Shown piece by piece: positions 1 through 64,000 of a stretch of 64,000 nucleotides of DNA. The stretch comes from Candidatus Poribacteria bacterium. GTDB taxonomy: Bacteria > Poribacteria > WGA-4E > WGA-3G. The position numbers and the translations under genes are program-made. The notes below the pieces were generated by a model. The model saw only the letters and a list, made by a program, of their open reading frames with translations. It searched no databases and had not been told where the DNA came from. The DNA is taken from contig OY282386.1 of assembly GCA_958295945.1 (NCBI GenBank), positions 2,906,204 to 2,970,203 on the forward strand, written 5' to 3'. How positions within the stretch are numbered: the first letter of the stretch is position 1; the number at the start of each line of letters is the position of its first letter.

Positions 1-992
1 ATATTTGTCCATAATGGCAGATAAGGGACTTGCCATCTGAACTGAAAGAGATATATTTAATGTACTCAGGCGATTCAACTGTAAAGGTGTCATAGATTTC
101 ATTTGTTGTTATATCCCAGATATAGATTCTATTATCTTCGTCATGGCATGCAAGTAAGTTTGTAATCGGCGAGAAGATAACATCTGACATCTCAGATTCT
201 ATCGGATATGATACTATCGGTGTATTATTACCCAGTTCCCACAGACGGACACTATTTTCATCACCAGAGGTGACAAAGTTTTTTCCATCTGAGGACATAA
301 CAACAGAGGTATACCGTTCACCGAAACTATCAGAATCATGTTTCCCTTTTTGTTTTGGTTTGAAAATCTCTGGAGGTTTATTTGGGAATGTTATATCATA
401 ACTTAAAACTCCAAAATGGTATGAGTTTGCAAATAAAGTCCTTACATCTAATGAAAACTGAAGAGAATTTGGCCACACTCCTGACGAATGTTCCAGACTA
501 ACGGGTCGGTTTTCTCCTAATTTCCAATAGTGGAAATTATATTCACTCTCAAAAGCAAGGTGGACATCACTTGAAAAGTCGGAATTATAGAAACCAGTCT
601 CATTTGGGTGTTTATAAAGTGTTTCACCGTTTTCTAAATCATTCACTGAAGCAGTATCATCCTTGAAGTGATAAAAAGTGGAGAATAACCTATTTTCTGG
701 TGTATAACTTAATGATTGCCAACCCTCTTCATTTGGTTTCTGATATGTGTTGTGCAGCTGCCATTCGTATTGGTCATTTGAGAATGTATTCGGAACGTTC
801 CAAACATGTGTCAAGCCTTTCCGATCGCATGCAGCAAGTTGCTTTCCGTCTTTCGAAAAGCATATTGTGCCAATATCTTCTATGCCGCCAAGTGTTGTGA
901 GATGTTTACCTGTTGCCATCTCAAACACAACTATTTTGTCTGATGACAACACCCATCCTTTCTGTTCAAGGACTGGATATCCATTCATATCA
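1..992 (-). pseudogene. WD40/PD40 beta-propeller repeat protein, 3' portion of a gene split by an IS insertion (continues beyond window start)
   Basis: The minus-strand frame is open from ~988 to the window edge. It translates MNGYPVLEQKGWVLSSDKIVVFEMATGKHLTTLGGIEDIGTICFSKDGKQLAACDRKG...ISFSSDGKSLICHYGQI with repeated (F)SxDGK blade motifs. It is in frame with the 2079..2680 segment once 993..2078 is removed. Confidence 0.6.
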
Positions 993-2078
993 GGACTTAC
1001 GCATTTTTATAAAATGGTGTATACTATTCTATTATGACTACATGGACACAATCTAAAAAGAAGGAAAACCTATTTTCCGATTATTGTCAATTTTTGTTAT
1101 CAAGTTTTACGAACTGGACGCAAACGTACTTTGGTGATCAGTCTGAGAAATGGAGCCATGATCAACTCAATCGTTTTTTGAGAAATGAGAACATTCCATC
1201 AAGCGAACTCTGGCAGTCTGTCCAGGATGACATTGAGTTTGATGATCAAGGGCACATTGCTTTTGATGATGTTGTGCTACCTAAACCGCATGCGAAAAAG
1301 ATTGAAGCTCTCCGTCCTCAGTGGAGTGGTAGCGACAAAAAAGTCGTTGATGGCATCGGTATTGTAACGTGTCTCTATGTCAACCCAAAGACGCAAGAGT
1401 ATTGGATCATTGATTATCGCATTTACGACAAAGACCATGATGGAAAAACCAAAATAGACCATTTATTAGACATGCTGCAAAACGCGGTCTTCAAAAAACA
1501 ACTCCCGTTTCGGACGGTGCTAATGGATAGTTGGTATGCATCCATGCAAGTCATGAAAGCGATTGAAAAACTTTCTAAGATTTATTATGTGCCACTGAAA
1601 CGCAATCGTCTTGTAAACGATACGGACGGCGTTGAACCACACCAACAAGTCCAAAAGTTATCTTGGACACAGACAGAAACGCAACACGGAAAGCACGTGC
1701 ACATCAAGAAGTTTCCAAAAGGGCATCAAGTGAAGTTGTTCCGGTTAGTCTCCTCTAACGGACGCACGGAATATATTGCGACAAACGATTTATCTCAATC
1801 GGATGCGGATGCGACACGCCAAGAATGTCGCGTGCGTTGGAAGATTGAACAACTTCATCGTGAGATCAAACAAGTCACCGGTATTGGTAAATGTCAATGC
1901 CGCAAGTTGCGTGCCCAAAGAAATCATATTGCTTGTTGTTTTCAAGTATGGGTCTGTTTGAAACGTGTTGCGCGCAAACATGGTAAAACAATTTATGAAC
2001 TAAAACAAAGTTTATTGGATGATTATATGCGATTTCAACTCTCTAATCCTTCAATAATTTTTAAAAATGCGTAAGTTC
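993..2078 (+). mobile_element. Insertion sequence (~1086 bp) with ~22-bp imperfect terminal inverted repeats and a single transposase gene
   Basis: Left end 993-1014 is ggacttacgcatttttataaaa. Right end 2058-2078 is tttttaaaaatgcgtaagttc, the reverse complement of the left end with 2 mismatches. The element encloses one DDE transposase ORF and interrupts a WD40 gene. Confidence 0.7.
1034..2074 (+). CDS. DDE transposase, IS4/IS5 superfamily (346 aa)
   Basis: 346-aa ORF with motifs LMDSWYAS and RVRWKIEQLHREIKQ. These resemble the R-W-x-I-E...K (Y-x2-R-x3-E-x6-K-like) signature of IS4/IS5-type transposases. The ORF is flanked by the inverted repeats above. Confidence 0.7.
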   Translation: MTTWTQSKKKENLFSDYCQFLLSSFTNWTQTYFGDQSEKWSHDQLNRFLRNENIPSSELWQSVQDDIEFDDQGHIAFDDVVLPKPHAKKIEALRPQWSGSDKKVVDGIGIVTCLYVNPKTQEYWIIDYRIYDKDHDGKTKIDHLLDMLQNAVFKKQLPFRTVLMDSWYASMQVMKAIEKLSKIYYVPLKRNRLVNDTDGVEPHQQVQKLSWTQTETQHGKHVHIKKFPKGHQVKLFRLVSSNGRTEYIATNDLSQSDADATRQECRVRWKIEQLHREIKQVTGIGKCQCRKLRAQRNHIACCFQVWVCLKRVARKHGKTIYELKQSLLDDYMRFQLSNPSIIFKNA

Positions 2079-2680
2079 TGCATATTAAACGGTTCGGGTG
2101 CTCCATCAGGAGATGTGAAAGCTAGTAGACGGTTGTCAGGTGAAAATGCAAGCGGATACGTGCCGACGTATTTTCCCATGCGTTTAGGCAAATCAGTTGT
2201 TCCTATTTCATGGTTATTTCTTGGTAGTTTCCAGACTTCTACACAGCAATAGAGTTTCTTTTCTGGATTTGAGTGTCTACTGTAGCCACCAACAGCGAGA
2301 TACTCACGATTAGGAGAAAAGACAATTTCAGTTGGTGGGATAGGTTCTTCGCGTGGGACTTCAATTATACATTCACCGGTAGATACCTCACATATTTTGA
2401 TAGGTCCACCGAAACTTGTTGCGATCCATGCACCGCATTGAGAAAATGCTACAGATGCAACTGTGTTTCCTTTCTCCCATAATGTTATGAGTTCACGTTT
2501 TTCCACATCATACCACCATAAACCGAGATAGGTTGCAATTGTTAGGAGTTTTCCATCGGGTGAGAATGCTGTATCTTGTATCCCTCCTCGTCCTATCCGT
2601 GTAATTGCACCTTCTGGTAAGTTCCATGTGCTTGGATCTGTGCTACCGTGATCAATCTGATAAGGAAAGTAATCTGACAT
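2079..2680 (-). pseudogene. WD40-repeat protein, 5' portion (start MSDYFPYQ...), truncated by the IS. The host ORF reads into the IS right end and stops at 2051.
   Basis: AAGGAG lies 9 nt upstream of the ATG at ~2680. The product contains WNLPEGAITRIGRGGIQDTAFSPDGKLL and further SPDG/SPN repeats. The ORF runs through the IS terminal repeat (..FNMQNLRIFKNY*). Confidence 0.55.
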
Positions 2681-2702
2681 AGTGAAAAACTCCTTTGTTG
2701 CT

Positions 2703-2918
2703 TTAATATCGTGCATTCACGATGGTATCTATATCCCATAGGATTACTGTGCCATCTGTGCCACCACTTGCAAGTGTTCTGCCATCAGGTGAAAACCTGA
2801 TTCTTCCAATACCACCTTTGCCTAAACGTGCTTTTGCTCCTTTTGGTAGAGACCACTGCGATATTTGATTTGTATTTTGCATAATTAAAATTTCGTTCTT
2901 GTATTGATGATTAGACAT
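2703..2918 (-). CDS. WD40-repeat fragment (71 aa), a partial paralog of the N-terminus of the adjacent WD40 gene; possibly a pseudogene remnant
   Basis: MSNHQ...WSLPKGAKARLGKGGIGRIRFSPDGRTLASGGTDGTVILWD parallels WNLPEGAITRIGRGGIQDTAFSPDGKLL in the downstream gene. It has only one blade. Confidence 0.35.
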   Translation of the reverse strand: MSNHQYKNEILIMQNTNQISQWSLPKGAKARLGKGGIGRIRFSPDGRTLASGGTDGTVILWDIDTIVNARY

Positions 2919-3398
2919 TCTTATGTGTTTGTGTTCACAGTGTGTGAAGAAACATTGTCTGGATTTAGTGCAAAATTTGATAAAACTATCCGGGTAGGCG
3001 CGGTTTATTAATTGAGATATTGTATCTACATGATTGGTAATAAGGGTGTGGATTTGTATTATAATTCATCGATTGGTAATACTTCACACGTAGGTTTGCG
3101 ATATATTTCGTCTAAGTTAGGAATAAAGTTTATCTTTGAATGTGTTAATGGATAGTAGTATAAAAGGCAAGGATGCCGAACAAAAACACGCCTAAATCGA
3201 TGATTGTCAATATTATACCTTCTCTATTGTTAGAATACAAGCAAATTTGAATAGTAGTTTTTACTTGAGTTTTTTGTTGTGTGTGATATACTACTGAAAA
3301 TCTTTTTGTTCCAATCCTTGAGTATGAAGCAGAGATTTTGTCTTGAACATAGTTTCAAACTTAGTTTATTGATTATCGCTAAATGAGAGGTATTAGAT

Positions 3399-4379
3399 AT
3401 GGTTAATTGTGCATTGCTTAGTGGTAGAGGAATGGGTATGATGCATGGTGGAAACTTCCATAACCATCCAGATGCGGAAGTTGTCGCAGTATGCGAAATG
3501 AATCCTGATCTGCTTGAAAAAGCGAAAGAACACTTCGGGGTTCCTGGTTACACATCCATTGAGGAGTTGTTAGCAAACTGTGATGCAGAACTTGTCCTGC
3601 TGATCGTTAACGAAACGCGTCGTATTCCACCATTAAGCGAACTGATTGCTGGTGGACGAAATGTATTTACAGAAAAACCGCTGTGTGGATTAGAAGGACA
3701 AGCACGAGTTCGTGAAGAGGATCTCAAGATTGCGGCACCTGCAATCAAAAGTTGGCGCGGATCAGATCTGAAATTTGGCATTGATTTTAATTATCGGTTT
3801 ATGCATCATTTCAGAAAACTGCACGATGATGTTGCTGACGGTGTGTTAGGTGAAATCAAAATGGTTCATGCACGCGCGCATTTCAATTGTTGGTCACATA
3901 TCATAGATTTGATTTTATGGACTATAGGTCGTCCAGATTGGGTGAGTGTCGTCGGTGATCCAAATGAGTCTGGTGGATGGGCACGATTGATTCATATCGG
4001 TTGGCCGAACGGTGTCATCGGTACACTAAGCGGTACAAATCTATGGGGTTATGATGATGATCCTCTTCGTATCAAAGTTCTTGGTGATAAGTCATACGCT
4101 GAGGCGAAAGGCTTAGATGGGAAATACTTACGCCGCAAAGCGGGTAACTCTGAAGTTGAGGAACGATGGGAAAACGAACAAGGTAATCCTGAAATGCCTG
4201 AATCCTTCAAGAGAATGGCAGATGGTGTTATAAAAGCGATGCAATCTGATAATGCTTTTCCTGCCGATGGGAATGCTGCATGGAATGAATTGCTATTTGA
4301 GGCTGCTGTTCATAGATCAGCCTTACAAGAAAATGCTCGTATTTCTCTTAATGATGTAGAAGAAGACGCATTTGCGTAA
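3399..4379 (+). CDS. Gfo/Idh/MocA family NAD(P)-dependent oxidoreductase
   Basis: GAGAGG RBS lies 8 nt upstream. The product has an N-terminal Rossmann-like GRGMGMMHGG...AVCEMNPD region, a TEKPL motif and the C-terminal alpha/beta domain typical of the family. Confidence 0.7.
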   Translation: MVNCALLSGRGMGMMHGGNFHNHPDAEVVAVCEMNPDLLEKAKEHFGVPGYTSIEELLANCDAELVLLIVNETRRIPPLSELIAGGRNVFTEKPLCGLEGQARVREEDLKIAAPAIKSWRGSDLKFGIDFNYRFMHHFRKLHDDVADGVLGEIKMVHARAHFNCWSHIIDLILWTIGRPDWVSVVGDPNESGGWARLIHIGWPNGVIGTLSGTNLWGYDDDPLRIKVLGDKSYAEAKGLDGKYLRRKAGNSEVEERWENEQGNPEMPESFKRMADGVIKAMQSDNAFPADGNAAWNELLFEAAVHRSALQENARISLNDVEEDAFA

Positions 4380-4689
4380 ATTTAGAATTGGGCGCGGTTT
4401 TGAACCGTGCTTTTAATTATAAATTGCGGTCACAAAGACTCCGCACTGCAATGATCTAAATGTCTTGTTTCCAATTTGATGTCTATGGTGTTGTTTCATG
4501 ACCACATCATCGGCATCAGTTTGTGTACATACATAATCGCGACTTCTTGTTGAAGGTATTTGTAACGTCTCCAACAAGAATCGGGGTTATAAACCCTCCA
4601 ACAAGATGAGTTAGTGACAATTGAATGGATATCCACTTAAGACAGGACTATTTATAGTGGAATGGACAATTAATAGGACACGTCTCAGA

Positions 4690-4713
4690 GGGCGAGGAAA
4701 CCTCGCCCCTACG
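4690..4713 (-). repeat. REP-like element copy 1: 8-bp GC-rich stem (gggcgagg/cctcgccc), AAA loop, then CTACG (GTAG head on the minus strand)
   Basis: Read directly from sequence. Copies 2 and 3 have the same architecture with compensatory stem substitutions. Confidence 0.55.
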
Positions 4714-4886
4714 GGACTTGTGGTACTTGCAAGTGCATTGAAATGTCTTCTTAATTCTAAACTGGACTATAAATAACCCTGCAATTAAAATGAATTCATT
4801 GAAAATTGTGATAGGATATGCTAAAATTGCATGCAGAAGATAAGAATTAACACAAAATTCTCGGATAAAACGGAGAAACAATCCAC

Positions 4887-7766
4887 ATGAAACGTTCTGT
4901 ATTTTTTATAATTGCGATTTGCTTCGGATTACTCGGTAATTTGATAGTTCAAGCACAGCAGACAACGCCTCTGGTAGGAACTGGCATACAACCAGAAATT
5001 AAACGAATGACTGCTAAACTGTCTGGAGAAGTAATCTGGAAAGGTTTTGACCTGTCTCATACTAACGTATCTGTGTATCGTGATGAAAAACTGAAAGACA
5101 TTTACACTAGTGGTGTATCAAAATTAGGCACTGGCACATTTACGCTCCGTGTGGAACCTGGACGGTACTATTTGGTCGCTTATGTGGATGTTGATGGTTC
5201 AGGGAAGTTTGATGAAGGTGATGGCTACGGTGTATTGGGTATAAAGAATTGGAGTGATGAGAATCAGACACATGTTGCCATCGAAGTGGGTACAAACACA
5301 GCAATAAAAGGAATACAGATACCGATAACAGCGAGACTTCAAGGCGTTGAAGAAACGCAGAAACTTGTACCTGCAGCTACATATAAACCGAGTAAATACC
5401 AACAATTCAAAACTGAACTCATTAAGGCAACATCTGGTCTACGCGGCACACTCAACTATTCGGGAGAAAGTGAAATTGCCGAAGAGCACAAGCTTGTTCT
5501 TGCCTATACAGATACATCATGGAAATATCGTGCTGGGATTGCTATTGTTAATGACAAGACAAACGAATGGGAACTCCGTTTGAAGCCTGGGAAATACTAT
5601 CTGATGGCGATTGTTGACAAAAATGGTAGCAACAAACTTGATGATGATGATATTTTCGGTTTTTATGGTCTTAAAGACATATACAAAAAAGGAGCATTTC
5701 CAGAACCTGTATTGGTTAAACCCAGTTCATTTGCTGAAGGTGTTGAAATACATCTAACTGCTACCTATAAAAAGGTAGACCTTACAGAAGCATCAGAAGT
5801 GACAGCGATCATATCAGGACGAGTTTTTCCAATACCACAAACAGCGACAGATGTCCGGATTGAAGTTTATGATAATTCTGCCTTTGTAAAACCCCTCGCG
5901 ACAACGGTTACCAATCCTGATGGCACATATCGTCTTCAACTTCCACCTGGAGAATACTACATCATTGCTAATCACGATGCTGATGGAGACGGTAGATATA
6001 GCAAAGGAGATAGGTTGGGTGGATTAGGAACTGAGTCAATCACTACAGAACAACCTGCTGCAGTCGCATTTGATGCAGGCGAAACAAACGATATCAATAT
6101 CCGATTAAGCGCACAGTATGATGCAGACGGTCAACTTGTTGCTAACAACAATCCGAATATAACACCTTCTGTCGTCGATTTGGGTGCGAATCCATCTCCA
6201 GGTGTTCCACAAGAAGTAAAAATGGGGAGTATTACAGGGAAAGTGACTTCGTTCTTTGCATCGCGAAATGATAAATCCAAGAATGACAACGGTTCATCAG
6301 ATGAGGAGATACCTGTTCCTGATGGTATTCTGAGTCTTTCTACGACACCTGATTTCAGTTCTCCTATGGTGGTTCCACTCATACTTGATGAAGATGGAAA
6401 CTACCTTGTTGATGTTGAATCCGGTAGATACTTTATCCTTGCTGTAGTAGACCAAAATAGGGATGGTGCATCAGGTTTGTCTGATGGTATTGGTGTTTAT
6501 GGGACACATCAACCGGTACGTGGCACACCTGCTCCCGTTTCTGTTTTAGAGGGTAAGACCACGCCACATGTTGATATTGATATTATGGCATCTTATGTGG
6601 ATGAGGCAGGAACGATGTCTGAAATTGAAGATGGTGGACGGTGGAATATTGCGCGTATGCATGGTGAACCGGAGGATATATTCAAATATACACAACAGGG
6701 CAAACAGATTGAAGAGTGGATGTATTGGACAAAAGGTATTGGATTTAAATTTGTAGCGGAAGGTGCTGGCTGGAAATTAAATGATCAGGAAGAGTTTGAA
6801 CCAAACATACAGAATATAAGTAAAGAAACAAAAACACCTGATGGGGTAAAACAAGATGGTGCTAATGAAACAATAGTAAATAAGCCTGATAAAGTAGAAT
6901 TAAGTAAGTTTTCTTTGACTGCAGCATCTGTTTCAATCTTCTACAGTCATGATGGGGTATTATGGCGTATTGCCCCAACAACAGCAGAAGATTTAAAACT
7001 AAACGTTTTTCGTGATATGCCCGTGGATTCACGTGTAGCACCACTTGGAGCAGGTCATCGTCCCTCTGTATCTGTGAATGGAACGCTTGTCTACCATGAT
7101 TTTGATAACAATGTTATTCTTAGAGACATTAAAACTGGAAAAAGCACGGTTTATTTTGATGGACGTGCTCTCGCAGAAGATGTGAAGATTTCACCTGATG
7201 GGGAACATATAGCATTTTCACGGAACGAAGGGAACGATAGAAAGAGGATTGTCATTCAAAATATACGTAATGAGAATATATTCCTTGTCCCTTCAACAGC
7301 GAGAGAAATGACGCATCCTGCTTGGAGCATAGATGGTCAATTCCTTGCATATTCTACTGCTGGTTCAATTGAGAATCCTGCTGCAGATACAAATCGGAAC
7401 ATCTTTCTATTCAATCAAGGAACAAACAGTGTTGAACCAATTGTCATTTCCCCAGCAGATGATGCGGAACCCTCCTGGCATCCTACTGACAGAAATACAC
7501 TTGTGTTTTCCAGAGGCACTGATGGAAGCGTCCGTCAGATATGGGTGGTCAATTATTCGTCTACCGGTGAACGGACAGAACAACAGATAACTGAAATGGG
7601 TGGGAATCGTCCCGTATGGGTGCCACCGAATGGACGTTGGATTGTTTATGAAAACAATGGGCAACTCTGGACAGTGGACTATCAAAATCCAGGAAGTGAA
7701 TTTCCGCTGTTGAGTAATGGAAAAGTTGTGTTTGGGTATCAACCTGTTGCAGTTTCTGTTGAGTGA
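4887..7766 (+). CDS. Secreted 959-aa multidomain protein: signal peptide, four carboxypeptidase-regulatory-like/DUF2141-like beta-sandwich repeats, C-terminal TolB-like PD40 beta-propeller
   Basis: The N-terminus MKRSVFFIIAICFGLLGNLIVQAQQ is a signal peptide. The motif PG(R/K/E)YY(L/I)xA..D.(D/N)G(S/D)G(K/R).D.GD..G..G recurs four times, for example LPPGEYYIIANHDADGDGRYSKGD. The C-terminus carries SPDGEHIAFS..., PAWSIDGQFLAY... and PSWHPTDRNTLVFS... PD40-type blades. Confidence 0.6.
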   Translation: MKRSVFFIIAICFGLLGNLIVQAQQTTPLVGTGIQPEIKRMTAKLSGEVIWKGFDLSHTNVSVYRDEKLKDIYTSGVSKLGTGTFTLRVEPGRYYLVAYVDVDGSGKFDEGDGYGVLGIKNWSDENQTHVAIEVGTNTAIKGIQIPITARLQGVEETQKLVPAATYKPSKYQQFKTELIKATSGLRGTLNYSGESEIAEEHKLVLAYTDTSWKYRAGIAIVNDKTNEWELRLKPGKYYLMAIVDKNGSNKLDDDDIFGFYGLKDIYKKGAFPEPVLVKPSSFAEGVEIHLTATYKKVDLTEASEVTAIISGRVFPIPQTATDVRIEVYDNSAFVKPLATTVTNPDGTYRLQLPPGEYYIIANHDADGDGRYSKGDRLGGLGTESITTEQPAAVAFDAGETNDINIRLSAQYDADGQLVANNNPNITPSVVDLGANPSPGVPQEVKMGSITGKVTSFFASRNDKSKNDNGSSDEEIPVPDGILSLSTTPDFSSPMVVPLILDEDGNYLVDVESGRYFILAVVDQNRDGASGLSDGIGVYGTHQPVRGTPAPVSVLEGKTTPHVDIDIMASYVDEAGTMSEIEDGGRWNIARMHGEPEDIFKYTQQGKQIEEWMYWTKGIGFKFVAEGAGWKLNDQEEFEPNIQNISKETKTPDGVKQDGANETIVNKPDKVELSKFSLTAASVSIFYSHDGVLWRIAPTTAEDLKLNVFRDMPVDSRVAPLGAGHRPSVSVNGTLVYHDFDNNVILRDIKTGKSTVYFDGRALAEDVKISPDGEHIAFSRNEGNDRKRIVIQNIRNENIFLVPSTAREMTHPAWSIDGQFLAYSTAGSIENPAADTNRNIFLFNQGTNSVEPIVISPADDAEPSWHPTDRNTLVFSRGTDGSVRQIWVVNYSSTGERTEQQITEMGGNRPVWVPPNGRWIVYENNGQLWTVDYQNPGSEFPLLSNGKVVFGYQPVAVSVE

Positions 7767-7830
7767 TAAGTGTTTGTTGTATGGGATTGTTTTTACCTCA
7801 GATTCTAACTATTTTACCTATAACTCCTGA

Positions 7831-8301
7831 ATGAAAAGGACATACAATATGAGTAGAAACAGACGTAGAAAAATCATTATAGGACATTTACCTTCAGACA
7901 TCAACCAGTCAAGCAATGACATTTTATCTCAAAAGATATTTGAACAGATAGATGATCTACTCACTAATGAATACGACTGGGATGAAATTGGTTATGAGAA
8001 ACCACGTCCGGAAGATATTGATAAGGCAAAAAATGTTATGTCCAATTTTATTTCATCAATAAATTCGGCAGGATATTCATTGTTTTCATTAGAAACACCG
8101 TCTATTTCCAATGGTGAAAATGGTGGTGCAACTATAGAGTGGCGCGAAAATGGAAGGAGTCTATATTTTGACATCAACCATCAAAGTATAAAGTTTACGA
8201 AGGTGTGGACAGAAGGCAAGAATACAATAGTGAGAACTAAGAAACTTCACAAGAGTGATTATGTGAAAGTATGGGAATGGATATTAAATGAACGATCCTG
8301 A
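7831..8301 (+). CDS. Hypothetical protein (156 aa), first gene of an AT-rich three-ORF islet
   Basis: The ATG is preceded by a purine-rich stretch and the ORF overlaps the next ORF by 14 nt (ATGAACGATCCTGA). No recognisable domain. Confidence 0.45.
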   Translation: MKRTYNMSRNRRRKIIIGHLPSDINQSSNDILSQKIFEQIDDLLTNEYDWDEIGYEKPRPEDIDKAKNVMSNFISSINSAGYSLFSLETPSISNGENGGATIEWRENGRSLYFDINHQSIKFTKVWTEGKNTIVRTKKLHKSDYVKVWEWILNERS

Positions 8302-8515
8302 ACATATAGAAAATGATGAAGAACTCTATAGAAGGTTTGAATCAAATGAGTTTAACACTAAAACTCCTCCTCAATATATTGTAAAAGCATCTGGTGATAT
8401 CAAGTTTCAATCTGCAGCATTTCTCGGTGGAGAAAGACCGTCTGTAGATAGGTCAAAACTTAGGTTTAAGCCAGAAGAAACAAAAAAAATGACTCTGATG
8501 GTATTCTTAGTGTGA
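8288..8515 (+). CDS. Hypothetical protein (75 aa); probably the 5' part of a single gene continued in the -1 frame (8512..8724)
   Basis: ORF ends 23 nt after an A8 run (8482-8489). The -1 frame is open from 8470 onward and continues to 8724. Confidence 0.4.
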   Translation: MNDPEHIENDEELYRRFESNEFNTKTPPQYIVKASGDIKFQSAAFLGGERPSVDRSKLRFKPEETKKMTLMVFLV

Positions 8516-8724
8516 TTACTGAAGATGTTAGGTCTATATCTATACAAGACTTTTCTGTTGATGTAAAATATGAACCGATTAACGATAACAAAGCACATTC
8601 GGAGATTATCATAATTCCAAATCTTGACGGTATATCAAAGAGTAGGAAAAAAGGGGCACTCTCAGATCTCAGAAGAGGTTTAGCAGAAATTGCAGTGTGT
8701 GAAATTAAACCTAATCCGGTATGA
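8512..8724 (+). CDS. Hypothetical protein (70 aa, GTG start as given); probably the 3' part of the 8288 gene reached by a -1 shift at A_AAA_AAA
   Basis: It overlaps the 8288 ORF's stop codon by 4 nt and its frame is open back to 8470. The slippery heptamer lies at 8482-8488. Confidence 0.4.
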   Translation: MITEDVRSISIQDFSVDVKYEPINDNKAHSEIIIIPNLDGISKSRKKGALSDLRRGLAEIAVCEIKPNPV

Positions 8725-8945
8725 TAGTAATTGGACAAACTCAATTGAGAAACAACAAGGTAACATTCCATATACAAATTAGAATGTTACCTTTTTTATT
8801 GTCAAAAAAAAGAAAATACAATAAAATTATAGAAATAAAATGATGAATGTGTCAAAACTACTTATTACAATCGCAGCTTCAGTTCATGATGTCCTTATAC
8901 CAAATTAACGAGATTTTTCCTGTTTTCGATGCCGAGAACACGGGC

Positions 8946-8969
8946 GGGCAGGGGAACCCTGCCCCTACG
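8946..8969 (-). repeat. REP-like element copy 2: stem gggcaggg/ccctgccc, GAA loop, then CTACG
   Basis: Same architecture as copy 1, with compensatory stem substitutions (CGAG->CAGG paired with CTCG->CCTG). It lies 48 nt upstream of the secreted-protein gene at 9017. Confidence 0.55.
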
Positions 8970-9016
8970 ATTTAGGTTAATTTGGTATTATACTTGATAT
9001 AGCGAGGTACAACTAT

Positions 9017-10330
9017 ATGTATAGCTTAAAAAGATTTCTCCAATTAATGTTAATGATGGTTTTCTTTATGCTGCTTCTTACAACAGCATCAGCACAATAT
9101 CTTCTCATCCCAATGGATAATGTGCAGACAAACCACCTGAAAGCCTATGGATTGACCTATTGGGCATTGGAAGTGCCGCGGGAATACAGTTGTTACTGGT
9201 GGCTGAACTATCGTGGTGGATCGTTTGTTACTCCTGATGCTGCGGATGTGAAACTACGAGCAGCACAGATGGGTGTTACTTTTGAAACGTTGAGTGCTGT
9301 TGAATATCAGACAATCAAAGAGAGCCTCATTGAAACAAGTAATATGGATGAGATATTACTTGAAAAAGCACCAAAGATTGCTGTGTATGCACCACCTGAA
9401 GCGTCTCCATTTCAAGATCCTTGGGACGATGCGGTGAAAATTGCTCTGGATTACGCTGAGATTTCTTATGACCAAATTTGGGACAATGAGGTGCAACGAG
9501 GTGCTCTACACACGGAAGGTTACGATTGGTTACATCTGCATCACGAAGATTTTACTGGACAGCACGGCAAATTTCACGGTTCATTTTCACACCAAGTATG
9601 GTATCAACAACGGATGGCACTATTTGAGAAAACTGCAAAAGAATCAGGTTTTAAAAGCGTATCACGCCATAAAGGGCAAACTGCACTGGACATTGCAGAT
9701 TATGTAGCAAAAGGTGGATTTATATTTGCCATGTGTTCTGCCCCTGAAACGCTGGATATTGCCTTAGCATCAAAGGGTGGTACGCTTGATATTGTTGATC
9801 CTGTGTTAGATGCTACACCGCTTGCTCAGGATTTTCAAAAGAAATTGGACTTTGAACACACATTTGCATTTGAGAATTTTACACTCTATCCAAACCCGAA
9901 CAAATATGAATTTTCTGATATTGATAATCCGAATCCTGATATGAGTCCACACACGGGGGTTGAGGATTTCAAACTCTTTGAATTTTCTGCGAAACATGAT
10001 CCGATACCAACAATGTTGACACAAAACCACGTCTCAGAAGTGCCGGGTTTCCTTGGACAAACAACATCATTTAATAAGAACACGATAAACCGATCAGTCA
10101 CGATTTTAGCCAATATTGAAGGCACAAACTATGTCAAATATGTTCATGGCACATTGGGAAAGGGTACATTTACATTTCTCGGTGGACATGACCCAGAGGA
10201 TTACCGCCATCTTGTCGGTGAAGGAAAGATACCAACCAATCTTGACCTGCATAAGCATTCACCCGGTTATCGGTTGATATTAAACAATATCCTGTTCCCT
10301 GCCGCTCGTAAAAAACCACAGAAAACCTAA
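9017..10330 (+). CDS. Secreted hypothetical protein (437 aa), possibly with a class-I glutamine amidotransferase/DJ-1-like fold
   Basis: The N-terminus has a signal-peptide-like hydrophobic stretch (MMVFFMLLLTTASAQ). An internal GGFIFAMCSAPETLD carries a candidate nucleophile cysteine. Assignment is weak. Confidence 0.4.
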   Translation: MYSLKRFLQLMLMMVFFMLLLTTASAQYLLIPMDNVQTNHLKAYGLTYWALEVPREYSCYWWLNYRGGSFVTPDAADVKLRAAQMGVTFETLSAVEYQTIKESLIETSNMDEILLEKAPKIAVYAPPEASPFQDPWDDAVKIALDYAEISYDQIWDNEVQRGALHTEGYDWLHLHHEDFTGQHGKFHGSFSHQVWYQQRMALFEKTAKESGFKSVSRHKGQTALDIADYVAKGGFIFAMCSAPETLDIALASKGGTLDIVDPVLDATPLAQDFQKKLDFEHTFAFENFTLYPNPNKYEFSDIDNPNPDMSPHTGVEDFKLFEFSAKHDPIPTMLTQNHVSEVPGFLGQTTSFNKNTINRSVTILANIEGTNYVKYVHGTLGKGTFTFLGGHDPEDYRHLVGEGKIPTNLDLHKHSPGYRLILNNILFPAARKKPQKT

Positions 10331-10404
10331 TAGCCGTCAGTATTCAGTTTCAGTCAAGAATCCTCTTTTTAAAGAATCCTGAAAACTAATAACTGACAAC
10401 TATA

Positions 10405-12516
10405 ATGAATATGAAAGCAACACTCGCAACCTGCAACTTGAATCAGTGGTCACTTGATTTTGAGGGTAACTGTGAACGTATCATTGAGTCAATTGAACGT
10501 GCGAAAGCAATAGGTGCTCGCTACCGACTCGGTCCTGAACTGGAAATCTCAGGTTATTCTTGTGAAGACCATTTTTTGGAGGAAGACACGTTACGGCATA
10601 GTTGGGAAACGCTTGCACAAATCATAATCGGTGGTCATACTGATGGTATCTTGTGCGACATAGGTATGCCTGTGATGCACAAAAGTGTACGTTATAATTG
10701 CAGAGTATTTGTCTGTGATGGTAAAATACTACTCATCCGTCCCAAAAAGACACTCGCTGCTGAAGGGAACTACAGAGAACCGCGTTGGTTTGCAGCTTGG
10801 CAGAAGGGATGGACAACCGAACCGTATCAGTTACCACCTGAAATCCGTGAAATCATTTCACAGTCGTCAGTGCCGATAGGATGTGCAGTCATCGTGACTA
10901 ATGATACAATCTTAGCTTCTGAGACCTGTGAAGAACTATTCGCGCCGCATTCACCCCATATTGACCTTGCTGCAAACGGTGTTGAAATTATTGCTAATGG
11001 GTCAGGTTCACATCACGAACTACGCAAGCTTGATACGCGTTTATCTCTGATATGCAATGCTACTGATAAATGCGGAGGGATTTACCTATACGCAAATCAA
11101 CAAGGGTGTGATGGAGGTAGACTTTACTTTGATGGATGTGCCTCCATTGCTCAGAATGGACACATTCTTGCACAGGGATCACAATTTTCTATAAGCGATG
11201 TTGAAGTGGTTTCAGCAACTGTTAATCTCTCAGATGTGCGGTCATATCGTGGTTCAAGAATGAGTGGTGCGGTACAGGCAAGTCAAAGTGTTTCAATTCC
11301 ACAAATAAATGTTGATTTTTCGGTGACCGATAGTAAAATACAAAGTGTTACCATACCGAAGGTTGATCCCAACATACATACACCTGAAGAGGAGATCGCA
11401 CTTGGTCCTGCCTGTTGGCTATGGGATTATCTTAGACGATCTGAAGCTGGAGGATATTTTGTGCCACTATCAGGTGGATCGGATAGCGGTGCAGTTGCGA
11501 CTCTTGTCGGGTCTATGTGTCAACTGGTTGCAAAATCAATTTTATCTGATGTACAACATGTAATAAGTGATGTTGAACGATTGCTTGGTAAAGATTGTGT
11601 AAGAACTATCAAGACAAAGTATAAGGACCCTTTTCTTGCTTCACAGCATCTTGCGCATCAACTTCTATATACTTGTTATATGGGAACTGTAAACAGTTCT
11701 CGTGAAACGCAGCAACGTTCAAAGCAGTTGGCAAGTGAGATCGGCAGCTATCATCTAAACATCAATATAGATACGCTTGTAAATGCGCTGCAAAAGTTAT
11801 TCACTGGTATCACTGGTAAAACACCTCAGTTCAAGACTGAAGGTGGCAGCACTGTTGAGAATCAAGCATTACAAAACATACAGGCACGACTGCGGATGGT
11901 CATCAGTTATCTATTTGCACAGACCTTGCCGTGGGTTCGCAATAAGCGTGGCACGCTTCTCGTCTTAGGTACTGGTAATGTTGACGAAGCATTGCGTGGG
12001 TATCTCACAAAATACGATTGCAGCAGTGCAGACATCAATCCGATAGGTAGTATCAGTAAAACGGATCTTCGTAGTTTTCTAAGATGGGCACAGAAGAATC
12101 TCGGGTATCCAAGCCTTGGTGATATATTGGAAGCACCACCGACAGCTGAGCTGGAACCAATTACGGAGACCTATACGCAAACAGATGAAGATGATATGGG
12201 TATGACTTATGCGGAGTTGAGTCGTTTCGGTCAGTTACGGAAAGTGCATCGGTGTGGACCTGTCAGTATGTTTGAAAAACTTGCTCAGGAATGGAATCAT
12301 CTTCCGCCAGACGAAGTGGCAGAAAAGGTGAAAAAGTTCTTCCGGTATTATGCGATTAATCGGCACAAGATGACAACTCTAACCCCTTCATACCATGCAG
12401 AACCGTACTCACCAGAAGATAACCGATTTGACCTTCGTCAGTTTCTATACAACACACGTTGGAGTTGGCAATTTAAGAAGATAGATAGGATGTGCGAGGA
12501 GATGCAAGACGAATGA
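10405..12516 (+). CDS. nadE: Glutamine-dependent NAD(+) synthetase (N-terminal nitrilase/CN-hydrolase domain plus C-terminal NAD synthetase domain), long eukaryote-like form (703 aa)
   Basis: The N-terminal carbon-nitrogen hydrolase region contains ...[13 protein letters not shown].... The PP-loop [13 protein letters not shown] sits in the C-terminal synthetase domain. The length matches the Qns1/NADSYN1-type. Confidence 0.8.
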
Positions 12517-14156
12517 TAACCCTTAATTCTTCAGTTGTATATAGGAAATTAAGCGTTCTTCTTTTCTCTATTTTCTTATTCTTGCTATCTGTCTTGCTAT
12601 CAGTATACGCTACTCCAAATATTCCAAATAACTTTGATGGTTGGGTGATTGACACGTTGTATAAACTTGAGGTTTCTGGTGTTACAGGTGGTTTTCATCG
12701 GCACACATTGCCGCTTTCGCGTGAGGATGTCGCAATGATTGTCCGAACTGCAGATAAACGTGTCCAATCTGGAGATGTCACTATATCTGACATAGACAGA
12801 AAACTCTTAGAAAAACTCAAACGAGAATTCTACAATGAGTTAGTCCAGAAAAATCCCAAAGCTTCACAAAAAACTGTACTACAAAGAACAGCCTTAATTA
12901 TTGAACCCGAATTACGTATGGCTAATGAGGAGATTGCACCTGCGCTTCAAAGTGGACTGCATTTCGTTATTGGTAAAGATAGTCACAGATTGAACATATA
13001 TTCTGAATTGGAAATATCCAATTTTGAACAGCGACAAGATTTTTTAGAAAGTTATTATCTACCGGTTCCACCACCCCTTTTGAAATCTGCAGACCAACGG
13101 TATGAGAAATGGTATTGGGATTATGTAGTTGACTTCAAACGAAGTTATGTTGAATACAATCTCTCATTCTCCGAAAATGCGAAGATAAATCTACTCTTTG
13201 GAAGAGATTCTGTTTATTGGGGTGCGAGTCCTATCAAGTCTGTCGGAATATCTGATAACTCCCCACCGTTTGAACTTGTCCGTCTCACTGGAACAATCCC
13301 TTGTAAGATCGGCACACTCAAAGCAACTGCGTTTTCAGCACAACTCAATTCAACATGGTATGATGACAGCACTACACGTTACCTTGCGAAACGCTATCTT
13401 AGCGCGCATCGGGTGGACTATCAATTTAGTGATTGGCTTGAAATAGGTGTATCGGAATGGGTGCTTTATGGTGGAGATGTGGAGTCAGTCAGATGGTACT
13501 ATCTCAATCCTATAATCCCATATTATGCGGTGCAATATAATGCAAAGAATGACGACAATTTGATGCTGAGTTTTGATTGCGCAGTGCGACCGATTGATGG
13601 TGTACGTTTATATGCAGAGTGGCTTGCCGATGATTTTCAGTACCAATCCGATTCCAATGACCCGCATGCGGTAACCTGGCTTACTGGTGTGGAGTGGTAT
13701 CCAAAGTTTGCAGACCGACAACTCGGTTTTCTCACAGAATATGTGCGTGTCAATCGTTGGACATATACACATCTGGAACCTGATAACCAGTTCACACACT
13801 TCGGCACAATGATTGGACATCCGATAGGCACGGATGCTGATTTACTCACGTTTCGTGCGTCTTATCATGCAACACCTTCTGCAGTCTTTGAGGGGAGTCT
13901 TAGCCATCAACGAAACGGTGAAGCAGACATTACTGATCGGTTTTACGGTGAAGATTTTGAGAACATACCTTTTCCATCTGGAATAGTTGAACGGTTAACT
14001 GAATTTCGACTTGGTTGGAAATATAGTCCGATAAATGGGGTTAAAGGTACTATCAACTACGCATGGCGGCATATTCAAAACAGAGAACACGTTGAAGATG
14101 ATACTGATCAACAACACCGATTTGTTTTTATGATTGCTTATGCATGGGGAAACTAA
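12492..14156 (+). CDS. Outer-membrane protein, capsule-assembly Wzi-like (tentative); true start probably downstream of 12492
   Basis: Hydrophobic N-terminus. [16 protein letters not shown]...[11 protein letters not shown] resembles the Wzi N-terminal helical region, and [18 protein letters not shown] resembles the Wzi WWGPG region. The ORF overlaps nadE by 25 nt, so the start is uncertain. Confidence 0.4.
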
Positions 14157-14179
14157 GGTATAAATAAGGAATTATCCAC

Positions 14180-14851
14180 ATGCTGAAGATAACAAGACGC
14201 ATACTCATAAGACTCATTTTATGTGCAGTTCTAATCGTTGGATTTGTCGTGTTTGTCCGTGATTTGAACGGAGTGCGACTCCTTGTACTTTCACCCAAAA
14301 TATTGAAATATCGTCCTGTGATACAAGAACATGCTGCTATGCATCAATTGGATTGGCGACTTATTACTGCCCTGATTGTGCAAGAATCTGGGTTTGACGA
14401 GAATGCCGAGAGTCATGCAGGTGCGATGGGTTTGATGCAACTGATGCCAGATACGGCAAAAGAGCTTGGTGTTACTGACCCATACAACGCTAATGAAAGT
14501 ATCGCTGGTGCGACACGTTATTTCCGCAGTTTATACGACCTGTATCCTAACAGTTCACATCCGAATCGTGTTCGTATTGCTTTGGCAAGTTATAATGGAG
14601 GACGTGGACACATCAAGGATGCTCAACAGATTACTGCACACAGACATGATGACCCAAATCAATGGGAGTGTCTCAGCAAAAGTCTTGTCCTGCTTACAGA
14701 AAAAGATAAGGTATTACATAGGAACGTGTGGGAGGCAGGTGTGCCACCGCACGGCTATTTTCAAGGTTATCCTGAGACACTTGACTATGTTGATCGGGTC
14801 ATTCGTTATTATCAAAGGCTGTGTTATTATTCTAAGTTAATTCACAGATAG
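14180..14851 (+). CDS. Lytic transglycosylase (SLT domain)
   Basis: Canonical SLT motifs ESGFDENAES, AMGLMQLMP and YNGG, plus an N-terminal membrane anchor. Confidence 0.8.
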   Translation: MLKITRRILIRLILCAVLIVGFVVFVRDLNGVRLLVLSPKILKYRPVIQEHAAMHQLDWRLITALIVQESGFDENAESHAGAMGLMQLMPDTAKELGVTDPYNANESIAGATRYFRSLYDLYPNSSHPNRVRIALASYNGGRGHIKDAQQITAHRHDDPNQWECLSKSLVLLTEKDKVLHRNVWEAGVPPHGYFQGYPETLDYVDRVIRYYQRLCYYSKLIHR

Positions 14852-15110
14852 AAATATATCTAAGTATTAGGTTATGGAGATTGTGAGATTTCAGAATAAT
14901 AGACTGCGATAAGTATTAACTATAGTTCGGCAAGTTTCATCCTGTCAAGAAGTATTGATAATATATTGAAAGGATACCCTCTTTTCTGCCTTTTGTCACT
15001 CAGAAAAATAAAACTGTCCAAACCATTTATATATAGAGAGAAAATAACATGCACTCCCTATCTAATAAGTTGCATGTTATGTCTTAAATGGTCTGATTGA
15101 TATTTTGCTC

Positions 15111-16259
15111 CTATTCGGGTATTGCTTCAATTATTTCATTCAATGCATGTGGAATTCCATCAGTCATTCCTCTAACACCTACACTTTTTACAGGATTACG
15201 GTTTCCATCAAAGCGAAGGATGGTTGTAGCACCTTCGTAGTCGGTGATGGCAGATATTGCATCTCGGATTGCGGTTGGATCATCTGCTGAACCTACCATC
15301 TCTATTACCATTGCTAAAATCTGCATAGCATCATAACTTGTTGCAGCAACGCCATCAACTGAATTGTATTTCTCCATATAAGCGGAATTAAAAACTTCCG
15401 CATCTGGATCTAAGTTTGTACAAAAGTGTCCGTCAACAGGTGCATTATCTTGCAAAGTGGTAGACATAAGTGGATCGTCCCAACCATCACTACCGATAAA
15501 GGCGGATACAATCTCCATATCCCGTGCCTGTTTCATAATCAATGGATTTGCAGCTGGAAAACTTGCAAGAAGAAGGACATCAGGATTTGCTTCTTTGACT
15601 GCTGTAAGTTGTGTATCAAACACCATATCGCTACTCTGATAAGTTTGTTCAACGACTATCATACCACCAAGTTCTTCAAAACTAGATCTGAAAGACTCCA
15701 CAAAACCCTCAGAATAAACATCCATGTTTTGCCAAATCATTCCTGCAGTCTCGTATCCAAGATCTTCTATGGCAACCTTAGCAAGAAGTTTTGCTTGCAG
15801 TACATTTGAACCAGCAATGAGAAACATTAGATCTTTTGGATCTGTTTCATCTGCTGTTACCTCGGCTCTTGTTGCACCCAATAGAACTGGTACAGTTGCT
15901 ACAGGACCAACTTTCACAGCATGACTTGAAAAGAGCGGACCTAAAATAGCAACAACATTATCAACTTCAACCAATTCAGTTGCAGATTGGACTATGGTTT
16001 CAGTTGTTTCCTGTTTAAAGATCAACTCAATCTGCATACCGAGAACGCCACCTGCTGCATTGATTTCGTCTCGTGCGAGTTCAGCACCCTTTCCAAAACT
16101 GGTATAATTCGGTTCTGGATGAATTAACCCAACTTTTAGCGTCGGCATTTCGTCATCTATTGGTGGAAGCATATCCTTCATTCTTTCACACCCAGAAAAC
16201 ACCGCAACAGTGAGTACGAGAACTATGTACAGCGTCAACCCAAAAATTCTTGTGTTCAT
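15111..16259 (-). CDS. ABC transporter substrate-binding lipoprotein, type-I periplasmic-binding fold (LivK/branched-chain-amino-acid-like)
   Basis: Signal plus lipobox (..VAVFSGC). LKVGLIHPEP...GAELARDEINAAGGVLGMQIELI is typical of Leu/Ile/Val-binding-type SBPs. Confidence 0.65.
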   Translation of the reverse strand: MNTRIFGLTLYIVLVLTVAVFSGCERMKDMLPPIDDEMPTLKVGLIHPEPNYTSFGKGAELARDEINAAGGVLGMQIELIFKQETTETIVQSATELVEVDNVVAILGPLFSSHAVKVGPVATVPVLLGATRAEVTADETDPKDLMFLIAGSNVLQAKLLAKVAIEDLGYETAGMIWQNMDVYSEGFVESFRSSFEELGGMIVVEQTYQSSDMVFDTQLTAVKEANPDVLLLASFPAANPLIMKQARDMEIVSAFIGSDGWDDPLMSTTLQDNAPVDGHFCTNLDPDAEVFNSAYMEKYNSVDGVAATSYDAMQILAMVIEMVGSADDPTAIRDAISAITDYEGATTILRFDGNRNPVKSVGVRGMTDGIPHALNEIIEAIPE

Positions 16260-16480
16260 ACAATTTCTCCCAATTTTCTTATGAGGGTTTTACACAACTA
16301 ATGATTTGATCAGGCTGCACGATAACCCTCTGCATCGCGCATTTTGCTATCAACTTTCATCTATGATAACAATTTGCAAAAAAATAATCAAGAATATTGT
16401 CTTTTGTGGGGTGTGTGTAAAGTATTTGTCACATCATCCCATTATAGTAGATTTTGAAAGGACTTGAACACTCTGCATCA

Positions 16481-16506
16481 GCGAGGTTAGAAAACCTCGC
16501 CTACCG
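16481..16506 (-). repeat. REP-like element copy 3: stem gcgaggtt/aacctcgc, AGAA loop, then CTACCG
   Basis: Same stem-loop-plus-CTAC(C)G architecture in the 340-bp gap between the SBP and ATPase genes. Confidence 0.5.
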
Positions 16507-16602
16507 TGGGTCGACAGTGTCAACTTATATTTATAATTCACTATAAAGTCTACTATATTCGGACACCTGTTGACTCACTGGACTTATGTGTGACAGAAAC
16601 CA

Positions 16603-18129
16603 TTACTCACAATTGGTTAAACCAAGCATTAGTTTTCCCAATTCTTGATGATTTGTTTCGTTCGGTATTACTACACCAACGATCACGCCATTAAACATTA
16701 CTGCAATCCTATCAGAGAGTTCAAGTAGTTCGTCCAACTCAGAAGAGACAAGTATTATCGCTTTTCCACGATTACGCGCTTGAATAAGCCTTGTATGAAC
16801 AAATTTTGCAGCATGAATGTCCAATCCGCGTGTTGGATGTGCAGAAATAATCAACGTTGGATCACCAGATAACTCACGAGCGACAACAACCTTCTGCTGA
16901 TTCCCACCTGATAACGTGCTAATTGGATCGTATATATTTCCAACCCGTATTTGATACTTATCCAATGCATTCATAGAGAATCGCCGAATATTTTCTGTAT
17001 GTAGTATTGCGTTTCGTAAAAACAGATTTTGTGTATGTCTTCCTATGATAAAGTTCTCATCGATGCGATTATTCAGACTTACACCGTGTCGGTGTCTGTC
17101 CGCAGGTAGATGTGCGACTTTTCTCTTACGGAATTCTGCTGGTGATGCATTGGTGACAGATTCACCGTTAAATGTAATATATCCTTTGTCTATCTTACGC
17201 AATCCGGTTAGCATTTCAACAAGTTCTGTCTGTCCATTGCCTTCAACGCCAGCGATGCCGACAATTTCGCCTGAATACACATCAAGTGTAATCCCGTTTA
17301 GTAACCTTTTAGAAGTATCAGATGTCACTGTAATATCATCTAATCTTAGTATTGGACGATTTTGCTCTATATCCTTTCGTTCAATAGCGTTCTGTGTTAC
17401 AGGTTCTCCAAGCATGAGTTCCGCTAACTCATGTGGATCTGTTTCTGATACAGACCGGGTAGTGATAGATTTTCCGCGTTGCATGACTGTCACAGTATCT
17501 GCTATCGTCATTACCTCGTTGAGTTTGTGTGTAATGATGATAATACTCCTGCCTTCCTTTTTCAGACCACGCATACAATCAAATAATCCTTCAATCTCTT
17601 GTGGAACAAGTACTGCTGTCGGTTCATCCATAATCAGTATTTCTGCACCGTGGTAAAGGACTTTAAGGATTTCTGTATGTTGTTGTGCCCCAATTGGCAG
17701 CGATTCAATTGAAACATTTAATTGGACATCAAACCCAAGTTCATTTGAAAGTTCTATGATTTCTTTTTCAGCTTCATGATAGTCAATTAGAGTTCCATAT
17801 TTTCGTGTTTCCTTTGCTAAGATAATATTCTGAAGTGCGGTAAAAGTAGGTATCAAAGTGAAGTGTTGTTGGATCATTCCTAAACCGAGTTGCATTGCCT
17901 GTTTTGGAGTAGAGATATTAACAGATTGTCCATCAACATATATTTGTCCAGAATCCGGTTGTTGCAGTCCGTAGAGAATATTCATCAAAGTCGATTTACC
18001 TGCACCGTTTTCACCTACGATAGCATGAATTTCACGTTGGTTGAGTGAAAAATCCACATTTTCGTTTGCTTGCACAAGTCCAAATCTCTTGTTGATGCTG
18101 CGCATCTCTATTACGGGAATCTGTGACAT
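16603..18129 (-). CDS. ABC transporter ATP-binding protein with two fused ABC domains (sugar/nucleoside importer type)
   Basis: Two Walker A sites (GENGAGKST and GVEGNGQTE-type), signature LSGGNQQK and Walker B ILIMDEPT; 508 aa. Confidence 0.8.
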   Translation of the reverse strand: MSQIPVIEMRSINKRFGLVQANENVDFSLNQREIHAIVGENGAGKSTLMNILYGLQQPDSGQIYVDGQSVNISTPKQAMQLGLGMIQQHFTLIPTFTALQNIILAKETRKYGTLIDYHEAEKEIIELSNELGFDVQLNVSIESLPIGAQQHTEILKVLYHGAEILIMDEPTAVLVPQEIEGLFDCMRGLKKEGRSIIIITHKLNEVMTIADTVTVMQRGKSITTRSVSETDPHELAELMLGEPVTQNAIERKDIEQNRPILRLDDITVTSDTSKRLLNGITLDVYSGEIVGIAGVEGNGQTELVEMLTGLRKIDKGYITFNGESVTNASPAEFRKRKVAHLPADRHRHGVSLNNRIDENFIIGRHTQNLFLRNAILHTENIRRFSMNALDKYQIRVGNIYDPISTLSGGNQQKVVVARELSGDPTLIISAHPTRGLDIHAAKFVHTRLIQARNRGKAIILVSSELDELLELSDRIAVMFNGVIVGVVIPNETNHQELGKLMLGLTNCE

Positions 18130-18196
18130 TGTTATTTACCTATTCTGAAAATACAACTTATTTGATATGATTGGGATAATTCATTGCTGTCAATCA

Positions 18197-19369
18197 TCAT
18201 CTTTTTGCAAAGCATTTGCGATATAACGCGATGATTTCTTCTTGAGTTGTTTGTCTTGGATTGTTGGCTGGACTTCCACTTGCAATTGCATCCGCAGCCA
18301 TTTGCTCCACAACTTTTTCAAACCTCTCTTCATCAATACCGATTTGTCCGAGACGCGGCATATCAATATCGATGACAAGTCGTTCAACAGCAGTAATCGC
18401 AGCATCTGCTTGTTTCATTAGCGATAATCCGTCTATCTGTTCACCCATTGCTTCTGCTATGTCAGCGAACCGTTGCGGAGCACCGACAACACTAAACTCC
18501 ATTACATCAAGCAACAGCACTGAATTTGATAAACCGTGATGAATGTGAAAATATGCACCTATGGGTCGGGACATGCCGTGCACTAACGCAACAGACGAAT
18601 TGCTGAATGCCATGCCTGCGATAGATGCACCGATCATCATATCTGTTCGTGCTGAGATGTTCTCTCCATCAGACCATGCTTGACGAAGTGAACTTGAAAT
18701 CAGTCTTATTGCTTTCAATGCAAGTGTGTCGGTTATCGGTTGTGAGTGCTTTGAGACATACGCCTCAATTGCGTGCGTCAAGGCATCAACACCGACAGCT
18801 GCGGTCAGATGGGGTGGTGTTGTGAGTGATAGCGTTGGATCTACTATGGCAATAGAAGCCAGTAGACAAGCACTGCTCAGCATCATTTTAACGTTGCGTT
18901 CTGTGTCTGTTATAACGGTTACTTTGGATACTTCGCTACCTGTTCCTGCAGTGGTTGGTATTGCAATTAGCGGGGTACCCTGATTTGGGATTTTGTCTAT
19001 ACCCATGTAATCTGTGAATTCTCCATCATTTGTGAGTTTGACAGAGATACCTTTGCCGCAGTCAATCGCGCTGCCGCCTCCGATACTCACAATTAAATCG
19101 CAGTTTTCGTCAGCAAATTGGTTTACCCCATCTGTAACATTTTGTAATGTCGGATCGGGGGTTACATCTGCGAAAATAGTGGAGATTATGCCAGAGTTGT
19201 ATAAGTTTTTGGCTATTTGGTCAGCATACCCAAGTTTTTGGATTCCTGGATCTGTGACAATGAGTGCTTTGGTTGCACCGAGCCGTTTTGCTTGTTCACC
19301 AACTTTTTCGGATGCACCTGCACCGGTGATTATTGTGGAAGGGAGTGAGAATGTGGTAGGCAATTTCAT
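18197..19369 (-). CDS. Iron-containing (group III) alcohol dehydrogenase
   Basis: GGGSAIDCGK and the metal-binding His cluster (...HGMSRPIGAYFHIHHG...) match the Fe-ADH family; 390 aa. Confidence 0.8.
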   Translation of the reverse strand: MKLPTTFSLPSTIITGAGASEKVGEQAKRLGATKALIVTDPGIQKLGYADQIAKNLYNSGIISTIFADVTPDPTLQNVTDGVNQFADENCDLIVSIGGGSAIDCGKGISVKLTNDGEFTDYMGIDKIPNQGTPLIAIPTTAGTGSEVSKVTVITDTERNVKMMLSSACLLASIAIVDPTLSLTTPPHLTAAVGVDALTHAIEAYVSKHSQPITDTLALKAIRLISSSLRQAWSDGENISARTDMMIGASIAGMAFSNSSVALVHGMSRPIGAYFHIHHGLSNSVLLLDVMEFSVVGAPQRFADIAEAMGEQIDGLSLMKQADAAITAVERLVIDIDMPRLGQIGIDEERFEKVVEQMAADAIASGSPANNPRQTTQEEIIALYRKCFAKR

Positions 19370-19466
19370 TTTCCAAATTTAAGTATTTCAAACAGAATTT
19401 CTAATGTTTTATTACTAACTTGAATCTTTATATTGATAGCGTTTTCAGGTATGATCAATACCATAC

Positions 19467-19798
19467 CTATCGTAACGTGAGTTTGATATAAAGGTTAGAA
19501 AAACCGATACAATATATAACATTTATCACAGATTTGATGACGGGCATGTTCTGGCATTCCAGTGGAGTGCTATGTCTATAGAAAATCCAAACACAAAGTT
19601 CTTGCACTCCAGCGGAGTGCTATGTGTGATAATCTCACATACCGCTCCGCTGGAGCGGAAACACTGGTTCGGATGAATACTATAAACATATTGCTCCGCT
19701 GGAGCAAAGAAGGTGTTTGGGTTACGTTGGAACTGCTTTAGTTTAATTGAATTCCCCTGATGAACCAATCTCTTATATTCGAACTCACGTTATCGTAG
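19467..19798. mobile_element. MITE-like structured element (~330 bp) with 21-bp imperfect terminal inverted repeats and internal direct and inverted repeats of a CTCC-N3-GGAG core
   Basis: TIRs are 19467-19487 (ctatcgtaacgtgagtttgat) and 19778-19798 (ttcgaactcacgttatcgtag), matching 16/21 in reverse complement. Internal 27-bp direct repeats lie at 19554-19580 and 19604-19630 (22/27). Inverted copies (ctccgctggag) lie at 19645-19655 and 19694-19704. The element is non-coding. Confidence 0.4.
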
Positions 19799-19836
19799 AT
19801 TTGTACCATTTATGAGGGAAACTATCCTCTATAAAG

Positions 19837-20589
19837 TCATTTCGTTGTGATATAGTATCCCCAACCTTCATCTGTCTCTTCTATCTCAACTGTGATACCT
19901 AAATCTCGAAGTTCTCCTATAGGTATACCTTGTTCAAAGGCATTATAACCACCATTTGCTTTCATCCACTTAAAAAACACAAGAGTGCGATGTGTAGATC
20001 CGGATGGAAATAAGGTATACGTTGCTTCCAATCCAGCAATTTCCTCATCTATTGTCATTGGAGGATTTCGCATATACTCCATGTAAGTATGTACTTCTGG
20101 AATATCTCCAAACCTTTCAAGGAGTTGGTTATACTGTGCACTATGAAGTTCATCTGGATCCATCGTTTCTGGATCGCCAATCCACGTACCGCGCGCTTTT
20201 GTATCCATTTCGGCATCAATAGTATCATGCCATGGATTCCTTTGAAGAGAGTGTTCATTTGTGAGCACGTCGTTCTGCGATTCTTGTTCTGTCCATTCTT
20301 CATTTGCTTTATTGTCTTTTTCCTTTAACAGATCTGAACCTTCGTGATGAATTGATGAATCAGATTCATCAGCAGATTTCAGATCACCTGGATTCTTAAC
20401 AATATCTTTTACATTTTGATCTGATGGTCTTGTGTTTGTATTCTCTTGATTTTCAGCAGGCAGTAACTCCGTGAGTTTGTCTGTAGAGTCGAGTGTGTGG
20501 AAGTTTGTTGAGAGGTAAAGTGGGACAAGAATGACAATAAACGGGATGAGAAAAATCAGTTTTTTCATACTGGTTTCTCCATTGGACAA
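19837..20589 (-). CDS. Secreted acidic hypothetical protein (250 aa)
   Basis: Signal peptide MKKLIFLIPFIVILVPLYLS (probable start at the internal MKK). No recognisable domain. Confidence 0.5.
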   Translation of the reverse strand: MSNGETSMKKLIFLIPFIVILVPLYLSTNFHTLDSTDKLTELLPAENQENTNTRPSDQNVKDIVKNPGDLKSADESDSSIHHEGSDLLKEKDNKANEEWTEQESQNDVLTNEHSLQRNPWHDTIDAEMDTKARGTWIGDPETMDPDELHSAQYNQLLERFGDIPEVHTYMEYMRNPPMTIDEEIAGLEATYTLFPSGSTHRTLVFFKWMKANGGYNAFEQGIPIGELRDLGITVEIEETDEGWGYYITTK

Positions 20590-20714
20590 TAGGTAGTCAA
20601 CTACTTGTATGACAAAAGTGGAGTAAAGGAAACTCCGTTCGTAATATCTATAAACGAATCTTGATATGATTATAGCATATTGCTCTCATCAAATCAAGGT
20701 TTTATAGTTTCAAT

Positions 20715-20781
20715 CCTAATGCCGGAAATGGCGGATACCTGTCAATACCATTGCCATACCGTAAGCGTCCGCAGTTTCAAT
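20715..20781 (-). repeat. 67-bp duplicate (66/67 identical) of the 3' end of purH (last 21 codons plus stop), a candidate attR-like remnant
   Basis: cctaatgccggaaatggcggatacctgtcaataccattgccataccGtaagcgtccgcagtttcaat differs from 23575-23641 at one base. The native copy encodes ...IETADAYGMAMVLTGIRHFRH*. Confidence 0.7.
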
Positions 20782-20871
20782 GAAAGATAACCTAATATGT
20801 TATATCCTTATGTTGCATGTATAAAATAAAATCAATTAGGATTTTTGAGTAGGGATCGGCTTCCAAATGTA

Positions 20872-21186
20872 CTAAGTGTCCAAAGGCACACGACAGATAC
20901 CGATCAAATCAAGTCCTCGGTTAAGTTGTTTCTCAGTAATCTGAAAATCAGAGACTGTGATAGCATACATCACATCACGACTGGTAATGCTTATGAAAGA
21001 CTTTAACAACTGACCTCCTACATCAAAACTAAATTGTAATAACCGCTTAGGAAGCCGTTGTCGCAGATTCAGGATATCCCACTTAAAAATATTTCGAATG
21101 TGGTGTTCGCGTATGTCTTGAAATTGATGTACTTTTGAATTACCTTGAAGCGCGTAAAGTGTTACGTCTTTAAAACTCGTCAACAA
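20872..21186 (-). CDS. Hypothetical protein or gene fragment (104 aa from a TTG start; frame open to ~21222 without an ATG)
   Basis: ORF only; no canonical start. The upstream in-frame extension ...WPYHEREYTADEFREF... suggests a truncated gene. Confidence 0.3.
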   Translation of the reverse strand: MLTSFKDVTLYALQGNSKVHQFQDIREHHIRNIFKWDILNLRQRLPKRLLQFSFDVGGQLLKSFISITSRDVMYAITVSDFQITEKQLNRGLDLIGICRVPLDT

Positions 21187-21280
21187 AAACTCTCGGAATT
21201 CATCAGCGGTGTATTCGCGTTCATGGTAGGGCCACTGAAAACCAGTTGCACGTCATAAGATGTACATGTTTTTCATAAAG

Positions 21281-22921
21281 TTACTCCTTCTGTGAGTCAT
21301 CAGCGTTTGAAGGCTGTGAACGTTTTGGTGGCGGCACCTTTTGCGGATTTCTGCGGAAATACTCAGCCAGTTCTGGATCATCCTTTGCGAGTCTTCGCAA
21401 TCCCTCTTTTGGTCCGTGGTTCTGCAAAATTTGCTTCGCCTTGTTGAACCGTTCTGGAGTTAGCGGTTTTGGCGTGATTTTTTCACGGAGTGCATCCTCA
21501 AGACTTGCCTCAGTTGGAAGTCCGGGTAGCAGTTGTTGGCGTAGTTGTTTTTCAAGTTCGGTAGCAATTTCTGCATCGGACATAGTTGCGAATTTTTCAA
21601 GTTGTCGGACCTCCCGCATGAACTGTTCAAATTCGGGTTGCCGTCCGACTTCTTCTACATGTCGTTCGAATTCTTCTCTGGCGCGTTCGAATTCTTCTCT
21701 TTCACGTTGTTTTTGAAAATCCAATTCGGTATCTGTGTTTTCTGGTGGAAGAAATTCCTCAAAGTCGTCAGAATCTGGTATAGGCGCATCTTTGTCCCAC
21801 CATTCTTCGGGAGGTGGGTTTTCACCTTCTGCCAACATCTTACGGAACTCTTCTCGTTTAAATGGAGGAGGTTTCTCCTCAAGGGTCTTTCCCATTTCAT
21901 CAAGATATATAATTTCAATTCCTTCCGGTTCAATCCCTCTAAAGAGGAGGCCAAACTGTTGTTCTCTGGTGAGGGATGCTCCAATGTAACTCACACGGTA
22001 ATCGGATTTGCGCTGCACGTAGGTCATTTTCCTACCTACATAAAAGGGCAGTTCCGTTTCGTTATTAGATCCGGCAAGCCCCAGAAAATGAATACGTTCA
22101 TCTGCACGCCGAGCATTATGAAAACGTTGCTTATAATCAATTTCTTTTTCAAGATGAGCAGTTTTAAGTGCCTCTATATCAGACGCAGGAATTCCCAGGC
22201 CTCTTGAACGCATTTCCCGGAACTGTAGGTCATTTTCAATGGTAATTAAGTCCCCTCTGATCCTCATATACTCTGAATATTCGGCTGCATTTTGTATGGT
22301 AAGACCTCTATCAAGAATCGATTGGAGCCACTGTTGGGGAGGGTATATTCTATCAATCTCGCTAGATAACTTGCCTTTGTTGTAGTTGGTGTGAAACGCA
22401 TCCATTAGTGCTTCAACGGTTTGGGGACCGGTATGTTTTTTGCCGACTGTATCATAAGCTGGTGTATCATCATAAGCTGGTGTATCGGTGATATCCACCT
22501 TGACATCAGATTCAGACACCAATGGTGGTGTATCGGATTTCTTTTTTTCCTTTTCTGCAGCAGCTATAGCGATGGATCGGACTTGTTTACGGAGCTCAAC
22601 AAGTTCTTCATCGGTGAGCGTCCAATGTTTTTTTGCTGCTGCATCTATGAATTTTTTCATTGCGACATCTATCTGTTTTTCTATCCAAACATCCCAAGGA
22701 TCCGTATCATCCGCGAGATGTTTTGAAATTTCCTTGCGGTTGGTTGAGGCATGGTCCGTGGAATCCTCCCATGATTTTTCACTAATGACAGAATTTTCTG
22801 TCTTAGATTGAGTGAAGAGATAGATTCCTACAATAAGAATCAAACAACCTATTAATCCGCCGAGAAAAAACTTGTTAGAAAAAAGTTTCATTTTGTTATC
22901 TCCTTGTTTAAGATTCTTCAA
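21281..22921 (-). CDS. Membrane-anchored, highly charged low-complexity protein (546 aa) with internal short repeats
   Basis: N-terminal TM segment (FFLGGLIGCLILIVGIYLF). Repeats TDTPAYDDTPAYDT and REEFERAREEFERHV. The C-terminal half is E/R/K-rich and looks coiled-coil or disordered. Confidence 0.55.
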   Translation of the reverse strand: MKNLKQGDNKMKLFSNKFFLGGLIGCLILIVGIYLFTQSKTENSVISEKSWEDSTDHASTNRKEISKHLADDTDPWDVWIEKQIDVAMKKFIDAAAKKHWTLTDEELVELRKQVRSIAIAAAEKEKKKSDTPPLVSESDVKVDITDTPAYDDTPAYDTVGKKHTGPQTVEALMDAFHTNYNKGKLSSEIDRIYPPQQWLQSILDRGLTIQNAAEYSEYMRIRGDLITIENDLQFREMRSRGLGIPASDIEALKTAHLEKEIDYKQRFHNARRADERIHFLGLAGSNNETELPFYVGRKMTYVQRKSDYRVSYIGASLTREQQFGLLFRGIEPEGIEIIYLDEMGKTLEEKPPPFKREEFRKMLAEGENPPPEEWWDKDAPIPDSDDFEEFLPPENTDTELDFQKQREREEFERAREEFERHVEEVGRQPEFEQFMREVRQLEKFATMSDAEIATELEKQLRQQLLPGLPTEASLEDALREKITPKPLTPERFNKAKQILQNHGPKEGLRRLAKDDPELAEYFRRNPQKVPPPKRSQPSNADDSQKE

Positions 22922-23118
22922 GTTAGTGCACTAATGTATAAGACACATGCTAACACGTCTTCGGTTTAAGAACAACAATATCTGTGCCATGTCCTTCCGG
23001 ATGTAAAAACCCCACCTGCAACAAAAAAAGTCCAAACGAAACGCACACCCAAAGACAGCGCGATCGTGAAGACTCCAGATATAGATTTGTAATATGAAAA
23101 AATTAGTGGATTTTCGCT

Positions 23119-23130
23119 GGGGGGGGGGGG
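23119..23130. repeat. Homopolymeric G12 tract in an AT-rich non-coding stretch
   Basis: ttttcgctgggggggggggcacgg read directly. It lies ~200 bp upstream (minus-strand sense) of the 546-aa gene start. Confidence 0.8.
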
Positions 23131-23574
23131 CACGGACAACCAAGAGCATATATTGCCCTTGAGCAAATTCTTTCTCAAATAATAAGTACTTAGGATCGAT
23201 TTTTTCTTAATTATTGTGGTACTCAAGTGTTTATTATTCATTTTTAAATCCCACTCCACTTATTGAGTTATAGTATCATAACACAAATTCCGGTAAATGT
23301 CAAATTTATTTAAAAAAATTCGTAAAATTTCTTAGTTTTTCACTGTCTCCCTGCCATCACAAAGACGGTGAAGATGCAAGACCGATTGTCGCACCCATCA
23401 CCATAACTTTTCAATCGGTAGTTTTCCAATGTGTCGATCTCGTTTGAAAGTTTCCCTGACCAATTCGAGAGTGAAATACCGAGATTACCAGAAGTCCACT
23501 CATCCGGTTGATACTCACGCCGTGCTAAACTCCAGCGCGGTATCATATCAGAATAGTCCCTGTAATCTTCAAAC

Positions 23575-25158
23575 CTAATGCCGGAAATGGCGGATACCTG
23601 TCAATACCATTGCCATACCATAAGCGTCCGCAGTTTCTATCACCAAGTCATCATTTACAGAGCCACCGGGTTGGATGATTGCACGGATGCCTGCTTCACC
23701 GGCAATCTCCACGCCATCAGGGAATGGGAAGAAAGCATCAGAAGCTAAGACAGAATCTTTTGCCTTTTCTCCTGCTTTACGAACAGCGATAATCGCAGCA
23801 TCTACACGACTCATCTGCCCCGCACCGATTCCTACTGTTTGTGTCCCTTGCGCAAGTAGAATACAGTTGGATTTGACATGCTTGCATGCTTTCCATGCAA
23901 ATAACAAGGATTCTATCTCTTCGTGCGTGGGTTTACGTTTTGAGACAACTTGTAAATCACTTCTAACAATGTGATGTACATCTTGTTCTTGAACAAGCAC
24001 ACCGCCACTGACATTACGTATTTGCATAGGATTTGTTACTGTAGACGGAGTGTGGCTACTACTATTCAAAGGTCCTGTTTCAAGTATTCTACGGTTTTCC
24101 ACGCGGGACAATGCATACAATGCTTTATCAGTGTAACTCGGAGCGATAATTGCTTCTATTTTCACTCCAGATTTTGCTGCTTCGCGTATCGTATTCGCTG
24201 TTTGAATGGTAACTTTACGGTTTAAGCCTACAATTGAACCGAATGCAGAAGTTTTGTCACATTCAAGTGCGTTTGTAAATGCATCTTGGAGGTTTTCAGC
24301 ACTTGCAAGTCCACACGGATTGTTGTGTTTGATGATGGCACATGCAGGTGTTTTGAAGTCCTTCACTATTTCTAAGGCAGCATCCAAATCGAGGATGTTA
24401 TTGAAAGATAAGGGCGAACCATTCAGTTGTTTTGCCCAAGCAGCGCACGGACCGGGTTTTGTATCAGTTCTGTAAAATGCAGCACTCTGATGTGGATTCT
24501 CACCATATCTCAACGAATCTGCTTTATGATATTGTAGTGAAAGTGTATTACTGAATTCATCGTTATTATCTAAATTGGCAAGATAGGTAGAAATTGCTCT
24601 GTCGTAATGTGCGGTGTGGAGGAAGGCTTTTTTTGCTAACTCAAAGCGTAACTCGTCGGAGAGACATCCATCGTTAATATCTAAATCAGAAATAATCTGT
24701 GCATACTGGTTAGAGTCAGTTAGGACTGCAACTTGCTGATAGTTCTTGGCTGCGGCGCGAATCATTGTTGGTCCGCCGATGTCTATATTTTCAATGGCAT
24801 CTTCAAGGGTGACATCAGGTTTGGCAACTGTTTCCTCAAATGGATAGAGGTTGCAAATCACCATGTCAATGGGTTTTATGCCGTTTTCTTCTGCTTGTGC
24901 TGCATGTTCAGCATTATCCCATTGTGCAAGCAAGCCGCCATGGACTTTAGGGTGAAGTGTCTTAACTCTCCCATCTAACATCTCTGGAAAGCCAGTGTAT
25001 TCAGAGACATCAATAATCTCTATACCTGTTTCACGAAGATGTTTAGCAGTGCCGCCAGTGGAAAGTATTTCAACCTTATGTTGTACGAGTGCATTTGCAA
25101 TGTCAATTAGGTCAGTCTTATCATAAGTACTGATGAGCGCGCGTTGAATCTTTTTCAT
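23575..25158 (-). CDS. purH: Bifunctional AICAR transformylase / IMP cyclohydrolase
   Basis: The N-terminal MGS-like IMP cyclohydrolase domain begins MKKIQRALISTYDKTDL...LSTGGTAKHL. The AICARFT domain follows. The C-terminus GMAMVLTGIRHFRH is the conserved PurH end. Confidence 0.9.
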   Translation of the reverse strand: MKKIQRALISTYDKTDLIDIANALVQHKVEILSTGGTAKHLRETGIEIIDVSEYTGFPEMLDGRVKTLHPKVHGGLLAQWDNAEHAAQAEENGIKPIDMVICNLYPFEETVAKPDVTLEDAIENIDIGGPTMIRAAAKNYQQVAVLTDSNQYAQIISDLDINDGCLSDELRFELAKKAFLHTAHYDRAISTYLANLDNNDEFSNTLSLQYHKADSLRYGENPHQSAAFYRTDTKPGPCAAWAKQLNGSPLSFNNILDLDAALEIVKDFKTPACAIIKHNNPCGLASAENLQDAFTNALECDKTSAFGSIVGLNRKVTIQTANTIREAAKSGVKIEAIIAPSYTDKALYALSRVENRRILETGPLNSSSHTPSTVTNPMQIRNVSGGVLVQEQDVHHIVRSDLQVVSKRKPTHEEIESLLFAWKACKHVKSNCILLAQGTQTVGIGAGQMSRVDAAIIAVRKAGEKAKDSVLASDAFFPFPDGVEIAGEAGIRAIIQPGGSVNDDLVIETADAYGMAMVLTGIRHFRH

Positions 25159-25197
25159 ATCAAATATAGTCTCTATTTTGTGTATATGCCAATCTTT

Positions 25198-26499
25198 CTA
25201 TGTTATATATCTTGGAAATCCGAAACCATCATTAGCGACGTGGCTTCTGGCAGGAATTTGTGCGCGTGTCGGTATTATGAGATTCATTTCGGATGTGTTT
25301 TCTATCACCGTGCCATCACCGATCCGCACTTCATCTCCAATCATGATTTTTCCCGGATGTTCAGCAGCACCACGGATAGTTCCAATAACAACGGATGAGC
25401 CGATCCGACACCTTTGATCAATCTCCACGAACCCATATATTTCAGTATTTGTGCCGATAGTTGTGCGATCAGCGATTTGTACTGGACCGAGGAGGCTTGT
25501 ATCCGTGCCAATTTCAACAAAATCACCGATAACCGGATGCCGTTGCTTGACTTTGACACTCAAACCACCAAGTGTGCATGGATAAATCACACATCCTGAG
25601 CCGATGATTCCCGTTTGTCCGGTTGTTACGCCTCGGTGTGGATGTTCTAAAAGATTCGCGTCCCCGATTTGCGTTTCTGGGTGTAAATCAGCTTGATAAT
25701 AACGACCGCCTAATTCTGAGATCGCTCGAGGCAAGAGGGGGACAGGCACTCTATGAAGGTCTGTGTTGTCTTCTGGCGGTTCGGTTCGTGTTAAGGCATG
25801 TGCGACATCGTGATAGAAGAGTACTCGCCAACCGGGGTATGTACTGACAACCAGTTGTAGTTGATAAACTAATGCAGCAGTAGCGTTCAATGTGCCGAGA
25901 AAGTCTTCGTACGGTTCAAAAGTGCGTTCATGGATTGCGACATCTATGTGTTTACGAAAGTCCTGTGCAGCAATTTTTTCACGAGAAACACCGTTATGGA
26001 GTAGATATGCATCCCATACGGCTGGGTCTTTGAGAGAAGCGAAACGGTTCCATAACGCTCGACTTTTCAATCTTGGGAGTTCCCATAGAAGGGAGAAGGC
26101 AGTTTCAAGAGCAGCTTCAAGATGTTTTTCGTCAGGAACTGCTAAGAACGATTGTACGACCATTGCATATAACTGGTCGGCTACCTCTTCAATTGCTTCT
26201 GATAGTTCACGTTTTTGATTCTGTAGCTGTGGTGCGTTGTGTGACCCTGGTGCGACACATTCCAGTAAATTACCCAGCACAGTTTCAAGTATATCTCTGT
26301 TGACAAAACCACGTCCAGAACGTTGTGCTAAACCTTCTCGACTCGTGCTATCTATACGCAAGGCGTTGAGATCAGACCTACTGTAGATTGGACGTAGACG
26401 ATCTATGGTTTTTTCCAATAGTGGTTTCTTGCGTTGTTCATAGGAAGAATCAAATATTGTAGTTTCAGACATAATGTCTCCAGAAAATAGGTTTACCAA
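25198..26499 (-). CDS. Serine O-acetyltransferase-like protein (CysE-type left-handed beta-helix C-terminus) with a long N-terminal helical extension
   Basis: C-terminal hexapeptide region DLHPETQIGDANLLEHPHRGVTTGQTGIIGSGCVIYPCTLGG...RHPVIGDFVEIGTDTSLLGPVQIAD matches the SAT active-site pattern (DIHPxAxIG...RHPxIxD). Probable start at the internal MSETT. Confidence 0.5.
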   Translation of the reverse strand: MVNLFSGDIMSETTIFDSSYEQRKKPLLEKTIDRLRPIYSRSDLNALRIDSTSREGLAQRSGRGFVNRDILETVLGNLLECVAPGSHNAPQLQNQKRELSEAIEEVADQLYAMVVQSFLAVPDEKHLEAALETAFSLLWELPRLKSRALWNRFASLKDPAVWDAYLLHNGVSREKIAAQDFRKHIDVAIHERTFEPYEDFLGTLNATAALVYQLQLVVSTYPGWRVLFYHDVAHALTRTEPPEDNTDLHRVPVPLLPRAISELGGRYYQADLHPETQIGDANLLEHPHRGVTTGQTGIIGSGCVIYPCTLGGLSVKVKQRHPVIGDFVEIGTDTSLLGPVQIADRTTIGTNTEIYGFVEIDQRCRIGSSVVIGTIRGAAEHPGKIMIGDEVRIGDGTVIENTSEMNLIIPTRAQIPARSHVANDGFGFPRYIT

Positions 26500-26543
26500 A
26501 TGTAAGAAAAATCAGCCTATTCGCTTTGTGTATATCTTTATTG

Positions 26544-27692
26544 TCATTCTGTATTTGTCAACTTTGTGAATATTTCCTGAGCAGCTGCAACACCCGCGCC
26601 AAGTTCAACATCGTATCCTATTTCCATCAGTCCTCTCTCAAAAGCAGATATGGCAACAATAACATCGTCTGCGTTCATCCATCCAAGATGTGCGATTCGG
26701 ACTATCTTACCACTCAACTCACCTTGACCACCAGCATAGGTGATGCCGTGTCTTTCTCTCATCATCTTCACAAATGCTTTACCATCAATTTCTTTCGGTA
26801 AACGGATTGATGTTAATGTGTTCGCGGGTGATGAGGCAAACAGTGGAAGACCGATGGCTTTAACAGCATTTCGTGTTGCTCTTGCCATAAGACTATGACG
26901 AGTGATTGTATTGCGGATACCTTCGTCACAAATACGGTTTAACGCACATTGTAATGCGATTAGAAGCGTAACTGCTGGCGTGTATGGAACTGAACCTTCT
27001 AATCCTCTTTTATGTGCCTTACGATAGTCTAAGTAGTATTTCGGCAAATCTGACTTTTCTGTCGCTTCCCATGCACGTTGACTTAGTGCAGCAAAAGCAA
27101 GTCCGGGTGGTGTCATCAATCCTTTCTGCGAACATGATACGATAACATCAACACCCCATTTATCCATCTGCAAATCATCTGCACCGAGTGCACTTACAGC
27201 ATCAACAACGAGTAAGGTTGGCGTGTTCTGTGTTATCCCTGCAAGTGCTTCAATGTCGTGCAGTACTCCTGTGGAAGTTTCGCAGAGTGTTGCGAAAACT
27301 GCTTTTGCGTCAGGCTGTGATGACAACTCAGCTTCAACTCTTTCAGGGGAGACGGAATCTCCCCATCTCACATCAATAGGAAGGACATTCACACCATAGG
27401 TATCGCAGATTTCTGCCCACCTTTCACCAAATTTTCCGCTGCGAAGAACGATGACCCTATCTCCTCTGCATAGTAAGTTTGTAACAGCACCTTCCATCGC
27501 ACCAGTACCAGATGATGTCAAGAACAGGACATCGTTTTCAGTTTGGAAAACATGCTTCAATTTTTCCAAAACATCTTTAATGAGGGCAACTGTATCATCG
27601 CTTCGATGATAGTCAATGGGTTGTGCCATTGCTAACAACGCGTCTGGCGGTATTGGTGTTGGACCTGGCGTAAAGAGATGACTTTTTTTCAT
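26544..27692 (-). CDS. Class V PLP-dependent aminotransferase (serine-pyruvate/alanine-glyoxylate aminotransferase family)
   Basis: 382 aa; LFTPGPTPIP N-terminus, a GTGAMEGAV segment and an S-x-x-K-type lysine region typical of AGXT-like enzymes. Confidence 0.7.
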   Translation of the reverse strand: MKKSHLFTPGPTPIPPDALLAMAQPIDYHRSDDTVALIKDVLEKLKHVFQTENDVLFLTSSGTGAMEGAVTNLLCRGDRVIVLRSGKFGERWAEICDTYGVNVLPIDVRWGDSVSPERVEAELSSQPDAKAVFATLCETSTGVLHDIEALAGITQNTPTLLVVDAVSALGADDLQMDKWGVDVIVSCSQKGLMTPPGLAFAALSQRAWEATEKSDLPKYYLDYRKAHKRGLEGSVPYTPAVTLLIALQCALNRICDEGIRNTITRHSLMARATRNAVKAIGLPLFASSPANTLTSIRLPKEIDGKAFVKMMRERHGITYAGGQGELSGKIVRIAHLGWMNADDVIVAISAFERGLMEIGYDVELGAGVAAAQEIFTKLTNTE

Positions 27693-27699
27693 GATTGGC

Positions 27700-27915
27700 T
27701 TAAGATGTGCCTACTGCTCCGGGTGATTTGCTCTCAACTTCCATAACAACCCACTCTCTACTGAGAAGTTGTAGTATTGCGACGATAGCTTCACGTTGTA
27801 CTGCACTATCCATAGGAACTTCAACTGTGAGTGTCGCGAATTCCTCTTTTTGAACGTCTCCATCTTTGTCAAACTTCATTGGTGTAATTTGTATTTTTTT
27901 CAGTTTTGCATCCAT
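27700..27915 (-). CDS. Small hypothetical protein (71 aa) within the aminotransferase-oxidoreductase operon
   Basis: Tightly spaced, 8 nt and 30 nt from its neighbours. No known domain. Confidence 0.4.
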   Translation of the reverse strand: MDAKLKKIQITPMKFDKDGDVQKEEFATLTVEVPMDSAVQREAIVAILQLLSREWVVMEVESKSPGAVGTS

Positions 27916-27944
27916 AATAAATCCCCTATATTGAAATTAAATTA

Positions 27945-28967
27945 TTAGGTAATATCCATGAATGTAGCCATATCTATACATAGTCCGCTGCGCTGGGAAG
28001 ATTCCCAACCTGCCAAAACAGGTGCTAAAGAGAAAAGTCCGTCATGATAGTCGCTTTGCAAAATGCTTACATCACTAGTTTGAATGGCACGAATAAAGGT
28101 TTTGTCTTGTGCTAACCATGGATTGAATTCCTCTGCTTGATAGAATAATTCACCATTTACCTCTATTCTATCGTAGCGGAAGATAGCGAGATAGCCACCT
28201 TCATAGAAAACAGTAAACCACGGTTCATCATTGGGACTTGCTCCTGCAGAGATAAAGTTGAGTGCCATAGTTGCACCGTTTTCAAAGGAGTAATTGAATA
28301 TACACGATAACGGTGTGTTATATGATGAACGTTCACAATAAAACGCTTGCGACTTAGACACGTTCAGACCTGTCATAAATCGACTATAATCAGTAGCATG
28401 GACACCCCAATCAAGTGCGCGTCCACCAGATTTATTCATGTCTGCCCACCATGTTTTCGGTGAATTCTCTGCTTTGGCAGGTAATCCTCCGTAACTTACA
28501 AAACGCACATGCACGATGGTTTTATCCATCAAAAATTCACGTGCTTTTTGGAAGATCGGACGATAGCGTTCACGAAATCCAACAGTGCTAATAACTCCCG
28601 CATGTTGAATTGCTTTGTCAATTCGGTTGGCAACCTGCATATTGATTGCCTGCGGTTTTTCACTGAAAATATGGATACCTTTTTGTGCAGCAGTTACCTC
28701 AACATCTGTCCGCACATAAGCTGGTACGATAGAATACAACACGTCAAAATCGTGTGAATTCAGCATTTCGTATGCCCCACCATTTTCGCTGTGATAGATA
28801 TTTGGAACATCAAACTGTTCAGCAACTTCCTGTGCCGTTTCCATATTACTATCACACACAGCAATTATATTAACGGGATCTAACTGCAAAAGGTTCGGAA
28901 TTCGGGTTTTTTTAGCGAAATTTCCGCATCCGTAGAAGGCAACGCGAACATTTGATGTGATTGGCAC
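27945..28967 (-). CDS. Gfo/Idh/MocA family oxidoreductase
   Basis: N-terminal Rossmann region VRVAFYGCGNFAKKTRIPNL... and an EKP motif (FSEKPQAIN); 340 aa. Confidence 0.75.
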   Translation of the reverse strand: MPITSNVRVAFYGCGNFAKKTRIPNLLQLDPVNIIAVCDSNMETAQEVAEQFDVPNIYHSENGGAYEMLNSHDFDVLYSIVPAYVRTDVEVTAAQKGIHIFSEKPQAINMQVANRIDKAIQHAGVISTVGFRERYRPIFQKAREFLMDKTIVHVRFVSYGGLPAKAENSPKTWWADMNKSGGRALDWGVHATDYSRFMTGLNVSKSQAFYCERSSYNTPLSCIFNYSFENGATMALNFISAGASPNDEPWFTVFYEGGYLAIFRYDRIEVNGELFYQAEEFNPWLAQDKTFIRAIQTSDVSILQSDYHDGLFSLAPVLAGWESSQRSGLCIDMATFMDIT

Positions 28968-28980
28968 AATATGATTCTCC

Positions 28981-29883
28981 TTATCGCTTTTCTCGCCAAG
29001 GTGGAACTTTCCAAGTATTAAACCAATCCCATTTCCAGATTACTTGTTTTTTCGGCATTTCTACTTCATATTCTATGCCAGCAGTGAAGGGAAGAATTTG
29101 GGTTTTATCTCCAACAATTTCTCTGATATATTCAACATACGCCATTTCATCTGTGACATTGGGTGGCCAGTGTCCTTCAGGTATCGGGTCAGATTTTCGA
29201 TCCGTGCGATAGTGTGTCGGTATCATAAAACGTGGTTGAATCAGGTCTATCAGTTCAATTAATCGATGTTCAAGCCCCTTTCCAAGTCCCAGTTTCATGT
29301 GAACAAGAAAATCTACCTTTCCTTGAAGGTTTGCTAATGCTGGATAGGGTTCGTGGAGATCACCTATGTGTAGGATAGAAACATTTTTTGTCGTGTGAGT
29401 TATGAGATAGCCATTGGTTGGTAAATCAGGTGTTTGGTTCTCACCACTTTCTATTGTTTCGACTTGAGTGGGTCCATGCTCAAATGTCTCTGAACCTTGA
29501 AATGAACGTGATGTGCCATTCTTGTCGTTACAATGTTTTGGATACAAAATCTCTACTTTTTCGGCAGGAACATGTTTTGTTATTGGGAGGTCACGTTCAA
29601 AGGCAGCATCACCATATTTCTCATTGATAGGTTGTTCTGGTGTGATGCATCCGGGATTGACATATAGTTTTTTAAATCGTTTGCCTTGACACAATTTGCT
29701 TAATGTAGCAGGATGGCAATGGTCAAAATGTTCGTGTGATATAAAGATATAATCGTATATCGGTTGTACATCTGCTAAGTTCTGATTGAATAGGTAGGGA
29801 TCGAAAGCGATATTGATGTCTCCAAAACATGCATCAAATGCACCGCAACCCCACCATCTCAGAAATATGTTGTCCATATACAC
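28981..29883 (-). CDS. MBL-fold metallo-hydrolase
   Basis: HEHFDH (the HxHxDH zinc-binding motif) and downstream His/Asp ligands; 300 aa. Confidence 0.75.
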   Translation of the reverse strand: MYMDNIFLRWWGCGAFDACFGDINIAFDPYLFNQNLADVQPIYDYIFISHEHFDHCHPATLSKLCQGKRFKKLYVNPGCITPEQPINEKYGDAAFERDLPITKHVPAEKVEILYPKHCNDKNGTSRSFQGSETFEHGPTQVETIESGENQTPDLPTNGYLITHTTKNVSILHIGDLHEPYPALANLQGKVDFLVHMKLGLGKGLEHRLIELIDLIQPRFMIPTHYRTDRKSDPIPEGHWPPNVTDEMAYVEYIREIVGDKTQILPFTAGIEYEVEMPKKQVIWKWDWFNTWKVPPWREKR

Positions 29884-29917
29884 TCTATCAGAAATTCTTT
29901 AATCATCTATTAAGTGT

Positions 29918-30208
29918 TTACTCTTCATAAGTCCTTAGTTTTCTAACCCATGCTACGCTATCTTGCATATCCTCTCGGTCTGCCCACATTCCTATGAAAG
30001 GCATTTTACTAAATTCTACGTCTTTTTCGTCTGTCTTGCTACTTTCGTCATCAGTATCAATCAGTTCAATTTGTATACGGACCTTTGTGCCTTCGGGTAA
30101 TGATACAGGATTTGACAAAACAATGCTCCCATTATTTATCTCGCCCTGTTCTATAATTACATCCATTTTTTCACTCCTATGATCAATCAGTATAGTTATA
30201 GTATACAA
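29918..30208 (-). CDS. AbrB/MazE-like swapped-hairpin DNA-binding protein (antitoxin-like), with no partner toxin adjacent
   Basis: ...INNGSIVLSNPVSLPEGTKVRIQIE... resembles the SpoVT/AbrB fold. The C-terminal FIGMWADREDMQDSVAWVRKLR tail is of the type seen in antitoxins. Probable start at the internal MDVII. Confidence 0.4.
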   Translation of the reverse strand: MYTITILIDHRSEKMDVIIEQGEINNGSIVLSNPVSLPEGTKVRIQIELIDTDDESSKTDEKDVEFSKMPFIGMWADREDMQDSVAWVRKLRTYEE

Positions 30209-30227
30209 TCAAGATATAGAATTCTAT

Positions 30228-32084
30228 CTATTTCATTAACCACATTTTACGCACAATCTTGGTGTTTCCTGCATCAAATTGATAGAAATAGATACCACTG
30301 GCAACAGATTCACCATCTGCATTTTTACCGTTCCAATGAAACTTTTTCTCACCTTGAGGTTGGAGTCCAAGGTCAAATGTCCTCACCAATTCACCAACTG
30401 GAGAATAGATGGATATTTTCACGTCACTGGATTCATTTAGTTTGTATGGAATCCATGTTTCAGGGTTAAATGGATTAGGATAGTTTTGAAGGACCTCAAC
30501 AGTTTTTAGTCTTCCCCATGTTATAGACTTTTTTCCATGTGGTTCAACAGATGTAACCACATCTTGAGCTTCAGTGAATATATATACATCATGGCCAGAA
30601 CTGAATCTATAAGTCTCAACAATACCAGAAGGCCATTCTAAGGTAATGTTACCCGATGGATAACCTGTTCCAAGACCAAATTCAAGTTCCAAACTATCAC
30701 TGCCTAAGAACCCCGTTCCACAAATTAACTCTTGTGTCTGAACATGGTTGCCATATTTAACAGTCACACGTGTTCCAATTCCATCTCGATTGCTTTCTGT
30801 CCCTATTAAGCGAATTAGGATACGTTTATGGTCAGCTTGAATTCGTCGTGTGTCAGCTTCAAGTTCGTTTTTGAGTAACGTATAACCGCTGTTATTGACG
30901 ATGAAGAAATCAACATCACGGTCATTATCAAAATCTCCTGATGTTGCGCCGCGTGCGACTGCATTAGAGGTAACACCAAGTGAATCTGCACGATCTACAA
31001 ATGTCCCGTCACGATTGTTATGATAAAGACGGTTAAGGTTTGTCTTTTGCGAATTATCTACATCACCATTGACGACGTAGAGGTCTCGGAATCCGTCATT
31101 GTCATAGTCAATGAAACTGGCATACCAACCAACGCCTACGTTTGCGACACCAGCTTCTTCGGCAACATTTGTAAAAGTTCCATCACCGTTATTTCGCCAG
31201 AGCAGGTCTTCGTCATAGTTTGTAACGAATAGGTCAAGGTCAGCATCGTTATCATAGTCTCCGACACAGAGTCCCATTGCACCTGTTGGTTTTCCTCTAA
31301 TGAGCGTAACAATCCCAGATTGTTCTGATACATCCTCAAAAGTGCCGTCCCCTTTGTTACGGTAGAGTTTATCAGGTCCGTGATCATTTGCTACAAACAG
31401 ATCTGCCCATGTATCACCATCGTAATCAAAAAAGATTGCCCCCCATGCAATTCCGCCATCATCAACACCGGCTTCCTGTGCAACATCTTCAAAAGTGCCG
31501 TCGCCTTTGTTGCGATATAGTACATTGATTCTTGGAGCAGGATTGAAGACTAAGAGCGATGCTGGACGTCCCCAGTTTGACACATAGATATCCAACCAAC
31601 CATCGTGGTCATAATCAGCAACTGCAACAGTTGTGCCGTGTTGTGCATCTGTGACACCCGCCTGCCCACTTACATCTGTGAACGTACAGTCTCCGTTGTT
31701 TTTGAATAGAAAGTTTGGACCCTCACAGGATACAAAGAGGTCGCTCCAACCGTCATTATTGTAGTCTAACCAGACGCAACCACGTCCATTTGGCGTGTCG
31801 GCAACGCCTGCTTTTTCAGCAATGTCCTGGAACGTTCCATCCCTATTATTGTGGTAAAGTGCATTTGGTAGACCACCATCTCCAACAACGAAAATGTCCA
31901 TCCAACAGCCGTCGTTATCATAATCTGCTGCAGCAGTTCCGGGACCCATCCAAGCCCCGGAGTTTTCATCAACTGGCGTTTCACGTTGATGGATCCCTGC
32001 GATTGCACTTCTATCTACGAAATTATCCGCAAATAACGGAGAAACGACACAGAAACATAAGAGTATGAATACGTTGCATCGCAT
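30228..32084 (-). CDS. CRTAC1-family protein (FG-GAP/VCBS repeats plus ASPIC/UnbV domain) with a C-terminal T9SS-type sorting domain
   Basis: Signal peptide. Repeated DYDNDGWxDLFV... FG-GAP-like motifs. The UnbV-like region reads RDGIGTRVTV...GTGFLGSDSLELEFGLG. The C-terminal tail NYPNPFNPETWIPYKL...ISIYSPVGELVRTF...GIYFYQF...KMWLMK matches the Por-secretion/T9SS CTD pattern. Confidence 0.65.
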   Translation of the reverse strand: MRCNVFILLCFCVVSPLFADNFVDRSAIAGIHQRETPVDENSGAWMGPGTAAADYDNDGCWMDIFVVGDGGLPNALYHNNRDGTFQDIAEKAGVADTPNGRGCVWLDYNNDGWSDLFVSCEGPNFLFKNNGDCTFTDVSGQAGVTDAQHGTTVAVADYDHDGWLDIYVSNWGRPASLLVFNPAPRINVLYRNKGDGTFEDVAQEAGVDDGGIAWGAIFFDYDGDTWADLFVANDHGPDKLYRNKGDGTFEDVSEQSGIVTLIRGKPTGAMGLCVGDYDNDADLDLFVTNYDEDLLWRNNGDGTFTNVAEEAGVANVGVGWYASFIDYDNDGFRDLYVVNGDVDNSQKTNLNRLYHNNRDGTFVDRADSLGVTSNAVARGATSGDFDNDRDVDFFIVNNSGYTLLKNELEADTRRIQADHKRILIRLIGTESNRDGIGTRVTVKYGNHVQTQELICGTGFLGSDSLELEFGLGTGYPSGNITLEWPSGIVETYRFSSGHDVYIFTEAQDVVTSVEPHGKKSITWGRLKTVEVLQNYPNPFNPETWIPYKLNESSDVKISIYSPVGELVRTFDLGLQPQGEKKFHWNGKNADGESVASGIYFYQFDAGNTKIVRKMWLMK

Positions 32085-32099
32085 AGTCCATGTCCCTCC

Positions 32100-32858
32100 T
32101 TAGTATCGGGTTTTAACAGCACCCCAAGTGGTGGTCGCTTTACCGCCCGGTTCAACATTGAAAGGATTCATATTGTCTGTGAAGTATTCGTATTCTACCT
32201 CAAGATTGCCATCACCTGCTGCTACACCCGCATAGACACCCAACCAAAGTGGAGGAGTTAATGCAAAAGTACCTTCACCGATATCCATCCAATCATCATC
32301 ACCTTCAGCTTTATACCATGCAGTGTAGGTATCACCCTCTTTCTTGAGTCGCATTGACATTTCAATATCACCCCAATCACCAAATCTCCATTGGATATCT
32401 TGAGGTCCTAAACCAGCTTCCTTTCTTTGATACTGAATGTGTCCTTTAGCACCAGCATCTCTCCCCCAAAATTTAATGGTTACCCAATTATCGTCCTCAG
32501 GACTTTTCACAAGAAGACCATTGACACCAGAAGTGGTATCCCATTTAGCACGGAAATGTGTTTCTACATCAAACGTATCCGCTTCAGTTTCTTGGTATAA
32601 AAAATGTGATGCATCACCTGCCCAAAGGTTACGATTCGGTTCACAGTCTATGTATAAACGTCCATCAACTGTTTCTCCAACATCCCAATTAGGTGGTTCG
32701 TTTTGCCATTCCCAATTAGGATTCTGCAATTTGTTTCCATCAAACGGGTCGCCAAATGAATCAGCTGCATCCACAGTGGATAACAATCCAGACATTGATG
32801 TAAACAAACAGATTATAGCACTCATACAAACAATTTTCACAAATGTCATGTTTTTCAT
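32100..32858 (-). CDS. Secreted concanavalin-A-like lectin/glucanase-fold protein (DUF1349-like), tandem paralog 1
   Basis: 252 aa with signal peptide. ~75% identical to the 33002..33760 product over its full length. W-rich beta-sandwich pattern (QWRFGDWGDIE...TAWYKAEGD). Confidence 0.55.
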   Translation of the reverse strand: MKNMTFVKIVCMSAIICLFTSMSGLLSTVDAADSFGDPFDGNKLQNPNWEWQNEPPNWDVGETVDGRLYIDCEPNRNLWAGDASHFLYQETEADTFDVETHFRAKWDTTSGVNGLLVKSPEDDNWVTIKFWGRDAGAKGHIQYQRKEAGLGPQDIQWRFGDWGDIEMSMRLKKEGDTYTAWYKAEGDDDWMDIGEGTFALTPPLWLGVYAGVAAGDGNLEVEYEYFTDNMNPFNVEPGGKATTTWGAVKTRY

Positions 32859-33001
32859 TAAAAGTTACCTCATATTCATAATTGTAAATCGATCTATCAC
32901 TAAAGCAACAAAATTACATTACTTGTACTCAAGAATATTGATTATGTAATTAAGTGAAATATAGGTGGGGCAAACTTAAAGTCAACCCCACAAAATTTAT
33001 T

Positions 33002-33760
33002 TTAATACCGGGACTTTACCATACCCCATGTTGTTGCTACCTTTCCTTCAGGTTCAACATCCGTTGGGTTCACATGGTCTTCAAGGTATTCATATTCTAC
33101 TTCTAATTTTCCTGAACCTGCTGCTACCCCAGCATATATGCCGAGTTGCAGTGGTGGACTCAAATCAAAGGTACCTTCTCCAATATCTAACCAATCTTCA
33201 TCACCTTCTGCTTTATACCATGCAGTGTAAGTATTTCCTTCTTTTTTGAGTCTGAAAGACAGTTGGATGTCTCCCCAATCGCCAAATCTCCATTGGACAT
33301 CTTGCGGTCCTAGACCGGCTTGTCTGGTTTGATACTGAATATGTCCCATTGGACCAGCATCGCGGGACCAGAATTTCACAGTTACCCAGTTGTTGTCTGA
33401 AGGACTCTTCACAAGGATTCCATTGACACCAGAATTAGCATCCCATTTTGCGGAGAAATGGGTTGAGACATCAAACGTGTCAGCATCAGTTTCTTGATAC
33501 AAGAAATGTGAATCATCTGAAGCCCAGACATTTCGGTTTGGTTCACTATTTATATATAAGGCACCCTCGCGCGTATCGCCAATATCCCAAGTTGATGGTT
33601 CGTTTTGCCACTTCCAATTTGGATTCTGCAATTCACTACCTTCAAATGGGTCACCGAATGAGTCTTCAGCGGACACTACATTTATCAGTGCGGACGAGGT
33701 TGCAAATAAACAAAAAACGACACTAAAACAGATAATTTTCAATAATCTAAGATTTTTCAT
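33002..33760 (-). CDS. Secreted concanavalin-A-like lectin/glucanase-fold protein (DUF1349-like), tandem paralog 2
   Basis: 252 aa; collinear with paralog 1 (same length, no indels evident). Confidence 0.55.
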   Translation of the reverse strand: MKNLRLLKIICFSVVFCLFATSSALINVVSAEDSFGDPFEGSELQNPNWKWQNEPSTWDIGDTREGALYINSEPNRNVWASDDSHFLYQETDADTFDVSTHFSAKWDANSGVNGILVKSPSDNNWVTVKFWSRDAGPMGHIQYQTRQAGLGPQDVQWRFGDWGDIQLSFRLKKEGNTYTAWYKAEGDEDWLDIGEGTFDLSPPLQLGIYAGVAAGSGKLEVEYEYLEDHVNPTDVEPEGKVATTWGMVKSRY

Positions 33761-33819
33761 AAAACTATTTCCTCCTATTTGTTAATTTTAAGGTGAATTG
33801 GGTTAATTGTCAAGGTAAT

Positions 33820-35484
33820 TCACCGAATTTCTTCAATTCGTATGACTTGATTCACAGATATGTTATTGAGTTTATGTAATTGTCCACTTATCCACTTAAC
33901 CTCAATTGAGATCATATCTGAATATGTGCCAAGACCAAATAGAAGAGAAAATTCGCTTCCAGACGCATAACTACCACCAGACGTTACCTCTTTGATTTGT
34001 GTGATGTCACCAGTGCGTACAATCACTTTAGAACCAATTCCATCACGGTTGCTTGTATTTCCAACGAGTTCAATTTTCAACCAATTATTGTTCACTTGGT
34101 TATCATTTCGTAGTAGAACAGGATTGCCACCACAGCAGGATATCAGAATATCCATATCTCCATCAGTATCATAATCCGCGATTGCTGTTCCACGCGCAAC
34201 GACAGGATGTGTGAAAAACTCACCTACTGTTTCAGATATATCTGTGAATTTGCCCTCTTCCATGTTAGCAAAGAACTGACATTTCTGCTTGTAGGACAGC
34301 GAAGGGGTGATTTCTGCTACGTTATCCCATACATGTCCATTGGCAACAAACAGGTCTAATGTTCCGTTATTATCAGCATCAAGAAATTGAGTGCCAAATC
34401 CGAGTTGAGAGAAACTGGGTTCAGCAAGTCCAGTCTCAAATGTAGTCATTGTATAGAAACCATCTCCATCATTGTGAAAGAGACTGTTCACTTCCAAAGA
34501 AAAATTTGTGACAAACAGATCTAACAATCCATCATTGTCGTAGTCACCGTTGGCAATACCCATACTTGCGGTTGCACGTCCCTCTGAGTTATAGGCAATA
34601 CCTGCAGAAACAGCAACATCTTTAAATGTACCATCCCCGTTGTTATGATAAAGAAAATCTTCGACTGCATCGTTTGCAACAAAAATATCTGGTTTGCCAT
34701 CGTCGTTGTAGTCTGTGAATAGGACACCTAATCCCTTTCCTTCATTTTCAACACCAGCAATCTTTGTCACATCCGTAAATGTCCCATCTCCATTGTTTTG
34801 GTAAAGTGTATCTTGAGCACCAGGATATTCGTGTGGACCACAATAGATATGAACACCCTCAAGTATACATGGATGTGCTGTTTCAATCTGATAATCTAAA
34901 TAGTTCACAACATAGAGATCAAGGTATCCATCAAGGTTGAAATCACCGAAGGAAGCACTCACACTCCAACGACTATCACCAACACTTGCCTGCGTTGTCA
35001 CATCGCTAAATGTGCCATCTCCATTATTGCGGTAAAGTTGATTGCTTCCATAGTTAGTGAGATATAGGTCTGCATCACCGTCATTGTCATAATCAGCAGA
35101 AATACATCCCATTCCGAATCCGTAATTTTTCTCAAATCCGGAATGTTTCGTAACATCAGTGAATGTGCCATCTCCGTTGTTACGATATAAGACATTCATC
35201 TCGTCAGGATTTGTTCGGTGTTTGGATGGATTCGCACACGTCTTACCACTATTGACAAGGAATATATCAAGGTTTCCATCATTATCATAATCAAAAAACA
35301 GACAGCCTGAACCCATTGTTTCAGGTAAATATCTATGATCAGAAGCTCCGTTGTTATGTCTAAAGTTGATTTTTGCAGCCTGCGTCTGATCTGTAAAACG
35401 GACAGTTGTTTCATCTGCGTTTATGGGAAAGATGGATATGAAAAGGAATAAGCAGATGAGAATTAGATGAAAGACATTTTTCAT
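33820..35484 (-). CDS. CRTAC1-family protein (FG-GAP repeats plus ASPIC/UnbV domain), no T9SS tail
   Basis: Signal peptide. Repeated YDNDGxxD(L/I)F(V/L)xN... motifs. C-terminal NRDGIGSKVIV...SGGSYASGSEFSLLFGLG UnbV-like region. Confidence 0.65.
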   Translation of the reverse strand: MKNVFHLILICLFLFISIFPINADETTVRFTDQTQAAKINFRHNNGASDHRYLPETMGSGCLFFDYDNDGNLDIFLVNSGKTCANPSKHRTNPDEMNVLYRNNGDGTFTDVTKHSGFEKNYGFGMGCISADYDNDGDADLYLTNYGSNQLYRNNGDGTFSDVTTQASVGDSRWSVSASFGDFNLDGYLDLYVVNYLDYQIETAHPCILEGVHIYCGPHEYPGAQDTLYQNNGDGTFTDVTKIAGVENEGKGLGVLFTDYNDDGKPDIFVANDAVEDFLYHNNGDGTFKDVAVSAGIAYNSEGRATASMGIANGDYDNDGLLDLFVTNFSLEVNSLFHNDGDGFYTMTTFETGLAEPSFSQLGFGTQFLDADNNGTLDLFVANGHVWDNVAEITPSLSYKQKCQFFANMEEGKFTDISETVGEFFTHPVVARGTAIADYDTDGDMDILISCCGGNPVLLRNDNQVNNNWLKIELVGNTSNRDGIGSKVIVRTGDITQIKEVTSGGSYASGSEFSLLFGLGTYSDMISIEVKWISGQLHKLNNISVNQVIRIEEIR

Positions 35485-35511
35485 TACGAATTGTACTTGG
35501 GTTGGAAATAA

Positions 35512-37836
35512 CTATGGGGATTGTTCTTCAGATCTATTAATCATCTTCGTAATCTGATCCAACTGTTGCTGGATATGTGGCACGATGCTAATATCAGGAT
35601 ATGTTTGTAGCAAAGTGGTATAAGTTTCAGCAGCGCTGGTAAAATCATTCTTTTTCTCATATATTTTAGCGATTTGTGCTAAAGCTTCTGCTGCTAATGA
35701 ACTTTCAAGTGATGAAACCTGACGATATGAATGTATCGCATCTCCATAGGATTTCTGTGAATAATATATCTTACCCAGTAGCATCCAAATATCGTCAACA
35801 ATTGACGCTTTCGGATGTGCTGAAATTGTATCCTCACACTGTGTGATGGCTGATTTAGAATCTCCAGTTAGGAAGTATTGAAGTGCATTGGCATAATCTG
35901 TCAATGGGATAGACAGGTAGTCGGAATTGTCTTGTATCAACACAATCCGTTCAAGTGCATCGTTTGTTAATTCATCCGATTTTGAAGTCCGTAAGACTTT
36001 TTGATATTCCGATACTGCGTTATCAAATTCAGTAGCAAAGAAGTAAGAATCACCCAACAGTTTTCGCGCAGTAGCACTTGACCGACTCGCACTGATGGCT
36101 ATCGGTTCTAACACATCTCTGGCAAGAGTCCACCGTTTTTGCAGTAGATGACATTCACCAAGTATCAAATTCACTTCCATCAATTGGGATGCAGGCATAT
36201 TTCTGGATAACAAAGGTTGTAGAGTTATATGTGCGGCTTTGGGGTTATGCAGCCCGTGTAGTTGTGTTTTTGCAAGTAAAAGTTTTCTATCCACCGAGAA
36301 ACTATTTTGGTCTAATTTCTTCAAAATCGTTATTGCTTCATCCCACTGTTTATTCTTTTGGTACAAAGCCGCCATTTTATACCTTACATTCGTTAGTATT
36401 CTTCTATCATTTGAAAGTTGCAATAGAGATTTATAAAATTCTATGGCATAAGGATTTTGATTTCGTTCAAGATCATTCGCCAACTTCTCCAATGTTGCAT
36501 CAGTGGGGGTAGGATAGGTTCTGTGGATTTGTGTAAGTATTTTTAGTGCTTGAGATTGTTGTCCAGCATAGTAGTACATCTCACCTAAAGTCAATGCATT
36601 GTTGAGATTGGTTGGTGCAGCTTGATGAACCGTTTCATATTGAGCAATCAACTTTTTCCTTAATGGTTCTTGGCTTGCTCCTTGATAGATTTCAAGCATA
36701 GATTGCCAAATTGCTGCACGTTGACTTGTACTTGGACCAACGGTTTGCAGTCCATCAAGATAGGTAGCAGCAGCTTTTTCAATATCTCCTTGGATGCTAT
36801 GGACTGCTGCAAGTTGGGTATACAGATAACCATAACGCGGATTTGCTCGTATTGCCTGCTGAAACGATTCTATGGCATCCGAATACATTTTGTGAGAAAC
36901 ATATATCATCCCTAACTGCTGATGTTGATTAGAATCTCCCGCAACCAATTTCTTCCATTCTGCAATCGCTTTTTCCTTATCACCAAGTTCAGCGTAGAGA
37001 GACCCCAATTTACGGCGTATTGTTGTGTTTGCTGGATTTTTTTCAAGAACGCCTTGATATAGTTCAAGTGCCTTTTGAGTTTTGCCTTGCTGCTGGTATA
37101 TGTTGGCTAATTCCTCTAATAAGGTAGTATCCGTGGAATTTATTTTCAGTCGGTCTTTTATAAGTTTTTCTGCATCTGAAAAACGTTTGTTTTGTGTATA
37201 AAGACGAACCAAGCTACTAATAGCAGATGAACGATAGATGGAATTCGGATACTTATCAAGAAAATGCTTGTAACTCTTCATTGCAGATTCATAATCACCT
37301 TGAACATATTCATAATAAGCAATCAAGTAGGCAGCAACGGCAGCAGTAGCAGTGTCAGGGTGTTGTTTAATTATCTGCTTGCACATGATTTTTGCTTCAT
37401 TATACTGATAACGTTGGCTATACAGATTTGAGAGTTGATGAACTGCCTGAGATGCATACGAACCATCAGGATTTTCATCTATGACTTCTTTCAGAATTTT
37501 ACGTGCTTCTGCATCTTCACCGAGTTTTGCATAACTCTGTGCAAGCATCAAACGCATAGAATCTTTCTGAGTCTGTGAAAGTGTTCCTTTTAACAACTCT
37601 TGATACGCTTTAATGGCTTCAGCATAACGTTTTTGGTAATAATGATCATTTGCATCTTGAATTGCCTTAAGTGTATTTACCCTTTCTATTTGTTCGTCTG
37701 TAGATTGCCTCTGAGCAAGGACAGGACTAAATGTAGAAACAAAAAGGAATAACAGGACAATAGGCAGTCCGACTGAAACTTTCTTAATTAATGTAAAAAA
37801 ATGTTGCATGAGTAGATATTCCTTGTTTGTTTTCAT
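35512..37836 (-). CDS. Tetratricopeptide (TPR) repeat protein (774 aa) with N-terminal signal/anchor
   Basis: Many 34-aa A/Y/L-patterned repeats (e.g. AIKAYQELLKG, ALELYQGVLEKNP). The N-terminus is hydrophobic. Confidence 0.7.
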   Translation of the reverse strand: MKTNKEYLLMQHFFTLIKKVSVGLPIVLLFLFVSTFSPVLAQRQSTDEQIERVNTLKAIQDANDHYYQKRYAEAIKAYQELLKGTLSQTQKDSMRLMLAQSYAKLGEDAEARKILKEVIDENPDGSYASQAVHQLSNLYSQRYQYNEAKIMCKQIIKQHPDTATAAVAAYLIAYYEYVQGDYESAMKSYKHFLDKYPNSIYRSSAISSLVRLYTQNKRFSDAEKLIKDRLKINSTDTTLLEELANIYQQQGKTQKALELYQGVLEKNPANTTIRRKLGSLYAELGDKEKAIAEWKKLVAGDSNQHQQLGMIYVSHKMYSDAIESFQQAIRANPRYGYLYTQLAAVHSIQGDIEKAAATYLDGLQTVGPSTSQRAAIWQSMLEIYQGASQEPLRKKLIAQYETVHQAAPTNLNNALTLGEMYYYAGQQSQALKILTQIHRTYPTPTDATLEKLANDLERNQNPYAIEFYKSLLQLSNDRRILTNVRYKMAALYQKNKQWDEAITILKKLDQNSFSVDRKLLLAKTQLHGLHNPKAAHITLQPLLSRNMPASQLMEVNLILGECHLLQKRWTLARDVLEPIAISASRSSATARKLLGDSYFFATEFDNAVSEYQKVLRTSKSDELTNDALERIVLIQDNSDYLSIPLTDYANALQYFLTGDSKSAITQCEDTISAHPKASIVDDIWMLLGKIYYSQKSYGDAIHSYRQVSSLESSLAAEALAQIAKIYEKKNDFTSAAETYTTLLQTYPDISIVPHIQQQLDQITKMINRSEEQSP

Positions 37837-39002
37837 TTCATTAAACCGAGACTCGCCGTTAGAGCCATACCGTAAAGCATACAGGATTCATCTATGTCGA
37901 ACTGTGGATGATGGCACATGTTAACAATACCTTCCTGTTCATTTCCTGCTCCTACCATAACAAAACAAGCAGGGATTTGCTGAGAATAGCAAGCGAAATC
38001 TTCACCACCAAGTATTGGAGAAATTGGATAGATAACATCTTCATCTCCAACTAATGTTTTTGCTGATGAGAGCACTTTTTCTACACACGGGTCATGATTG
38101 TATGTAACCGGACATCCTTCTTGGTAGGCAAAAGTGTAGGTTGCTTCATAAGCTTTCGCTATTCCTACCAGTAGGTTTTCCAACTGAGAACTAATACGTT
38201 TTTGAACTTCCTGTTTCAGAGTACGAACTGTGCCCCCAAGTGTTACGGAGGGAGGAATTACATTCTTAGCATCTCCACCGTGAAACTGTGTAATACTGAC
38301 TACAGCAGAGTCTAACGGATCAACGTTTCTTGACACAATAGACTGCGCTGCATTTACAAATTCTGCACCGATAACTATCGGATCAACTGTAAGATGTGGA
38401 AACGCAGCATGTCCTCCTCTTCCTGTAATAGTTATCTCAAAAATATCAGATTGTGCAAGCATAGGACCAGGACATGTTGCATATTTACCAACAGGGTACA
38501 ATGGAAAGACATGTATACCGTAGATTTCGTCAACACCGTCAAGCACGCCATCTGAAATCATCGCTTGTGCACCACCTGGGTATGCTTCTTCACAAGGTTG
38601 AAAGATGAATCGTATGTTTACTTTGAGTTGACTCTTCAGATTTGAAAGTATCCTTGCTGTGCCGATAAGCATAGCCGTGTGTGCATCATGTCCACACAAA
38701 TGTGCTTTTCCGTCTATTCTGGATTTGAAGGGAACATCCGTCTGCTCTTGAATAGGCAGAGCATCCATATCAGCACGTAAAGCAATGCATCTCGTCGCGC
38801 CATCAATCTCCAAATCCCCGACAACCCCTGTCCTACCTATTCCTGTTCTGACAGGTATATCAAGTGCCTCAAGGGCATCCGCTGCGATACATGCAGTACG
38901 CTCAACATCAAATCCTATCTCAGGATGTTGATGTATGTCTCGACGGATTGCTACAATATCATCAAAATGTTGATGACACTTTTCAAAAATTATATCCTTC
39001 AT
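37833..39002 (-). CDS. M20D-family amidohydrolase (N-acyl-L-amino-acid amidohydrolase/hippurate hydrolase-like)
   Basis: LCGHDAHTAMLIG metal-binding motif, ADMDALP motif and overall M20 peptidase/amidohydrolase layout; 389 aa. Confidence 0.75.
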   Translation of the reverse strand: MKDIIFEKCHQHFDDIVAIRRDIHQHPEIGFDVERTACIAADALEALDIPVRTGIGRTGVVGDLEIDGATRCIALRADMDALPIQEQTDVPFKSRIDGKAHLCGHDAHTAMLIGTARILSNLKSQLKVNIRFIFQPCEEAYPGGAQAMISDGVLDGVDEIYGIHVFPLYPVGKYATCPGPMLAQSDIFEITITGRGGHAAFPHLTVDPIVIGAEFVNAAQSIVSRNVDPLDSAVVSITQFHGGDAKNVIPPSVTLGGTVRTLKQEVQKRISSQLENLLVGIAKAYEATYTFAYQEGCPVTYNHDPCVEKVLSSAKTLVGDEDVIYPISPILGGEDFACYSQQIPACFVMVGAGNEQEGIVNMCHHPQFDIDESCMLYGMALTASLGLMK

Positions 39003-39135
39003 ATTAACACCTTAATTTTTACTGTCTTTTACTTATACCATTTCTATAAATCATTATGACATTAACCGTTGTCCAGAAAGATCGCGATTCGGAGATCGCT
39101 CCTACCAGAAGAGGGTGGGACATAATGGCACACAA

Positions 39136-40812
39136 TCAATTAGAAATGGTATTATATGTATATGTCCTACGAAGAATACTCTTGTGACCTTGATCGTTTT
39201 GCAGGCGATAGATTACGGTGTATATCCCTTGCATTTTTTGAAATGTATTACTATCAAGAAGAGGTGTAAATTCAACATATTTTGAAGTATCAGTTGGTAC
39301 TACTATTTTTTCACTGAAAGGACCGTAACACCTCACACCTAATGGATTGAGCACCTTCCATGTCAGTGTCACATGCTTCGGACGTGGTGGATTGTTGACA
39401 TATACCGTGATTTTATCTCCTAAAGTGTCTTTATCCATATAGAGTGTTCCCAATTTAGACAGCATTTTGTCTGTAAGCGTTATCGGAGGTACATATTCCA
39501 AATACCCGTTTCCAGGTATTGCACGCCATGTTCCACCTGTGGCTATTGCAATCTGTTTGATCGGTAGATAATCTAGTCCAATAACCTCAACACGAACTTG
39601 TTCCTTTTGCAAGGTAGAGATGACTTCATCAAGGCTATATTGTGACTTGCCATCAAAATCAGCATCATGAAAAGCTGCATCACTTGCAAGAATAAAGAAA
39701 CGTTGTGCATTTCGTCTGAATCGCATCTTATTGACAGCATCCATCAACGCATCTAAACCTGCTTCCGACATATCTCCGCCTCTATCAACATCAATCTTGA
39801 ACAACAAATTTTTGAATTTGCCGAAGTCAGTCGTTAACCCATAATTTTTGACTTTATCTGTGAATGTCACCAATCCGTAAGCTGCGTCTCGTTTTTCTCC
39901 CTTGAAGGCATCAAACACAAAGTCAAAATATGCACGAATCCCACGGATATTATCCATCATACTTGCGGTTTCATCAAGCAGAAAGACTATATCAACCTTA
40001 TCTGATGTTGTTGCAGATGTGAGTTGACCAGCAATGTCTTGCATCATCTTGATATAAATCCCACCGACTTTTCTACCACTTGATGTACTACTACCACTAC
40101 TACCACCCCATGTATTCCCCATACCTGCAGCTCGGAATGCATCGCCTCGCTTACTACCATAATGGATCTGTGGTGCACCTGCCTTTGGTGAAATACCACG
40201 CAAAGTGGCACTTACCTCTAAATTGATTGTACCTGTGTCCACACTTGGTGTCCCGATGGTATTTTTTGATGTAGATGTTAGTGTAAACTGGTCTCGATTA
40301 ACTTTGACAGTAGTGTTATGTGTGTGTGGATTTTGTGTTATATTTGCCTGTCGTAATGTGTGAAGATCTTCACCATCGTTTCTTGTATCTTCGTCAGGTT
40401 TATTGACGTTTTCCTGTGTTCGTCTTTCTGCTGTTGCTGCCATTTCTTCAAAACTATCAATATTCAACAGTGCGGTGTTTATATCAACGGTTGGTTTCGT
40501 TGGCGTAGGGGGTTTTTCTACTTCTTCATTAGAATTATCGTTTCTTGTAGGGGTAGGTATCTCCACAACCTCAGGTGGTTTAGGTTCAGTAATGCGTTGA
40601 ATTGGCACAAGTTCTCCAACTATTTCAGGTCTGAAATCTGGTTGTGCTATGTCTGTTGGAGAATACCACCACAGGCAAAACAGAAGAATTATGTGGATTA
40701 ACAGGGAATAGATAAGAAATGGGTGTTTCCGCTTTTTGTTGTTCATTTTTTTAATACCAATACGAAAAGGACTACTATAATCTATCCATATTATGATGGT
40801 GTATAAAGACAT
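39136..40812 (-). CDS. Membrane-anchored von Willebrand factor A (vWA) domain protein
   Basis: N-terminal TM segment (FLIYSLLIHIILLFCLWWY), a Pro/Thr-rich linker, a vWA region with a MIDAS-like DETASM (DxTxS) and a C-terminal beta-rich domain. Probable start at the internal MNNKKRK. Confidence 0.6.
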   Translation of the reverse strand: MSLYTIIIWIDYSSPFRIGIKKMNNKKRKHPFLIYSLLIHIILLFCLWWYSPTDIAQPDFRPEIVGELVPIQRITEPKPPEVVEIPTPTRNDNSNEEVEKPPTPTKPTVDINTALLNIDSFEEMAATAERRTQENVNKPDEDTRNDGEDLHTLRQANITQNPHTHNTTVKVNRDQFTLTSTSKNTIGTPSVDTGTINLEVSATLRGISPKAGAPQIHYGSKRGDAFRAAGMGNTWGGSSGSSTSSGRKVGGIYIKMMQDIAGQLTSATTSDKVDIVFLLDETASMMDNIRGIRAYFDFVFDAFKGEKRDAAYGLVTFTDKVKNYGLTTDFGKFKNLLFKIDVDRGGDMSEAGLDALMDAVNKMRFRRNAQRFFILASDAAFHDADFDGKSQYSLDEVISTLQKEQVRVEVIGLDYLPIKQIAIATGGTWRAIPGNGYLEYVPPITLTDKMLSKLGTLYMDKDTLGDKITVYVNNPPRPKHVTLTWKVLNPLGVRCYGPFSEKIVVPTDTSKYVEFTPLLDSNTFQKMQGIYTVIYRLQNDQGHKSILRRTYTYNTISN

Positions 40813-40877
40813 GCATCCAATATACTAAGAACTTCATCAAGGAGTTCATGAGGAGACTTTTCAATGAATTCAACCTG

Positions 40878-41135
40878 TCAACTATTATAATCTACAGATT
40901 TTATTTGTTCTACCATAACATAACCTGTTAGTGAGGATTGAGACGGGATTTTTACATGAAACGGTACATTTCTGTGGGTATTAGTTAGAGGACATACCAT
41001 AGCAAGTTGAGTCCGTATGTTAAATTGTGTATTACTGACAATCAATGCGGGGCGTCTTCCTTTCTGTTCATATCCTGATTGTGGATCGAATGATAGACGG
41101 ACGAAATCTCCTTTCTCTGGAATATACCTTCGCAT
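40878..41135 (-). CDS. mazF: Type II toxin, MazF/PemK-family mRNA interferase
   Basis: 85 aa; GDFVRLSFDPQSGYEQKGRRPALIVS...AMVCPLT is a canonical PemK/MazF core. Confidence 0.8.
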   Translation of the reverse strand: MRRYIPEKGDFVRLSFDPQSGYEQKGRRPALIVSNTQFNIRTQLAMVCPLTNTHRNVPFHVKIPSQSSLTGYVMVEQIKSVDYNS

Positions 41136-41411
41136 CTACCATACCTCTTTACCAACGGGGTTACCCCACTCTGTTTCCTCTGGTTGATATTCTTCAGGCA
41201 TTTCGGCAAGTAACTCCTGTAAATCAATTCGTTTTCTCGCTATAGTACGAGTTTCAACAATTATCCTACCATTTTGAATTGTTACCTGGACTTCATCCCC
41301 CGCTTTGATTTTTGCTTCGTCCAACATTGTCTTTGTAAAATAGATACTATCACTATTATCAGTTTTTTGTATCTTGGTTACCACAACAATTCTCCTTTTT
41401 TCATTATTCAA
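41136..41411 (-). CDS. mazE: Type II antitoxin, MazE/AbrB-type
   Basis: 91 aa. Directly abuts mazF (stop codon adjacent to the mazF start). SpoVT/AbrB-like AGDEVQVTIQNGRIIVE. Confidence 0.7.
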   Translation of the reverse strand: MNNEKRRIVVVTKIQKTDNSDSIYFTKTMLDEAKIKAGDEVQVTIQNGRIIVETRTIARKRIDLQELLAEMPEEYQPEETEWGNPVGKEVW

Positions 41412-41422
41412 ATATTTTTCAA

Positions 41423-42391
41423 CTATAAATGAAATTCAACTACATCACCATCATATAGGACATCGTTACGACTGACTGGCTGTCCATCGTGCCATTCAGG
41501 TCCCCATATTCGTGCAAGTTTGAATTCCGCAAAATCTTTGTGTAGACCCAGGGCAGCATCAAACACAGTTGCCCCGTTTGGTAAAACAATAGGGTCATCC
41601 CGTTCTACAGATTTTCCCGGTGCTTTCGGATAAACACGAACGATGTCCAATATATCGTATAAACCTTGTAATAGCTCTTCTTTACCCTCTCCTGTCTCAG
41701 CGGAGATTACATAGATAGGCACATCATCACCATAAAACTCAGATAGTATCTCCAATCTATCATTAGCATCTGGTGCATCAATTTGATTCGCAACAACGAT
41801 ATACCCTAACTCATCTCCATCAGCTTCTCCTCTTTGCTCGTTAAAAACGGAAAGAACAATATCTAATTCATCTAAGAGATTATCGTTCGCAAGACTTATT
41901 ACACCTAAACACAAATCAGCGTTCCTGACTAATGTCAGCACTGAAGGAGAGATAAAATCCTGCATTACTGAAGGAGTGTCAATCAGTTGGAATTGTATAT
42001 TCTCATAGGGAAGCATCCCTACAATCGGCATCGTTGTAGTGTATGGTGTCGGTGAGACCTCAGATTTCGCTTTTGTCCAGTTGGCAAGTATCTGTGATTT
42101 ACCACTGTTGGGTGGACCTAACATTACAAGTTGTCCAGCACCCTGTTTCGGTATATGTTCGCTATAACCCTTTTTCCCTGCTCCTTTACCACCTTTGCCT
42201 GATGAACCTTTTTTCAAGACTGCGATTCGCTTACGTAAATCCGATACTACTTTTTCTGTGCCTTTATGTTTTGGAACAATTCGAAGCATTTCCTCTAACA
42301 GACTCAGCCGTTCTTCATCTGATTTTGCTGCTTCATGTTCGTGTTTGAGTTTATAGTAGGTTGGAGGTAGATTTGCTGGCATATTGTTCAC
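41423..42391 (-). CDS. DRG-like (developmentally-regulated GTP-binding protein/Obg-HflX superfamily) GTPase with C-terminal TGS domain; G3/G4 motifs degenerate
   Basis: N-terminal helical region LKHEHEAAKSDEERLSLLEEMLRI...KKGSSGKGGKGAGKKGY, a glycine/lysine-rich linker, G1 GPPNSGKS, and a TGS-like C-terminus ...RIWGPEWHDGQPVSRNDVLYDGDVVEFHL. DTPS replaces DxxG and NQID replaces NKxD. Confidence 0.6.
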   Translation of the reverse strand: MNNMPANLPPTYYKLKHEHEAAKSDEERLSLLEEMLRIVPKHKGTEKVVSDLRKRIAVLKKGSSGKGGKGAGKKGYSEHIPKQGAGQLVMLGPPNSGKSQILANWTKAKSEVSPTPYTTTMPIVGMLPYENIQFQLIDTPSVMQDFISPSVLTLVRNADLCLGVISLANDNLLDELDIVLSVFNEQRGEADGDELGYIVVANQIDAPDANDRLEILSEFYGDDVPIYVISAETGEGKEELLQGLYDILDIVRVYPKAPGKSVERDDPIVLPNGATVFDAALGLHKDFAEFKLARIWGPEWHDGQPVSRNDVLYDGDVVEFHL

Positions 42392-42549
42392 CGAATCTGT
42401 GTATATTTAAAATAACTAAGACACATTACAACACCTACGACATATTACCAAATTTCTATGGTGGTGTCAAGATCATCTCATCTCATAGCAAAGACAAACA
42501 ATTTTGATCTCTCTGTTTACCTGCTGTAAACAAGTCACTCCTCTATGAT

Positions 42550-42771
42550 TCATGGGTTGATGAGTTCGATTGCATATTTTATACAACCTGTCACGAAGAA
42601 GATGACTGCAGCGGCAAAAAGAATAACGATTACAGCTAAAAAATAGCCCAAAAATAAACCATCTATGAGATTAAGGCAACCCTCTTCATCTGTTGAGAAT
42701 AATTTTCCCCAAAAAAAATAACCTAAGCAGATTATAATGAACACTGCCGAACATATAACGTAAACCATCAT
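42550..42771 (-). CDS. Small two-TM membrane protein (73 aa)
   Basis: Two hydrophobic helices (VICSAVFIIICLGYFFW and LGYFLAVIVILFAAAVIFFV). Confidence 0.4.
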   Translation of the reverse strand: MMVYVICSAVFIIICLGYFFWGKLFSTDEEGCLNLIDGLFLGYFLAVIVILFAAAVIFFVTGCIKYAIELINP

Positions 42772-42917
42772 ACATTTCCCATTGATTAGAGTTACGAAAC
42801 AATTTTTATATATTGTTCCAATAGTGTTTTCGTCAATATTGAAATTTCAGTTCTCTGTCTTTCTGCAATTCGTCCAACAATCCACTCACGACATAGATTT
42901 TCAATCACAGAAATACT

Positions 42918-43523
42918 TCATGCCTTTTGCTCCACCATGCTGGAAAGGATGCCGAGGATTTTGTCACACTGTCCAATAGCATAAACTTCCTTATCAATGT
43001 ATAGTTTTTTCCCTTCCAATTTGAGAAATTGCCACATAGTGCCTGTAGTGGCAGTTCCATAAATACAAGGGATGTCATTTCCTTTTTGGGTATTAAAGTG
43101 TTGGGCGGCGAGCATTTCAGCGATACACTGGCCGAAGCCAGAAACAGGATTTTCTCGCTTTGCTTCAACAAGAATGATTATGGGTGCTTCTAAATAAAAT
43201 TGCACAGGTGAGAGACTTACCAGAAAATCACATACGCCGGTCAAACCCTTTTCAACAGCAACACTGAAGTCAATTCCTGAAAAGAAACTAATTCGGTCCT
43301 CAAACTTTTCGCGAAGTTCAACGAGAACATCGGTGACAATTAATTCCGAGCTAGCTTTTTCTGTACCGATTGCGAGGGCTAATGGCACTTTTTTTGCCAA
43401 TGCAGTGGTAAGATGTGCACTCAGTGATACCGGTTCTAATCTGGAAGAAATATCCGCTGCTTCATTCGTTTCTAACTGAAACGCTTTAATTACTTCTTCG
43501 ATGGTAAAATTGCTATACGCCAT
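42918..43523 (-). CDS. PD-(D/E)XK nuclease-fold protein, stand-alone HsdR-N-terminal-like (HSDR_N_2-like) domain; tandem paralog 1 of 3
   Basis: 201 aa; GVCDFLVSLSP...APIIILVEAKREN (D...E-A-K), then GQCIAEM and GTATTGTMWQFLK (TNG..W.F-like). Confidence 0.5.
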   Translation of the reverse strand: MAYSNFTIEEVIKAFQLETNEAADISSRLEPVSLSAHLTTALAKKVPLALAIGTEKASSELIVTDVLVELREKFEDRISFFSGIDFSVAVEKGLTGVCDFLVSLSPVQFYLEAPIIILVEAKRENPVSGFGQCIAEMLAAQHFNTQKGNDIPCIYGTATTGTMWQFLKLEGKKLYIDKEVYAIGQCDKILGILSSMVEQKA

Positions 43524-43655
43524 TGTGTTAGTCCTCCTAAATGGTCATAGAACAAATAATGCTTTAATGTGTCCAATTTATCTATGCAAAATGATTGCCC
43601 GTTGAAATGTGTTCGACAATCCTTTCCAGATTAGATTCTCAGGGGCTGTAATAAT

Positions 43656-44261
43656 CTACGCCTTCTGTTCTACCATACTCGCGAGAATACCGAGGATTTT
43701 GTCACACCCATGAATTGAGTAGAATTCTGTATCAATATGGAGTTTCTGTCCATCTAATTTGAGAAATCGCCAGTCCGCTCCAGTCGTGCTGACCCCGTAG
43801 ATGTATGGGATACTGTTCGCTCTTTCAACATTAAATTGCTGTGCTGCGATCATCTCTGCAACACATTGACCGATGCCTTCTAATAAGTCATCCTTTTTTG
43901 CTTCAACCAAAACGATGATGGGTGCTTCCAAGACAAATGACACAGGTGACAGGCTTATCAGAAAGTCACACACACCAGTTAATCCCTTCTCAGCATCAAC
44001 GTTAAAGTCAATACCCGAAAAGAGGCTAATCTGTCGATCAAAATGTTCCCTCAGTTCCAAGAGCACATCCCCAACAATCATTTCTGATTTTGCTTTTTCT
44101 GTCCCGATAGCAAGCGCGACTGGCACATTGCGTTTCAATTCTGTTTTCAAATGCGCGCTCGGTGCCACAGGTGCTACATCACAAAAGAGGTCCGTGGGAA
44201 CATCTATTTCAAGTTGAAACTCAGTTTTCACGCTATCTAAAGTAAAGCTGCTATAAGACAT
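43656..44261 (-). CDS. PD-(D/E)XK nuclease-fold protein (HSDR_N_2-like); tandem paralog 2 of 3
   Basis: 201 aa; GVCDFLISLSP...APIIVLVEAKKDD, GQCVAEM, GVSTTGADWRFLK. About 60-65% identical to paralog 1. Confidence 0.5.
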   Translation of the reverse strand: MSYSSFTLDSVKTEFQLEIDVPTDLFCDVAPVAPSAHLKTELKRNVPVALAIGTEKAKSEMIVGDVLLELREHFDRQISLFSGIDFNVDAEKGLTGVCDFLISLSPVSFVLEAPIIVLVEAKKDDLLEGIGQCVAEMIAAQQFNVERANSIPYIYGVSTTGADWRFLKLDGQKLHIDTEFYSIHGCDKILGILASMVEQKA

Positions 44262-44289
44262 TATGCAATACCCCTTGTTCTGTAAAGAT

Positions 44290-44919
44290 TCACGCTTTTT
44301 GTTCTACCATACTCACGAGAATGCCGAGAATTTTATCGCACTGACCAATCGAATAGAGTGTTCTATCAATATGGAGTTTTTGTCCTTCCAATTTGAGAAA
44401 CCGCCAATCTGTTCCGGATGTGGTAGCTCCATAGATGCAAGAGAAGTCATTCCCTTTTTCTGCATTGAAACGTTGTGCAGCGAGCATCTCTGCAGCACAT
44501 TGTCCGAAGCCGAGTGTCAGGTTATCTTTCTTTGCCTCAACGAGAATGATGACAGGTGCGTCTAAAAATGAGAGGATAGGAGACAGACTTACCAAAAAAT
44601 CGCAAACACCAGTTAAACCTTTGTCATCATCAACGTTAAAGTCAATACCTGAAAAAAAACTTATGCCACGATCGAATTGCTCACGGAGTTCAAACAGAAC
44701 ATCAGTTACAATCAGTTCTGACCTCGCCTTCTCTGTACCAATTGAGATAGCTAACTGCACCTTTTCTTCTAACTCAGACATGAAACGATCCCGTGGCCTG
44801 ACCACATCTGTTTCAGAAAAGACACCAGCAGATTCTATAATTTCCAGTTCAAATTCTGAACGAACTGTATCTAAAGTGAAATTACTATAAACCACTACAC
44901 AATGCCTCCTTCTTATCAA
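44290..44919 (-). CDS. PD-(D/E)XK nuclease-fold protein (HSDR_N_2-like); tandem paralog 3 of 3 (real start probably near VVVYSNFTL)
   Basis: GVCDFLVSLSP...APVIILVEAKKDN, GQCAAEM, GATTSGTDWRFLK. The N-terminal 9 residues of the ORF as given are probably not translated. Confidence 0.5.
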   Translation of the reverse strand: MIRRRHCVVVYSNFTLDTVRSEFELEIIESAGVFSETDVVRPRDRFMSELEEKVQLAISIGTEKARSELIVTDVLFELREQFDRGISFFSGIDFNVDDDKGLTGVCDFLVSLSPILSFLDAPVIILVEAKKDNLTLGFGQCAAEMLAAQRFNAEKGNDFSCIYGATTSGTDWRFLKLEGQKLHIDRTLYSIGQCDKILGILVSMVEQKA

Positions 44920-45004
44920 TTTTCTCCTAACATTCCTATTATTGTAATGTTAAGTATATCACTTAAAATTCCTGTCGTCATATCAAACTGACAAAGTGAT
45001 AATC

Positions 45005-45790
45005 TCACTTTTCGTCTTGGACAGTGCTAATCTCATCTTCGGATATTTTGTGGACACTCTTTGGATTAAATGTCTGCGTAGTATCAACACGCAACGCCAC
45101 TTCAATTCTTCCACCTGTCAATACAAAAAACTGAATAAGAAAACCACCACCCTGCATCGATTCAACCTGATATTCATCAGTATCAAGATCACCAATCCAT
45201 TCTGGCAGCACATCTTCAAATTTCGGATGTACAATCACATTCTCTGGTAGTGCAACTATTAGCGTTCCGGGTTCATCACCAATTGCATTACCAATGATCT
45301 CTCGTTTTTCTACCATAAATGGGACAACGGTACTAGCATATTCAAAATCATCTCGTGTGTTACGTTCTGGTGGCACAAGTCCCCACGTCAGGTGATGGAT
45401 AAACGGATTGCCATATCCTTGTCCAAGCATGTGTTGCAAAGCCGTTTTGTCAACAGGATGCACAACAGCAACGTAGTCAAACCAACCATCATTCCGTGCG
45501 GGACTCTCCGCTGACAATTGTGCAGAAACATTGATATAGTCGCATCCATCAACAGGAGATGGATAACAGCGTGCATCCCATCCATTTATATATCCGAGTT
45601 GTTTTAAACCATCAGCTATGCAGTGAGGTGGATCACAAAAAATGGCAGCGTGATCCATGTTTGGATAGATCTGGACACCTGCACTCGTAATATGGTCCGC
45701 AACTTCGGTGGCTTCGGTAAAACGCAACGCTGCGTTTTCAATTTGTAAGTAATCTGCAAAATTTGTAGGCAATTTAATCAAGCTTTCCAT
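45005..45790 (-). CDS. Hypothetical protein (261 aa)
   Basis: ORF with good coding appearance. No domain recognised. Confidence 0.45.
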   Translation of the reverse strand: MESLIKLPTNFADYLQIENAALRFTEATEVADHITSAGVQIYPNMDHAAIFCDPPHCIADGLKQLGYINGWDARCYPSPVDGCDYINVSAQLSAESPARNDGWFDYVAVVHPVDKTALQHMLGQGYGNPFIHHLTWGLVPPERNTRDDFEYASTVVPFMVEKREIIGNAIGDEPGTLIVALPENVIVHPKFEDVLPEWIGDLDTDEYQVESMQGGGFLIQFFVLTGGRIEVALRVDTTQTFNPKSVHKISEDEISTVQDEK

Positions 45791-45953
45791 GTGATTCCTC
45801 CGTGGTATTACAAGATGCGATGCAATATCAGTTTAACAAAATTTACGACCATTAGCAAACGTATTTTCGTTGAAAAAAGTATGGAATACTGTTAACATAG
45901 AGACATTCAGATTCTGGAACATCAGAACAGTAGATTGTATCAAACCATGATTA

Positions 45954-46754
45954 TTGAGGGAATTAATGAGAAGAAATACATTTCGTGAATTACTTAATGC
46001 TGATAAACCAACCGTAGGAACACATATCCATACAACTTGGCCATCCATCGTTGAAGCAATTGGACATACAGGATTATATGACTATGTTGAATTTGTTGGG
46101 GAATACGGTCCATTTGACTTACACGATTTAGATAATTTGTGTAGAGCTGCTGAACTCCATAATATTTCAACAATGATTAAAGTTGACCAAGAACCGCGGG
46201 GATTCATTGCACAGCGCGCGATCGGTTCTGGATTCCAGAGTGTGCTTTATGCCGATTGTCAAAACGTTGAAGATGTGAAGGAGTGTGTGAAAATTACGCG
46301 TGCAGATACACCACAAGATGGAGGTAGTTACGGTGTTGCTACGCGCAGGTTCTCATATATGGGATATGGAGGCGGACCAGAATATGTTCAAGCACTACGA
46401 GATGTCGTCGTTGTTATTATGATTGAGAAGAAAGGGACAGTTGACAATCTTGAAGAGGTAATGTCCGTTGAAGGCGTTGACATGATACAATGGGGTGGTT
46501 CGGATTACTCTATGAGTATTGGTAAGGTTGGTCAGCGCGGTTCTTCAGAAATCCAAGAAACGGAACGGAGAGTATTTGAAACCGCATTAAAGATGGGAGT
46601 TCCGCCTCGGGCAGAGATTGGTAGTGCTGATGGCGCAAAACGATTTCTTGATATGGGGGTCCGACACTTCTGTATCGGAACTGATATATCTATTCTCTAT
46701 GGCTGGTGGCGCGAACATGGTGATGGATTACGGAAAGCACTTGAGGGACATTAA
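45954..46754 (+). CDS. HpcH/HpaI-family 2-keto-3-deoxy-acid aldolase
   Basis: 266 aa. N-terminal NTFRELLNADKPTVGTHI..., internal ...IMIEKKGTVDNLEEVMSVEGVDMIQWGGSDYSMSIG... and ...FCIGTDISIL match the HpaI/HpcH/2-keto-3-deoxy-L-rhamnonate aldolase pattern (TIM-barrel). Confidence 0.7.
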   Translation: MRELMRRNTFRELLNADKPTVGTHIHTTWPSIVEAIGHTGLYDYVEFVGEYGPFDLHDLDNLCRAAELHNISTMIKVDQEPRGFIAQRAIGSGFQSVLYADCQNVEDVKECVKITRADTPQDGGSYGVATRRFSYMGYGGGPEYVQALRDVVVVIMIEKKGTVDNLEEVMSVEGVDMIQWGGSDYSMSIGKVGQRGSSEIQETERRVFETALKMGVPPRAEIGSADGAKRFLDMGVRHFCIGTDISILYGWWREHGDGLRKALEGH

Positions 46755-46758
46755 ATCA

Positions 46759-46824
46759 GTTGTCAGTCGTCAGTTATAGAGGATTCTGAACCAACAAAGT
46801 CATCTATAACTGACCGCTGACAAC
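46759..46824. terminator. Long inverted repeat (21-bp arms, 2 mismatches, 24-nt loop) between convergent genes; a bidirectional terminator candidate
   Basis: Arms are gttgtcagtcgtcagttatag (46759-46779) and ctataactgaccgctgacaac (46804-46824). It begins 5 nt after the aldolase stop and ends 7 nt before the creatininase stop. Confidence 0.35.
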
Positions 46825-46830
46825 CAAAAA

Positions 46831-47562
46831 CTATGACAACATCTCTTGCATCTTTCCTGCAACCCAATCAACCGCAACATCAATCATTACCTGTCCACTT
46901 TCTGAAGTAGCGAGTTTTGCCTGATGATGATATTCTCTGTCAGATTTTGCTTGTCCTTCATTGGAAATTGTGAGTTTAGCACTGTCGTAATCAACACCAT
47001 TCCAATCAACGTTTTCTGCAAAAGCAGCAAGTGCAAACGCAGTCTCAAATTCCGCTGCATGTCCTGGACAAATTCCTGACTCCATCTGTTCTTGAACTAA
47101 CTCACCAGAGTATGCTTCCCAGTATGAGTGGAATGCGATATTGATTCCCAATTTTTCTCTGTAACCATCCAATCGTTGATGTACTGGTCCAGCATTCCCA
47201 GCATGTCCATTGACAATTAAAATGTTTTCAACACCATGTCGTCGCATGCTATCTGCAACATCGTATAGGACCTCACCGAACACCTCTGCACGAAGTGTGA
47301 GCGTGCCTTTATGATCCATCCAATGTTCCGAGACACCGATGGCTAAAGGCGTTGTCACTATTACCTGTGGGTATAACTTCTCTGCTGCCAGCTTAGACAC
47401 ATACACAGCACTCTGTGTATCGTGGTACATCGCTAAATGCTCGTTGTGTTGTTCTGTGCTGCCTGTGGGAATAATAGCACCTTTGAGCGTGCCAGCGTCT
47501 ATCGCCTCACGCACATATCGCCTTTGGTTTTCCCACAATAACACTGATTTTATTTGAGACAT
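46831..47562 (-). CDS. Creatininase/creatinine amidohydrolase-family protein
   Basis: IIPTGSTEQHNEHLAMYHDTQ...TPLAIGVSEHW...ILIVNGHAGNAG matches the creatininase-family metal-binding pattern; 243 aa. Confidence 0.7.
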   Translation of the reverse strand: MSQIKSVLLWENQRRYVREAIDAGTLKGAIIPTGSTEQHNEHLAMYHDTQSAVYVSKLAAEKLYPQVIVTTPLAIGVSEHWMDHKGTLTLRAEVFGEVLYDVADSMRRHGVENILIVNGHAGNAGPVHQRLDGYREKLGINIAFHSYWEAYSGELVQEQMESGICPGHAAEFETAFALAAFAENVDWNGVDYDSAKLTISNEGQAKSDREYHHQAKLATSESGQVMIDVAVDWVAGKMQEMLS

Positions 47563-47599
47563 TATTTATCCTCCAATATGGAATAACTAGATAACATGA

Positions 47600-47803
47600 T
47601 TAGTTGAATTGTTTAAAATATTCGTCAATTTCATCTCTTAATTCAATACCTGCTTGTTCAAAGGCATCTAAAAGTTCAACGTATGTTCCTTCACCACCGA
47701 TAAAATCCCAAATCGTTTTAGATCTATAGGACTTGAACTTTACGCGTATACAATCCTTAATCTTCTCTTTAATCATCGTTTGCCGTTGTAAATTCATTCT
47801 CAC
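47600..47803 (-). CDS. Small hypothetical protein (67 aa) overlapping the 3' end of the methyltransferase gene by 35 nt
   Basis: ORF only. Charged, helical-looking. Confidence 0.3.
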   Translation of the reverse strand: MRMNLQRQTMIKEKIKDCIRVKFKSYRSKTIWDFIGGEGTYVELLDAFEQAGIELRDEIDEYFKQFN

Positions 47804-49373
47804 TGCCTTTTTCTTTTAAATGAAAAATTGTCTCAGAATAGGCTGATTCGCGATTCTTTTCAGTCCGATTCAGTACAGGTCGCTTATGTTGATTGACAAT
47901 ACTCATCCCCGCCCTTTCAGCAATAGTGGGATACATGTTATATTTGTCATTAGCAACAATAAAGACATCGTAATCGTCCGCCAGAAACCTTTTACAATTC
48001 TTGAATACCGCTGCTACACCATGAATGTAAGATTCTCTCGCTTCACGGCCCTTACCTCGAAACAGAGGACCAATTTCCAACTCATCTAACCGTTTGAAAC
48101 CAAAAAGGTCATAAGCATAGGCATGTTGTTCATGATAATTTATAAGACCTACGTAGGGTGGACTTGTGAAGATTCCTTTTATCCTCTTTGCATGAGTAAA
48201 TTCTTCCAACTGTGGATTTTCACGTTTCAACATTTTAAAGATGTCAATAGTCCGTGAATCACCAGTAATGCAATGCTGACAGGTATCCGATTTTAACTGG
48301 TTAAACTCAATCCATCGTTCTATGCTATCTTTGCAATAACGTTCCCACCATCCTAAAATTGAAAAAAGTGGTTTACAGACCTTTCCATGCTTCCTGCAAT
48401 AGTATGTTGTTGTCATAGGTTCACGTAATGTGCCTAAATCTGCGTGTGTTGTTGCTCGACAGGAACGAATTGTCCTACTTAAAATTAGCATTAGTGCTTC
48501 TTGTACTGCTGCATCTTTTATTCTCTGTATTTTACTATGGACAAGTTCAATTTCTGCTCTTACTCCAGGAAGATACCACTGTTTCATAAATCTGGCAGAA
48601 TCTCTTGACATCTGAATGTCAATTTTGTGATCAGATACAAGTTTGAGGTATGTAGCTAAAAAAGCTGCTTCCTTCTCAGCACCATACTTTTTTTGATCAA
48701 TTTCTCCCGCTCTAACCTGACTTTTAAATGATATTGGAAAGTATTTATTATTGAATGATGACAAAGTCTCTGCCAGTTCTGCTTCAAACTCTCTTATTCC
48801 TAATGTGGATACGTAGTTTCTCAGTTCAGATGTGATTTCCTTGCTTTGTTCATAAAGTTGGATGAAATTGTAATGTCCAAGTTTTGCATTACTGATAAAG
48901 GCATTAAATGCAGAAATATCAATTCCCACAGCATGCATACCAAGTTCGTTTGCTTGTACCAGTGTAGTCCCGCTTCCACAAAATGGATCAAGGACAATAT
49001 CACCTGCTTGAAAGTAGACTTCCTTTTTAAACTCATCAACATGTCCATCTAAGAAATACTCAACTAATTGCGGAATGAATTTGCCCTTATAAGGATGTAG
49101 CCGATGGACATGTTTTGTCGTCTCCGCTTCTTTAATTTTCTCAAAGGACAATGTCCAATTTATGTCGGCACCGAGTTGATTTTTCCACCGTATTTCACGA
49201 TTAGCATGACCGTAATATTTTTTGAGACTATCCATTGGAATCATCTTTGATCCATTTTCAAACACCGTTTCAATGTGTCCATACTGGATAAGATAAGAAA
49301 TATTAGCAGTTGTCACATTTTTCTTCAGGTATTCTGAAGCCCATTGACTGGCTTGTTTGAGAGTCAGAAGCAT
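47769..49373 (-). CDS. DNA (amino-)methyltransferase, N6-adenine or N4-cytosine; orphan (no adjacent restriction endonuclease recognised)
   Basis: AdoMet motif I DPFCGSGTT, preceded by RLHPYKGKFIPQL (the HP..KP..L element). Catalytic motif IV TSPPY sits near the C-terminus. A ~270-aa putative target-recognition region separates motifs I and IV. Confidence 0.75.
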   Translation of the reverse strand: MLLTLKQASQWASEYLKKNVTTANISYLIQYGHIETVFENGSKMIPMDSLKKYYGHANREIRWKNQLGADINWTLSFEKIKEAETTKHVHRLHPYKGKFIPQLVEYFLDGHVDEFKKEVYFQAGDIVLDPFCGSGTTLVQANELGMHAVGIDISAFNAFISNAKLGHYNFIQLYEQSKEITSELRNYVSTLGIREFEAELAETLSSFNNKYFPISFKSQVRAGEIDQKKYGAEKEAAFLATYLKLVSDHKIDIQMSRDSARFMKQWYLPGVRAEIELVHSKIQRIKDAAVQEALMLILSRTIRSCRATTHADLGTLREPMTTTYYCRKHGKVCKPLFSILGWWERYCKDSIERWIEFNQLKSDTCQHCITGDSRTIDIFKMLKRENPQLEEFTHAKRIKGIFTSPPYVGLINYHEQHAYAYDLFGFKRLDELEIGPLFRGKGREARESYIHGVAAVFKNCKRFLADDYDVFIVANDKYNMYPTIAERAGMSIVNQHKRPVLNRTEKNRESAYSETIFHLKEKGSENEFTTANDD

Positions 49374-49529
49374 TTTTGATCCTTGAAATAATTGCGTTAT
49401 AACAATGTATTCTTGTTTCTTCTAGTGATGTTATCTCACAGATTTTCAATTGTCATTACGCACCAATTTTTAACCGAAGAAAGACAATCAATATATGGTA
49501 CAACGAAAAACAGATATGTTTAACTTCAA

Positions 49530-50864
49530 TTAATACACTTCAATATATTTGTCAGTTTCCCACTGGCTAACACTCATAAGGTAGTCTTGCCATTCTTCGC
49601 GTTTTATCTGAATGTAATAGTCAGCGTATTCTGTTCCTAATGCGTTTCTGATGACTTCATCTGCTTCAAGTGCATCAATCGCATCACTAAGTGTTGAAGG
49701 TAGGGAATGAATGCCTCTCCGCTGCAATTCTTCTTCAGAAACTTCATATAAGTTGTCCACATTTTGCTCTCCAGGATCAATCTGGTTTTCTATACCATCC
49801 AAACCAGCAGCAAGGAGTACAGTTGCAGCAAGATATGGATTTGCTGCACCATCACCTAATCGGTTTTCAATGCGTCCGGATGCAGGAATGCGAATCATTT
49901 GTGTGCGATTGTTTGAACCATAAGTAACGAAAACCGGTGCCCAAGATGCACCCGATCTCGGCGGTCTTCGGACTAACCGTTTGTAACTATTTACAAGTGG
50001 ATTTGTAATCGCTGTAATCGCTTGTGCATGCTTGAGAATACCACCAGTAAACCAATACGCAAGCTGAGATATACCATTCGTATCATTTTCATCAAGAAAT
50101 TGATTTGTATGATTTTCTTCATCCCAAAGACTCATGTGAAAATGAGCACCATTCCCGGTCAGGTTGGCAAAAGGTTTTGGCATAAATGTCGCTAACAACC
50201 CACGCTCTTCAGCAACCGTTTTGACCATCCATTTGAAGAAAGTATGTCGGTCAGAAGAGGCAAGAGCATCAGAGTATGTCCAATTGACTTCATACTGACA
50301 TGTACCATCTTCATGGTCATTAGCATAAGGTTGCCATCCCAATTCCTGCATATATTTTATCAAACTTGCCATCATATCAAGGTTGCGATATAATGCTTTC
50401 AAGTCGTAACACGGCTTATCCAAACTATCAAGTGTGTCCCAAGGTATATATTGTCCATCTTCATCCTGTTTCAAGAGCATGAATTCCGCTTCAATACCAA
50501 CATTAAATACATATCCATTCTGTTTTGCTTTTTCCAGTTGGTTTCGCAGAATAGTTCTTGGACAATAGTGCCATGATTGACCTTCTACGAACATATCTCC
50601 TGCAACCCATGCTAAGTTCTCTCGCCAAGGAACGATAGTCAAGGAAGAAAAATCAGGAATACAAGCCATCTCAGGATCATGTGGTCCTTGTCCAATCTCA
50701 CCTGCAGCAAATCCTCCAAAACCCGCACCATCATTAGCCATATCCTCAAGGTGTGTCACAGGAATAACCTTTGCTTTTGGTGTTCCACTCATTTCCACAA
50801 ATGAGCAGAGAAAAAACTCAATTCCGTTTTCACTAACAAACGATTTCACCTGATCTAAAGTCAT
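49530..50864 (-). CDS. Glutamine synthetase-family protein (GlnA/gamma-glutamyl-amine ligase type, 444 aa)
   Basis: N-terminal beta-grasp region (FVEMSGTPKAKVIP). Catalytic-domain motifs NVGIEAEFML and GNGAHFHMSLWD, plus NPYL. Confidence 0.65.
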   Translation of the reverse strand: MTLDQVKSFVSENGIEFFLCSFVEMSGTPKAKVIPVTHLEDMANDGAGFGGFAAGEIGQGPHDPEMACIPDFSSLTIVPWRENLAWVAGDMFVEGQSWHYCPRTILRNQLEKAKQNGYVFNVGIEAEFMLLKQDEDGQYIPWDTLDSLDKPCYDLKALYRNLDMMASLIKYMQELGWQPYANDHEDGTCQYEVNWTYSDALASSDRHTFFKWMVKTVAEERGLLATFMPKPFANLTGNGAHFHMSLWDEENHTNQFLDENDTNGISQLAYWFTGGILKHAQAITAITNPLVNSYKRLVRRPPRSGASWAPVFVTYGSNNRTQMIRIPASGRIENRLGDGAANPYLAATVLLAAGLDGIENQIDPGEQNVDNLYEVSEEELQRRGIHSLPSTLSDAIDALEADEVIRNALGTEYADYYIQIKREEWQDYLMSVSQWETDKYIEVY

Positions 50865-51078
50865 TAATACATTCCTTTATTGGGAGGAAGAAGAGATTGA
50901 CTGATGCAATTACGTTGACAATGTTGATTTTCTGTTGTTTGGGGGACTACTGAAAATGAGAAAATTATGAAAGAAATACAAGAATGTTTGGAATTGATTA
51001 CATTTGAAGATCTAAGACTATACATACCGAAGTTATTATCAGACAATCAGTAGATAAACTGTCTTTATGTGTTCTCAA

Positions 51079-52299
51079 CTAATAAACTTCTCGCAATGTA
51101 ACACTAACAATACTATGATTATAGTTAAGAAAATCAAGGATAGGATCTAATTCATTTGTTCGGTTCTGTGTGAATTGGTAATCAGCACTCAACGATAGAT
51201 TGCCAGAGAATTTCCAATTGAACGCAGCAGTAAATCCAAATTGTGTATCTCTCCTATCTTCTGCCCCTTCCATAATATTCCCATGCTCATCTCGAATCTG
51301 TCTACCATCAAACAACACCCATACACGAGCGAACCTTAACCGGAACCATCGTCCCGTGTCAAATTTGTAAAATGTGCTTAAAGCAGCTTCCATACTTAAA
51401 AAGTTGAAAAAATCTACATTAGAACGGTTAGAAAAGAAATTTGCTTCCTCTTGAAAAACAATACGGTCTGATACTGTTTCTAACAATTTGATTCCACCAG
51501 AATATCTCAAATCGAGTCTGCTTTCTCCAGGTTCCAGTCCAGATACACCTAATATCAGATTGTTCAAATTGGTATCATATTGACCATATTCTACAGCATA
51601 TTCCATTTTAGCTAACACCTGCTTTAGCAAACCAAATTGCAAACGAGCAGTTGTCCTGTGACTTGTAGATCCAATCAATAGAAAATCCTCTCTCAACTGT
51701 ATTGTATCGTCAAAATTGTGAATTCGCATATTATACTCAAATATACGTCCAATACGAAAACCAATATTCCTTTCGGTATTGTTGTAGACATCAAGGGTTC
51801 GTGTTAAACGATGAAACCGATGCGATGCAACAAAGGCAGGCAAACCAGAAAATGGACGGTAAAGCAGCTCTGTTGTTGACACATCTGTGAATGAATCAAA
51901 TTCATTGAGTTTTCCAGATTCACCAGAGTAATTTTCATATTGTGGTGAATACTGCACTTTCAGTCGGAGATTATCACCTGTAACAGGTAAATCACCGATT
52001 AGATCCAAACCGAATCGGTTAATATAACCTTGCAGTTCTGGACTTTCCTGACCAGCAAGGCTGCTCGTATAAGGATCAACACTTAATCCAAGTTCAATAT
52101 GATTGTTATATGTATTGGAAATTCGCGCATCTATTGTCAGTTTAGATGGTTCCGTCGTCTCTGGAGGAATTGGTTCTAACTGTAGCAATTCCGGTCCGAA
52201 TTCATCCTGTAACTGTGCAAACACATGTTGCCACTGACTAAAGAAAAGCAGAAATATAATGAGCACTATTATGCGAATACAATAAGACATATTAAACAC
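51079..52299 (-). CDS. Outer-membrane beta-barrel-like hypothetical protein (406 aa)
   Basis: Signal peptide (IIVLIIFLLFFSQWQHVFAQ), alternating amphipathic beta-strand pattern and a C-terminal ...VTLREVY aromatic terminus. Confidence 0.4.
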   Translation of the reverse strand: MFNMSYCIRIIVLIIFLLFFSQWQHVFAQLQDEFGPELLQLEPIPPETTEPSKLTIDARISNTYNNHIELGLSVDPYTSSLAGQESPELQGYINRFGLDLIGDLPVTGDNLRLKVQYSPQYENYSGESGKLNEFDSFTDVSTTELLYRPFSGLPAFVASHRFHRLTRTLDVYNNTERNIGFRIGRIFEYNMRIHNFDDTIQLREDFLLIGSTSHRTTARLQFGLLKQVLAKMEYAVEYGQYDTNLNNLILGVSGLEPGESRLDLRYSGGIKLLETVSDRIVFQEEANFFSNRSNVDFFNFLSMEAALSTFYKFDTGRWFRLRFARVWVLFDGRQIRDEHGNIMEGAEDRRDTQFGFTAAFNWKFSGNLSLSADYQFTQNRTNELDPILDFLNYNHSIVSVTLREVY

Positions 52300-52441
52300 A
52301 ATTTCTCCAATTTCACATATACAAATGCGACCAGGACTTCAAACATACCGTAGGCGCGCTTTGTAAGCGCGCCATAAATATATTTTCATCAGTTACAACC
52401 ACCAAATTAGGTACTGTTTTTATAGGACTCAGAAATTTACA

Positions 52442-53212
52442 TCACTCAATAATCCCATCTATAGGACTTGATGCAGTAGCATAGAGTTTCTTAGGAATAC
52501 GACCTGCTAAGAAAGCAGATCTACCTGCCTCAACGGCTTTTTTCATCGCTTCTGCCATCATCACCGGACGATGTGCTTTTGCAACAGCCGTATTGAGTAG
52601 AACACCATCGCAACCTAATTCCATCGCAATCGCAGCATCTGAGGCAGTACCAACACCAGCATCAACAATTAGCGGCACTTGAACGCTATCACGGATAATC
52701 TGTAAGTTATATGGATTCCGAATTCCCATACCAGAACCTATCGGTGCACCTAACGGCATCACAGCAGCACACCCTACATCTTGCAACTTTTTACAGGTTA
52801 TCGGATCGTCATTACAATAGGGCAACACAGTGAACCCATTTTCAATGAGTGTCTCCGCAGCAATTAACAACTGTTCAACATCCGGAAACAAAGTCTGTTC
52901 ATCGCCAATTACCTCAAGTTTAATCAACGATGTTTCAAGTGCTTCACGCGCAAGTTGTGCAGTCAAAATAGCATCCTTTGCCGTAAAACAACCCGCAGTA
53001 TTCGGCAGGATAGTTATATTACGTTCGCGTAGTAGTGTAAATAGATTCTCCGCAGTATCTTCTGTAAATTTCACACGACGCATTGATACAGTCGCAATTT
53101 CAGCACCACTCGCTGAAATTGCCTCTGTCATGATATGAAAATTCGGATATCCCGCAGTTCCGATAAGTAACCTTGATGTATATGAATTTTCTGCTATTTT
53201 AAGCTTTACCAT
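52442..53212 (-). CDS. thiG: Thiazole synthase
   Basis: [22 protein letters not shown]...ATVSMRRV and ...[15 protein letters not shown]...[29 protein letters not shown] are canonical ThiG motifs. Confidence 0.85.
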
Positions 53213-53232
53213 TTATATCTTTCAAATCCGAT

Positions 53233-53553
53233 TTATCTTTTGTAAAACGTTACACCTTCAAGATCAATTTGATTTATTATGTCTTGATTGTTTAGATTAT
53301 CGTAAATAGACAAATCAATAGTATAAGGCAGCAATTGATCATCAAGATCACTGGCAATCTTGGAGAGAATCTTGTGCGTTAAGGCATTCCCACCACGAAG
53401 TGTGAGATCTATGTCAGAACCGTTCTTATAATTATCTCTTGCACGAGAACCGTAAAGTATAACTTCTTCTACTTCTGGATACCGATCAAAGACATCGTAT
53501 ATCTTTTGAAGTGATTTCTCAGACAAACCGTATTTCATGTTATAGTTAATCAT
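53233..53553 (-). CDS. Minimal nucleotidyltransferase (MNT/MntA-type), the antitoxin of a HEPN-MNT pair
   Basis: GSRARDNYKNGSDIDL (GS-x9-13-DxD nucleotidyltransferase motif); 106 aa. Overlaps the upstream HEPN gene by 8 nt. Confidence 0.75.
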   Translation of the reverse strand: MINYNMKYGLSEKSLQKIYDVFDRYPEVEEVILYGSRARDNYKNGSDIDLTLRGGNALTHKILSKIASDLDDQLLPYTIDLSIYDNLNNQDIINQIDLEGVTFYKR

Positions 53554-53965
53554 CTTCCATCAGTTGTTGTAATCGGATTAACAATCTCTCAAATTCTGTA
53601 TAGTAATCTTCGCGAATTATCTTTACTACATCGGCTGCAATTTCTTCATCATAAGTATGTGATGTCAATTTCCGTTTTTCTACCATATCCATCCATACTT
53701 CACCGTTTTCAATCAGTCCATTCCTAAAAGCAGCACGTGTTGTATCACGAGAACCAAATAAATTCAATAATCCTTGTGACTCCAGGAAATTCTTCATAGT
53801 TTTCCAGGCCACTTCATGTGTATATTCAAATCCTTGTATTAATCCTTGTGATTCCAAATCAGAAAGTTCACGTTGCTCTGCAAGTTCAACTGCGGATTTT
53901 AAGCGTGCAAATGCTCTTCCAAAACTGATGGCACGTTGAACCCAACGAGTCTCTTTAATATCCAT
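53546..53965 (-). CDS. HEPN-domain protein (HI0074-family nucleotidyltransferase substrate-binding protein, HepT-type toxin)
   Basis: 139 aa with the helical HI0074/HEPN pattern (AFARLKSAVELAEQ...GLIQGFEYTHEVAWKTMKNFL...TRAAFRNGLI). Adjacent to the MNT gene. Confidence 0.65.
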   Translation of the reverse strand: MDIKETRWVQRAISFGRAFARLKSAVELAEQRELSDLESQGLIQGFEYTHEVAWKTMKNFLESQGLLNLFGSRDTTRAAFRNGLIENGEVWMDMVEKRKLTSHTYDEEIAADVVKIIREDYYTEFERLLIRLQQLMEDD

Positions 53966-54063
53966 AATTCATCAACAATACCTAATGGTTTTCAATTAGT
54001 ATAACACCGCATATATTCTTTTTCAAGATATCCTTGAATCTGTCCTCAAATTCTAACCCTAAA

Positions 54064-54270
54064 TCATCCACCCTGAACAGCACGAATAATCTCTATTTCA
54101 CTGTTTTCCGTTACTTCATACGCCTTCCACTTCGATTTCGGAATTACCTCTTTCTCCACAGCAACTGCAATTCCAGACTGATGCGGATCTATCTCTAAGG
54201 AATTCAACAGATCCCATACATTCATTATTTCACGTATTTCTCTGTCTTCTCCATTAATACGTATATGCAT
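54064..54270 (-). CDS. thiS: Sulfur-carrier protein ThiS
   Basis: 68 aa, ubiquitin-like, C-terminal GG (..IEIIRAVQGG). Lies between thiO and thiG. Confidence 0.8.
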   Translation of the reverse strand: MHIRINGEDREIREIMNVWDLLNSLEIDPHQSGIAVAVEKEVIPKSKWKAYEVTENSEIEIIRAVQGG

Positions 54271-54273
54271 TTT

Positions 54274-55422
54274 TCACGACTCCTCTGATGTCAAAAACCT
54301 TGATAACTGAAAAGGGACAATTGTGGGGGAAGTCTCACCCGTTAAAATCAGTTTAGTTATCTCATATACGGTAACAGGTGTTAATAATATACCGTTACGG
54401 TAGTGTCCTGTGGCATATATAAGATTATCAATCGGTGTATTGCCAAGTATCGGAGCATTGTCCCTACTACCAGGGCGTAACCCTGTCCAAGATTCCAGAA
54501 TCGGTAACTCGTAAATTCCCGGAACAACTTCCCATGCGCCACGAAGCAATTCGAACATACCTCCCACAGTTAAACGCTCATCATATCCCATCTCTTCACT
54601 TGTCGCACCAACGATGAGTCTCCCATCAGATCTCGGAACAAGATATACATTAGTTGGATACCTTGCTCGGACGGTGCGAATGACCGTACTGATCTCTATT
54701 CCTTCATTCATCTCTAATGCTAACATCTGCCCTTTCACCGGACGGACTGGTGGCAGCATATCATTAGGGATACCATCTATCTGCCTAGACCAACAACCTG
54801 CTGCAAGAATAACAATATCACACTGTTTAATACCTTCATCAGTTTGCATGGCAGTCACTCTCCCATTTTCTATTACTATCTTATTGACGGTTCTATTTTC
54901 ATGCAACTTCCCACCATACTTTTGAAAAGCATACTTGAGCGCACAAATCATCAATCTATTATCCACCTGATGGTCAGTTTCACAGTGGATTGCTGAATTA
55001 ACCCGCGGGGATAGTGCCGGTTCTATTTCACATGCATCTCTCCCATTTAACCATTTCACCTCCAATCCAAATTGCTGTTGTGCCTTGTATAAGTGACGGA
55101 GTTGATGTGTATCATCAGGTTCTAAACCCACAATTAAAGTGCCTTCCACACGATAACCGATTGACATGTGGGTATCTGTCTCTAATTCATCAACCCATTG
55201 TGGATAAAGTGATAAACTCTCTATACCTAATTGAAGTAGTTCTGGTTCTTCTGTATGCACTTCAGCATAAGGGGCAAGCATACCTGCTGCTGCCCAAGAT
55301 GCAGCGCGTCCGGCTTCACCTCGATCAAATATGGTGACCGCGGCACCAGACTTCGCAAGCTGCCATCCAATTCCGAGTCCGATCACGCCTCCCCCGATGA
55401 TAACAATGTTCTCGTTTGACAT
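54274..55422 (-). CDS. thiO: Glycine oxidase (FAD-dependent), thiazole biosynthesis
   Basis: N-terminal FAD fingerprint IVIIGGGVIGLGIGWQLAKSG, DAO-family layout, thi operon context. Confidence 0.7.
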   Translation of the reverse strand: MSNENIVIIGGGVIGLGIGWQLAKSGAAVTIFDRGEAGRAASWAAAGMLAPYAEVHTEEPELLQLGIESLSLYPQWVDELETDTHMSIGYRVEGTLIVGLEPDDTHQLRHLYKAQQQFGLEVKWLNGRDACEIEPALSPRVNSAIHCETDHQVDNRLMICALKYAFQKYGGKLHENRTVNKIVIENGRVTAMQTDEGIKQCDIVILAAGCWSRQIDGIPNDMLPPVRPVKGQMLALEMNEGIEISTVIRTVRARYPTNVYLVPRSDGRLIVGATSEEMGYDERLTVGGMFELLRGAWEVVPGIYELPILESWTGLRPGSRDNAPILGNTPIDNLIYATGHYRNGILLTPVTVYEITKLILTGETSPTIVPFQLSRFLTSEES

Positions 55423-56429
55423 TAATCTTCCGATGATTCCGTTTCTTCTTCTAATAGATTAATAAATAGATCTTCTGCTTTAACAATTTTTTTGACTAAT
55501 CCATTTTCAAACGCGAATTTTGAAAATGCATCCCATTTCTCTTTTTCCTGAATCTGAGTTGTTGCAAATAAGTCCACTGTGTCGTTAAAAGCAAGTGTTT
55601 CTAATTCTTTATTTGCATCGGGATTTGCCTTAAAAAAGAATTCCAATGCAGATTCAGGATTCTTCTTCGTATATTTTATCGCTTCTCTAATCGCCATCAT
55701 CAAAGATTCAGCAGTTTTCGTATGTTTCTCCAAATAATCATCATTAGTAATAATTACCAATTCATAATAATCAGGTATACCGTGTTTCTCAAGTGCGAAA
55801 AATGCCGCCTCTGCTCCCTTAAGTTTCAGCATGTTAATTTCATAATTCCGAAATGGACCGATCACCGCATCAATCTGCCCGCTGATAAGAGGGGCAACAA
55901 TATTTGTCCCCACATTTATCAGTTTATAATCCTCTTTCTTTAAACCTGCATTCGCACCGATAGCATTAAACAGAAGCACATCCAATGGTGCTACCGTATA
56001 CCCAATTGTCTTGCCTTTGAAATCTGCGGGTGTCGTAATGCCTGATTTCTTGAGATATGTTATTGTATTCAATGGATGTTCAACAAGTAATCCTATTGAT
56101 TTGACAGGTAGTACCTCTTCACTTGCACGAGCTATAGTAACACTGTGCTGGTAATTCACAGCAAAGGGTGCCTTTCCTACTGCAACAAGTTTCAACGGTG
56201 CATCAGGGTCACCACCCCATTGTAAATCTACGGATAAACCGTGTTTTTCAAATATTTTGCTTTCTTTCGCAACATAAAGCGGCACATGGTCAATATTTGG
56301 AAACCAATCCAAAAGTAACGTAACATTCTCGGTTTCTGTTTTTAGATGTCCATCTGAATGTATATTGATATGTCCAGTTACCAATATACCACATGTGATG
56401 AATAAGACTAATCGTATTAACATTTTCAT
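55422..56429 (-). CDS. NMT1/THI5-like ABC substrate-binding protein (ThiY-type HMP/thiamine-precursor binding)
   Basis: Signal peptide. LLLDWFPNIDHVPLYVAKE...DLQWGGDPDAPLKLVAVGKAPFAV is typical of NMT1/THI5-like SBPs. ATGA overlap with thiO. Confidence 0.65.
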   Translation of the reverse strand: MKMLIRLVLFITCGILVTGHINIHSDGHLKTETENVTLLLDWFPNIDHVPLYVAKESKIFEKHGLSVDLQWGGDPDAPLKLVAVGKAPFAVNYQHSVTIARASEEVLPVKSIGLLVEHPLNTITYLKKSGITTPADFKGKTIGYTVAPLDVLLFNAIGANAGLKKEDYKLINVGTNIVAPLISGQIDAVIGPFRNYEINMLKLKGAEAAFFALEKHGIPDYYELVIITNDDYLEKHTKTAESLMMAIREAIKYTKKNPESALEFFFKANPDANKELETLAFNDTVDLFATTQIQEKEKWDAFSKFAFENGLVKKIVKAEDLFINLLEEETESSED

Positions 56430-56473
56430 AAGAAACTCCTTCCAAATTAATAATTGTCAATAATCTAAATTTA

Positions 56474-57244
56474 TCAGATCGTCTGTGTGTTTTTCTGACG
56501 TTTCCGCCACGGCATTGCCCAAAATTCCAATAGAGACATAATTGCAAATAAACCTAATCCCAAGAATGTTAGACTGAAAATTGCAGCAAAAACAAGATCT
56601 ACCTCAAGCGTTGAATTAGCATACAACATCAAAAACCCAAGTCCTGCACTTGCCCCTACCCATTCACCGATCACAGCACCAATTGTGGATATTGAGATAC
56701 CAATTTTCGCGCCAGAAAAGATGAACGGTAGTGCAGTAGGTATACGCACTTTCCAAAGTATCTGCCATCGTGATGCACGTAGTATCTTAAAGAGGTCCAC
56801 CGTATCCGGATCGGTAGATTTCAATCCATCTAATGTAGTTAGGACAATAGAAAAAAACACAATAATTGCTGCCATCATAACTTTTGAGGCAATCCCAAAC
56901 CCAAACCAAACGACTAACAATGGGGCAATCGCAAACACAGGTACCGTTTGGGAACCAATTACATAAGGATAAAATGCTTTCTCCAAAATCGGAAACTCAA
57001 ACATCAGCACTGCTAAAGGGACACCAACACTAACCGCAAGTGCAAATCCGAGCAACATTTCTTGTAATGTCACCCAAGAATGCTTCAATAATCGATCGTG
57101 TTCTTCAAATAGGGTTACTACTATTTTTGATGGTGGCGGAAGAATAAAGTGTGGTATCTCTTTAATATACACATATACTTCCCAAGTTCCCAACACAGCC
57201 AACAATATCAGTACTGGTAACACATAATTACTGAAAGAACGCAT
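56474..57244 (-). CDS. ABC transporter permease (nitrate/sulfonate/bicarbonate-type, ThiX-like)
   Basis: Six predicted TM helices with the EAA-like loop region (..LKSTDPDTVDLFKILRASRWQILWKVRIPTALP). Confidence 0.7.
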   Translation of the reverse strand: MRSFSNYVLPVLILLAVLGTWEVYVYIKEIPHFILPPPSKIVVTLFEEHDRLLKHSWVTLQEMLLGFALAVSVGVPLAVLMFEFPILEKAFYPYVIGSQTVPVFAIAPLLVVWFGFGIASKVMMAAIIVFFSIVLTTLDGLKSTDPDTVDLFKILRASRWQILWKVRIPTALPFIFSGAKIGISISTIGAVIGEWVGASAGLGFLMLYANSTLEVDLVFAAIFSLTFLGLGLFAIMSLLEFWAMPWRKRQKNTQTI

Positions 57245-57368
57245 CTAATTTTTTTAACAGCAAAAAGCCGTCTTCCGTTTTCGGTATAGAACATGCCGGT
57301 AGTTATATTAACTGCCTTAACAGTACCAAAAAGAAGCGGCTCAGTTCCTCAAAGGTTGAGGCACAATT

Positions 57369-57457
57369 CATTTTGTTTTTCCCTACGCTGGCATGACCCA
57401 GATCAGGTTCAATGGGTGTTTTCTCAGCTCCTATACGTATAAGAGCACCCCATAATG
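57369..57457 (-). ncRNA. TPP (THI-element) riboswitch aptamer
   Basis: The minus-strand RNA reads CAUUAUGGGGUGCUCUUAUACGUAUAGGAGCUGAGAAAACACCCAUUGAACCUGAUCUGGGUCAUGCCAGCGUAGGGAAAAACAAAAUG. It contains the hallmark GGGGUGC...CUGAGA and ACCUGAUCUGG.UAAUGCCAGCGUAGGGAA elements. A hairpin plus U-run follows before the permease start at 57244. Confidence 0.85.
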
Positions 57458-57521
57458 TCATTTCAATACTATTGTATCATAATTTCATAATCTCTGCAAT
57501 ACATTAAGAATCAACTCATTT

Positions 57522-58526
57522 TTAATCCACCGGCATTGCACGCTTTGGAATCTCTACTTCTTGTTCATCCCAAAACTTAAATGCCCCTTGATGTAATGGA
57601 ATAACAAATGCTTTTGATGCGTTTTCTATAGTCATTACTGAAGCAGCTTGATTTGATTGAAGCATTCTATTTTTGCCTTCTGATGAATAAACATGTTTCA
57701 GTAGAGCATAAATGGTCTCTTCTGGAATTGCTTTATTCGCAATCAGAACTGTTGGCATAGTAATTGTCCTCACGGGTTCAACTTTTCCTTCATACATACC
57801 TTCTGGCAATTTGGAAGGGAAATAGAACGGATATTTGTCATAAAAACCGTGCTTCTTTGCAGGGGTATCAAGGTCTATCATGCGAATAGATTTAATTGCT
57901 GTTAATTCAATTATTGCACGATTTGGAACACTGACTAACCATAAAAAACCTTGAACCTGACCATCTTGCAACGCTTGAGCACCTTTAGTACCACCACTAT
58001 AACTCGGTGTGAATTCTTCCCAAATTCCGGCTGCCTTTGCAAGCCGTTCCATAGTTTTTGCAGTACCAGAACCAGGAGCACCACAAGCAACCTTTGTCCC
58101 TACAATATCATCAAATGTATGAACATTGCTCTTTTCAAGTGTTGAAAATTGTCCATAAGCATAATATAAAAGCGTAACCATGCGGATATTATTTCTTGGT
58201 CCAACTTCTGCAAATACTTCTTCACCATTATAACCCAGCGAACTTTCAGATGCAAATACTACCCCGAGCGCATTCTCTTCCTCATTAACACGGCGTGTGT
58301 TTTCAACAGAACCTGCGGATGCTACAACATAGAGTTTTACATCAGGCACATTGTGCTCGACAATCTGTTTAATATCACCTGCAAACAGAGAAAAACTTCC
58401 ACCAATCACGCCACCATATATAGTATACCATTCCTTATCCTGTTTATCACCGCATCCTGAAAAAAAAGTAAGTAGTAATAAAATAGAACTGACACATAAT
58501 TGGAGATAATTCTGTTTATTGCCCAT
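57522..58526 (-). CDS. TAXI-family TRAP-transporter solute-binding lipoprotein-like protein
   Basis: Lipobox (LLTFFSGCG). YGGVIGGSFSLFAGDIKQIV resembles the TAXI GG..GG.Y..G motif; 334 aa. No DctQM permease adjacent. Confidence 0.5.
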   Translation of the reverse strand: MGNKQNYLQLCVSSILLLLTFFSGCGDKQDKEWYTIYGGVIGGSFSLFAGDIKQIVEHNVPDVKLYVVASAGSVENTRRVNEEENALGVVFASESSLGYNGEEVFAEVGPRNNIRMVTLLYYAYGQFSTLEKSNVHTFDDIVGTKVACGAPGSGTAKTMERLAKAAGIWEEFTPSYSGGTKGAQALQDGQVQGFLWLVSVPNRAIIELTAIKSIRMIDLDTPAKKHGFYDKYPFYFPSKLPEGMYEGKVEPVRTITMPTVLIANKAIPEETIYALLKHVYSSEGKNRMLQSNQAASVMTIENASKAFVIPLHQGAFKFWDEQEVEIPKRAMPVD

Positions 58527-58950
58527 TTGAATTCCTTAAATATTAGGTTTTGGATAACCGATAATATCATAACTTTGCACAATTTACAAGAGAATTGAGA
58601 CCTATGGGTATGTCAGTTTTTTTGCATGCATATTGTATCTGTCTTGTTGAAGGAGTGAAGTGCCATCGATTTTTTAGACCATAATTTCGTAAAGTTAAGA
58701 CAAGTTTTTTTGTTCAAATTCAATAGGAGTTAAATAACCTAATGCCGAATGAGGTCGTTTCTGGTTGGACACTTGTTCAATAAAATGTCCAATGGTAGAC
58801 GAGATCTCCGAACCTCGCAGATGCTGAATGTTCAAGTAATTTCAAAATCTACTATAACTTTACATACAAACACAATTTCTCTTGATAAATCTTTCTAATA
58901 TTGATAAACTAACAATATAAATGTGTTTAAATGACAAGGAGGACGTAAAG

Positions 58951-60222
58951 ATGAATAGATCTTACGCATTCTTATGGATTATTACCATTAGCATATTCAT
59001 GTGTGTTGGATTTACTTCTATATGTGAGGCAACTACTGAAGAGGAACCACCACCACCTCAAAAGGAAACTCATCCATCTGAAAAACGTGTTGTAGTTTTA
59101 CATTTTAAAGATAGCAGTAATTTTGATGATCCAGTCGGTTGTGGTTGTATACCAAACTTCGTCGGTGCTGTTTTTAGCACAAAAAAAATGTGGGATTTGG
59201 AAGCAGGTTTCGCAACAATTCTTGCTCGAAGACTCGCAGAAACATCTGTCTATCAACCTGTTTCACGAGATGAACTACTGGATGCTATGGCACAGATGAC
59301 CTTATCAAGACGTAACTTAATGAAAATTGATAAAGACCAACGTGCAGAACTTGCGAAACTACTCAATGCCGATGTTATAATTGTTGGTGAAATCAAAAAA
59401 TTTGGACAGACAAGAATGAAGGCAAACGCTTCAAGGTCCTTGACAGAAAGTGGAAGAGAAACACAATCAGTACCCATATCCACAAGTTATATGACCAGAT
59501 TTGCAGCCATGGGGCATAGAAATCGAGCTTTTGTAAAACTTAACATGAAATTTTACGAAGCATCCGGAAATGAAATCGCTACTGTGCCAATTGACGTATC
59601 TCATAGAGATAGTCTCGCGGGGACAAATATCGCTGGATTGAAAGCTTCTGTTACTGAATCCGGCTCCGAATTTCAATTTGGAAAGACTAAGGAAAAATTT
59701 GGAAACCGCACTCGACCAATCACAAAAACCACACAACTAAATAAAATTAAATTTGCTTCACCTGAGTATGATAGAACTCTTTTTGGTATAGCAACAAATG
59801 ATGCCCTTATCAAGACCGTCATCGAACTTAGAGATAGTTTTGGTCCAAACTTCATAACGCCATGGGAAACACCTGAGAATAAAGAGGAGCAAAAGAAGCA
59901 AGTTGACGAAGCAATGGCTAAACGTCCAATCAAAATTACTTATGTAGAAACCGATGATCAAAATGTGATTTACATTAATGCAGGTTCCGCAAAAGGAATA
60001 GCAATCGATCAGCAGTTTGCAGTATATACTGATGGTCCACCAATTCGTGATGTTGATACAGGTGAAATCCTTGATTATACAAAGAAGAAAATTGCAACTG
60101 TCGCTGTTACGGAAATCCTGAACGAGAAACTCTCTGTCGTAAAAATAGTTGAAAAAACAGGCGATATCAAAAGAGGTGACTTACTAAAATCACTTACTTC
60201 AGATGATCCGAAGGAACAATAA
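58951..60222 (+). CDS. Secreted CsgG/LpoB-like (curli-assembly/TolB-N-like fold) protein; start taken at the ATG 8 nt after AAGGAGG
   Basis: Signal peptide. VVVLHFKDSSNF...ATILARRLAETSVYQPVSRDELLDAMAQ...LLNADVIIVGEIKKFG matches the CsgG/LpoB V.VLPF.N...L...L....F.VVER..L......ADYLL.G.I..F pattern. The track ORF begins at 58921, but the RBS supports 58951. Confidence 0.45.
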   Translation: MNRSYAFLWIITISIFMCVGFTSICEATTEEEPPPPQKETHPSEKRVVVLHFKDSSNFDDPVGCGCIPNFVGAVFSTKKMWDLEAGFATILARRLAETSVYQPVSRDELLDAMAQMTLSRRNLMKIDKDQRAELAKLLNADVIIVGEIKKFGQTRMKANASRSLTESGRETQSVPISTSYMTRFAAMGHRNRAFVKLNMKFYEASGNEIATVPIDVSHRDSLAGTNIAGLKASVTESGSEFQFGKTKEKFGNRTRPITKTTQLNKIKFASPEYDRTLFGIATNDALIKTVIELRDSFGPNFITPWETPENKEEQKKQVDEAMAKRPIKITYVETDDQNVIYINAGSAKGIAIDQQFAVYTDGPPIRDVDTGEILDYTKKKIATVAVTEILNEKLSVVKIVEKTGDIKRGDLLKSLTSDDPKEQ

Positions 60223-60238
60223 TCTTGGAGGATTTAAT

Positions 60239-61357
60239 ATGAATATTTCTTTTTTTCAATCACTTTTCAGAGTAATGGGTAAATCTATATACAGAGTTTA
60301 TCCCTTCATCTTAGTTGTAATTTGTTTCTCAATAATGGTTTTCGGTTGTGCAGATACATCAAACAAAGAGAAATCAGATACATCACAAGGTGAAAAAGTA
60401 GACTCGTCTGAGAAAAAAATAAAAATCGGGTTTTCAATGGCTTCTTTGAGAGAAGAACGGTGGCAAAAAGATCGGGATATATTCATCAGAGAAGCAGAAA
60501 AATTGGGGGCCGAAGTTATTGTCCAATCTGCAAATGCTGATGCTGTAAAACAGAATGAGCAAGCTGAAAATATGATTACACAAGGGGTTGATGTGCTTGT
60601 TGTCATTCCGAGTGACAGTGTTGCCGCATCTCAAATTGTAAAAGCTGCACATGCAGAAGGTATTAAGGTCATCGCCTATGACAGGTTAATCCGAGAAAGT
60701 GATCCAGACCTTTATATCTCCTTTGATAACGAAGAGGTCGGTTACTTGCAAGCAGAATACTTACTACGACATCAACCCAAAGGCAATTATTTCTTACTCG
60801 GTGGAGATCCGGGAGACAATAACGCACATCTACTACGAAAAGGACAGTTGCGTGCACTCCAGACTGCAATTGAGTCAGAAGATATTAAGTTAGTCGCTGA
60901 TGGAAAACATTGGGCAGTGGCATGGGAAGCTAAAGACGCGCTTAACAAAACTGAACAAATTCTAACCCAAACAAATAACCAGATAGATGCTGTTGTCGCA
61001 TCAAATGATGGCACTGCAGGTGGCGTGATCCAAGCTCTTGAAGGACAAAATCTGGCAGGAAAAGTTCTCGTTTCTGGACAAGATGCTGACATCGAAGCGT
61101 GCCAGCGAATCGCTAAAGGCACACAAACGATGACTGTTTTCAAACCCATTGATCTCATCGCTACTGTAGCTGCACATGCCGCAGTTGCGCTCGCAAAAGG
61201 AGAGGAAGTGGCTAAAGCAACCCAGATGGTCAATAATGGGAAAGTTGATGTGCAATCAATAATACTCAAATCAATTCAAGTTGATAAAGATAACCTGGAT
61301 AAGGTGATTATTGAAGGCGGTTTCCACACACGAGAAAAAGTATATCAATCTAAATGA
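60239..61357 (+). CDS. xylF: D-xylose-binding-protein-like periplasmic sugar-binding protein (type-I PBP fold); start taken at the ATG after the GGAGG RBS
   Basis: KIKIGFSMASLREERWQKDRDIFIREAEKLGAEVIVQSANADA..., ...GVDVLVVIP..., ...GIKVIAYDRLI...YISFDNEEVGYLQA... and ...IDAVVASNDGTAGGVIQAL...GKVLVSGQDAD are collinear with E. coli XylF as recalled. No xylG/xylH adjacent. Confidence 0.6.
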   Translation: MNISFFQSLFRVMGKSIYRVYPFILVVICFSIMVFGCADTSNKEKSDTSQGEKVDSSEKKIKIGFSMASLREERWQKDRDIFIREAEKLGAEVIVQSANADAVKQNEQAENMITQGVDVLVVIPSDSVAASQIVKAAHAEGIKVIAYDRLIRESDPDLYISFDNEEVGYLQAEYLLRHQPKGNYFLLGGDPGDNNAHLLRKGQLRALQTAIESEDIKLVADGKHWAVAWEAKDALNKTEQILTQTNNQIDAVVASNDGTAGGVIQALEGQNLAGKVLVSGQDADIEACQRIAKGTQTMTVFKPIDLIATVAAHAAVALAKGEEVAKATQMVNNGKVDVQSIILKSIQVDKDNLDKVIIEGGFHTREKVYQSK

Positions 61358-61865
61358 TAACGGATGGACTTGCTATTCTCATATCAGATTGTATGGAAAA
61401 GACATACTGTCACGAAACTCATACCCATGGTTCCGGTTAGCATAAACAAAAAATGACTGAAGAGGAATTATCAAGTAGACAATTACCAGATGTAAATGTC
61501 GTAAATATTGGAGGACCGCTGGATAATATCATCACTTCTTGAAGTCAGCGTCCAGATTTTGTACATGTAGATCTAAGTCACGGTCCAAATACAATAGTCG
61601 CCAATGTCAATTCGGTAGACTTGAAAACTATTTTAGGTTCAGATATACGATTTCTTCGGGTGTCAAATGTTCCATTCATTCCAGTACCAACTGGCTCATA
61701 TATCGCACCTGATTCCTTCATTAGACAAGCACAAAATCTTAAGGTAAAACGAATTGTCATTACCACTGGTATATTTAGTGAATATCCAATTAGTGTGGCA
61801 CTTAACAAAGCAGGATTTTCAGTTCAAAAGAGAGTTATACATCAAAGACCCTTCATCACAGCCAG

Positions 61866-62174
61866 ATGTTAACAAAAGGGAAAACTAAAATGTCAATAGA
61901 ACATATTATCCACCAAATTGATAAAGTAATCAGAGATACGAACACACCCAGACAAGAGAAAATTGAAAGCCTAAAACAGCTTGCAATTGCTTGTTGGCGG
62001 GAAGTTGCTCCAGAATTGGAAAATGCTGAAATTCTGCGCAATATTGATGCTGATAAATTAACTGCACGGTGGGCTAAGATAAATGACAAAATTAGCAACT
62101 ATGAAACTAAAGGTCAAATTTTATATGTTCTTGAATGGCCAGCTTCCGGTGGCAATTTCTATTGGATCAAATAA
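61866..62174 (+). CDS. Hypothetical protein (102 aa)
   Basis: ORF only, with AAAGGGAAAA upstream. Confidence 0.35.
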   Translation: MLTKGKTKMSIEHIIHQIDKVIRDTNTPRQEKIESLKQLAIACWREVAPELENAEILRNIDADKLTARWAKINDKISNYETKGQILYVLEWPASGGNFYWIK

Positions 62175-62295
62175 TTAACTCTACATTTCATAGAGACACA
62201 TCACTTGGCTTCCTCTTAGGAGGAATTCTTGTTTCTCAATCTTATATCTGAATGTAGAAAAAGCACGAGTTGAGTTTAGCGATTCTCTATCTGTG

Positions 62296-63492
62296 TCAAT
62301 TAAGCAATACAAGGTTATCCCGATGTATAATTTCATCGTAATCGTGATAACCAAGAATTTTCTCTATGTCCTGCGTCTGTTTTCCGGCAAGTTTAGTAGT
62401 TTCTGTAGAATTATAGTTAATCAAACCACGGGCAATTTCTACACCATTTTCTGTGAAGCAAGAGACAGTATCACTGAAATTAAAATGTCCTTCAACACGC
62501 TTAATGCCAGCAGGCAACAAACTCTTGCCACCTTGAATGAGTGCATCTCGTGCTCCGTTATCTACAACGATGTATCCTTTGGGAGGACGGGAATAGGCGA
62601 TCCATCTTTTGCGACCAGAAATACGTGCATTCGGAAGGAAAAGCGTACCAAGCAGTTCCCCTTTTAGGAGACGCGTAACAACAAGCGGTTCACGTCCAAA
62701 AGCAATAACCAACATCTCCCCAGAAGAGGTAACTATTTCTGCGGCTCTCAACTTGGTTATCATACCACCTGTCCCACTTGCTGTGCCTGCTTTCCCCGCA
62801 GATTGCCATATCTCATCTGTGATCATATCAACCGTATGTATAAGTTCAACATCGGGATTATGTCGTGGGTCTGCTGTGAACAATCCTTGTTGATCAGAAA
62901 GTAGGATTAGCAAATCTGCTTGTGCAAGATTAGTAACATATGCTGAAAGCGTGTCGTTGTCACCAACTTTTATTTCGTCTACGGCAACACTGTCATTTTC
63001 GTTGATAATAGGAATCACATCAAGGTGGAGAAGTGCATGTAACGCATCATTCATGCGGGTATATCGTTTTCTGTCTGAGAAATCGTCTTGTGTCAGTAGT
63101 AACTGAGCAGGACATTGATCATAAAAGCGAAATCGTTCTTCATAAGCAGACATCAACCGAATTTGTCCAACTGCAGCAGCTGCTTGTAATACAGGCAGGG
63201 TTTGTTGATGAGAATTCACACCCAGATGAGGGAGTCCAGCAGCTATCGCTCCAGAGGTTACAAGTATGACCTCTACTCCATTTTGCTTGACAGTCGCTAA
63301 ATCGTGAACTAATCCATCAAGTGCTGATTCGTTGATACGATAATTATCTGAAATCGTACTACTACCGACCTTTACAACGATACGCTTAACTTCAGAAAGA
63401 CATTCACGACCATGTTTCAACTTGCCTTTGTCAATTTCTTTCACCTTTTTAGGAACTTTGTTTTGTAGGAATATTTCTTCGGTTTTATCCAT
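62296..63492 (-). CDS. proB: Glutamate 5-kinase with C-terminal PUA domain
   Basis: RIVVKVGSSTISD...LVTSGAIAAG amino-acid-kinase motifs and a C-terminal PUA-like region; 398 aa. Confidence 0.85.
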   Translation of the reverse strand: MDKTEEIFLQNKVPKKVKEIDKGKLKHGRECLSEVKRIVVKVGSSTISDNYRINESALDGLVHDLATVKQNGVEVILVTSGAIAAGLPHLGVNSHQQTLPVLQAAAAVGQIRLMSAYEERFRFYDQCPAQLLLTQDDFSDRKRYTRMNDALHALLHLDVIPIINENDSVAVDEIKVGDNDTLSAYVTNLAQADLLILLSDQQGLFTADPRHNPDVELIHTVDMITDEIWQSAGKAGTASGTGGMITKLRAAEIVTSSGEMLVIAFGREPLVVTRLLKGELLGTLFLPNARISGRKRWIAYSRPPKGYIVVDNGARDALIQGGKSLLPAGIKRVEGHFNFSDTVSCFTENGVEIARGLINYNSTETTKLAGKQTQDIEKILGYHDYDEIIHRDNLVLLN

Positions 63493-63503
63493 TTTCTGTC
63501 ACT

Positions 63504-64000
63504 TCATCTGATCACTTTCGGACTATAGGTAAACTCAAAATCATCAATCTGAATTGTATCACCTTCTTTGACGCCAGCACGGGTAAGGGCGTTTATTACT
63601 CCCATCTTTTTTAGTTTCCGAAATAGTAGCATCAACGCCTGTTCATTTTCAAAGTCTGTCATCACAACAGCCCGTTTCGGTTCATCACCACTTACAACAA
63701 ATCCTGTATCAGTCTCTTGGAGTTCAAACCGTGTACGTGGTTCAGGTGGTAGTTCCTGTTCAAGTGTAATTGTTGATTCAGCTTGTTCACGAGCCTTCGT
63801 GTCAAGGTATTGTAATGAACGGTACGCCTGATGCATGAGTGAATTGACACCTTCACCTGTGATACCGGATATTGGAAAGACTTTCCTTTTCCCAAAGTAT
63901 TCCTGCACCCGTTGTATATTCTCCTTCGCGTCAGGCATATCAATCTTATTAAGAGCAATGATTTGAGGAAGTTCAGTCAACAAAGCATTGTAATGTCCGA
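63504..64000 (-). CDS. obg: GTPase Obg/CgtA, C-terminal part (G-domain end plus OCT domain); the gene continues beyond the window end
   Basis: ALNKIDMPDAKENI (G4 NKxD), ...VFPISGITGEGV (G5), then a TIGR-OCT-like C-terminal domain. The ORF is open to the window edge and lies directly upstream of proB. Confidence 0.7.
   Translation of the reverse strand, partial: GHYNALLTELPQIIALNKIDMPDAKENIQRVQEYFGKRKVFPISGITGEGVNSLMHQAYRSLQYLDTKAREQAESTITLEQELPPEPRTRFELQETDTGFVVSGDEPKRAVVMTDFENEQALMLLFRKLKKMGVINALTRAGVKEGDTIQIDDFEFTYSPKVIR

Follow-up and report, generated by a model that had tools for sequence, protein, structure and literature searches.

What are the short GC-rich hairpins that recur between the genes of this locus, and what put them there? 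The locus is a 64-kb stretch of DNA, referred to below as the window. Its proteins are 53-73% identical to those of poribacterial loci, with local synteny, and from these matches the window most likely belongs to a genome of ~40% GC from Poribacteria or a close relative. Candidatus Poribacteria is a mostly uncultured phylum, best known for sponge symbionts. The initial annotation had described three hairpins here and had proposed that they are repetitive extragenic palindromes (REPs), the short repeats that are mobilised by RAYT transposases.

Results

Four hairpins with a CTAC foot

The letters at 4690-4713, 8946-8969 and 16481-16506 were re-read and are identical to those first reported. The count of three has to be revised, since a fourth tagged copy was found on the minus strand at 52348-52373. 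The proposed architecture, a GC-rich stem with a short loop and CTAC, holds throughout: all four copies have perfect stems of 8-9 bp and loops of 3-4 nt, and in all four CTAC stands directly 3' of the hairpin on one strand, that is, GTAG stands at its 5' foot. Every copy is intergenic.

Copy 1 (4690-4713) has its GTAG on the minus strand. It reads GGGCGAGG aaa CCTCGCCC CTACG on the plus strand, with the hairpin at 4690-4708 and the CTAC tag at 4709-4712, and 5'-CGTAG GGGCGAGG ttt CCTCGCCC on the minus strand. It lies 311 nt past the stop of an oxidoreductase gene (3399-4379) and 174 nt ahead of the start, at 4887, of a gene for a PD40/CarboxypepD_reg protein. Copy 2 (8946-8969), also with GTAG on the minus strand, reads GGGCAGGG gaa CCCTGCCC CTACG on the plus strand and is flanked by genes for two secreted proteins without annotation, the second of which starts 48 nt further on, at 9017. 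Compared with copy 1, two adjacent stem pairs are swapped (GA/TC versus AG/CT), and the change is compensated on both arms.

Copy 3 (16481-16506; GTAG on the minus strand; plus strand GCGAGGTT agaa AACCTCGC CTACCG) lies between two minus-strand genes, at a distance of 97 nt from the stop of an ABC ATPase gene and of 222 nt from the start of a gene for a periplasmic binding protein; with respect to transcription, it points the other way from copies 1, 2 and 4. Copy 4 (52348-52373) has its GTAG on the plus strand. It reads GCGCGCTT aca AAGCGCGC CTACGG on the minus strand and 5'-CC GTAG GCGCGCTT tgt AAGCGCGC C on the plus strand, where GTAG occupies 52350-52353 and the arms of a 9-bp stem 52353-52361 and 52365-52373. 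It is found 69 nt past the thiG stop and ~50 nt before the start of a minus-strand gene for an unannotated secreted protein (51079-52299).

The copies fall into two sequence classes: GTAG-GGGC-NNNN-loop-NNNN-GCCC (the GGGC..GCCC class, copies 1 and 2) and GTAG-GCGNNNTT-loop-AANNNCGC (the GCGNNNTT..AANNNCGC class, copies 3 and 4). None of the four has an inverted partner within about 100 nt, as a REPIN doublet would, and all are singletons.

Two further sites were considered. Among six matches to GTAGGSGMR in the window, the sole intergenic one beyond the four REP copies is at 2994-3006 on the plus strand, where the GTAG foot is joined to a left arm, GTAGGCGCGGTTT, that lacks its right-hand counterpart. 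It may be a truncated REP remnant; the assignment is uncertain, with a chance match as the alternative. The sequence GTAGGGGCA at 56651 was rejected as a REP and is taken as a chance match, being inside a permease gene and forming no hairpin.

Chance does not account for the tagged hairpins

Only seven different perfect GC-rich hairpins with stems of 7 bp or more occur in the window, and four of the seven carry the CTAC tag at their foot. A loose IUPAC pattern matched the window four times, three of the matches being REP copies, against 0.42 expected, and none of 100 shuffled sequences reached four matches; the six GTAGGSGMR matches compare with 0.96 expected. We then scored the window with a covariance model (R1) built from 47 copies from other genomes and none from the window. 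Copy 1 scored 37.6 bits (E 4.8e-8), copy 2 35.3 bits (E 2e-7), copy 4 32.4 bits (E 1.2e-6) and copy 3, with its 4-nt loop, 20.8 bits (E 1.7e-3). The next matches were the reverse strands of these four, followed by an untagged hairpin at E 0.32. CTAC is invariant in 47 of the 47 copies used for the model. The occurrence of the tagged hairpins in the window by chance is excluded.

The untagged hairpin, at 4390-4412, lies 11 nt past the stop of the oxidoreductase gene (3399-4379). It reads GGGCGCGGTT-ttg-AACCGTGCTT, includes G-T pairs and is followed by a T-rich tail. In its stem it is similar to the poribacterial REP class GCGCGGTT/AACCGCGC, and it may be either a genuine terminator or a decayed REP that was recruited as one.

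No Rfam family matched the hairpins above its gathering threshold. The single Rfam match in the window is a TPP riboswitch (RF00059, 57363-57462, minus strand, 70.9 bits), located upstream of a thiamine-related operon whose last genes are thiS, an MNT/HEPN-like pair and thiG. In a single intergenic region at 19560-19705, four copies of another small palindrome, CTCC-RSY-GGAG (for instance GCACTCCAGCGGAGTGCTATGT), are gathered within 150 nt; two of them form perfect 7-bp hairpins that have no GTAG foot. The cluster gave no credible Rfam match and is perhaps an array of operators or a separate repeat family.

On a larger scale, genes are on the plus strand over 1-14.85 kb and on the minus strand from 15.1 kb, and GC skew passes from positive to negative over 14-26 kb. 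The combined switch in strand and skew (~14.8-16.3 kb) fits a replication terminus region.

A hairpin family in other genomes and in phages

Copies 1 and 2 were combined into a family pattern, GGGCNNGGNNNCCNNGCCCCTACG, in which two stem pairs and the loop are unconstrained. It was found at 77 sites in 64 loci of IMG/VR and in at least 120 loci of GTDB genomes (one genome per species). Among the GTDB loci listed, Candidatus Poribacteria MAGs are the most frequent label (~43); the others include Cyanobacteria (Stigonema, Calothrix, Planktothrix and others), Chloroflexota, Armatimonadota, Latescibacterota, Ignavibacteria and Acidobacteriota, among further labels. Overall, GGGC-NNNN-loop-NNNN-GCCC-CTAC occurs in MAGs labelled as more than 10 phyla or candidate divisions and in phage contigs, and even the exact 24-mer of copy 1 is present in other genomes and in phage contigs.

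The stem pairs left free by the pattern provide an unbiased test of covariation. Both free pairs are complementary in 63 of the 67 viral matches listed and 113 of the 130 genome matches listed (176/197), compared with a chance expectation of 1 in 16. These positions carry seven to nine different dinucleotides, and the loops are mostly N-R-A. The suggestion that the stems differ from copy to copy yet stay complementary is thus upheld, both by these matches and by the compensated change between copies 1 and 2. Covariation statistics from our alignment A1 were set aside as circular, because its rows had been picked for pairing. When the compared loci were scanned for any hairpin followed by CTAC, the GGGC/GCCC clamps and CTAC were found to be kept, while the inner four pairs and the loop vary.

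The window has four tagged hairpins in 64 kb; 331 kb of poribacterial loci have 59 beyond the 44 copies by which the loci were selected, or ~1 per 5.6 kb. The sequence of copy 4, with G or A at one stem position, is present four times in 16 kb of the poribacterial MAG CAXXUA01 (L166, L179) and also in 10 metagenome contigs. Among the loci first compared, the class of copies 3 and 4 was seen solely in poribacterial ones. A literature search by the literal repeat sequence returned only unrelated eukaryotic G-rich promoters.

One of the viral loci, L004 (IMGVR_UViG_3300043295_000206), is a bona fide phage fragment with PHROG matches to portal and large terminase proteins. It contains ~18 REP copies in 11.8 kb, up to ~1.5 per kb (e.g., 8099-8145, 9362-9384 and 9980-10026). 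Several of these REPs, in-frame doublets included, are inside the portal and terminase ORFs, and the reading frame and the homology on either side of them are intact.

RAYT genes stand beside the repeats in related genomes

The initial annotation had found no RAYT gene in the window, and our searches agree: neither a RAYT nor an IS200-like gene was detected in the 64 kb by tblastn, phmmer or HMM. RAYT genes were sought with tblastn, with phmmer and with an HMM built from matches to E. coli RayT. E. coli (MG1655) RayT had no tblastn match in the window or in the viral loci, and phmmer and the custom HMM found no RAYT in 551 kb of phage loci. The same E. coli query did match several of the genome loci that had been selected by their REPs, at ~28% identity over 90 residues. 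RAYT-like ORFs were present in six of the 120 listed REP-selected loci, one of them a fragment (L149), and no other was found among 10,436 ORFs.

All five full-length ORFs match the NCBIfam model NF047646, 'REP-associated tyrosine transposase'. The poribacterial ORF L186:5212-5685 scored 121.5 bits against a cut-off of 80; those of L128 (Chloroflexi), L132 (Latescibacterota), L177 (Armatimonadota) and L168 (Poribacteria) matched below the cut-off, with E values of 1e-14 to 1e-18. Four of the five also match Pfam Y1_Tnp, above the Pfam cut-off in L186 alone. The HUH motif aligns as PDHVH in L186 and as MPNHVH in L128, L132 and L168, and the W-Q...Y motifs align too.

Each of the five full-length RAYT genes is flanked by tagged hairpins within ~100 nt. 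Upstream of the L186 gene is GGTAG-GTGCGGTT-tcc-AACCGCAC, and downstream of it is a tandem cluster with a 106-bp period, GCGCAGTT-gaa-AACAGCGC-CTACC; these hairpins are of the class of window copies 3 and 4. The copy-1/2 class flanks the RAYT genes of L128, L132 and L177, which come from phyla other than Poribacteria. Two of these genes have REP doublets in frame inside the RAYT gene itself (L128:3826-3927 and L132:880-949), between the HUH and Tyr motifs, where they translate as '...GGETPP...'.

Orientation, dimers and position relative to genes

The setting of the repeats was counted in genome loci of at most 55% GC. Of 141 copies in these loci, 118 lie outside greedy ORF calls, and the copies between genes are distributed over co-directional (75), convergent (14) and divergent (11) neighbours. 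Single-tag copies between co-directional genes are oriented along transcription in 31 cases and against it in 31. Close pairs are mostly inverted, with GTAG outermost (13 versus 6), and the family also includes double-foot copies, in which one end carries GTAG and the opposite end CTAC. Both the 31:31 orientation and the dimers match published GTAG REPs (PMC3733652) and argue against a strand-specific RNA element. We also considered whether phage copies are always sense-oriented ahead of a ribosome-binding site; this was not upheld (19:18).

Repeats come and go at orthologous sites

Parts of the window have orthologous counterparts, at 76-79% nucleotide identity, in two metagenome contigs, L189 and L191. 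In the L189 ortholog of the copy-1 intergenic region, the promoter-proximal part is conserved, copy 1 is absent and a different GTAG double-foot palindrome is present ~100 nt away. Upstream of the gene orthologous to the oxidoreductase gene at 3399, L189 is packed with several types of GTAG-tagged REP that are missing from the window, and its counterpart of the 2994-3006 region includes an intact copy-4-type REP. L191 has a REP doublet in a convergent intergenic region where the window has an unrelated AT-rich palindrome. At closer range, in the near-identical strain represented by L001 (a 21-kb contig matching ThiG), copy 4 is kept as the A variant, with one uncompensated stem substitution. 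REPs have been gained or lost between these related genomes (L189, L191), and they are not conserved regulatory sites.

Two window features at these sites may be recorded here. The AT-rich palindrome, TTGTCAGTCGTCAGTTATAGA ... TCTATAACTGACCGCTGACAA at 46760-46830, lies between the convergent genes 45954-46754 (plus strand) and 46831-47562 (minus strand) and is probably a bidirectional terminator. At 4570-4608, ~90 nt upstream of copy 1, a 9-nt direct repeat, CCAACAAGA, surrounds a 14-nt palindrome, GGGGTTATAAACCC; the GTAG double-foot palindrome of L189 is at roughly this position. The repeat could be a footprint or could be due to chance.

Larger inverted repeats around copies 1-3

Copies 1-3 lie inside larger inverted repeats that are specific to each copy and have exact cores of 10, 13 and 9 bp: 4643-4781 (38 nt at 74%), 8897-8988 (13/13) and 16437-16563 (19 nt at 84%). 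That around copy 2 is a perfect 13-bp repeat with arms at 8897-8909 and 8976-8988. In intergenic controls, cores of at least 9 bp were found at 5.5% of positions, of at least 10 bp at 1% and of at least 13 bp at 0 of 597. A copy-4-type REP in a poribacterial MAG has the same layout (L166:3634-3752): a 12-bp inverted repeat, AGGACTTACGCA / TGCGTAAGTCCT, encloses it, and 7 nt separate the REP from the right arm. As a general property of REPs, however, the flanking inverted repeats had to be rejected: around 96 isolated REPs, the longest repeat averaged 6.3 nt, versus 6.2 nt in controls.

The pentanucleotide GGACT/AGTCC is found at 4645, 4714, 4764, 16460, 52334 and 52425, six occurrences within 60 nt of REPs against 0.6 expected, in a count made post hoc. 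In poribacterial loci GGACT is not enriched near REPs (17 versus 12.7) and has no fixed spacing or orientation, and neither GGACT nor TAGGAC shows convincing enrichment across the window. The larger inverted repeats and GGACT around the window's REPs could mean that the REPs entered older hairpins at their single-stranded loops.

Discussion

We consider it very likely that the four sites are REPs of the GTAG-tagged superfamily; by extrapolation from relatives, they would be served by a RAYT encoded elsewhere in the genome. The REP/RAYT reading put forward in the initial annotation is borne out at the level of the family, by covariation, by the occurrence of copies in both orientations, by dimers with GTAG outside and by RAYT genes flanked by the hairpins.

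By analogy with work on the E. coli TnpA-REP (PMC3479197, PMC8266576, PMC6006769), the unit would fold as a hairpin in single-stranded DNA, and a RAYT (TnpA-REP, an HUH/Y1 enzyme) encoded elsewhere in the genome would recognise the stem-loop together with its GTAG foot. The predicted enzyme would cut and rejoin the DNA beside the hairpin, and over evolutionary time copies would be generated, moved or removed in this way. Each REP class would be expected to have its own cognate RAYT. The stems would stay complementary, with the inner sequence free, because only copies that can fold would be substrates and propagate. In REPIN theory, the mobile unit is an inverted doublet; as singletons rather than such doublets, the window's four copies are probably remnants that move rarely or no longer at all. 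Adjacent mRNAs may gain a stable hairpin from them on transcription, as a by-product.

An improbable alternative is that the hairpins are terminators, or stabilisers of mRNA 3' ends, selected in place, with CTAC either incidental or acting at the level of RNA. Their position is compatible with it, all four copies lying downstream of a gene's 3' end and the family mostly between co-directional genes, and the stems are very stable; such secondary roles have indeed been proposed for REPs (PMC3733652). However, no T run follows any of the four copies and none was called terminator-like, while the gene before copy 1 has a terminator-like hairpin with a T tail of its own, at 4390-4412, 280 nt upstream of the copy. 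Termination also leaves unexplained the invariance of the CTAC foot across phyla, the 31:31 orientation and the association with RAYT genes.

Still harder to sustain is the idea that the hairpins are leftover ends or miniature derivatives of IS200/IS605 elements rather than REPs of a domesticated RAYT. The two kinds of element share an enzyme superfamily and the same logic of a hairpin plus a tetranucleotide, and the L186 protein also matches the IS200 model (E 1.6e-11). That protein nevertheless scores 121.5 bits with NF047646 versus 44.5 bits with IS200 TnpA, below the cut-off of 55. No window copy has tnpA or tnpB beside it or forms part of a paired left and right end, the genes in relatives are flanked by multi-copy REP clusters and not by IS ends, and the 5' GTAG foot is a REP signature (PMC6006769).

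The initial annotation had also placed two copies upstream of genes for secreted proteins, a link that turned out to be wider than reported, in that each of the four copies precedes, by 48-222 nt, a gene whose product has a signal-peptide-like start (4887 and 9017 on the plus strand, 16259 and 52299 on the minus strand), with P ~0.01 given that a crude heuristic calls ~14 of the 51 window genes signal-peptide-like, and three of the four are oriented as the downstream gene. A shared operator or 5'-UTR element for genes of secreted or periplasmic proteins is nonetheless the least credible explanation of all, since the sample is four sites, the distance to the start codon varies from 48 to 222 nt, copy 3 is inverted, the family has no orientation bias, copy 1 is missing upstream of the same gene in L189 where the promoter-proximal sequence is conserved, and the inner stem is free to vary, unlike a protein operator. 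The link is probably incidental, and the secreted-gene neighbours are probably a by-product of placement in long intergenic regions.

Read as REPs, the repeats fit closely with the GTAG-tagged superfamily described by Di Nocera, De Gregorio and Rocco (2013, PMC3733652), to which the SMAG repeats of Stenotrophomonas maltophilia belong. As in that superfamily, GTAG is directly at the foot of a short GC-rich stem (6-9 bp in the published families), sub-families differ by complementary stem changes, both singletons and head-to-head dimers with GTAG outside are seen, and copies are mostly between co-directional or convergent genes with occasional intragenic ones. The loops are very short in both; 'TY' loops were reported in the superfamily, and those found here are T-Y-N in the GTAG orientation. 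The hosts in that survey were Proteobacteria, Cyanobacteria, Chloroflexi and the PVC group, and Poribacteria were not among them. Our comparison with the 24 published families was made by these described traits (PMC3733652).

According to Quentin et al. (2018, PMC6006769), no TnpA-REP subclass other than 2.4 has an in-frame insertion in the RAYT gene. Members of this subclass are dispersed among many phyla and abundant in Cyanobacteria, and their REPs are either canonical or 'double-foot', the latter bearing GT[AG]G at one end and C[TC]AC at the opposite end. The in-frame REP doublets of L128 and L132, the double-foot copies and the spread over many phyla are shared with this subclass, and the RAYTs beside the copy-1/2 class thus appear to resemble subclass 2.4, an assignment made from these traits. 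Unlike subclass 2.4, the L186 RAYT, which accompanies the copy-3/4 class, has no insertion, and it may belong to another subclass.

The E. coli REP/BIME system with RayT (YafM) is alike in its 5' GTAG foot, its hairpin and an HUH/Y1 gene flanked by its own REPs, and E. coli RayT and the RAYTs found here all match NF047646. The E. coli REPs differ in being ~35-nt imperfect palindromes with bulges, whereas the repeats here are perfect hairpins of 19-20 nt. Doublets like the REPINs of Pseudomonas fluorescens (Bertels and Rainey 2011, PMC3116915) do occur in the family, for example in L004, L191 and L108; in contrast, no partner stands within 100 nt of any of the four window singletons, and hence none of them is a REPIN.

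We found no published description of REPs in Poribacteria. The window adds no new mechanism, and the kind of repeat is itself already known; what is new is only its presence in a lineage that is probably poribacterial, by which the GTAG-REP/RAYT system is extended to Candidatus Poribacteria. For annotation, the combination of GTAG, an 8-bp GC stem and an N-R-A loop offers a signature by which such repeats need not be miscalled as terminators, operators or small RNAs.

The presence of a near-identical REP class in many phyla and in phages provides a handle on how REPs and RAYTs spread. It is tempting, if on balance unlikely, to regard the GGGC..GCCC-CTAC class as a single REP family spread over more than 10 phylum labels by phage carriage. 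If that were true, phages could be the carriers by which REPs, and possibly RAYTs too, reach further lineages, Poribacteria among them.

Follow-up and report, generated by a model that had tools for sequence, protein, structure and literature searches.

What is the short AT-rich islet that separates two conserved secreted-protein genes in the genome of a Candidatus Poribacteria bacterium? We addressed this question in a 64,000-nucleotide stretch of contig OY282386.1, hereafter called the window. A preliminary description of this DNA had noted three small overlapping ORFs in the islet and had suggested a horizontally acquired cassette of the toxin-antitoxin (TA), abortive-infection or other phage-defence type, possibly an undescribed two-gene system. 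Our analysis favors, as the rather probable reading, a decaying two-gene TA-like cassette (type II or abortive infection) that belongs to an uncharacterised family.

Layout and base composition of the islet

The ORFs of the islet are as follows.

7831-8301, plus strand: ORF1 or gene A, putative antitoxin/immunity protein (156 aa from ATG 7831, 150 aa from ATG 7849)
8288-8515, plus strand: ORF2 (75 aa)
8512-8724, plus strand: ORF3 (70 aa)

The ORF lengths are those initially described, as are the overlaps of 14 nt (ORF1/ORF2) and 4 nt (ORF2/ORF3). The GC content of positions 7800-8900 is 0.330, compared with a window mean of 0.402 (sd 0.023, 1.1-kb windows) and with 0.41-0.44 in the genes flanking the islet. 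The islet belongs to the bottom 0.1% of 1.1-kb windows and the window-wide minimum falls within it. Thus, the AT-richness seen by eye is recovered when composition is computed. A difference in codon usage is not: GC3 of A and B together is 0.30 and that of the flanks is 0.29-0.35. The GC contrast resides mainly in codon positions 1 and 2, so that a contrast in base composition is real but a contrast in third-position codon usage is absent. The A-B module is 5-10 GC points under its surroundings in 14 of 14 loci.

The islet cannot be described as recent foreign DNA with foreign codon bias, because its GC3 equals that of the host flanks; synonymous divergence nevertheless shows exchange among Poribacteria (see below). 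Chance ORFs in AT-rich DNA were also discarded in view of hundreds of conserved homologues and of purifying selection. Another low-GC patch, at 58.1-59.4 kb, is not a second islet. It covers a solute-binding-protein gene with nothing unusual about it, intergenic DNA and the first part of a lipoprotein gene.

ORF2 and ORF3 are the two parts of a broken gene

The islet does not contain three separate genes. Adding one A to a run of eight As near the end of ORF2 yields a 145-aa protein, close to the fused product of about 144 aa that had been anticipated. Full-length homologues of this protein have 142-147 residues and up to about 75% identity, and identity reaches 85% over partial-length matches. 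ORF2 and ORF3 are therefore one gene, named B here, split by a one-base deletion.

8288-8724, plus strand: gene B, putative toxin for which a fold resembling that of ADP-ribosyltransferases (ART) is proposed; pseudogene read as ORF2 + ORF3, 145 aa when the frame is repaired
8482-8489, plus strand: A8 run, point of frame loss in B; the intact gene needs A9 (ACA AAA AAA AAT GAC)

A and B recur as a pair in mobile contexts

In 12 of 12 other distinct B contexts examined, B is immediately preceded by a gene for the A domain, whose stop codon overlaps or abuts the start of B (L001, L012, L014, L015, L017, L006, L009 with two tandem pairs, L010, L021, L022, L023, L025 and L027). In one diverged clade, A and B are fused in a single polypeptide with the conserved junction LW[EK]WL[IT]MNENQ (P0076, P0077, P0196, P0197). 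These observations argue for a two-gene system, as had been proposed. Homologues scattered singly in core-genome contexts, the arrangement that would speak against it, were not encountered in these 12 contexts. The islet also has the organisation of a type II TA locus, with small adjacent co-directional genes, a 14-nt overlap and the same A-then-B order elsewhere.

At other loci, the pair is usually preceded by a TIGR04255-family gene (L006, L021) or by a relative of this family (L022, L023, L027). The usual module outside Poribacteria thus has three genes, with the TIGR04255-family gene first. In the window, gene A starts 65 nt past the stop codon of a 959-aa gene. This leaves no room for a third gene, and the window lacks the TIGR04255-A-B arrangement. 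A literature search on TIGR04255 found no papers.

The A-B pair is present in a Peduoviridae (P2-like) Ralstonia phage. All three genes (TIGR04255 + A + B) are carried by Ralstonia phage YO139_2. Other loci carry an integrase, with or without AlpA, or transposases. A tblastn search of plasmids with a B homologue gave no match and a scan of viral contigs confirmed no relative. With the Poribacteria hot spot described below, gene neighbourhoods are therefore of the mobile or defence-like kind. The two-gene and contextual parts of the initial proposal of a TA, abortive-infection or defence cassette are borne out, with the reservation that the putative toxin gene is broken in the window.

Turnover of the cassette and decay of gene B in Poribacteria

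The slot that houses the cassette in Poribacteria is variable. Its alternative contents are a methyltransferase-HNH gene or VapBC. The slot was seen in eight Poribacteria genomes, in different states. The damaged states of gene B are the following.

Window: frameshifted
L012/L005: start codon lost (ATG to ACG)
L014: truncated at residue 98
L013, L016, L018: deleted

Gene A is intact at all sites where B is damaged or deleted, except L014, and it evolves under purifying selection at the Poribacteria site (dN/dS 0.2-0.35). That B is lost again and again while A is kept is the pattern expected if B is a toxin and A its antitoxin. Being kept without B, A could also have a function of its own. For B, comparing the window with L012 gives a dN/dS of 0.28, indicating that the lesions of both copies are recent.

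Comparison of the window with L012 gives dS values of 0.18-0.19 for A and B and of 0.36-0.45 for the flanking genes. The corresponding values with L017 and L001 are 0.7-0.9 and 1.9-2.9; dS beyond roughly 1.5 is saturated and can be read only semi-quantitatively. At synonymous sites, A and B have thus diverged two- to three-fold less than the flanking core genes, which shows that the cassette moved between lineages. Together with the mobile contexts, this upholds the horizontal acquisition initially proposed. The slot offers a natural experiment on how cassettes are replaced, and how the putative toxin decays first, in uncultured symbionts of sponges, organisms whose dense defence repertoires have already been noted (PMC5649159).

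One alternative is that the module is intact and active in the window, the missing A being a homopolymer sequencing or assembly error and B being made as a normal 145-aa protein. The lesion is indeed a single-base length change inside a homopolymer, and the rest of the B frame is open and well conserved, as the dN/dS value relative to L012 shows. Changes of homopolymer length are the commonest type of error in long-read assemblies. This assembly is not generally indel-ridden, since three of three other long homopolymer runs located inside a single long ORF leave that ORF unbroken. Moreover, through independent events, five related genomes have a damaged B or none at this site, which makes a lost B the usual state in this lineage. 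We consider an assembly error improbable, if still worth keeping in mind, and retain the decaying cassette. The A-B system is probably dead in this genome.

Gene A encodes a small alpha/beta protein

Judging from its sequence, gene A more likely starts at ATG 7849 (150 aa) than at ATG 7831. An AAGGA Shine-Dalgarno-like motif is found 8 nt upstream of ATG 7849, and the same start is called in the closest relative, P0028. The product is a small alpha/beta protein with a five-stranded sheet. Its fold resembles that of TriTu, the immunity protein of an ART toxin. We counted this resemblance, the repeated loss of B and the A-B fusions as indirect support for a putative neutralisation of B by A.

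Many type II antitoxins have an autoregulatory DNA-binding domain (HTH, RHH, AbrB or similar), a common but not universal feature. Pfam and NCBIfam reveal no DNA-binding domain in A. The N-terminus contains a disordered basic stretch (RNRRRK) and nothing else DNA-binding-like. More generally, scans of A and B with Pfam, NCBIfam and PHROGs identified no domain. The initial statement that the ORFs have no recognisable domain holds for these three collections but has to be tempered by one weak hit: part of the PADLOC candidate model PDC-M32A (positions 255-358 of 375) matches ORF1 at E 3.8e-5.

Gene B belongs to a large unnamed family with a possible ART-like fold

At 50% identity the B family falls into at least 701 clusters, each unnamed or annotated "hypothetical protein", and it has no Pfam family. 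Nearly every member is a free-standing protein of 140-165 aa. Pfam scans of 28, then 138 members gave chance matches only (0/138 at E<=0.01), and none of the 138 matched a named ART-toxin family of Pfam (RES, DarT and others). Searching PDB sequences with the B profile returned a chance EAL-domain match as the sole result (E 1.2). No ART family was found in profile searches of PDB sequences, Pfam, NCBIfam, PHROGs and most PADLOC models. Comparison of the B model with the PDB using Foldseek gave lipocalins at a TM score of 0.2, which is not significant.

The conserved residues of B are E11, R15, S52, R55 and H104, with R15 and S52 present in at least 90% of the 138 members. In the predicted secondary structure, R15 is on the first strand, S52 and R55 are on the fourth and H104 is on the seventh. 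We take these three strands as candidates for ART beta1, beta2 and beta5, on the basis of secondary-structure order and not of superposition. B may have an ART-like fold. R-S-E ARTs carry their catalytic triad on beta1, beta2 and beta5; other ARTs have H-Y-E, or H-H-h in Tpt1. The pattern of B is R-S-H and corresponds to none of these. Position 106, where the Glu would be expected, is occupied by E, Q, K, L or T; on the same strand, it is His104 that is invariant. Because the catalytic Glu is not conserved, B conforms to neither the R-S-E nor the H-Y-E signature, and its chemistry may differ.

Another reading is that B is a non-toxic enzyme, for instance a Tpt1-like RNA 2'-phosphotransferase or another housekeeping enzyme handling NAD+ or nucleotides, with A as a regulatory or chaperone subunit. 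Tpt1 and B align over the NAD+ lobe only (86 residues). The module is also patchy and mobile, found on a prophage and on integrase-bearing islands, and is repeatedly lost; this loss is asymmetric, since B goes and A stays. These features make a housekeeping role unlikely and are better accommodated by a toxin-antitoxin pair.

Relation to known systems

TreTu-TriTu is composed of the Salmonella Rhs1 ART toxin and of a lid-type immunity protein (PDB 7ZHL/7ZHM, PMC9825190). TreTu has no detectable sequence similarity to B, and the conserved residues differ (R6, E12, S25, H31, F41 and W68 in TreTu; those of B are given above). TreTu is the C-terminus of an Rhs protein, whereas B is free-standing; in the A-B module the protector gene comes first and there is no T6SS context. 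Tse2, a secreted Pseudomonas T6SS effector with an ART-like fold, has no sequence similarity to B, and its partner Tsi2 is all-helical while A is alpha/beta.

It could be argued from such analogues that B is a secreted effector and A its immunity protein, forming a pair of the polymorphic-toxin or contact-dependent competition type, as opposed to an intracellular TA or defence system. The nearest structural analogues do include Tse2-Tsi2, TreTu-TriTu and TreX-TriX (T6SS/Rhs), as well as AvrPphF ORF2-ORF1 (a T3SS effector-chaperone pair). However, the N-terminus of B carries no trafficking, Rhs, PAAR or signal domain, in a family whose members almost all stand alone, and secretion-system genes are near none of the A-B loci. 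A protector gene that comes first and overlaps the toxin gene follows the order of TA loci and not that of effector-then-immunity pairs, and A-B fusions would be self-inhibited effectors. A secreted pair is thus hardly likely, and an intracellular TA-like function is preferred.

TA systems with ART-fold toxins include RES-Xre / MbcTA, DarTG and ParST. A belongs neither to the Xre/HTH proteins nor to the macrodomains, and B differs in the signature residues, His replacing the catalytic Glu. CmdTAC (PMC11618068) is a tripartite TA-chaperone defence system that includes an mRNA ADP-ribosyltransferase. The three-gene module can be compared with it: B, A and the TIGR04255-family protein would be ART toxin, neutraliser and possible sensor or chaperone in anti-phage defence. 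The two differ in that PDC-M32 is the only PADLOC model matched here, the third gene is missing from the window and, as far as our tests reach, TIGR04255 is no SecB-like chaperone.

PDC-M32 is a computed PADLOC candidate that has been reported in prophages; in the literature it is named as a hypothetical candidate only (PMC12429752), with no published mechanism. In PDC-M32A, it is consistently the final ~100 positions that match the A domain (E 6e-6 to 1e-4), and PDC-M32B weakly matches the Ralstonia-phage homologue of B (E 5.9e-4) but not the B of the window. PDC-M32A has 375 positions for the 150 aa of A, and the matches are partial and weak. With no full-length match, the relationship as judged from sequence is remote and short of membership. 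The B family has no Pfam family and no name, yet the system is catalogued to some degree because of these weak matches to a candidate.

A more ambitious reading is that A and B form a new, widespread anti-phage abortive-infection system, with an R-S-H clade of ART-fold effectors, a TriTu-like lid inhibitor acting in trans or fused in cis, a TIGR04255 phage sensor and exchange through the Poribacteria hot spot. We put this forward as a tentative proposal. If the TA-like function proposed for the pair holds, A and B would bring a toxin clade and an antitoxin fold, both new, to the ART-based TA and defence systems, open an entry point to the large unnamed B family and provide the first functional context for the orphan TIGR04255 family and for PDC-M32. 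As the system is probably dead in this genome, the value lies in the family and not in the locus.

A model for the cassette and its decay

In this model, B would be a growth-arresting toxin, most probably one that uses NAD+, either in the ADP-ribosylation of a macromolecule or by breaking NAD+ down. A would bind and mask the B product, as TriTu lids its ART toxin. The two genes are translationally coupled, the ATG of B lying 14 nt inside A, and a hairpin followed by a T-run comes after B. The slot between the secreted-protein genes is a place where small defence or addiction modules are exchanged among related genomes. In the window, a one-base contraction of the poly-A run has put B out of frame. 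With the frame of B lost, only A can be made and an orphan antitoxin remains.

In relatives, the run is interrupted at this place (ACAAAAAGAAAT in L012; AAGAAAAAT in L014, L015 and L017), which indicates a lineage-specific homopolymer rather than a conserved slippery site. Programmed -1 ribosomal frameshifting on A_AAA_AAA, or transcriptional slippage on A8, giving low, regulated amounts of full-length toxin is accordingly very unlikely, although the zero-frame A AAA AAA is a classic slippery heptamer, because the run is peculiar to this lineage and every relative with an intact B is interrupted there and needs no frameshift. Nothing downstream caught our eye as an obvious stimulatory structure. 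Runs of 8-9 As cause RNA polymerase slippage, and leaky chance slippage may occur on the A8 run of the decaying gene.

Hairpins and a repeat element downstream of gene B

Two structured elements follow gene B.

8757-8806, plus strand: terminator-like hairpin, 12-bp stem (GGTAACATTC.. / ..GAATGTTACC), 13-nt loop, then T6
8897-8988, no strand assigned: MITE-like palindromic repeat element of 92 nt, with 13-nt terminal inverted repeats at 8897-8909 and 8976-8988

The first hairpin has a fold z-score of -4.4 and is conserved in L012 and L018. It was seen by alignment and folding and went unreported by a consensus terminator scan, presumably because its 13-nt loop exceeds the 3-8 nt limit of the scanner. 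Intergenic structures gave no Rfam match.

The hairpin initially described as REP-like at 8946 is present. This GC-rich hairpin (GGGCAGGGGAACCCTGCCCC, 8946-8965) occurs once in the window and forms the core of the 92-nt element, so that "REP-like" was roughly right and a dispersed MITE-like repeat is the better description. The element has an RNA fold z-score of -5.5 and its interior folds into two hairpins. The corresponding site of the closest relative, L012, lacks it, and it probably has no functional role in the A-B module. Its ends, AATTAAC...GTTAATT, each show one mismatch to RYYYAAC/GTTRRRY, the attC consensus of integron gene cassettes; the element acts as a dispersed repeat. A 22-nt end of the element recurs in the variable slot of two other Poribacteria genomes, L001 and L018. 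It also recurs in metagenome LXNJ01, on 5 contigs and in most cases some 100 nt from a contig end.

A probably degraded two-gene unit in the AT-rich islet

The islet at 7800-8900 carries a mobile module in degraded form. The module, so far uncharacterised, consists of two or three genes and is of toxin-antitoxin or defence-like type, with a divergent ADP-ribosyltransferase (ART)-fold protein as its putative effector. The preliminary description, which had favoured a cassette of this type, was essentially right. Its three ORFs lie at the positions it gave, with overlaps of 14 and 4 nt:

7831-8301, plus strand: ORF1, 156 aa (gene A, putative antitoxin or immunity gene)
8288-8515, plus strand: ORF2, 75 aa
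8512-8724, plus strand: ORF3, 70 aa
8757-8806: terminator-like hairpin with T6, presumed end of the A-B unit
8897-8988: MITE-like element, 92 nt, with perfect 13-nt terminal inverted repeats ATACCAAATTAAC / GTTAATTTGGTAT

By homology, ORF2 and ORF3 are the two halves of a single gene, B, and the islet holds two genes. In tblastn, B residues 1-67 map to 8288-8488, and residues 66-145, in a frame shifted by one, to 8482-8721. The frame breaks within an A8 run (8482-8489). Restoring one A (ACA AAA AAA AAT GAC) yields a 145-aa product with full-length homologues of 142-147 aa, up to ~75% identical (up to 85% in partial-length matches). The two-gene system suspected earlier is thereby borne out, and we regard this gene structure as virtually certain. 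The probable start of gene A is ATG 7849 (150 aa), 8 nt downstream of an AAGGA motif; the same start is called in P0028, the A protein of the closest relative.

The A8 run is interrupted in relatives (ACAAAAAGAAAT in the closest, AAGAAAAAT in others). The homopolymer is thus lineage-specific, arising from a G-to-A change followed by the loss of one A, and no slippery site is conserved. The missing A may be a homopolymer read error, but the three other long runs that fall inside a single long ORF leave it unbroken. Programmed frameshifting, for which a zero-frame A AAA AAA would be slippery in principle, is argued against by the confinement of the run to the window's lineage. The copy in the window is probably non-functional.

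GC content is 0.330 across 7800-8900, against a window mean of 0.402 (sd 0.023, windows of the same size). Such a value ranks among the lowest 0.1%, and the islet also contains the minimum of the whole window. The compositional contrast noted earlier is real with respect to the flanking genes (GC 0.41-0.44) and stems largely from the first and second codon positions, but GC3 is alike (0.30 for A and B, 0.29-0.35 for the flanks).

GC falls below 0.35 in just one further part of the window, 58100-59400, which looks ordinary. It takes in the 5' end of a minus-strand gene for a 334-aa solute-binding-type protein, an intergenic region, and the beginning of a gene for a 433-aa lipoprotein-like product. 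A G12 homopolymer at 23119-23130, outside all stop-free stretches of at least 100 codons, may mark a phase-variation tract or result from faulty assembly.

Conservation of the A-B pair

A profile search with B against 1.84 billion cluster representatives retrieved 701 clusters at E<=1e-3 and 493 at E<=1e-10. Nearly all members are free-standing proteins of 140-165 aa. In every context examined, an A-domain gene lies directly upstream of B, its stop overlapping or abutting the B start; the domain was confirmed in all middle genes by local HMM search and jackhmmer. Homologues do recur as a pair, in keeping with the cassette reading. In a diverged clade, A and B form one polypeptide with a conserved junction (P0076, P0077, P0196 and P0197, 322-404 aa). 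These fusions indicate that A and B would cooperate by direct physical contact, and a conserved functional pair is very probable. In P0077, the N-terminal part of A is duplicated internally. All relatives are named 'hypothetical protein' in their sources, and no Pfam domain was found in any of them.

Layouts at fetched comparison loci (product lengths)
L006: 263 + 310 + 156 aa
L009, 2607-6444: three tandem Uma2-family (PF05685) genes, then two tandem, diverged A-B pairs
L010: 230 + 186 + 147 aa, adjoining transposases
L021, 194-2061 (Ralstonia phage YO139_2, Peduoviridae, P2-like): 307 + 165 + 146 aa
L022: 274 + 187 + 161 aa, adjoining an Xre-type gene
L023: 261 + 250 + 151 aa, adjoining an rve transposase
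L025/L026: 268 + 121 + 154 aa, immediately following a phage integrase
L027: 267 + 204 + 155 aa, within an integrase-AlpA island

The first gene belongs to the TIGR04255 family in L006 (E 4.6e-13) and L021 (E 7.9e-44), and those of L022, L023 and L027 are related to the TIGR04255 protein. Such first genes encode about 260-307 aa. The common form thus has three genes; it is usual outside Poribacteria, and the window carries the two-gene form. The upstream genes (215-268 aa) of L010, L015, L001 and L025 show no recognisable TIGR04255 domain. The module may supply a functional context for this orphan family. The L009 array is a small set of selfish or defence modules.

Repeated matches link the A domain to the C-terminal ~100 positions of PDC-M32A (E 6e-6 to 1e-4), and B of the Ralstonia phage matches PDC-M32B (E 5.9e-4); the window's B gave no match to PDC-M32B. 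The relation to PDC-M32 is remote and short of membership. This PADLOC phage-defence candidate is itself computational, and we found no mechanism for it in the literature.

Exchange and decay at a common slot

Relatives of A in reference genomes all belong to Candidatus Poribacteria, as sponge-symbiont MAGs. The cassette occupies one common slot in eight Poribacteria genomes. On one side lies a secreted Tricorn/PD40-type protein (957-959 aa), on the other a conserved 437-aa secreted protein followed by glutamine-dependent NAD synthetase.

Contents of the slot
Window: A, frameshifted B
L012/L005 (closest; A 93%, B 88% identical): A, B whose ATG has become ACG, with no other start available
L014: split A, B cut short at residue 98
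L013: A with altered C-terminus, methyltransferase-HNH gene (459 aa), 339-aa gene; no B left
L016, L018: methyltransferase-HNH gene, A; B deleted
L017: methyltransferase-HNH gene, A and B both intact
L015: TnpB fragment, 215-aa gene, long A, intact B
L001: 220-aa gene, A, B, VapB/PIN pair

Between the window and L012, dS is 0.18-0.19 for A and B and 0.36-0.45 for flanking genes; against L017 and L001, it is about 0.7-0.9 for A and B and 1.9-2.9 (saturated) for the flanks. Since the A and B values lie well under those of the flanking core genes, the cassette is younger than the host split and Poribacteria lineages have exchanged it at this slot, which upholds the proposed horizontal acquisition. 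The module's GC is 5-10 points below its surroundings in 14/14 loci examined.

At least four different lesions account for B inactivation or loss across the slot genomes, and A is intact in all but L014. Orphaned A is under purifying selection (dN/dS 0.2-0.35). For B, the window and L012 give a dN/dS of 0.28 (16 synonymous, 18 non-synonymous differences), equal to the value of intact copies; both lesions are thus recent. Toxin-antitoxin pairs are expected to decay toxin first, with the antitoxin kept. The loss of B with A retained would be this pattern.

The 459-461-aa DNA methyltransferase with a fused C-terminal HNH-like motif (L013 4251-5630, L016 4615-6000, L017 4590-5969, L018 4610-5995) looks like a restriction-modification-type cassette, alternating with A-B or beside it. 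Its 339-aa partner (L013 5634-6653) has very low GC (0.285). In L001, VapB-like (80 aa) and PIN-domain (125 aa) genes (8548-9164) lie immediately 3' of A-B, so the slot can stack two addiction modules.

Predicted structures and a possible mechanism

The AF2 model of B is confident (pLDDT 92.5, pTM 0.87). Foldseek against the PDB returned no significant match for it, and the fold call is thus not based on any single strong match. Among 138 diverse members, no variation occurs at F45, H104 and L132, and conservation reaches at least 90% at E11, L13, R15, A44, S52, V53, R55, P62, R82, P97, N101, A103, P111 and P142. Going by the order of secondary-structure elements, the first strand carries R15, the fourth S52 and R55, and the seventh H104 at its start. 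These strands are taken to be ART beta1, beta2 and beta5, the triad positions of R-S-E ARTs. B matches none of the canonical ART triads: position 106, the Glu position, is variable and the signature is R-S-H. An atypical triad has precedent in the Salmonella ART toxin TreTu, for which R-H-h was proposed (PMC9825190). The A model (pLDDT 78.6, residues 1-26 disordered) has two helices, a five-stranded antiparallel sheet and a C-terminal helix. TriTu, the TreTu immunity protein, has a flat five-stranded sheet with two flanking helices and lids the NAD+ site (PMC9825190). A and B thus each weakly resemble a member of this toxin-immunity pair.

We consider it likely that B is a toxin and A its neutraliser; ART-type NAD+ chemistry in B is an evenly balanced proposition. 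A and B would be co-transcribed and translationally coupled, in a unit closed by the hairpin and T6. A would bind B and mask its active cleft, and B set free by loss of A would halt growth through an NAD+-dependent reaction. In the three-gene form, phage sensing by the TIGR04255 protein would perhaps release B. In the present genome, no B would be made and A alone would be left. The interest lies in the family, which is worth experiments, more than in this copy.

Repeat elements and a promoter-like site

The GC-rich hairpin described as REP-like is present (8946-8965, a single occurrence in the window), but the inverted repeats and dispersed end motif around it make MITE-like repeat the better name. 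It belongs to the 92-nt element, which has two internal hairpins (z = -5.5), is missing from the closest relative at the matching site and has no Rfam match. The 22-nt end of the element, AAATCYCGTTAATTTGGTATAA, also occurs in the variable slot of L001 and L018, and in five contigs of metagenome LXNJ01, mostly about 100 nt from contig ends, a placement typical of a dispersed repeat. The metagenome copy L028 has the same layout of inverted repeats around a hairpin. The best description of the element is a MITE-like repeat that has inserted beside the cassette, outside the module. Its ends (AATTAAC...GTTAATT) bear a loose resemblance to attC core sites.

Short palindromic repeats of a second family, with units such as GTTCCGTAGGGACGATATGTTTAT and its inverse, and ACGGGACTAAAGAG, fill the slot's intergenic stretches in several Poribacteria genomes (L001 7200-7400, L016 about 6500-6900, L018 4440-4480).

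A perfect 12/12 sigma-70 consensus (TTGACA, 18 nt, TATAAT) lies at 8826-8855 on the minus strand, facing left, towards the terminator hairpin and the 3' end of B. A short antisense RNA could arise from it, or the match may be due to chance in AT-rich DNA; 8 promoter-like sites were observed against 6.4 expected.

Follow-up and report, generated by a model that had tools for sequence, protein, structure and literature searches.

Results

A bounded element with four hairpins lies upstream of the Fe-ADH gene

The stretch of Candidatus Poribacteria DNA analyzed here (the window; 64,000 nt of contig OY282386.1) contains a Fe-alcohol-dehydrogenase (Fe-ADH) gene and a gene for a 243-aa protein (a length taken from database homologues), both on the minus strand and separated by a spacer of 467 bp (19370-19836). 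No exact-protein match to the window's ADH or to P0001 is on record. The spacer hosts the element considered below, which is located downstream of the 243-aa gene and upstream of the Fe-ADH gene. The features of the locus are listed in Table 1.

Table 1. Features of the element and its flanking genes. Positions are those of the window; L numbers denote loci used for comparison.
Feature	Positions	Strand	Basis or remarks
Fe-alcohol-dehydrogenase gene	18197-19369	minus	Pfam Fe-ADH and ADH_Fe_C
243-aa gene (ORF)	19837-20589	minus	No Pfam or NCBIfam match
Left copy of 7-bp target-site duplication, TATCGTA	19468-19474		Identical heptamer at 19791-19797; single homologous heptamer in L118
Element proper (read as a MITE), 316 bp, no coding capacity	19475-19790		Sharp ends common to five copies, flanks unrelated; absent from L116-L119
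Left terminal inverted repeat (TIR), ACGTGAGTTTGATATAAAGG	19475-19494	plus	Inverted-repeat search; conserved across copies
REP-like unit u1, GCATTCC-AGT-GGAGTGC (one G.T pair) plus TATGT tag	19554-19575	plus	Repeats; hairpin-family match
REP-like unit u2, GCACTCC-AGC-GGAGTGC plus TATGT	19604-19625	plus	Direct doublet with u1, start to start 50 nt
REP-like unit u3, inverted, ACATA tag plus CCGCTCC-GCT-GGAGCGG	19637-19658	minus	Head to head with u2, 11 nt between tags
REP-like unit u4, inverted, ACATA tag plus TTGCTCC-GCT-GGAGCAA	19686-19707	minus	Doublet with u3, 49 nt apart
Right TIR, reverse complement ACGTGAGTTCGAATATAAGAG	19770-19790	minus	Inverted-repeat search; conserved across copies
Right copy of 7-bp target-site duplication, TATCGTA	19791-19797		Alignment with empty site

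From end to end, the element consists of a left TIR of 20 bp, a left arm of ~59 bp, a core of 154 bp, a right arm of ~62 bp, and a right TIR of 21 bp. In the core, units u1 and u2 face units u3 and u4, i.e., two hairpin doublets are directed inward. Each of the four palindromes is a hairpin with a 7-bp stem and a 3-nt loop, followed by TATGT, and the outer three stem pairs vary among the four yet stay complementary (GCA/TGC, CCG/CGG, and TTG/CAA). As measured by their CTCC-N3-GGAG cores, the palindromes are spaced by 50, 38, and 49 nt and precede the ADH start by 105-320 bp.

A first-pass annotation, made from the sequence alone, had described two direct repeats and two inverted copies in this region, and a repeat finder recovered both pairs: 19548-19575 and 19598-19625 (28 nt, 89% identical), and, in the opposite orientation, 19637-19656 and 19686-19705 (20 nt, 90% identical). 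The imperfect inverted repeats that were said to bound the region correspond to 25-nt arms at 19462-19486 and 19779-19803, which are 76% complementary. Four CTCC-N3-GGAG copies had been counted; three of them are exact, while the fourth is a variant, TTCC-AGT-GGAG. The three exact copies are the only ones in the 64-kb window, compared to 0.28 expected, and none of 100 shuffles reached this number. Folding yielded one long hairpin (z = -9.9 for the plus strand and -8.9 for the minus strand), as the first-pass annotation had proposed. BLAST of the element against the window revealed no second copy there, and the ORFs that overlap it, 43-80 aa in length, are chance ones only.

Related copies share sharp termini and abutting target-site duplications

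A pattern scan of one genome per species listed more than 115 loci, ~104 of them from Candidatus Poribacteria MAGs. Repeats, TIRs, and ORFs were counted in these listed loci (115 of them, 8 kb each, with ~0.9 Mb of Poribacteria DNA). Among the loci listed, BLAST revealed five copies with 92-97% identity over window 19467-19797 in one Poribacteria MAG, CAXXTN01 (L028, L029, L031, L039, and L043), which sit at different sites in unrelated contexts, and a sixth copy, 77% identical, in OX638351. When the copies were aligned, identity began at ACGTGAGTT and ended at AACTCACGT (ACGTGAG... / ...CTCACGT), while the flanks were unrelated. The limits originally drawn for the region, 19467 and 19798, are at most 1 base away from the outer edges of the target-site duplications set by this comparison, and the further copies with target-site duplications for which a search had been advised are present in CAXXTN01, a related Poribacteria MAG.

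The 12-mer terminus ACGTGAGTTYGA, with up to two mismatches allowed, bounds elements of ~140-490 bp in many Poribacteria MAGs. Exact 6-8-bp repeats abut 12 of 26 TIR pairs, as compared to ~2.4% expected from shuffled pairing of left and right flanks; the length of the target-site duplication thus varies among TIR pairs from 6 to 8 bp. The same TIRs also bound elements that contain no hairpins (140 and 375 bp in L033, 162 bp in L106, and 237 bp in L108), and these hairpin-free elements (140-375 bp) likewise carry duplications of 6-7 bp.

A search of the 115 listed loci (~0.9 Mb) for an autonomous element bounded by these TIRs was negative. Among the loci listed, TIR pairs located 0.5-4 kb apart provided no convincing autonomous candidate, and the ORFs adjoining orphan TIRs were all host genes. 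Clustering of ORFs revealed only one transposase common to several loci, that of an IS1595-family element, and it was rejected as a partner since its TIRs are unrelated to those of the MITE. This IS (DDE_Tnp_IS1595 and a zinc ribbon, ~300 aa; TIRs of 23-37 bp, CGGAATTAGTCGTTTTGGACTT) is carried by three Poribacteria MAGs (L046 6430-7589, L050 6352-7775, and L086 6604-7770). IS982-family elements have AC termini and AT-rich duplications of ~7 bp, a resemblance that we treat as a lead only. The subfamily-specific arm was looked for in JGI metagenomes as well, with 0 matches.

Some pattern matches were located in contigs labelled Flavobacterium, Sphingobacterium, Bacteroidales/Rikenellaceae, and Acidobacteriota (L008, L015, L034, L061, L077, L081, and L088). 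One of these, L015, has good hairpins plus a TIR-like end. Matches in contigs with non-Poribacteria labels could be due to chance, mis-binning, or the existence of related families.

Orthologous loci lack the element and include a precise empty site

Orthologous loci, reached via homologues of the 243-aa protein, have in common the gene order purH, 243-aa gene, Fe-ADH, ABC ATPase. The element is absent from all four of them (L116-L119), in each case upstream of an intact ADH orthologue. The spacer between the 243-aa gene and Fe-ADH is 94 bp long in L116, L117, and L119 and 151 bp long in L118. The L118 sequence aligns base for base with the window flanks, with a single CACGATT where the window, read as the reverse complement, has TACGATA, the 316-bp element, and TACGATA again. 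L118 is a precise empty site with one copy of the target heptamer. The 7-bp target duplication is thereby established, and the view of the region as a promoter or operator conserved at the ADH gene is refuted. According to the first-pass annotation, retention of the element in orthologous intergenic regions would have indicated a regulatory rather than a mobile sequence; none of the four regions retains it.

Several other differences were observed at these and related loci. About 57 nt of the host spacer (window ~19399-19455; on the minus strand, between CCTCATAAAT and GATTCAAG) are present in the window and in L118 and missing from L116, L117, and L119. This segment, which includes a small host-spacer hairpin, GGTATG-N8-CATACC (19448-19467), beside the MITE, is bounded by ATAAA repeats and is therefore a separate indel, unrelated to the MITE. 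At a more distant orthologous locus (L120 3861-4438), fragments of an IS3-family element (HTH_Tnp_1 and rve_3) follow a 254-aa gene at the place where ADH is expected. L092, which is syntenic with window 7532-12829, contains a four-hairpin element with one recognizable TIR (L092 4470-4751) just upstream of the orthologue of the window gene 9017-10330. This element is absent from the window (8302-9016), and the two loci represent a second presence/absence difference.

A segment of ~2.86 kb in the window (20705-23635) is absent from L116 and L117, where the 243-aa gene directly follows purH. It is flanked by a ~70-bp direct repeat of the purH 3′ end (23560-23635; copy at 20705-20780) and contains a 546-aa ORF (21281-22921, minus strand) with an N-terminal membrane anchor and a charged low-complexity body, for which no Pfam or NCBIfam match was found. 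The segment looks like an insertion at the purH 3′ end, with no recombinase evident. Elsewhere in the window, short intergenic repeats are located at 8897-8988 (80% identical to L108 4756-4846, with a GC-rich hairpin, GGGCAGGGG...CCCTGCCCC) and at 58656-58761 (79-84% identical to two L083 sites), and an inverted intergenic match with 84% identity connects 58794-58857 with 16442-16505. Rfam yielded a single match at gathering score for the window, a TPP riboswitch on the minus strand (57363-57462; RF00059, 70.9 bits).

The hairpins form a REP-like family linked to a Y1 transposase gene

Hairpin units of the form N3-CTCC-AGM-GGAG-N3′-TATGT were found 354-390 times across the ~0.9 Mb of Poribacteria loci listed; of 390 units, 380 are located outside any ORF of 120 aa or more. 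Their commonest arrangement is a direct doublet with units 49-50 nt apart and a total length of ~80 nt; tandem arrays of units with periods of 101-103 and 191 nt are also present. The conserved tag is the 3′ TATGT, which is often extended to TATGTCTATAGAAA, a sequence found after the first hairpin of the doublet.

When 113 distinct units were compared, five of the seven stem pairs were found to change on both sides. The covariation score was 0.400, compared to 0.164 in shuffles, and none of 500 shuffles scored as high. Stem pairing reached 90% in register versus 38-57% in slid registers. The orientation of the units relative to co-directional flanking genes showed no bias (87 same and 78 opposite), while 92 units were located between divergent genes compared to 22 between convergent ones. 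A strand-specific RNA signal was not found in the stems: the numbers of G.T pairs (26) and A.C pairs (16) revealed no significant strand asymmetry.

A Y1 transposase gene was approached by tblastn with approximate IS200, IS608, and RAYT sequences, a search that served as a lead only. It pointed to small ORFs in six loci from six MAGs (L009, L010, L022, L040, L105, and L108). Four of the genes are intact and encode conserved proteins of 157-159 aa that score 95-101 bits with Pfam Y1_Tnp; the L108 copy is frameshifted (59.7 bits), and the L105 copy was detected by tblastn alone. The Y1 protein passes the NCBIfam IS200/IS605 model NF033573 (79.7 bits, cut-off 55) and fails the curated RAYT model REP_Tyr_transpos (NCBIfam NF047646; 35.8 bits, cut-off 80). 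The nearest solved structures are those of ISDra2 and IS608 TnpA, and both the HUH motif (HIH) and the catalytic Tyr (YIENQ) have aligned counterparts in the structure of ISDra2 TnpA. E. coli TnpA-REP was not among the PDB matches at E <= 0.01.

Inward-facing hairpin units are present on both sides of the Y1 gene (-> -> gene <- <-) at all six loci and in 10 of 10 assemblies of one population. In most loci, there is a full doublet per side. None of the six Y1 loci has the ACGTGAG terminus. For one Y1 protein, P0077, all 10 places shown, of 24 contigs read from several samples, have one and the same neighbourhood, in which the Y1 gene adjoins a GT4 glycosyltransferase to one side and, to the other, a polysaccharide deacetylase and a methyltransferase; most Y1 homologue clusters sit on 1-4 contigs. 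This synteny is conserved within one species-level population and is not common to the six divergent MAGs. In two assemblies, L122 and L130 (2660-2745), there is one extra hairpin doublet (+166 bp) beside the Y1 gene compared to L123, L125-L129, and L131, which suggests ongoing gain or loss of doublets. In L124 (1-1210), a TnpB-type gene (OrfB_IS605, Cas12f1-like_TNB) occupies the place of the glycosyltransferase beside the Y1 locus.

In REP/RAYT systems, a single-copy Y1 gene is flanked by inverted copies of an extragenic palindrome (PMC2817692, PMC5581495). By analogy, the apparently single-copy Y1 gene described here, with its fixed locus and flanking inverted copies of an abundant extragenic palindrome, follows this pattern. 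The CTCC-N3-GGAG hairpins are a separate REP-like family that extends across the Poribacteria genomes sampled and is linked to the Y1 transposase gene.

The core and termini are conserved while the arms drift

The core of the window element reproduces the arrangement of the Y1-gene flanks, with 11 nt where the gene would be. In the sampled loci, there are 20 such head-to-head four-hairpin cores; 17 of them have a TIR within 260 bp, and 9 have TIRs on both sides. When the window element was compared to the L011/L059 subfamily, the TIRs were ~75-80% identical and the cores 79-81% identical, while the similarity of the arms was that expected by chance (0.56-0.57 versus 0.55-0.56 for shuffled sequences, and 0.48 versus 0.49). 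The first hairpin is located 84-91 nt from the element end in each divergent subfamily, and 84-86 nt from it in both the window element and the L011/L059 subfamily. Conservation of the core next to drifting arms is not accounted for if the hairpins are simple passengers. It could be due to element-level selection for the hairpins, homogenization against the REP population of the genome, or repeated insertion of REP doublets into MITEs.

A foldback origin of the element was also considered and rejected, since the arms are complementary to each other no more than by chance. The long-hairpin fold is therefore due to the TIRs and the core alone.

Discussion

Our results suggest, with a probability that we put at roughly 85%, that window 19475-19790 is a MITE of the TIR/duplication type that carries REP-type hairpins. 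The identity as a miniature inverted-repeat transposable element, one of three offered in the first-pass annotation, is upheld by near-identical copies, TIRs, the duplication, and empty orthologous sites. The whole 316-bp unit, both TIRs included, moved in one piece and produced a 7-bp duplication, recently enough for the copies to stay 92-97% identical. The MITE was presumably inserted by a DDE-type transposase supplied in trans, with the ACGTGAGTTYGA termini as its presumed binding sites and a stagger of 7 bp between its cuts; since no autonomous element was found among the loci listed, we infer this enzyme from the TIRs and duplications. Insertion would have stretched the spacer between the 243-aa gene and Fe-ADH from ~151 to 467 bp and put four stable hairpins between the two genes. 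The core may derive from, or be kept similar to, the Y1-linked REP/RAYT-type system, in which the Y1 enzyme would recognize the hairpins as single-stranded DNA.

The other two identities offered in the first-pass annotation were an operator array and a structured RNA. If the region were an operator array, a dimeric regulator of Fe-ADH, the gene downstream, would bind the four palindromes, and their regular spacing and position upstream of the ADH start are what such an array would have. Yet the element is missing upstream of the intact ADH orthologues in four related genomes and present in unrelated gene contexts, which refutes this reading. The outer stem bases also covary instead of keeping their sequence, and hundreds of units are scattered through the genomes; we give the operator array next to no credence. 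If the region were a gene for a structured noncoding RNA, or part of an mRNA that serves as its terminator or stabilizer, the hairpins would act at the RNA level. The strong predicted fold speaks for this reading, a U-rich tail behind one hairpin (19707-19691, minus strand) makes a terminator-like pattern, and stem covariation is compatible with RNA. We nevertheless consider it very unlikely, as Rfam 15 gave no match in 19300-19950 at gathering or permissive thresholds (best E-value of 2.4), the units have no orientation bias relative to neighbouring genes and are commoner between divergent than between convergent genes, the G.T and A.C pairs show no significant strand asymmetry, and the unit as a whole behaves as a transposon.

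It is also quite improbable that the Y1 (RAYT-like) transposase moves the element, as a REPIN-type unit, via the hairpins, with the TIRs being incidental. Such movement would be in line with the -> -> <- <- doublet arrangement that the core shares with the Y1-gene flanks, with the high repetition and stem covariation of the hairpins, and with the different number of doublets beside the Y1 gene among assemblies of one population. However, the near-identical copies all end at the TIRs, with 6-8-bp duplications of variable sequence, the same TIRs bound hairpin-free elements, and the Y1 loci are without such a TIR. Y1/HUH transposition, as in IS200/IS605 and RAYT, leaves no target duplication and requires no TIR.

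Under the preferred reading, that of a TIR-bounded MITE with REP-type hairpins, the TIRs and the core could be functionally coupled, making the element a hybrid that needs two enzymes for its spread or persistence. A cut-and-paste enzyme would then act on the ACGTGAGTTYGA ends and the putatively single-copy Y1 (RAYT-like) enzyme on the hairpin doublets, where it might, for instance, refresh or copy the core. A hint of such coupling comes from the fact that termini, core, and spacing are kept in divergent subfamilies while the arms drift, together with the 17 of 20 cores that adjoin a TIR. We hold the idea tentatively and rate it as rather unlikely. If true, the coupling would amount to a Poribacteria-wide REP/RAYT system with MITEs as vehicles, so far undescribed.

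For the annotation of the window, our results mean that the ~330-bp structured region is a recent transposon insertion; it is no conserved part of the ADH locus, either regulatory or RNA. More generally, two repeat systems are described in Candidatus Poribacteria, one of TIR-bounded MITEs with 7-bp duplications and another of REP-like hairpins tied to an IS200-like Y1 gene. REP/RAYT systems have been studied mostly in Proteobacteria, and the system presented here is a well-populated example in a distant phylum, with another tag and a doublet module. With REP copies embedded in classical MITEs, it lends itself to a natural test of the spread and persistence of such elements. In Poribacteria MAGs, the repeats can moreover serve as markers in practice, and they are a known hazard for assembly. 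A full-text literature search for MITEs, REPs, or RAYTs in Poribacteria found none reported, a result that is not proof of novelty.

Bacterial MITEs include Correia/NEMIS of Neisseria and MITEAba12 of Acinetobacter (PMC3184786, PMC6382973, PMC10969869). Like them, the window element is small (316 bp, with the usual size being less than ~600 bp) and noncoding, has TIRs and a target-site duplication (the latter seen against the empty site), is multicopy, with dispersed copies in the related MAG CAXXTN01, lies between genes, folds into a long hairpin, and differs in its presence among related genomes. It differs from them in that no cognate insertion sequence was found for it among the loci listed, and its ACGTGAGTTYGA termini and 7-bp AT-rich duplication match none of the families compared. 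Unlike in ordinary MITEs, the conserved core is a pair of REP-type hairpin doublets and not an IS remnant.

The second point of comparison is REP/BIME sequences, REPINs, and RAYT (TnpA-REP) transposases (PMC2817692, PMC3116915, PMC5581495, PMC8266576). As in REP and REPIN families, the Poribacteria hairpins are short extragenic palindromes with a conserved short tag, highly repeated and clustered; as in REP/RAYT systems, an apparently single-copy Y1/HUH gene is flanked by inverted hairpin copies; and, as in a REPIN, an inverted pair makes up the MITE core and gives rise to a long hairpin. In contrast to REPs, whose tag is a 5′ GTAG or CGTC (PMC3733652), the Poribacteria units are tagged by a 3′ TATGT, and their module is a direct doublet of units 49-50 nt apart, whereas a single REP is the basic module there. 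REPs have been described as lacking MITE signatures (PMC3184786), whereas the window unit has TIRs and a duplication. The Y1 protein also differs from RAYTs, since it passes the IS200 model and fails the REP_Tyr_transpos model, its sequence being closer to IS200.

The likeness to IS200/IS605 elements and the derivatives of these that have no gene (PATEs) is in the enzyme: the linked Y1 protein belongs to the same family by sequence, and its nearest structures are ISDra2 and IS608 TnpA. By analogy with IS200/IS605, the sub-terminal hairpins may be recognition elements. In IS200/IS605, the left-end and right-end hairpins are on the same strand and in the same orientation, and there are no TIRs and no duplications. 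Unlike in IS200/IS605 and PATEs, the hairpin doublets of the window element face each other, and TIRs and a duplication are present; unlike in IS200/IS605, the Poribacteria Y1 gene is apparently single-copy at a fixed locus (the 10 places shown). Overall, MITEs and REP/RAYT systems are both well known, and the window element is of an ordinary kind, an apparently undescribed chimeric variant of them in a little-studied phylum.

What the first reader, a model, noticed from the sequence alone, without database searches (positions are those of the whole stretch)
20715..23641. Direct 67-bp repeats of the purH 3' end bracket a 2.8-kb AT-rich insert (integration scar?)
The last 21 codons plus stop of purH (23575-23641) recur, 66/67 identical and in the same orientation, at 20715-20781, which lies 2.8 kb downstream of purH. 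A gene 3' end duplicated in direct orientation around an insert is the classic attL/attR footprint of site-specific integration into a gene's 3' end. The segment between the copies contains an AT-rich non-coding stretch with a G12 tract, a 546-aa membrane-anchored low-complexity protein and a start-less 104-aa ORF. It has no integrase, so it would be a decayed or satellite-type island, or else a product of local duplication.
Basis: partly seen in the sequence, partly recalled or inferred. Interest (0 to 1): 0.55.

Follow-up and report, generated by a model that had tools for sequence, protein, structure and literature searches.

The report
Decayed gene island scar at purH
The repeat is real: it marks where a roughly 9-kb block of cell-surface sugar-modification genes, carrying no recombinase of its own, was inserted into the end of the housekeeping gene purH in a sponge-symbiont (Poribacteria) genome. 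This strain keeps only a 2.8-kb deleted remnant, so it is an ordinary kind of integration scar, though at a target gene I found no report of.

Summary
Window 20709-20781 and 23568-23640 are 73-nt direct repeats (70/73 identical, 0 expected by chance). The second copy is the last 21 codons, the stop codon and 7 nt downstream of an intact purH.

The genome is Candidatus Poribacteria. Sister species L001 and L086 have an empty site (purH, one copy of the segment, the 250-aa gene, Fe-ADH). Most of the 80 Poribacteria species examined have purH next to Fe-ADH. So the 2,786 bp between the copies is an insertion.

Same-species strains (L081, L088, L085, L090) carry a 9.2-9.5-kb island at the same junctions: an orphan 68-aa ORF, a conserved leader, p546, p98, p221, a PMT-type glycosyltransferase, GT4, GT2 and a methyltransferase. 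The window has lost 6.75 kb of it, and the "start-less 104-aa ORF" is the methyltransferase's C-terminal stump.

The near-identity of the copies is secondary. In other strains they are about 77% identical, so in the window the distal copy has converted the end of purH.

I found no integrase in the island, in the window, or in this hotspot in other species. The insert is not compositionally foreign (41.3% vs 40.2% GC).

The most likely mechanism is site-specific integration by a recombinase acting in trans, as for CIME-like elements. Illegitimate recombination remains a live rival. Interest is modest.

The parts
23575..25158 (-). purH (bifunctional AICAR formyltransferase / IMP cyclohydrolase), intact, 527 aa. 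This is the target gene.
   Evidence: Pfam AICARFT_IMPCHas E=4.5e-113 and MGS E=7.5e-26. Orthologues of 67-91% aa identity occur in 80 Poribacteria genomes.
23568..23640 (-). Proximal repeat copy X1 (attL-like): the last 21 purH codons, the stop codon and 7 nt downstream. In this strain its 5' two-thirds have been overwritten by the distal copy through gene conversion.
   Evidence: for the repeat; window X1 against U1 is 66/69, L081 X1 against U1 is 53/69, and L090 X1 against L088 or L085 U1 is 53-54/69.
20782..23567 (-). Island remnant (2,786 bp) between the repeat copies. It is absent from the empty sites of L001 and L086. It corresponds to L081 9329-11617 joined to 18373-18845.
   Evidence: blastn against L001, L086 and L081. 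Junction alignments.
23340..23546 (-). Orphan 68-aa ORF (p68) in the left arm of the island. It is doubtful as a gene.
   Evidence: No Pfam, NCBIfam or PHROG hit. The only database relative is the same ORF in a same-species contig.
22892..23136 (-). Conserved ~240-nt leader upstream of p546. It begins with a homopolymer (G12 on the plus strand at 23123-23134, which is C12 in gene sense).
   Evidence: Alignment with L081 cassettes 1 and 2, L082 and L083. The tract is C12 here against C6TC2, C6, C7 and C6 elsewhere. No Rfam match. Covariation is weak.
21281..22891 (-). p546 (536 aa from the conserved ATG). It is a membrane-anchored, Poribacteria-restricted protein of unknown function and the first gene of the glycosylation cassette.
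21253..21276 (-). Remnant start of the p98 gene (MKNMYIL*), ending at the 6.75-kb deletion junction (about 21254-21257).
   Evidence: The window sequence ...ATGTACATCTTAT|GACGTGCAACTGG equals L081 11617 joined to 18373.
20872..21252 (-). C-terminal 126-codon stump of a class I SAM methyltransferase, a pseudogene.
   Evidence: 97.5% nt identity to L081 18373-18755, the 3' part of a 267-aa gene with Methyltransf_11/23/25 hits. L085 and L088 keep the intact gene.
20709..20804 (-). Distal scar U1 (attR-like). It consists of a 73-nt purH 3' copy (20709-20781) and a 23-nt island-side flank (20782-20804). The same flank recurs next to a second, decayed purH scar (U2) in sister strains.
19837..20697 (-). 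Native downstream gene p250 (243 aa from the ATG at 20568) and its promoter-like site (20669-20697). In empty-site genomes it directly abuts purH.
   Evidence: Promoter scan finds TTGATT-17-TATAAT with TG.

Best explanation
The two repeats are the left and right junction scars of an accessory gene island inserted at the 3' end of purH in one Poribacteria species.

In its intact form the island is about 9.2 kb (9.5 kb where an IS has inserted into it). It reads: orphan p68, a conserved leader, p546, p98, p221, a PMT/ArnT-type glycosyltransferase, GT4, GT2 and a SAM methyltransferase. This looks like a cell-envelope glycosylation cassette. It has no recombinase.

Insertion left purH intact. It displaced a second copy of the last 73-85 nt of purH to the far end of the island, directly in front of the native downstream promoter and gene (p250).

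The window's strain then lost 6.75 kb from the middle of the island, from p98 codon 8 to the middle of the methyltransferase gene. It also homogenised the two purH ends by gene conversion. That conversion is why the copies look nearly identical here.

Shown:
- the insertion and its polarity;
- the island's content;
- the deletion;
- the gene conversion;
- the absence of a recombinase in cis.

Inferred: the original joining was done by a site-specific (tyrosine- or serine-type) recombinase encoded elsewhere or since lost. That would make the island a CIME-like, cis-mobilisable element whose attB is the purH 3' end.
For: Empty sites. L001 (purH 91% aa) and L086 have purH, a single copy of the segment, p250, Fe-ADH and ABC. 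L001 11519-11597 matches both window copies. In 80 Poribacteria species, purH is followed by Fe-ADH after as little as 33 bp, and none has p546 near purH.

The same junctions with more cargo.
- L081 is 96-97% identical in nt and has 9.5 kb between the purH end and the distal purH copy.
- L088 has the intact version with an uninterrupted 412-aa GT4 gene.
- L085 and L090 each show one junction.

The deletion junction is defined to the base.

Gene conversion. Window X1 against U1 is 66/69. The same comparison gives 53/69 in L081 and 53-54/69 between L090 and L088 or L085.

The original copies were different purH alleles, both with intact reading frames. U1 and its downstream flank are L086-like. 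X1 in L090 is L001-like. At about 77% identity over 70 nt, RecA-driven crossover is unlikely.

For site-specificity. Sister strains carry a second, decayed scar (U2) between p250 and hicB. U2 has the same non-purH flank (TATAACATATTAGGTTRTCYTTCRTT) joined at the same purH position, but it is fused to a different host background: a TAA stop and L002-type downstream sequence. The same junction in two host backgrounds is what a site-specific recombinase produces.
Against: No integrase, resolvase or other recombinase was found:
- none in any version of the island;
- none among the ORFs of 150 aa or more in the 64-kb window that are not obvious shadow ORFs, where the only hit is one DDE transposase at 1034-2074;
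- none among sampled cargo ORFs at the purH/Fe-ADH hotspot in other species.

The island has host-like GC content. It has a paralogous cassette elsewhere in the L081 genome, so it looks like ordinary chromosomal DNA.

Exact-match searches for the attR/attP junction found nothing in JGI metagenomes or IMG/VR. No circular or attP form is known.

An independent purH 3' fragment in L032 is 145 nt long, not 73-85 nt. That event, at least, did not use the same breakpoint.

U2 could also arise from a single original event followed by homologous exchange inside the short purH-like core.
Confidence: 0.55

Rival explanations
1. Homology-facilitated illegitimate recombination during DNA exchange between Poribacteria lineages. 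Donor DNA carrying purH followed natively by the cassette recombined homologously within purH on the left. On the right it was joined illegitimately 73-85 nt before the end of the recipient's purH. The recipient's own purH end was therefore kept as the distal fragment. No recombinase and no circular intermediate are needed.
For: No recombinase was found anywhere.

U1 and the adjoining downstream DNA are the same (L086-like) allele. The purH-proximal copy in L090 is a different (L001-like) allele, as expected if the distal copy is the recipient's and the proximal copy is the donor's.

purH is visibly mosaic between strains: third-position differences cluster at alignment columns 1322-1391 and 1517-1562.

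The purH/Fe-ADH gap is a flux hotspot, ranging from 33 bp to 6.5 kb with unrelated cargo.

L032 has a purH fragment of a different length, 145 nt.

The island has host-like GC content.
Against: No genome among the 80 species has the proposed donor arrangement, with p546 next to purH and no scar.

The second scar U2 shares the identical island-flank/purH junction but sits in a different host background. Two illegitimate events would not share a junction. This model therefore needs an extra homologous swap inside a core of about 80 nt.
Confidence: 0.3
2. RecA-dependent Campbell integration. A circle carrying the cassette and one purH 3' fragment was formed by recombination between the flanking repeats in a previous host. 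It then integrated by a single homologous crossover in the purH end.
For: The geometry is identical to that of site-specific integration. The repeats would allow excision and re-integration among close relatives. Gene conversion between the copies shows that they do interact by homologous recombination.
Against: The unconverted copies are only about 77% identical, and the longest identical run is about 14-17 nt. That is well below what RecA needs for efficient crossover (established knowledge). The model also does not explain how the first duplication arose.
Confidence: 0.1
3. Local tandem duplication of the purH end followed by divergence. On this view there was no insertion.
For: Two same-orientation copies lie 2.86 kb apart. 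The island's cargo has a paralogous cassette elsewhere in a sister strain.
Against: The sequence after the two copies differs immediately: island DNA after one, native p250 promoter after the other. Nothing else local is duplicated. The closest relatives have empty sites. In L081, cassette 2 was brought next to the island by an IS-mediated rearrangement. That genome's p250, hicBA and Fe-ADH lie about 5 Mb away.
Confidence: 0.03

Closest known systems
CIMEs (cis-mobilisable elements) and decayed integrative elements at the 3' end of housekeeping genes, for example the ICESt1/ICESt3 family at the 3' end of fda in Streptococcus thermophilus (from my own knowledge, not checked in the library)
   Same: The island sits at the 3' end of an essential metabolic gene, and that gene stays intact. 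It is flanked by direct repeats that include the gene's end. It has no integrase or excisionase of its own. It carries accessory, surface-related cargo. Sister strains show successive scars in tandem (U1 and U2).
   Different: No cognate integrase-bearing element is known for purH or in Poribacteria. The repeat is longer (73-85 nt) than typical CIME att sites. No excision, circular form or attP has been observed. The cargo has host-like composition.
Genomic islands and prophages integrated into the 3' ends of tRNA or tmRNA genes
   Same: There is a direct duplication of the 3' part of the target gene. The complete gene lies at one junction and a displaced fragment at the other. Relatives have empty sites. 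Decay by internal deletion and IS insertion is seen.
   Different: The target is a protein-coding gene. The window has no tRNA. There is no integrase, no phage or conjugation genes, and no GC anomaly.
Homology-facilitated illegitimate recombination, as described for natural transformation in Acinetobacter and Streptococcus (from my own knowledge)
   Same: One end is anchored in a conserved gene and the other end is joined without homology. No recombinase is needed. It fits a hotspot between conserved flanking genes and the mosaic state of purH.
   Different: This process usually deletes recipient DNA rather than duplicating 73-85 nt of it. It does not predict the shared junction of U1 and U2.
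Variable polysaccharide or glycosylation loci exchanged between conserved flanking genes, such as capsule and O-antigen loci
   Same: The cargo consists of glycosyltransferases (PMT_2, GT4, GT2) and a methyltransferase. The content varies between strains. IS insertions and internal deletions are present. Paralogous cassettes have mosaic identity of 83-98%.
   Different: Those loci are normally swapped by double homologous crossover in the flanking genes, and they do not leave a duplicated gene end.

Membership tests
Site-specifically integrated genomic island (integrase-mediated, attL/attR) | The insert is bounded by direct repeats that duplicate part of the target | tested here: met
   73-nt repeats at 20709-20781 and 23568-23640. 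The same junctions occur in L081, L085, L088 and L090.
Site-specifically integrated genomic island (integrase-mediated, attL/attR) | Related genomes have an empty site with a single copy of the repeat | tested here: met
   L001 and L086 have purH, one copy, then p250. Most of the 80 species have purH next to Fe-ADH.
Site-specifically integrated genomic island (integrase-mediated, attL/attR) | A tyrosine or serine recombinase gene lies within or next to the island | tested here: not met
   No Phage_integrase, Resolvase or Recombinase hit in the island (window, L081, L084, L088) or among the window ORFs of 150 aa or more that are not obvious shadow ORFs. The rest of the genome could not be searched.
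Site-specifically integrated genomic island (integrase-mediated, attL/attR) | Independent integrations share the same junction position | tested here: inconclusive
   U1 and U2 share the island-flank/purH junction but have L086-type and L002-type downstream DNA respectively. A single event followed by homologous exchange in the core cannot be excluded. L032's fragment has a different length.
Site-specifically integrated genomic island (integrase-mediated, attL/attR) | Excision to a circular form carrying attP | tested here: inconclusive
   Exact-match scans for the junction found nothing in JGI metagenomes or IMG/VR. However, the relevant sponge read sets are not in those collections.
Site-specifically integrated genomic island (integrase-mediated, attL/attR) | Composition differs from the host chromosome | tested here: not met
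   The insert has 41.3% GC against 40.2% for the window. The L081 island has 42.3% against 41.5% for its flanks.
CIME-like cis-mobilisable element | Flanked by att sites, with no recombination or transfer module, and mobilised by a related integrase-bearing element at the same attB | not testable with these tools
   The first two parts are met (see the rows above). No integrase-bearing element at purH was found in 80 species loci. Mobilisation would need an experiment or read-level data.
Transposon or IS insertion with target-site duplication | A short target duplication (2-15 bp), terminal inverted repeats, and a transposase | tested here: not met
   The duplication is 73 nt. No terminal inverted repeats lie at the island ends. 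The only transposases are later IS insertions in L081.
Tandem (local) duplication | The repeated unit includes the DNA between the copies, or the flanks of the two copies are identical | tested here: not met
   The flanks diverge immediately after TTGAA. The intervening DNA has no local paralogue in the window.

The most novel reading that the evidence does not exclude
The last ~85 nt of purH may be a dedicated attachment site for an as-yet unidentified Poribacteria recombinase. That recombinase would move integrase-less gene cassettes in trans and stack them one after another, each insertion leaving a purH-end scar. The array purH-island-U1-p250-U2-hicBA seen in sister strains would be the result. 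This would be an integron-like or CIME-like cassette accretion system that diversifies the cell surface of uncultivated sponge symbionts.
Probability: 0.12. Interest if true: 0.6.

Novelty: new member of a known kind. Interest (0 to 1): 0.3.

Why it matters
The finding gives a base-resolved example of how accessory cell-surface glycosylation genes enter, decay and are reshuffled in Poribacteria. These are uncultivated sponge symbionts for which mobile-element biology is almost unknown.

It identifies the purH/Fe-ADH junction as a gene-flux hotspot across the phylum.

It also carries a methodological caution. A near-perfect att-like repeat can result from later gene conversion rather than from the original recombination site. 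Repeat identity in a single genome therefore should not be used to date or classify an integration.

If a recombinase specific for the purH end exists, it would be a new attB specificity and a possible tool for these organisms. As it stands, this is an ordinary decayed island.

Tried and rejected
- Local duplication: rejected on the junction sequences and the empty sites.
- Foreign composition: rejected.
- Tandem accretion of two cassettes in L081: rejected. That genome's p250, hicBA and Fe-ADH lie about 5 Mb away behind a copy of the same IS family, so cassette 2 was juxtaposed by an IS-mediated rearrangement.
- My first reading of L081's two copies as clean BOP'/POB' hybrids with a crossover in GGTATCCGCCATTT: withdrawn. 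L086 and L090 showed that both 'types' are natural purH alleles of close relatives, and that homologous-recombination tracts ending at the island borders could produce the same pattern.
- Integrase search: negative in window ORFs, in island versions and in hotspot cargo of other species.
- p68 as a decayed integrase: no support. It is an orphan restricted to this species, and no other ORF of 25 aa or more in 23140-23574 is informative.
- Rfam on 19300-24000 and 16300-16650: nothing.
- Structured RNA in the conserved leader: RNAalifold on four sequences gave weak covariation.
- Junction pattern scans of JGI metagenomes (two scans) and IMG/VR: zero hits.
- Literature: no report of purH as an attB or of Poribacteria genomic islands.
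- Direct repeats around the p546 module in L082 and L083: none.
Full report
OBSERVATION

Window 20709-20781 and 23568-23640 are direct repeats of 73 nt with three mismatches. The exact 46-mer core occurs only at these two places, with none expected in 100 shuffles.

The proximal copy is the stop codon, the last 21 codons of purH and 7 nt downstream. The purH ORF is 23575-25158 on the minus strand, 527 aa, with full-length AICARFT_IMPCHas and MGS matches. The distal copy keeps the frame ETADAYGMAMVLTGIRHFRH*.

ORGANISM AND EMPTY SITES

A scan of GTDB species genomes with the purH protein returned 80 loci. Apart from one labelled only 'uncultured bacterium', all are Candidatus Poribacteria, at 67-91% aa identity.

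In the closest one, L001, the gene order is hexapeptide transferase, purH, p250, Fe-ADH, ABC ATPase. L001 11519-11597 aligns to both window copies. A second sister species, L086, shows the same empty site.

Across the 80 species the gap between purH and Fe-ADH ranges from 33 bp to 6.5 kb, and no locus has a p546 homologue near purH. The 2,786 bp between the copies is therefore inserted DNA. The purH/Fe-ADH junction is a general hotspot. Its cargo elsewhere includes fn3, WD40 and DUF1670 proteins and an IS200-like transposase, but no integrase.

WHAT THE INSERT IS

The 536/546-aa protein belongs to a family of 57 hits; every hit that carries a name or whose contig was looked up is Poribacteria. 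None has a Pfam, NCBIfam or useful PHROG match.

Looking up its 95%-identical homologue led to L081/L084, a 6.4-Mb contig that is 96-97% identical in nt to the window. There, purH is followed by:
- p68
- p546
- p98
- p219
- p72
- a PMT_2 glycosyltransferase
- a GT4 gene split by an IS
- GT2
- a 267-aa SAM methyltransferase
- the distal purH fragment (L081 18846-18918)

.

Window 25205-21257 equals L081 7691-11617, and window 21254-20568 equals L081 18373-19060. The window therefore lacks 6.75 kb of the island. The junction reads ...ATGTACATCTTAT|GACGTGCAACTGG and has no real microhomology.

This explains two features of the finding. The ORF 'MKNMYIL*' is the first codons of p98. The 'start-less 104-aa ORF' is the C-terminal stump of the methyltransferase.

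Other contigs of the same species confirm the picture:
- L088 has the intact island with an unsplit 412-aa GT4 gene.
- L085 keeps methyltransferase sequence upstream of the window's deletion point.
- L090 shows the left junction.

The island is not compositionally distinct: 41.3% GC against 40.2% for the window, and 42.3% against 41.5% in L081.

THE REPEATS ARE NOT ORIGINALLY IDENTICAL

Over the first 69 nt, the two window copies match at 66 positions. In L081 they match at 53. X1 of L090 matches U1 of L088 or L085 at 53-54.

U1 is the same allele in all strains and resembles the native purH end of L086. So does the DNA downstream of it. X1 in L090 resembles the L001 allele throughout. X1 in L081 is L001-like in its 5' part.

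Only in the window is X1 of the U1 type. Here the distal fragment has converted the end of the functional gene. This changed the protein conservatively (for example ...VFTG to ...VLTG).

Differences between window and L081 purH are clustered in third codon positions, at alignment columns 1322-1391 and 1517-1562. purH is therefore a recombination mosaic.

My early reading of the L081 copies as clean hybrid att sites does not hold. Both 'types' are natural alleles, and homologous-recombination tracts that must stop at the island borders would give the same picture.

A SECOND SCAR

In L085, L087 (the L081 genome), L088 and L089, the spacer between p250 and Fe-ADH holds three things: a 109-nt repeat, a decayed purH end (U2, reading KTVDAYGMAMVFTSARQFRH*), and then hicB/hicA.

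U2 has the same non-purH flank as U1 (TATAACATATTAGGTTRTCYTTCRTT) joined at the same purH position. However, it ends in TAA and continues into L002-type downstream sequence.

The window's strain lacks U2 and hicBA. It has an L001-type spacer carrying a 376-bp MITE-like insert instead.

L081's 'cassette 2' is not a tandem accretion. That genome's p250, hicBA and Fe-ADH sit about 5 Mb away behind a copy of the same IS family, which indicates an IS-mediated rearrangement.

MECHANISM

Insertion with duplication of a gene's 3' end is the geometry of Campbell-type integration.

Against a homologous (RecA-driven) crossover: the unconverted copies are about 77% identical, with at most 14-17 nt of continuous identity.

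For a site-specific recombinase:
- purH is preserved exactly.
- The U1/U2 junction is shared between two host backgrounds.

Against a site-specific recombinase:
- No recombinase is present in any island version, among the window's ORFs of 150 aa or more apart from obvious shadow ORFs, or in hotspot cargo elsewhere.
- Exact-match scans found no attP-like junction in JGI metagenomes or IMG/VR.
- The composition is host-like.
- An independent purH fragment in L032 is 145 nt long.

The main rival is homology-facilitated illegitimate recombination. In that model a left crossover falls inside purH and a right end is joined 73-85 nt before the recipient's stop codon. It fits the allele pattern (the distal copy and its downstream DNA are one allele, the proximal copy another) and the hotspot. 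It needs an additional homologous swap to explain U2, and no donor arrangement was found.

My estimates are about 0.55 for a trans-acting or lost site-specific recombinase (a CIME-like island), 0.3 for illegitimate joining, 0.1 for RecA-driven Campbell integration, and under 0.05 for local duplication.

COMPARISON WITH KNOWN SYSTEMS

It works like integrase-less, att-flanked islands at the 3' ends of tRNA or housekeeping genes. CIMEs at fda in Streptococcus thermophilus are the example I recall; this is from memory and was not checked.

Membership in the integrase-mediated class is not established. The repeat and empty-site criteria are met. The recombinase-in-cis and compositional criteria are not met. 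Excision could not be tested. Full-text searches found no report of purH as an attachment site or of Poribacteria genomic islands.

VERDICT

This is a real but ordinary feature: a decayed accessory island scar at a target gene not previously reported. It comes with a useful caution about gene conversion between att-like repeats. Interest is 0.3, and the novelty class is a new member of a known kind.

Noticed in passing
window 19432-19807: A 376-bp MITE-like insertion lies between p250 and Fe-ADH. It is absent from L001 and L086. It has terminal inverted repeats (19462-19486 and 19779-19803) and an internal ~50-bp repeat or palindrome block (19548-19705). Weak relatives occur in L015 and L018.
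   Followed up: partly
window 16442-16550 and 58794-58858; also L085 1428-1536, L087 10731-10839, L088 8658-8766: A 109-nt dispersed repeat contains a tRNA-like string (GGTAGGCGAGGTTTCCTAACCTCGCCGATGCAGAGTGTTCAAGTCC, with an anticodon-arm-like hairpin and a T-loop-like GTTCAAGTC). ARAGORN and Rfam are both negative. In sister strains a copy sits directly next to the second purH scar.
   Followed up: partly
window 22892-23136 (homopolymer at 23123-23134): The ~240-nt leader upstream of p546 is 83-96% identical in nt among cassettes whose proteins are only 59-84% identical. Its 5' homopolymer is C12 (gene sense) here, against C6TC2, C6, C7 and C6 in homologues. It could be a phase-variable tract or a conserved cis-regulatory RNA. 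There is no Rfam match, and covariation on four sequences is weak.
   Followed up: partly
window 23575-25158 compared with L081 7738-9321: purH is a recombination mosaic between strains of one species. Of 61 differences, 13 lie at third codon positions in alignment columns 1322-1391 and 10 lie in columns 1517-1562.
   Followed up: partly
L032 13924-14180: An independent purH 3' fragment of about 145 nt lies 2.4 kb downstream of that species' purH. It is about 85% identical to that gene, and the differences are mostly synonymous. WD40-repeat genes lie between the two, and hicBA lies before Fe-ADH. This suggests that duplication of the purH end recurs in Poribacteria.
   Followed up: partly
L001-L080, downstream of purH: The purH/Fe-ADH junction is a gene-flux hotspot across Poribacteria. 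Gaps range from 33 bp to 6.5 kb and hold unrelated cargo: fn3, WD40 and DUF1670 proteins, an IS200-like Y1 transposase and sigma-factor-like genes.
   Followed up: partly
L081/L084 19075-20023 and L087 9041-9982 (same 6.4-Mb contig): Copies of a DDE_Tnp_4 IS sit at both breakpoints of a rearrangement. The rearrangement separates purH, the island and U1 from p250, hicBA and Fe-ADH by about 5 Mb. It places a paralogous glycosylation cassette (83-98% nt identity) next to the island. Both cassettes carry a DDE_Tnp_1 IS at the same place in the GT4 gene.
   Followed up: partly
L082 9765-11919 and L083 9918-11628: The module of leader, p546 and, in L082, p98 occurs at 85-87% nt identity in unrelated chromosomal contexts in other Poribacteria. 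No flanking direct repeats are present. The module appears to relocate on its own.
   Followed up: partly
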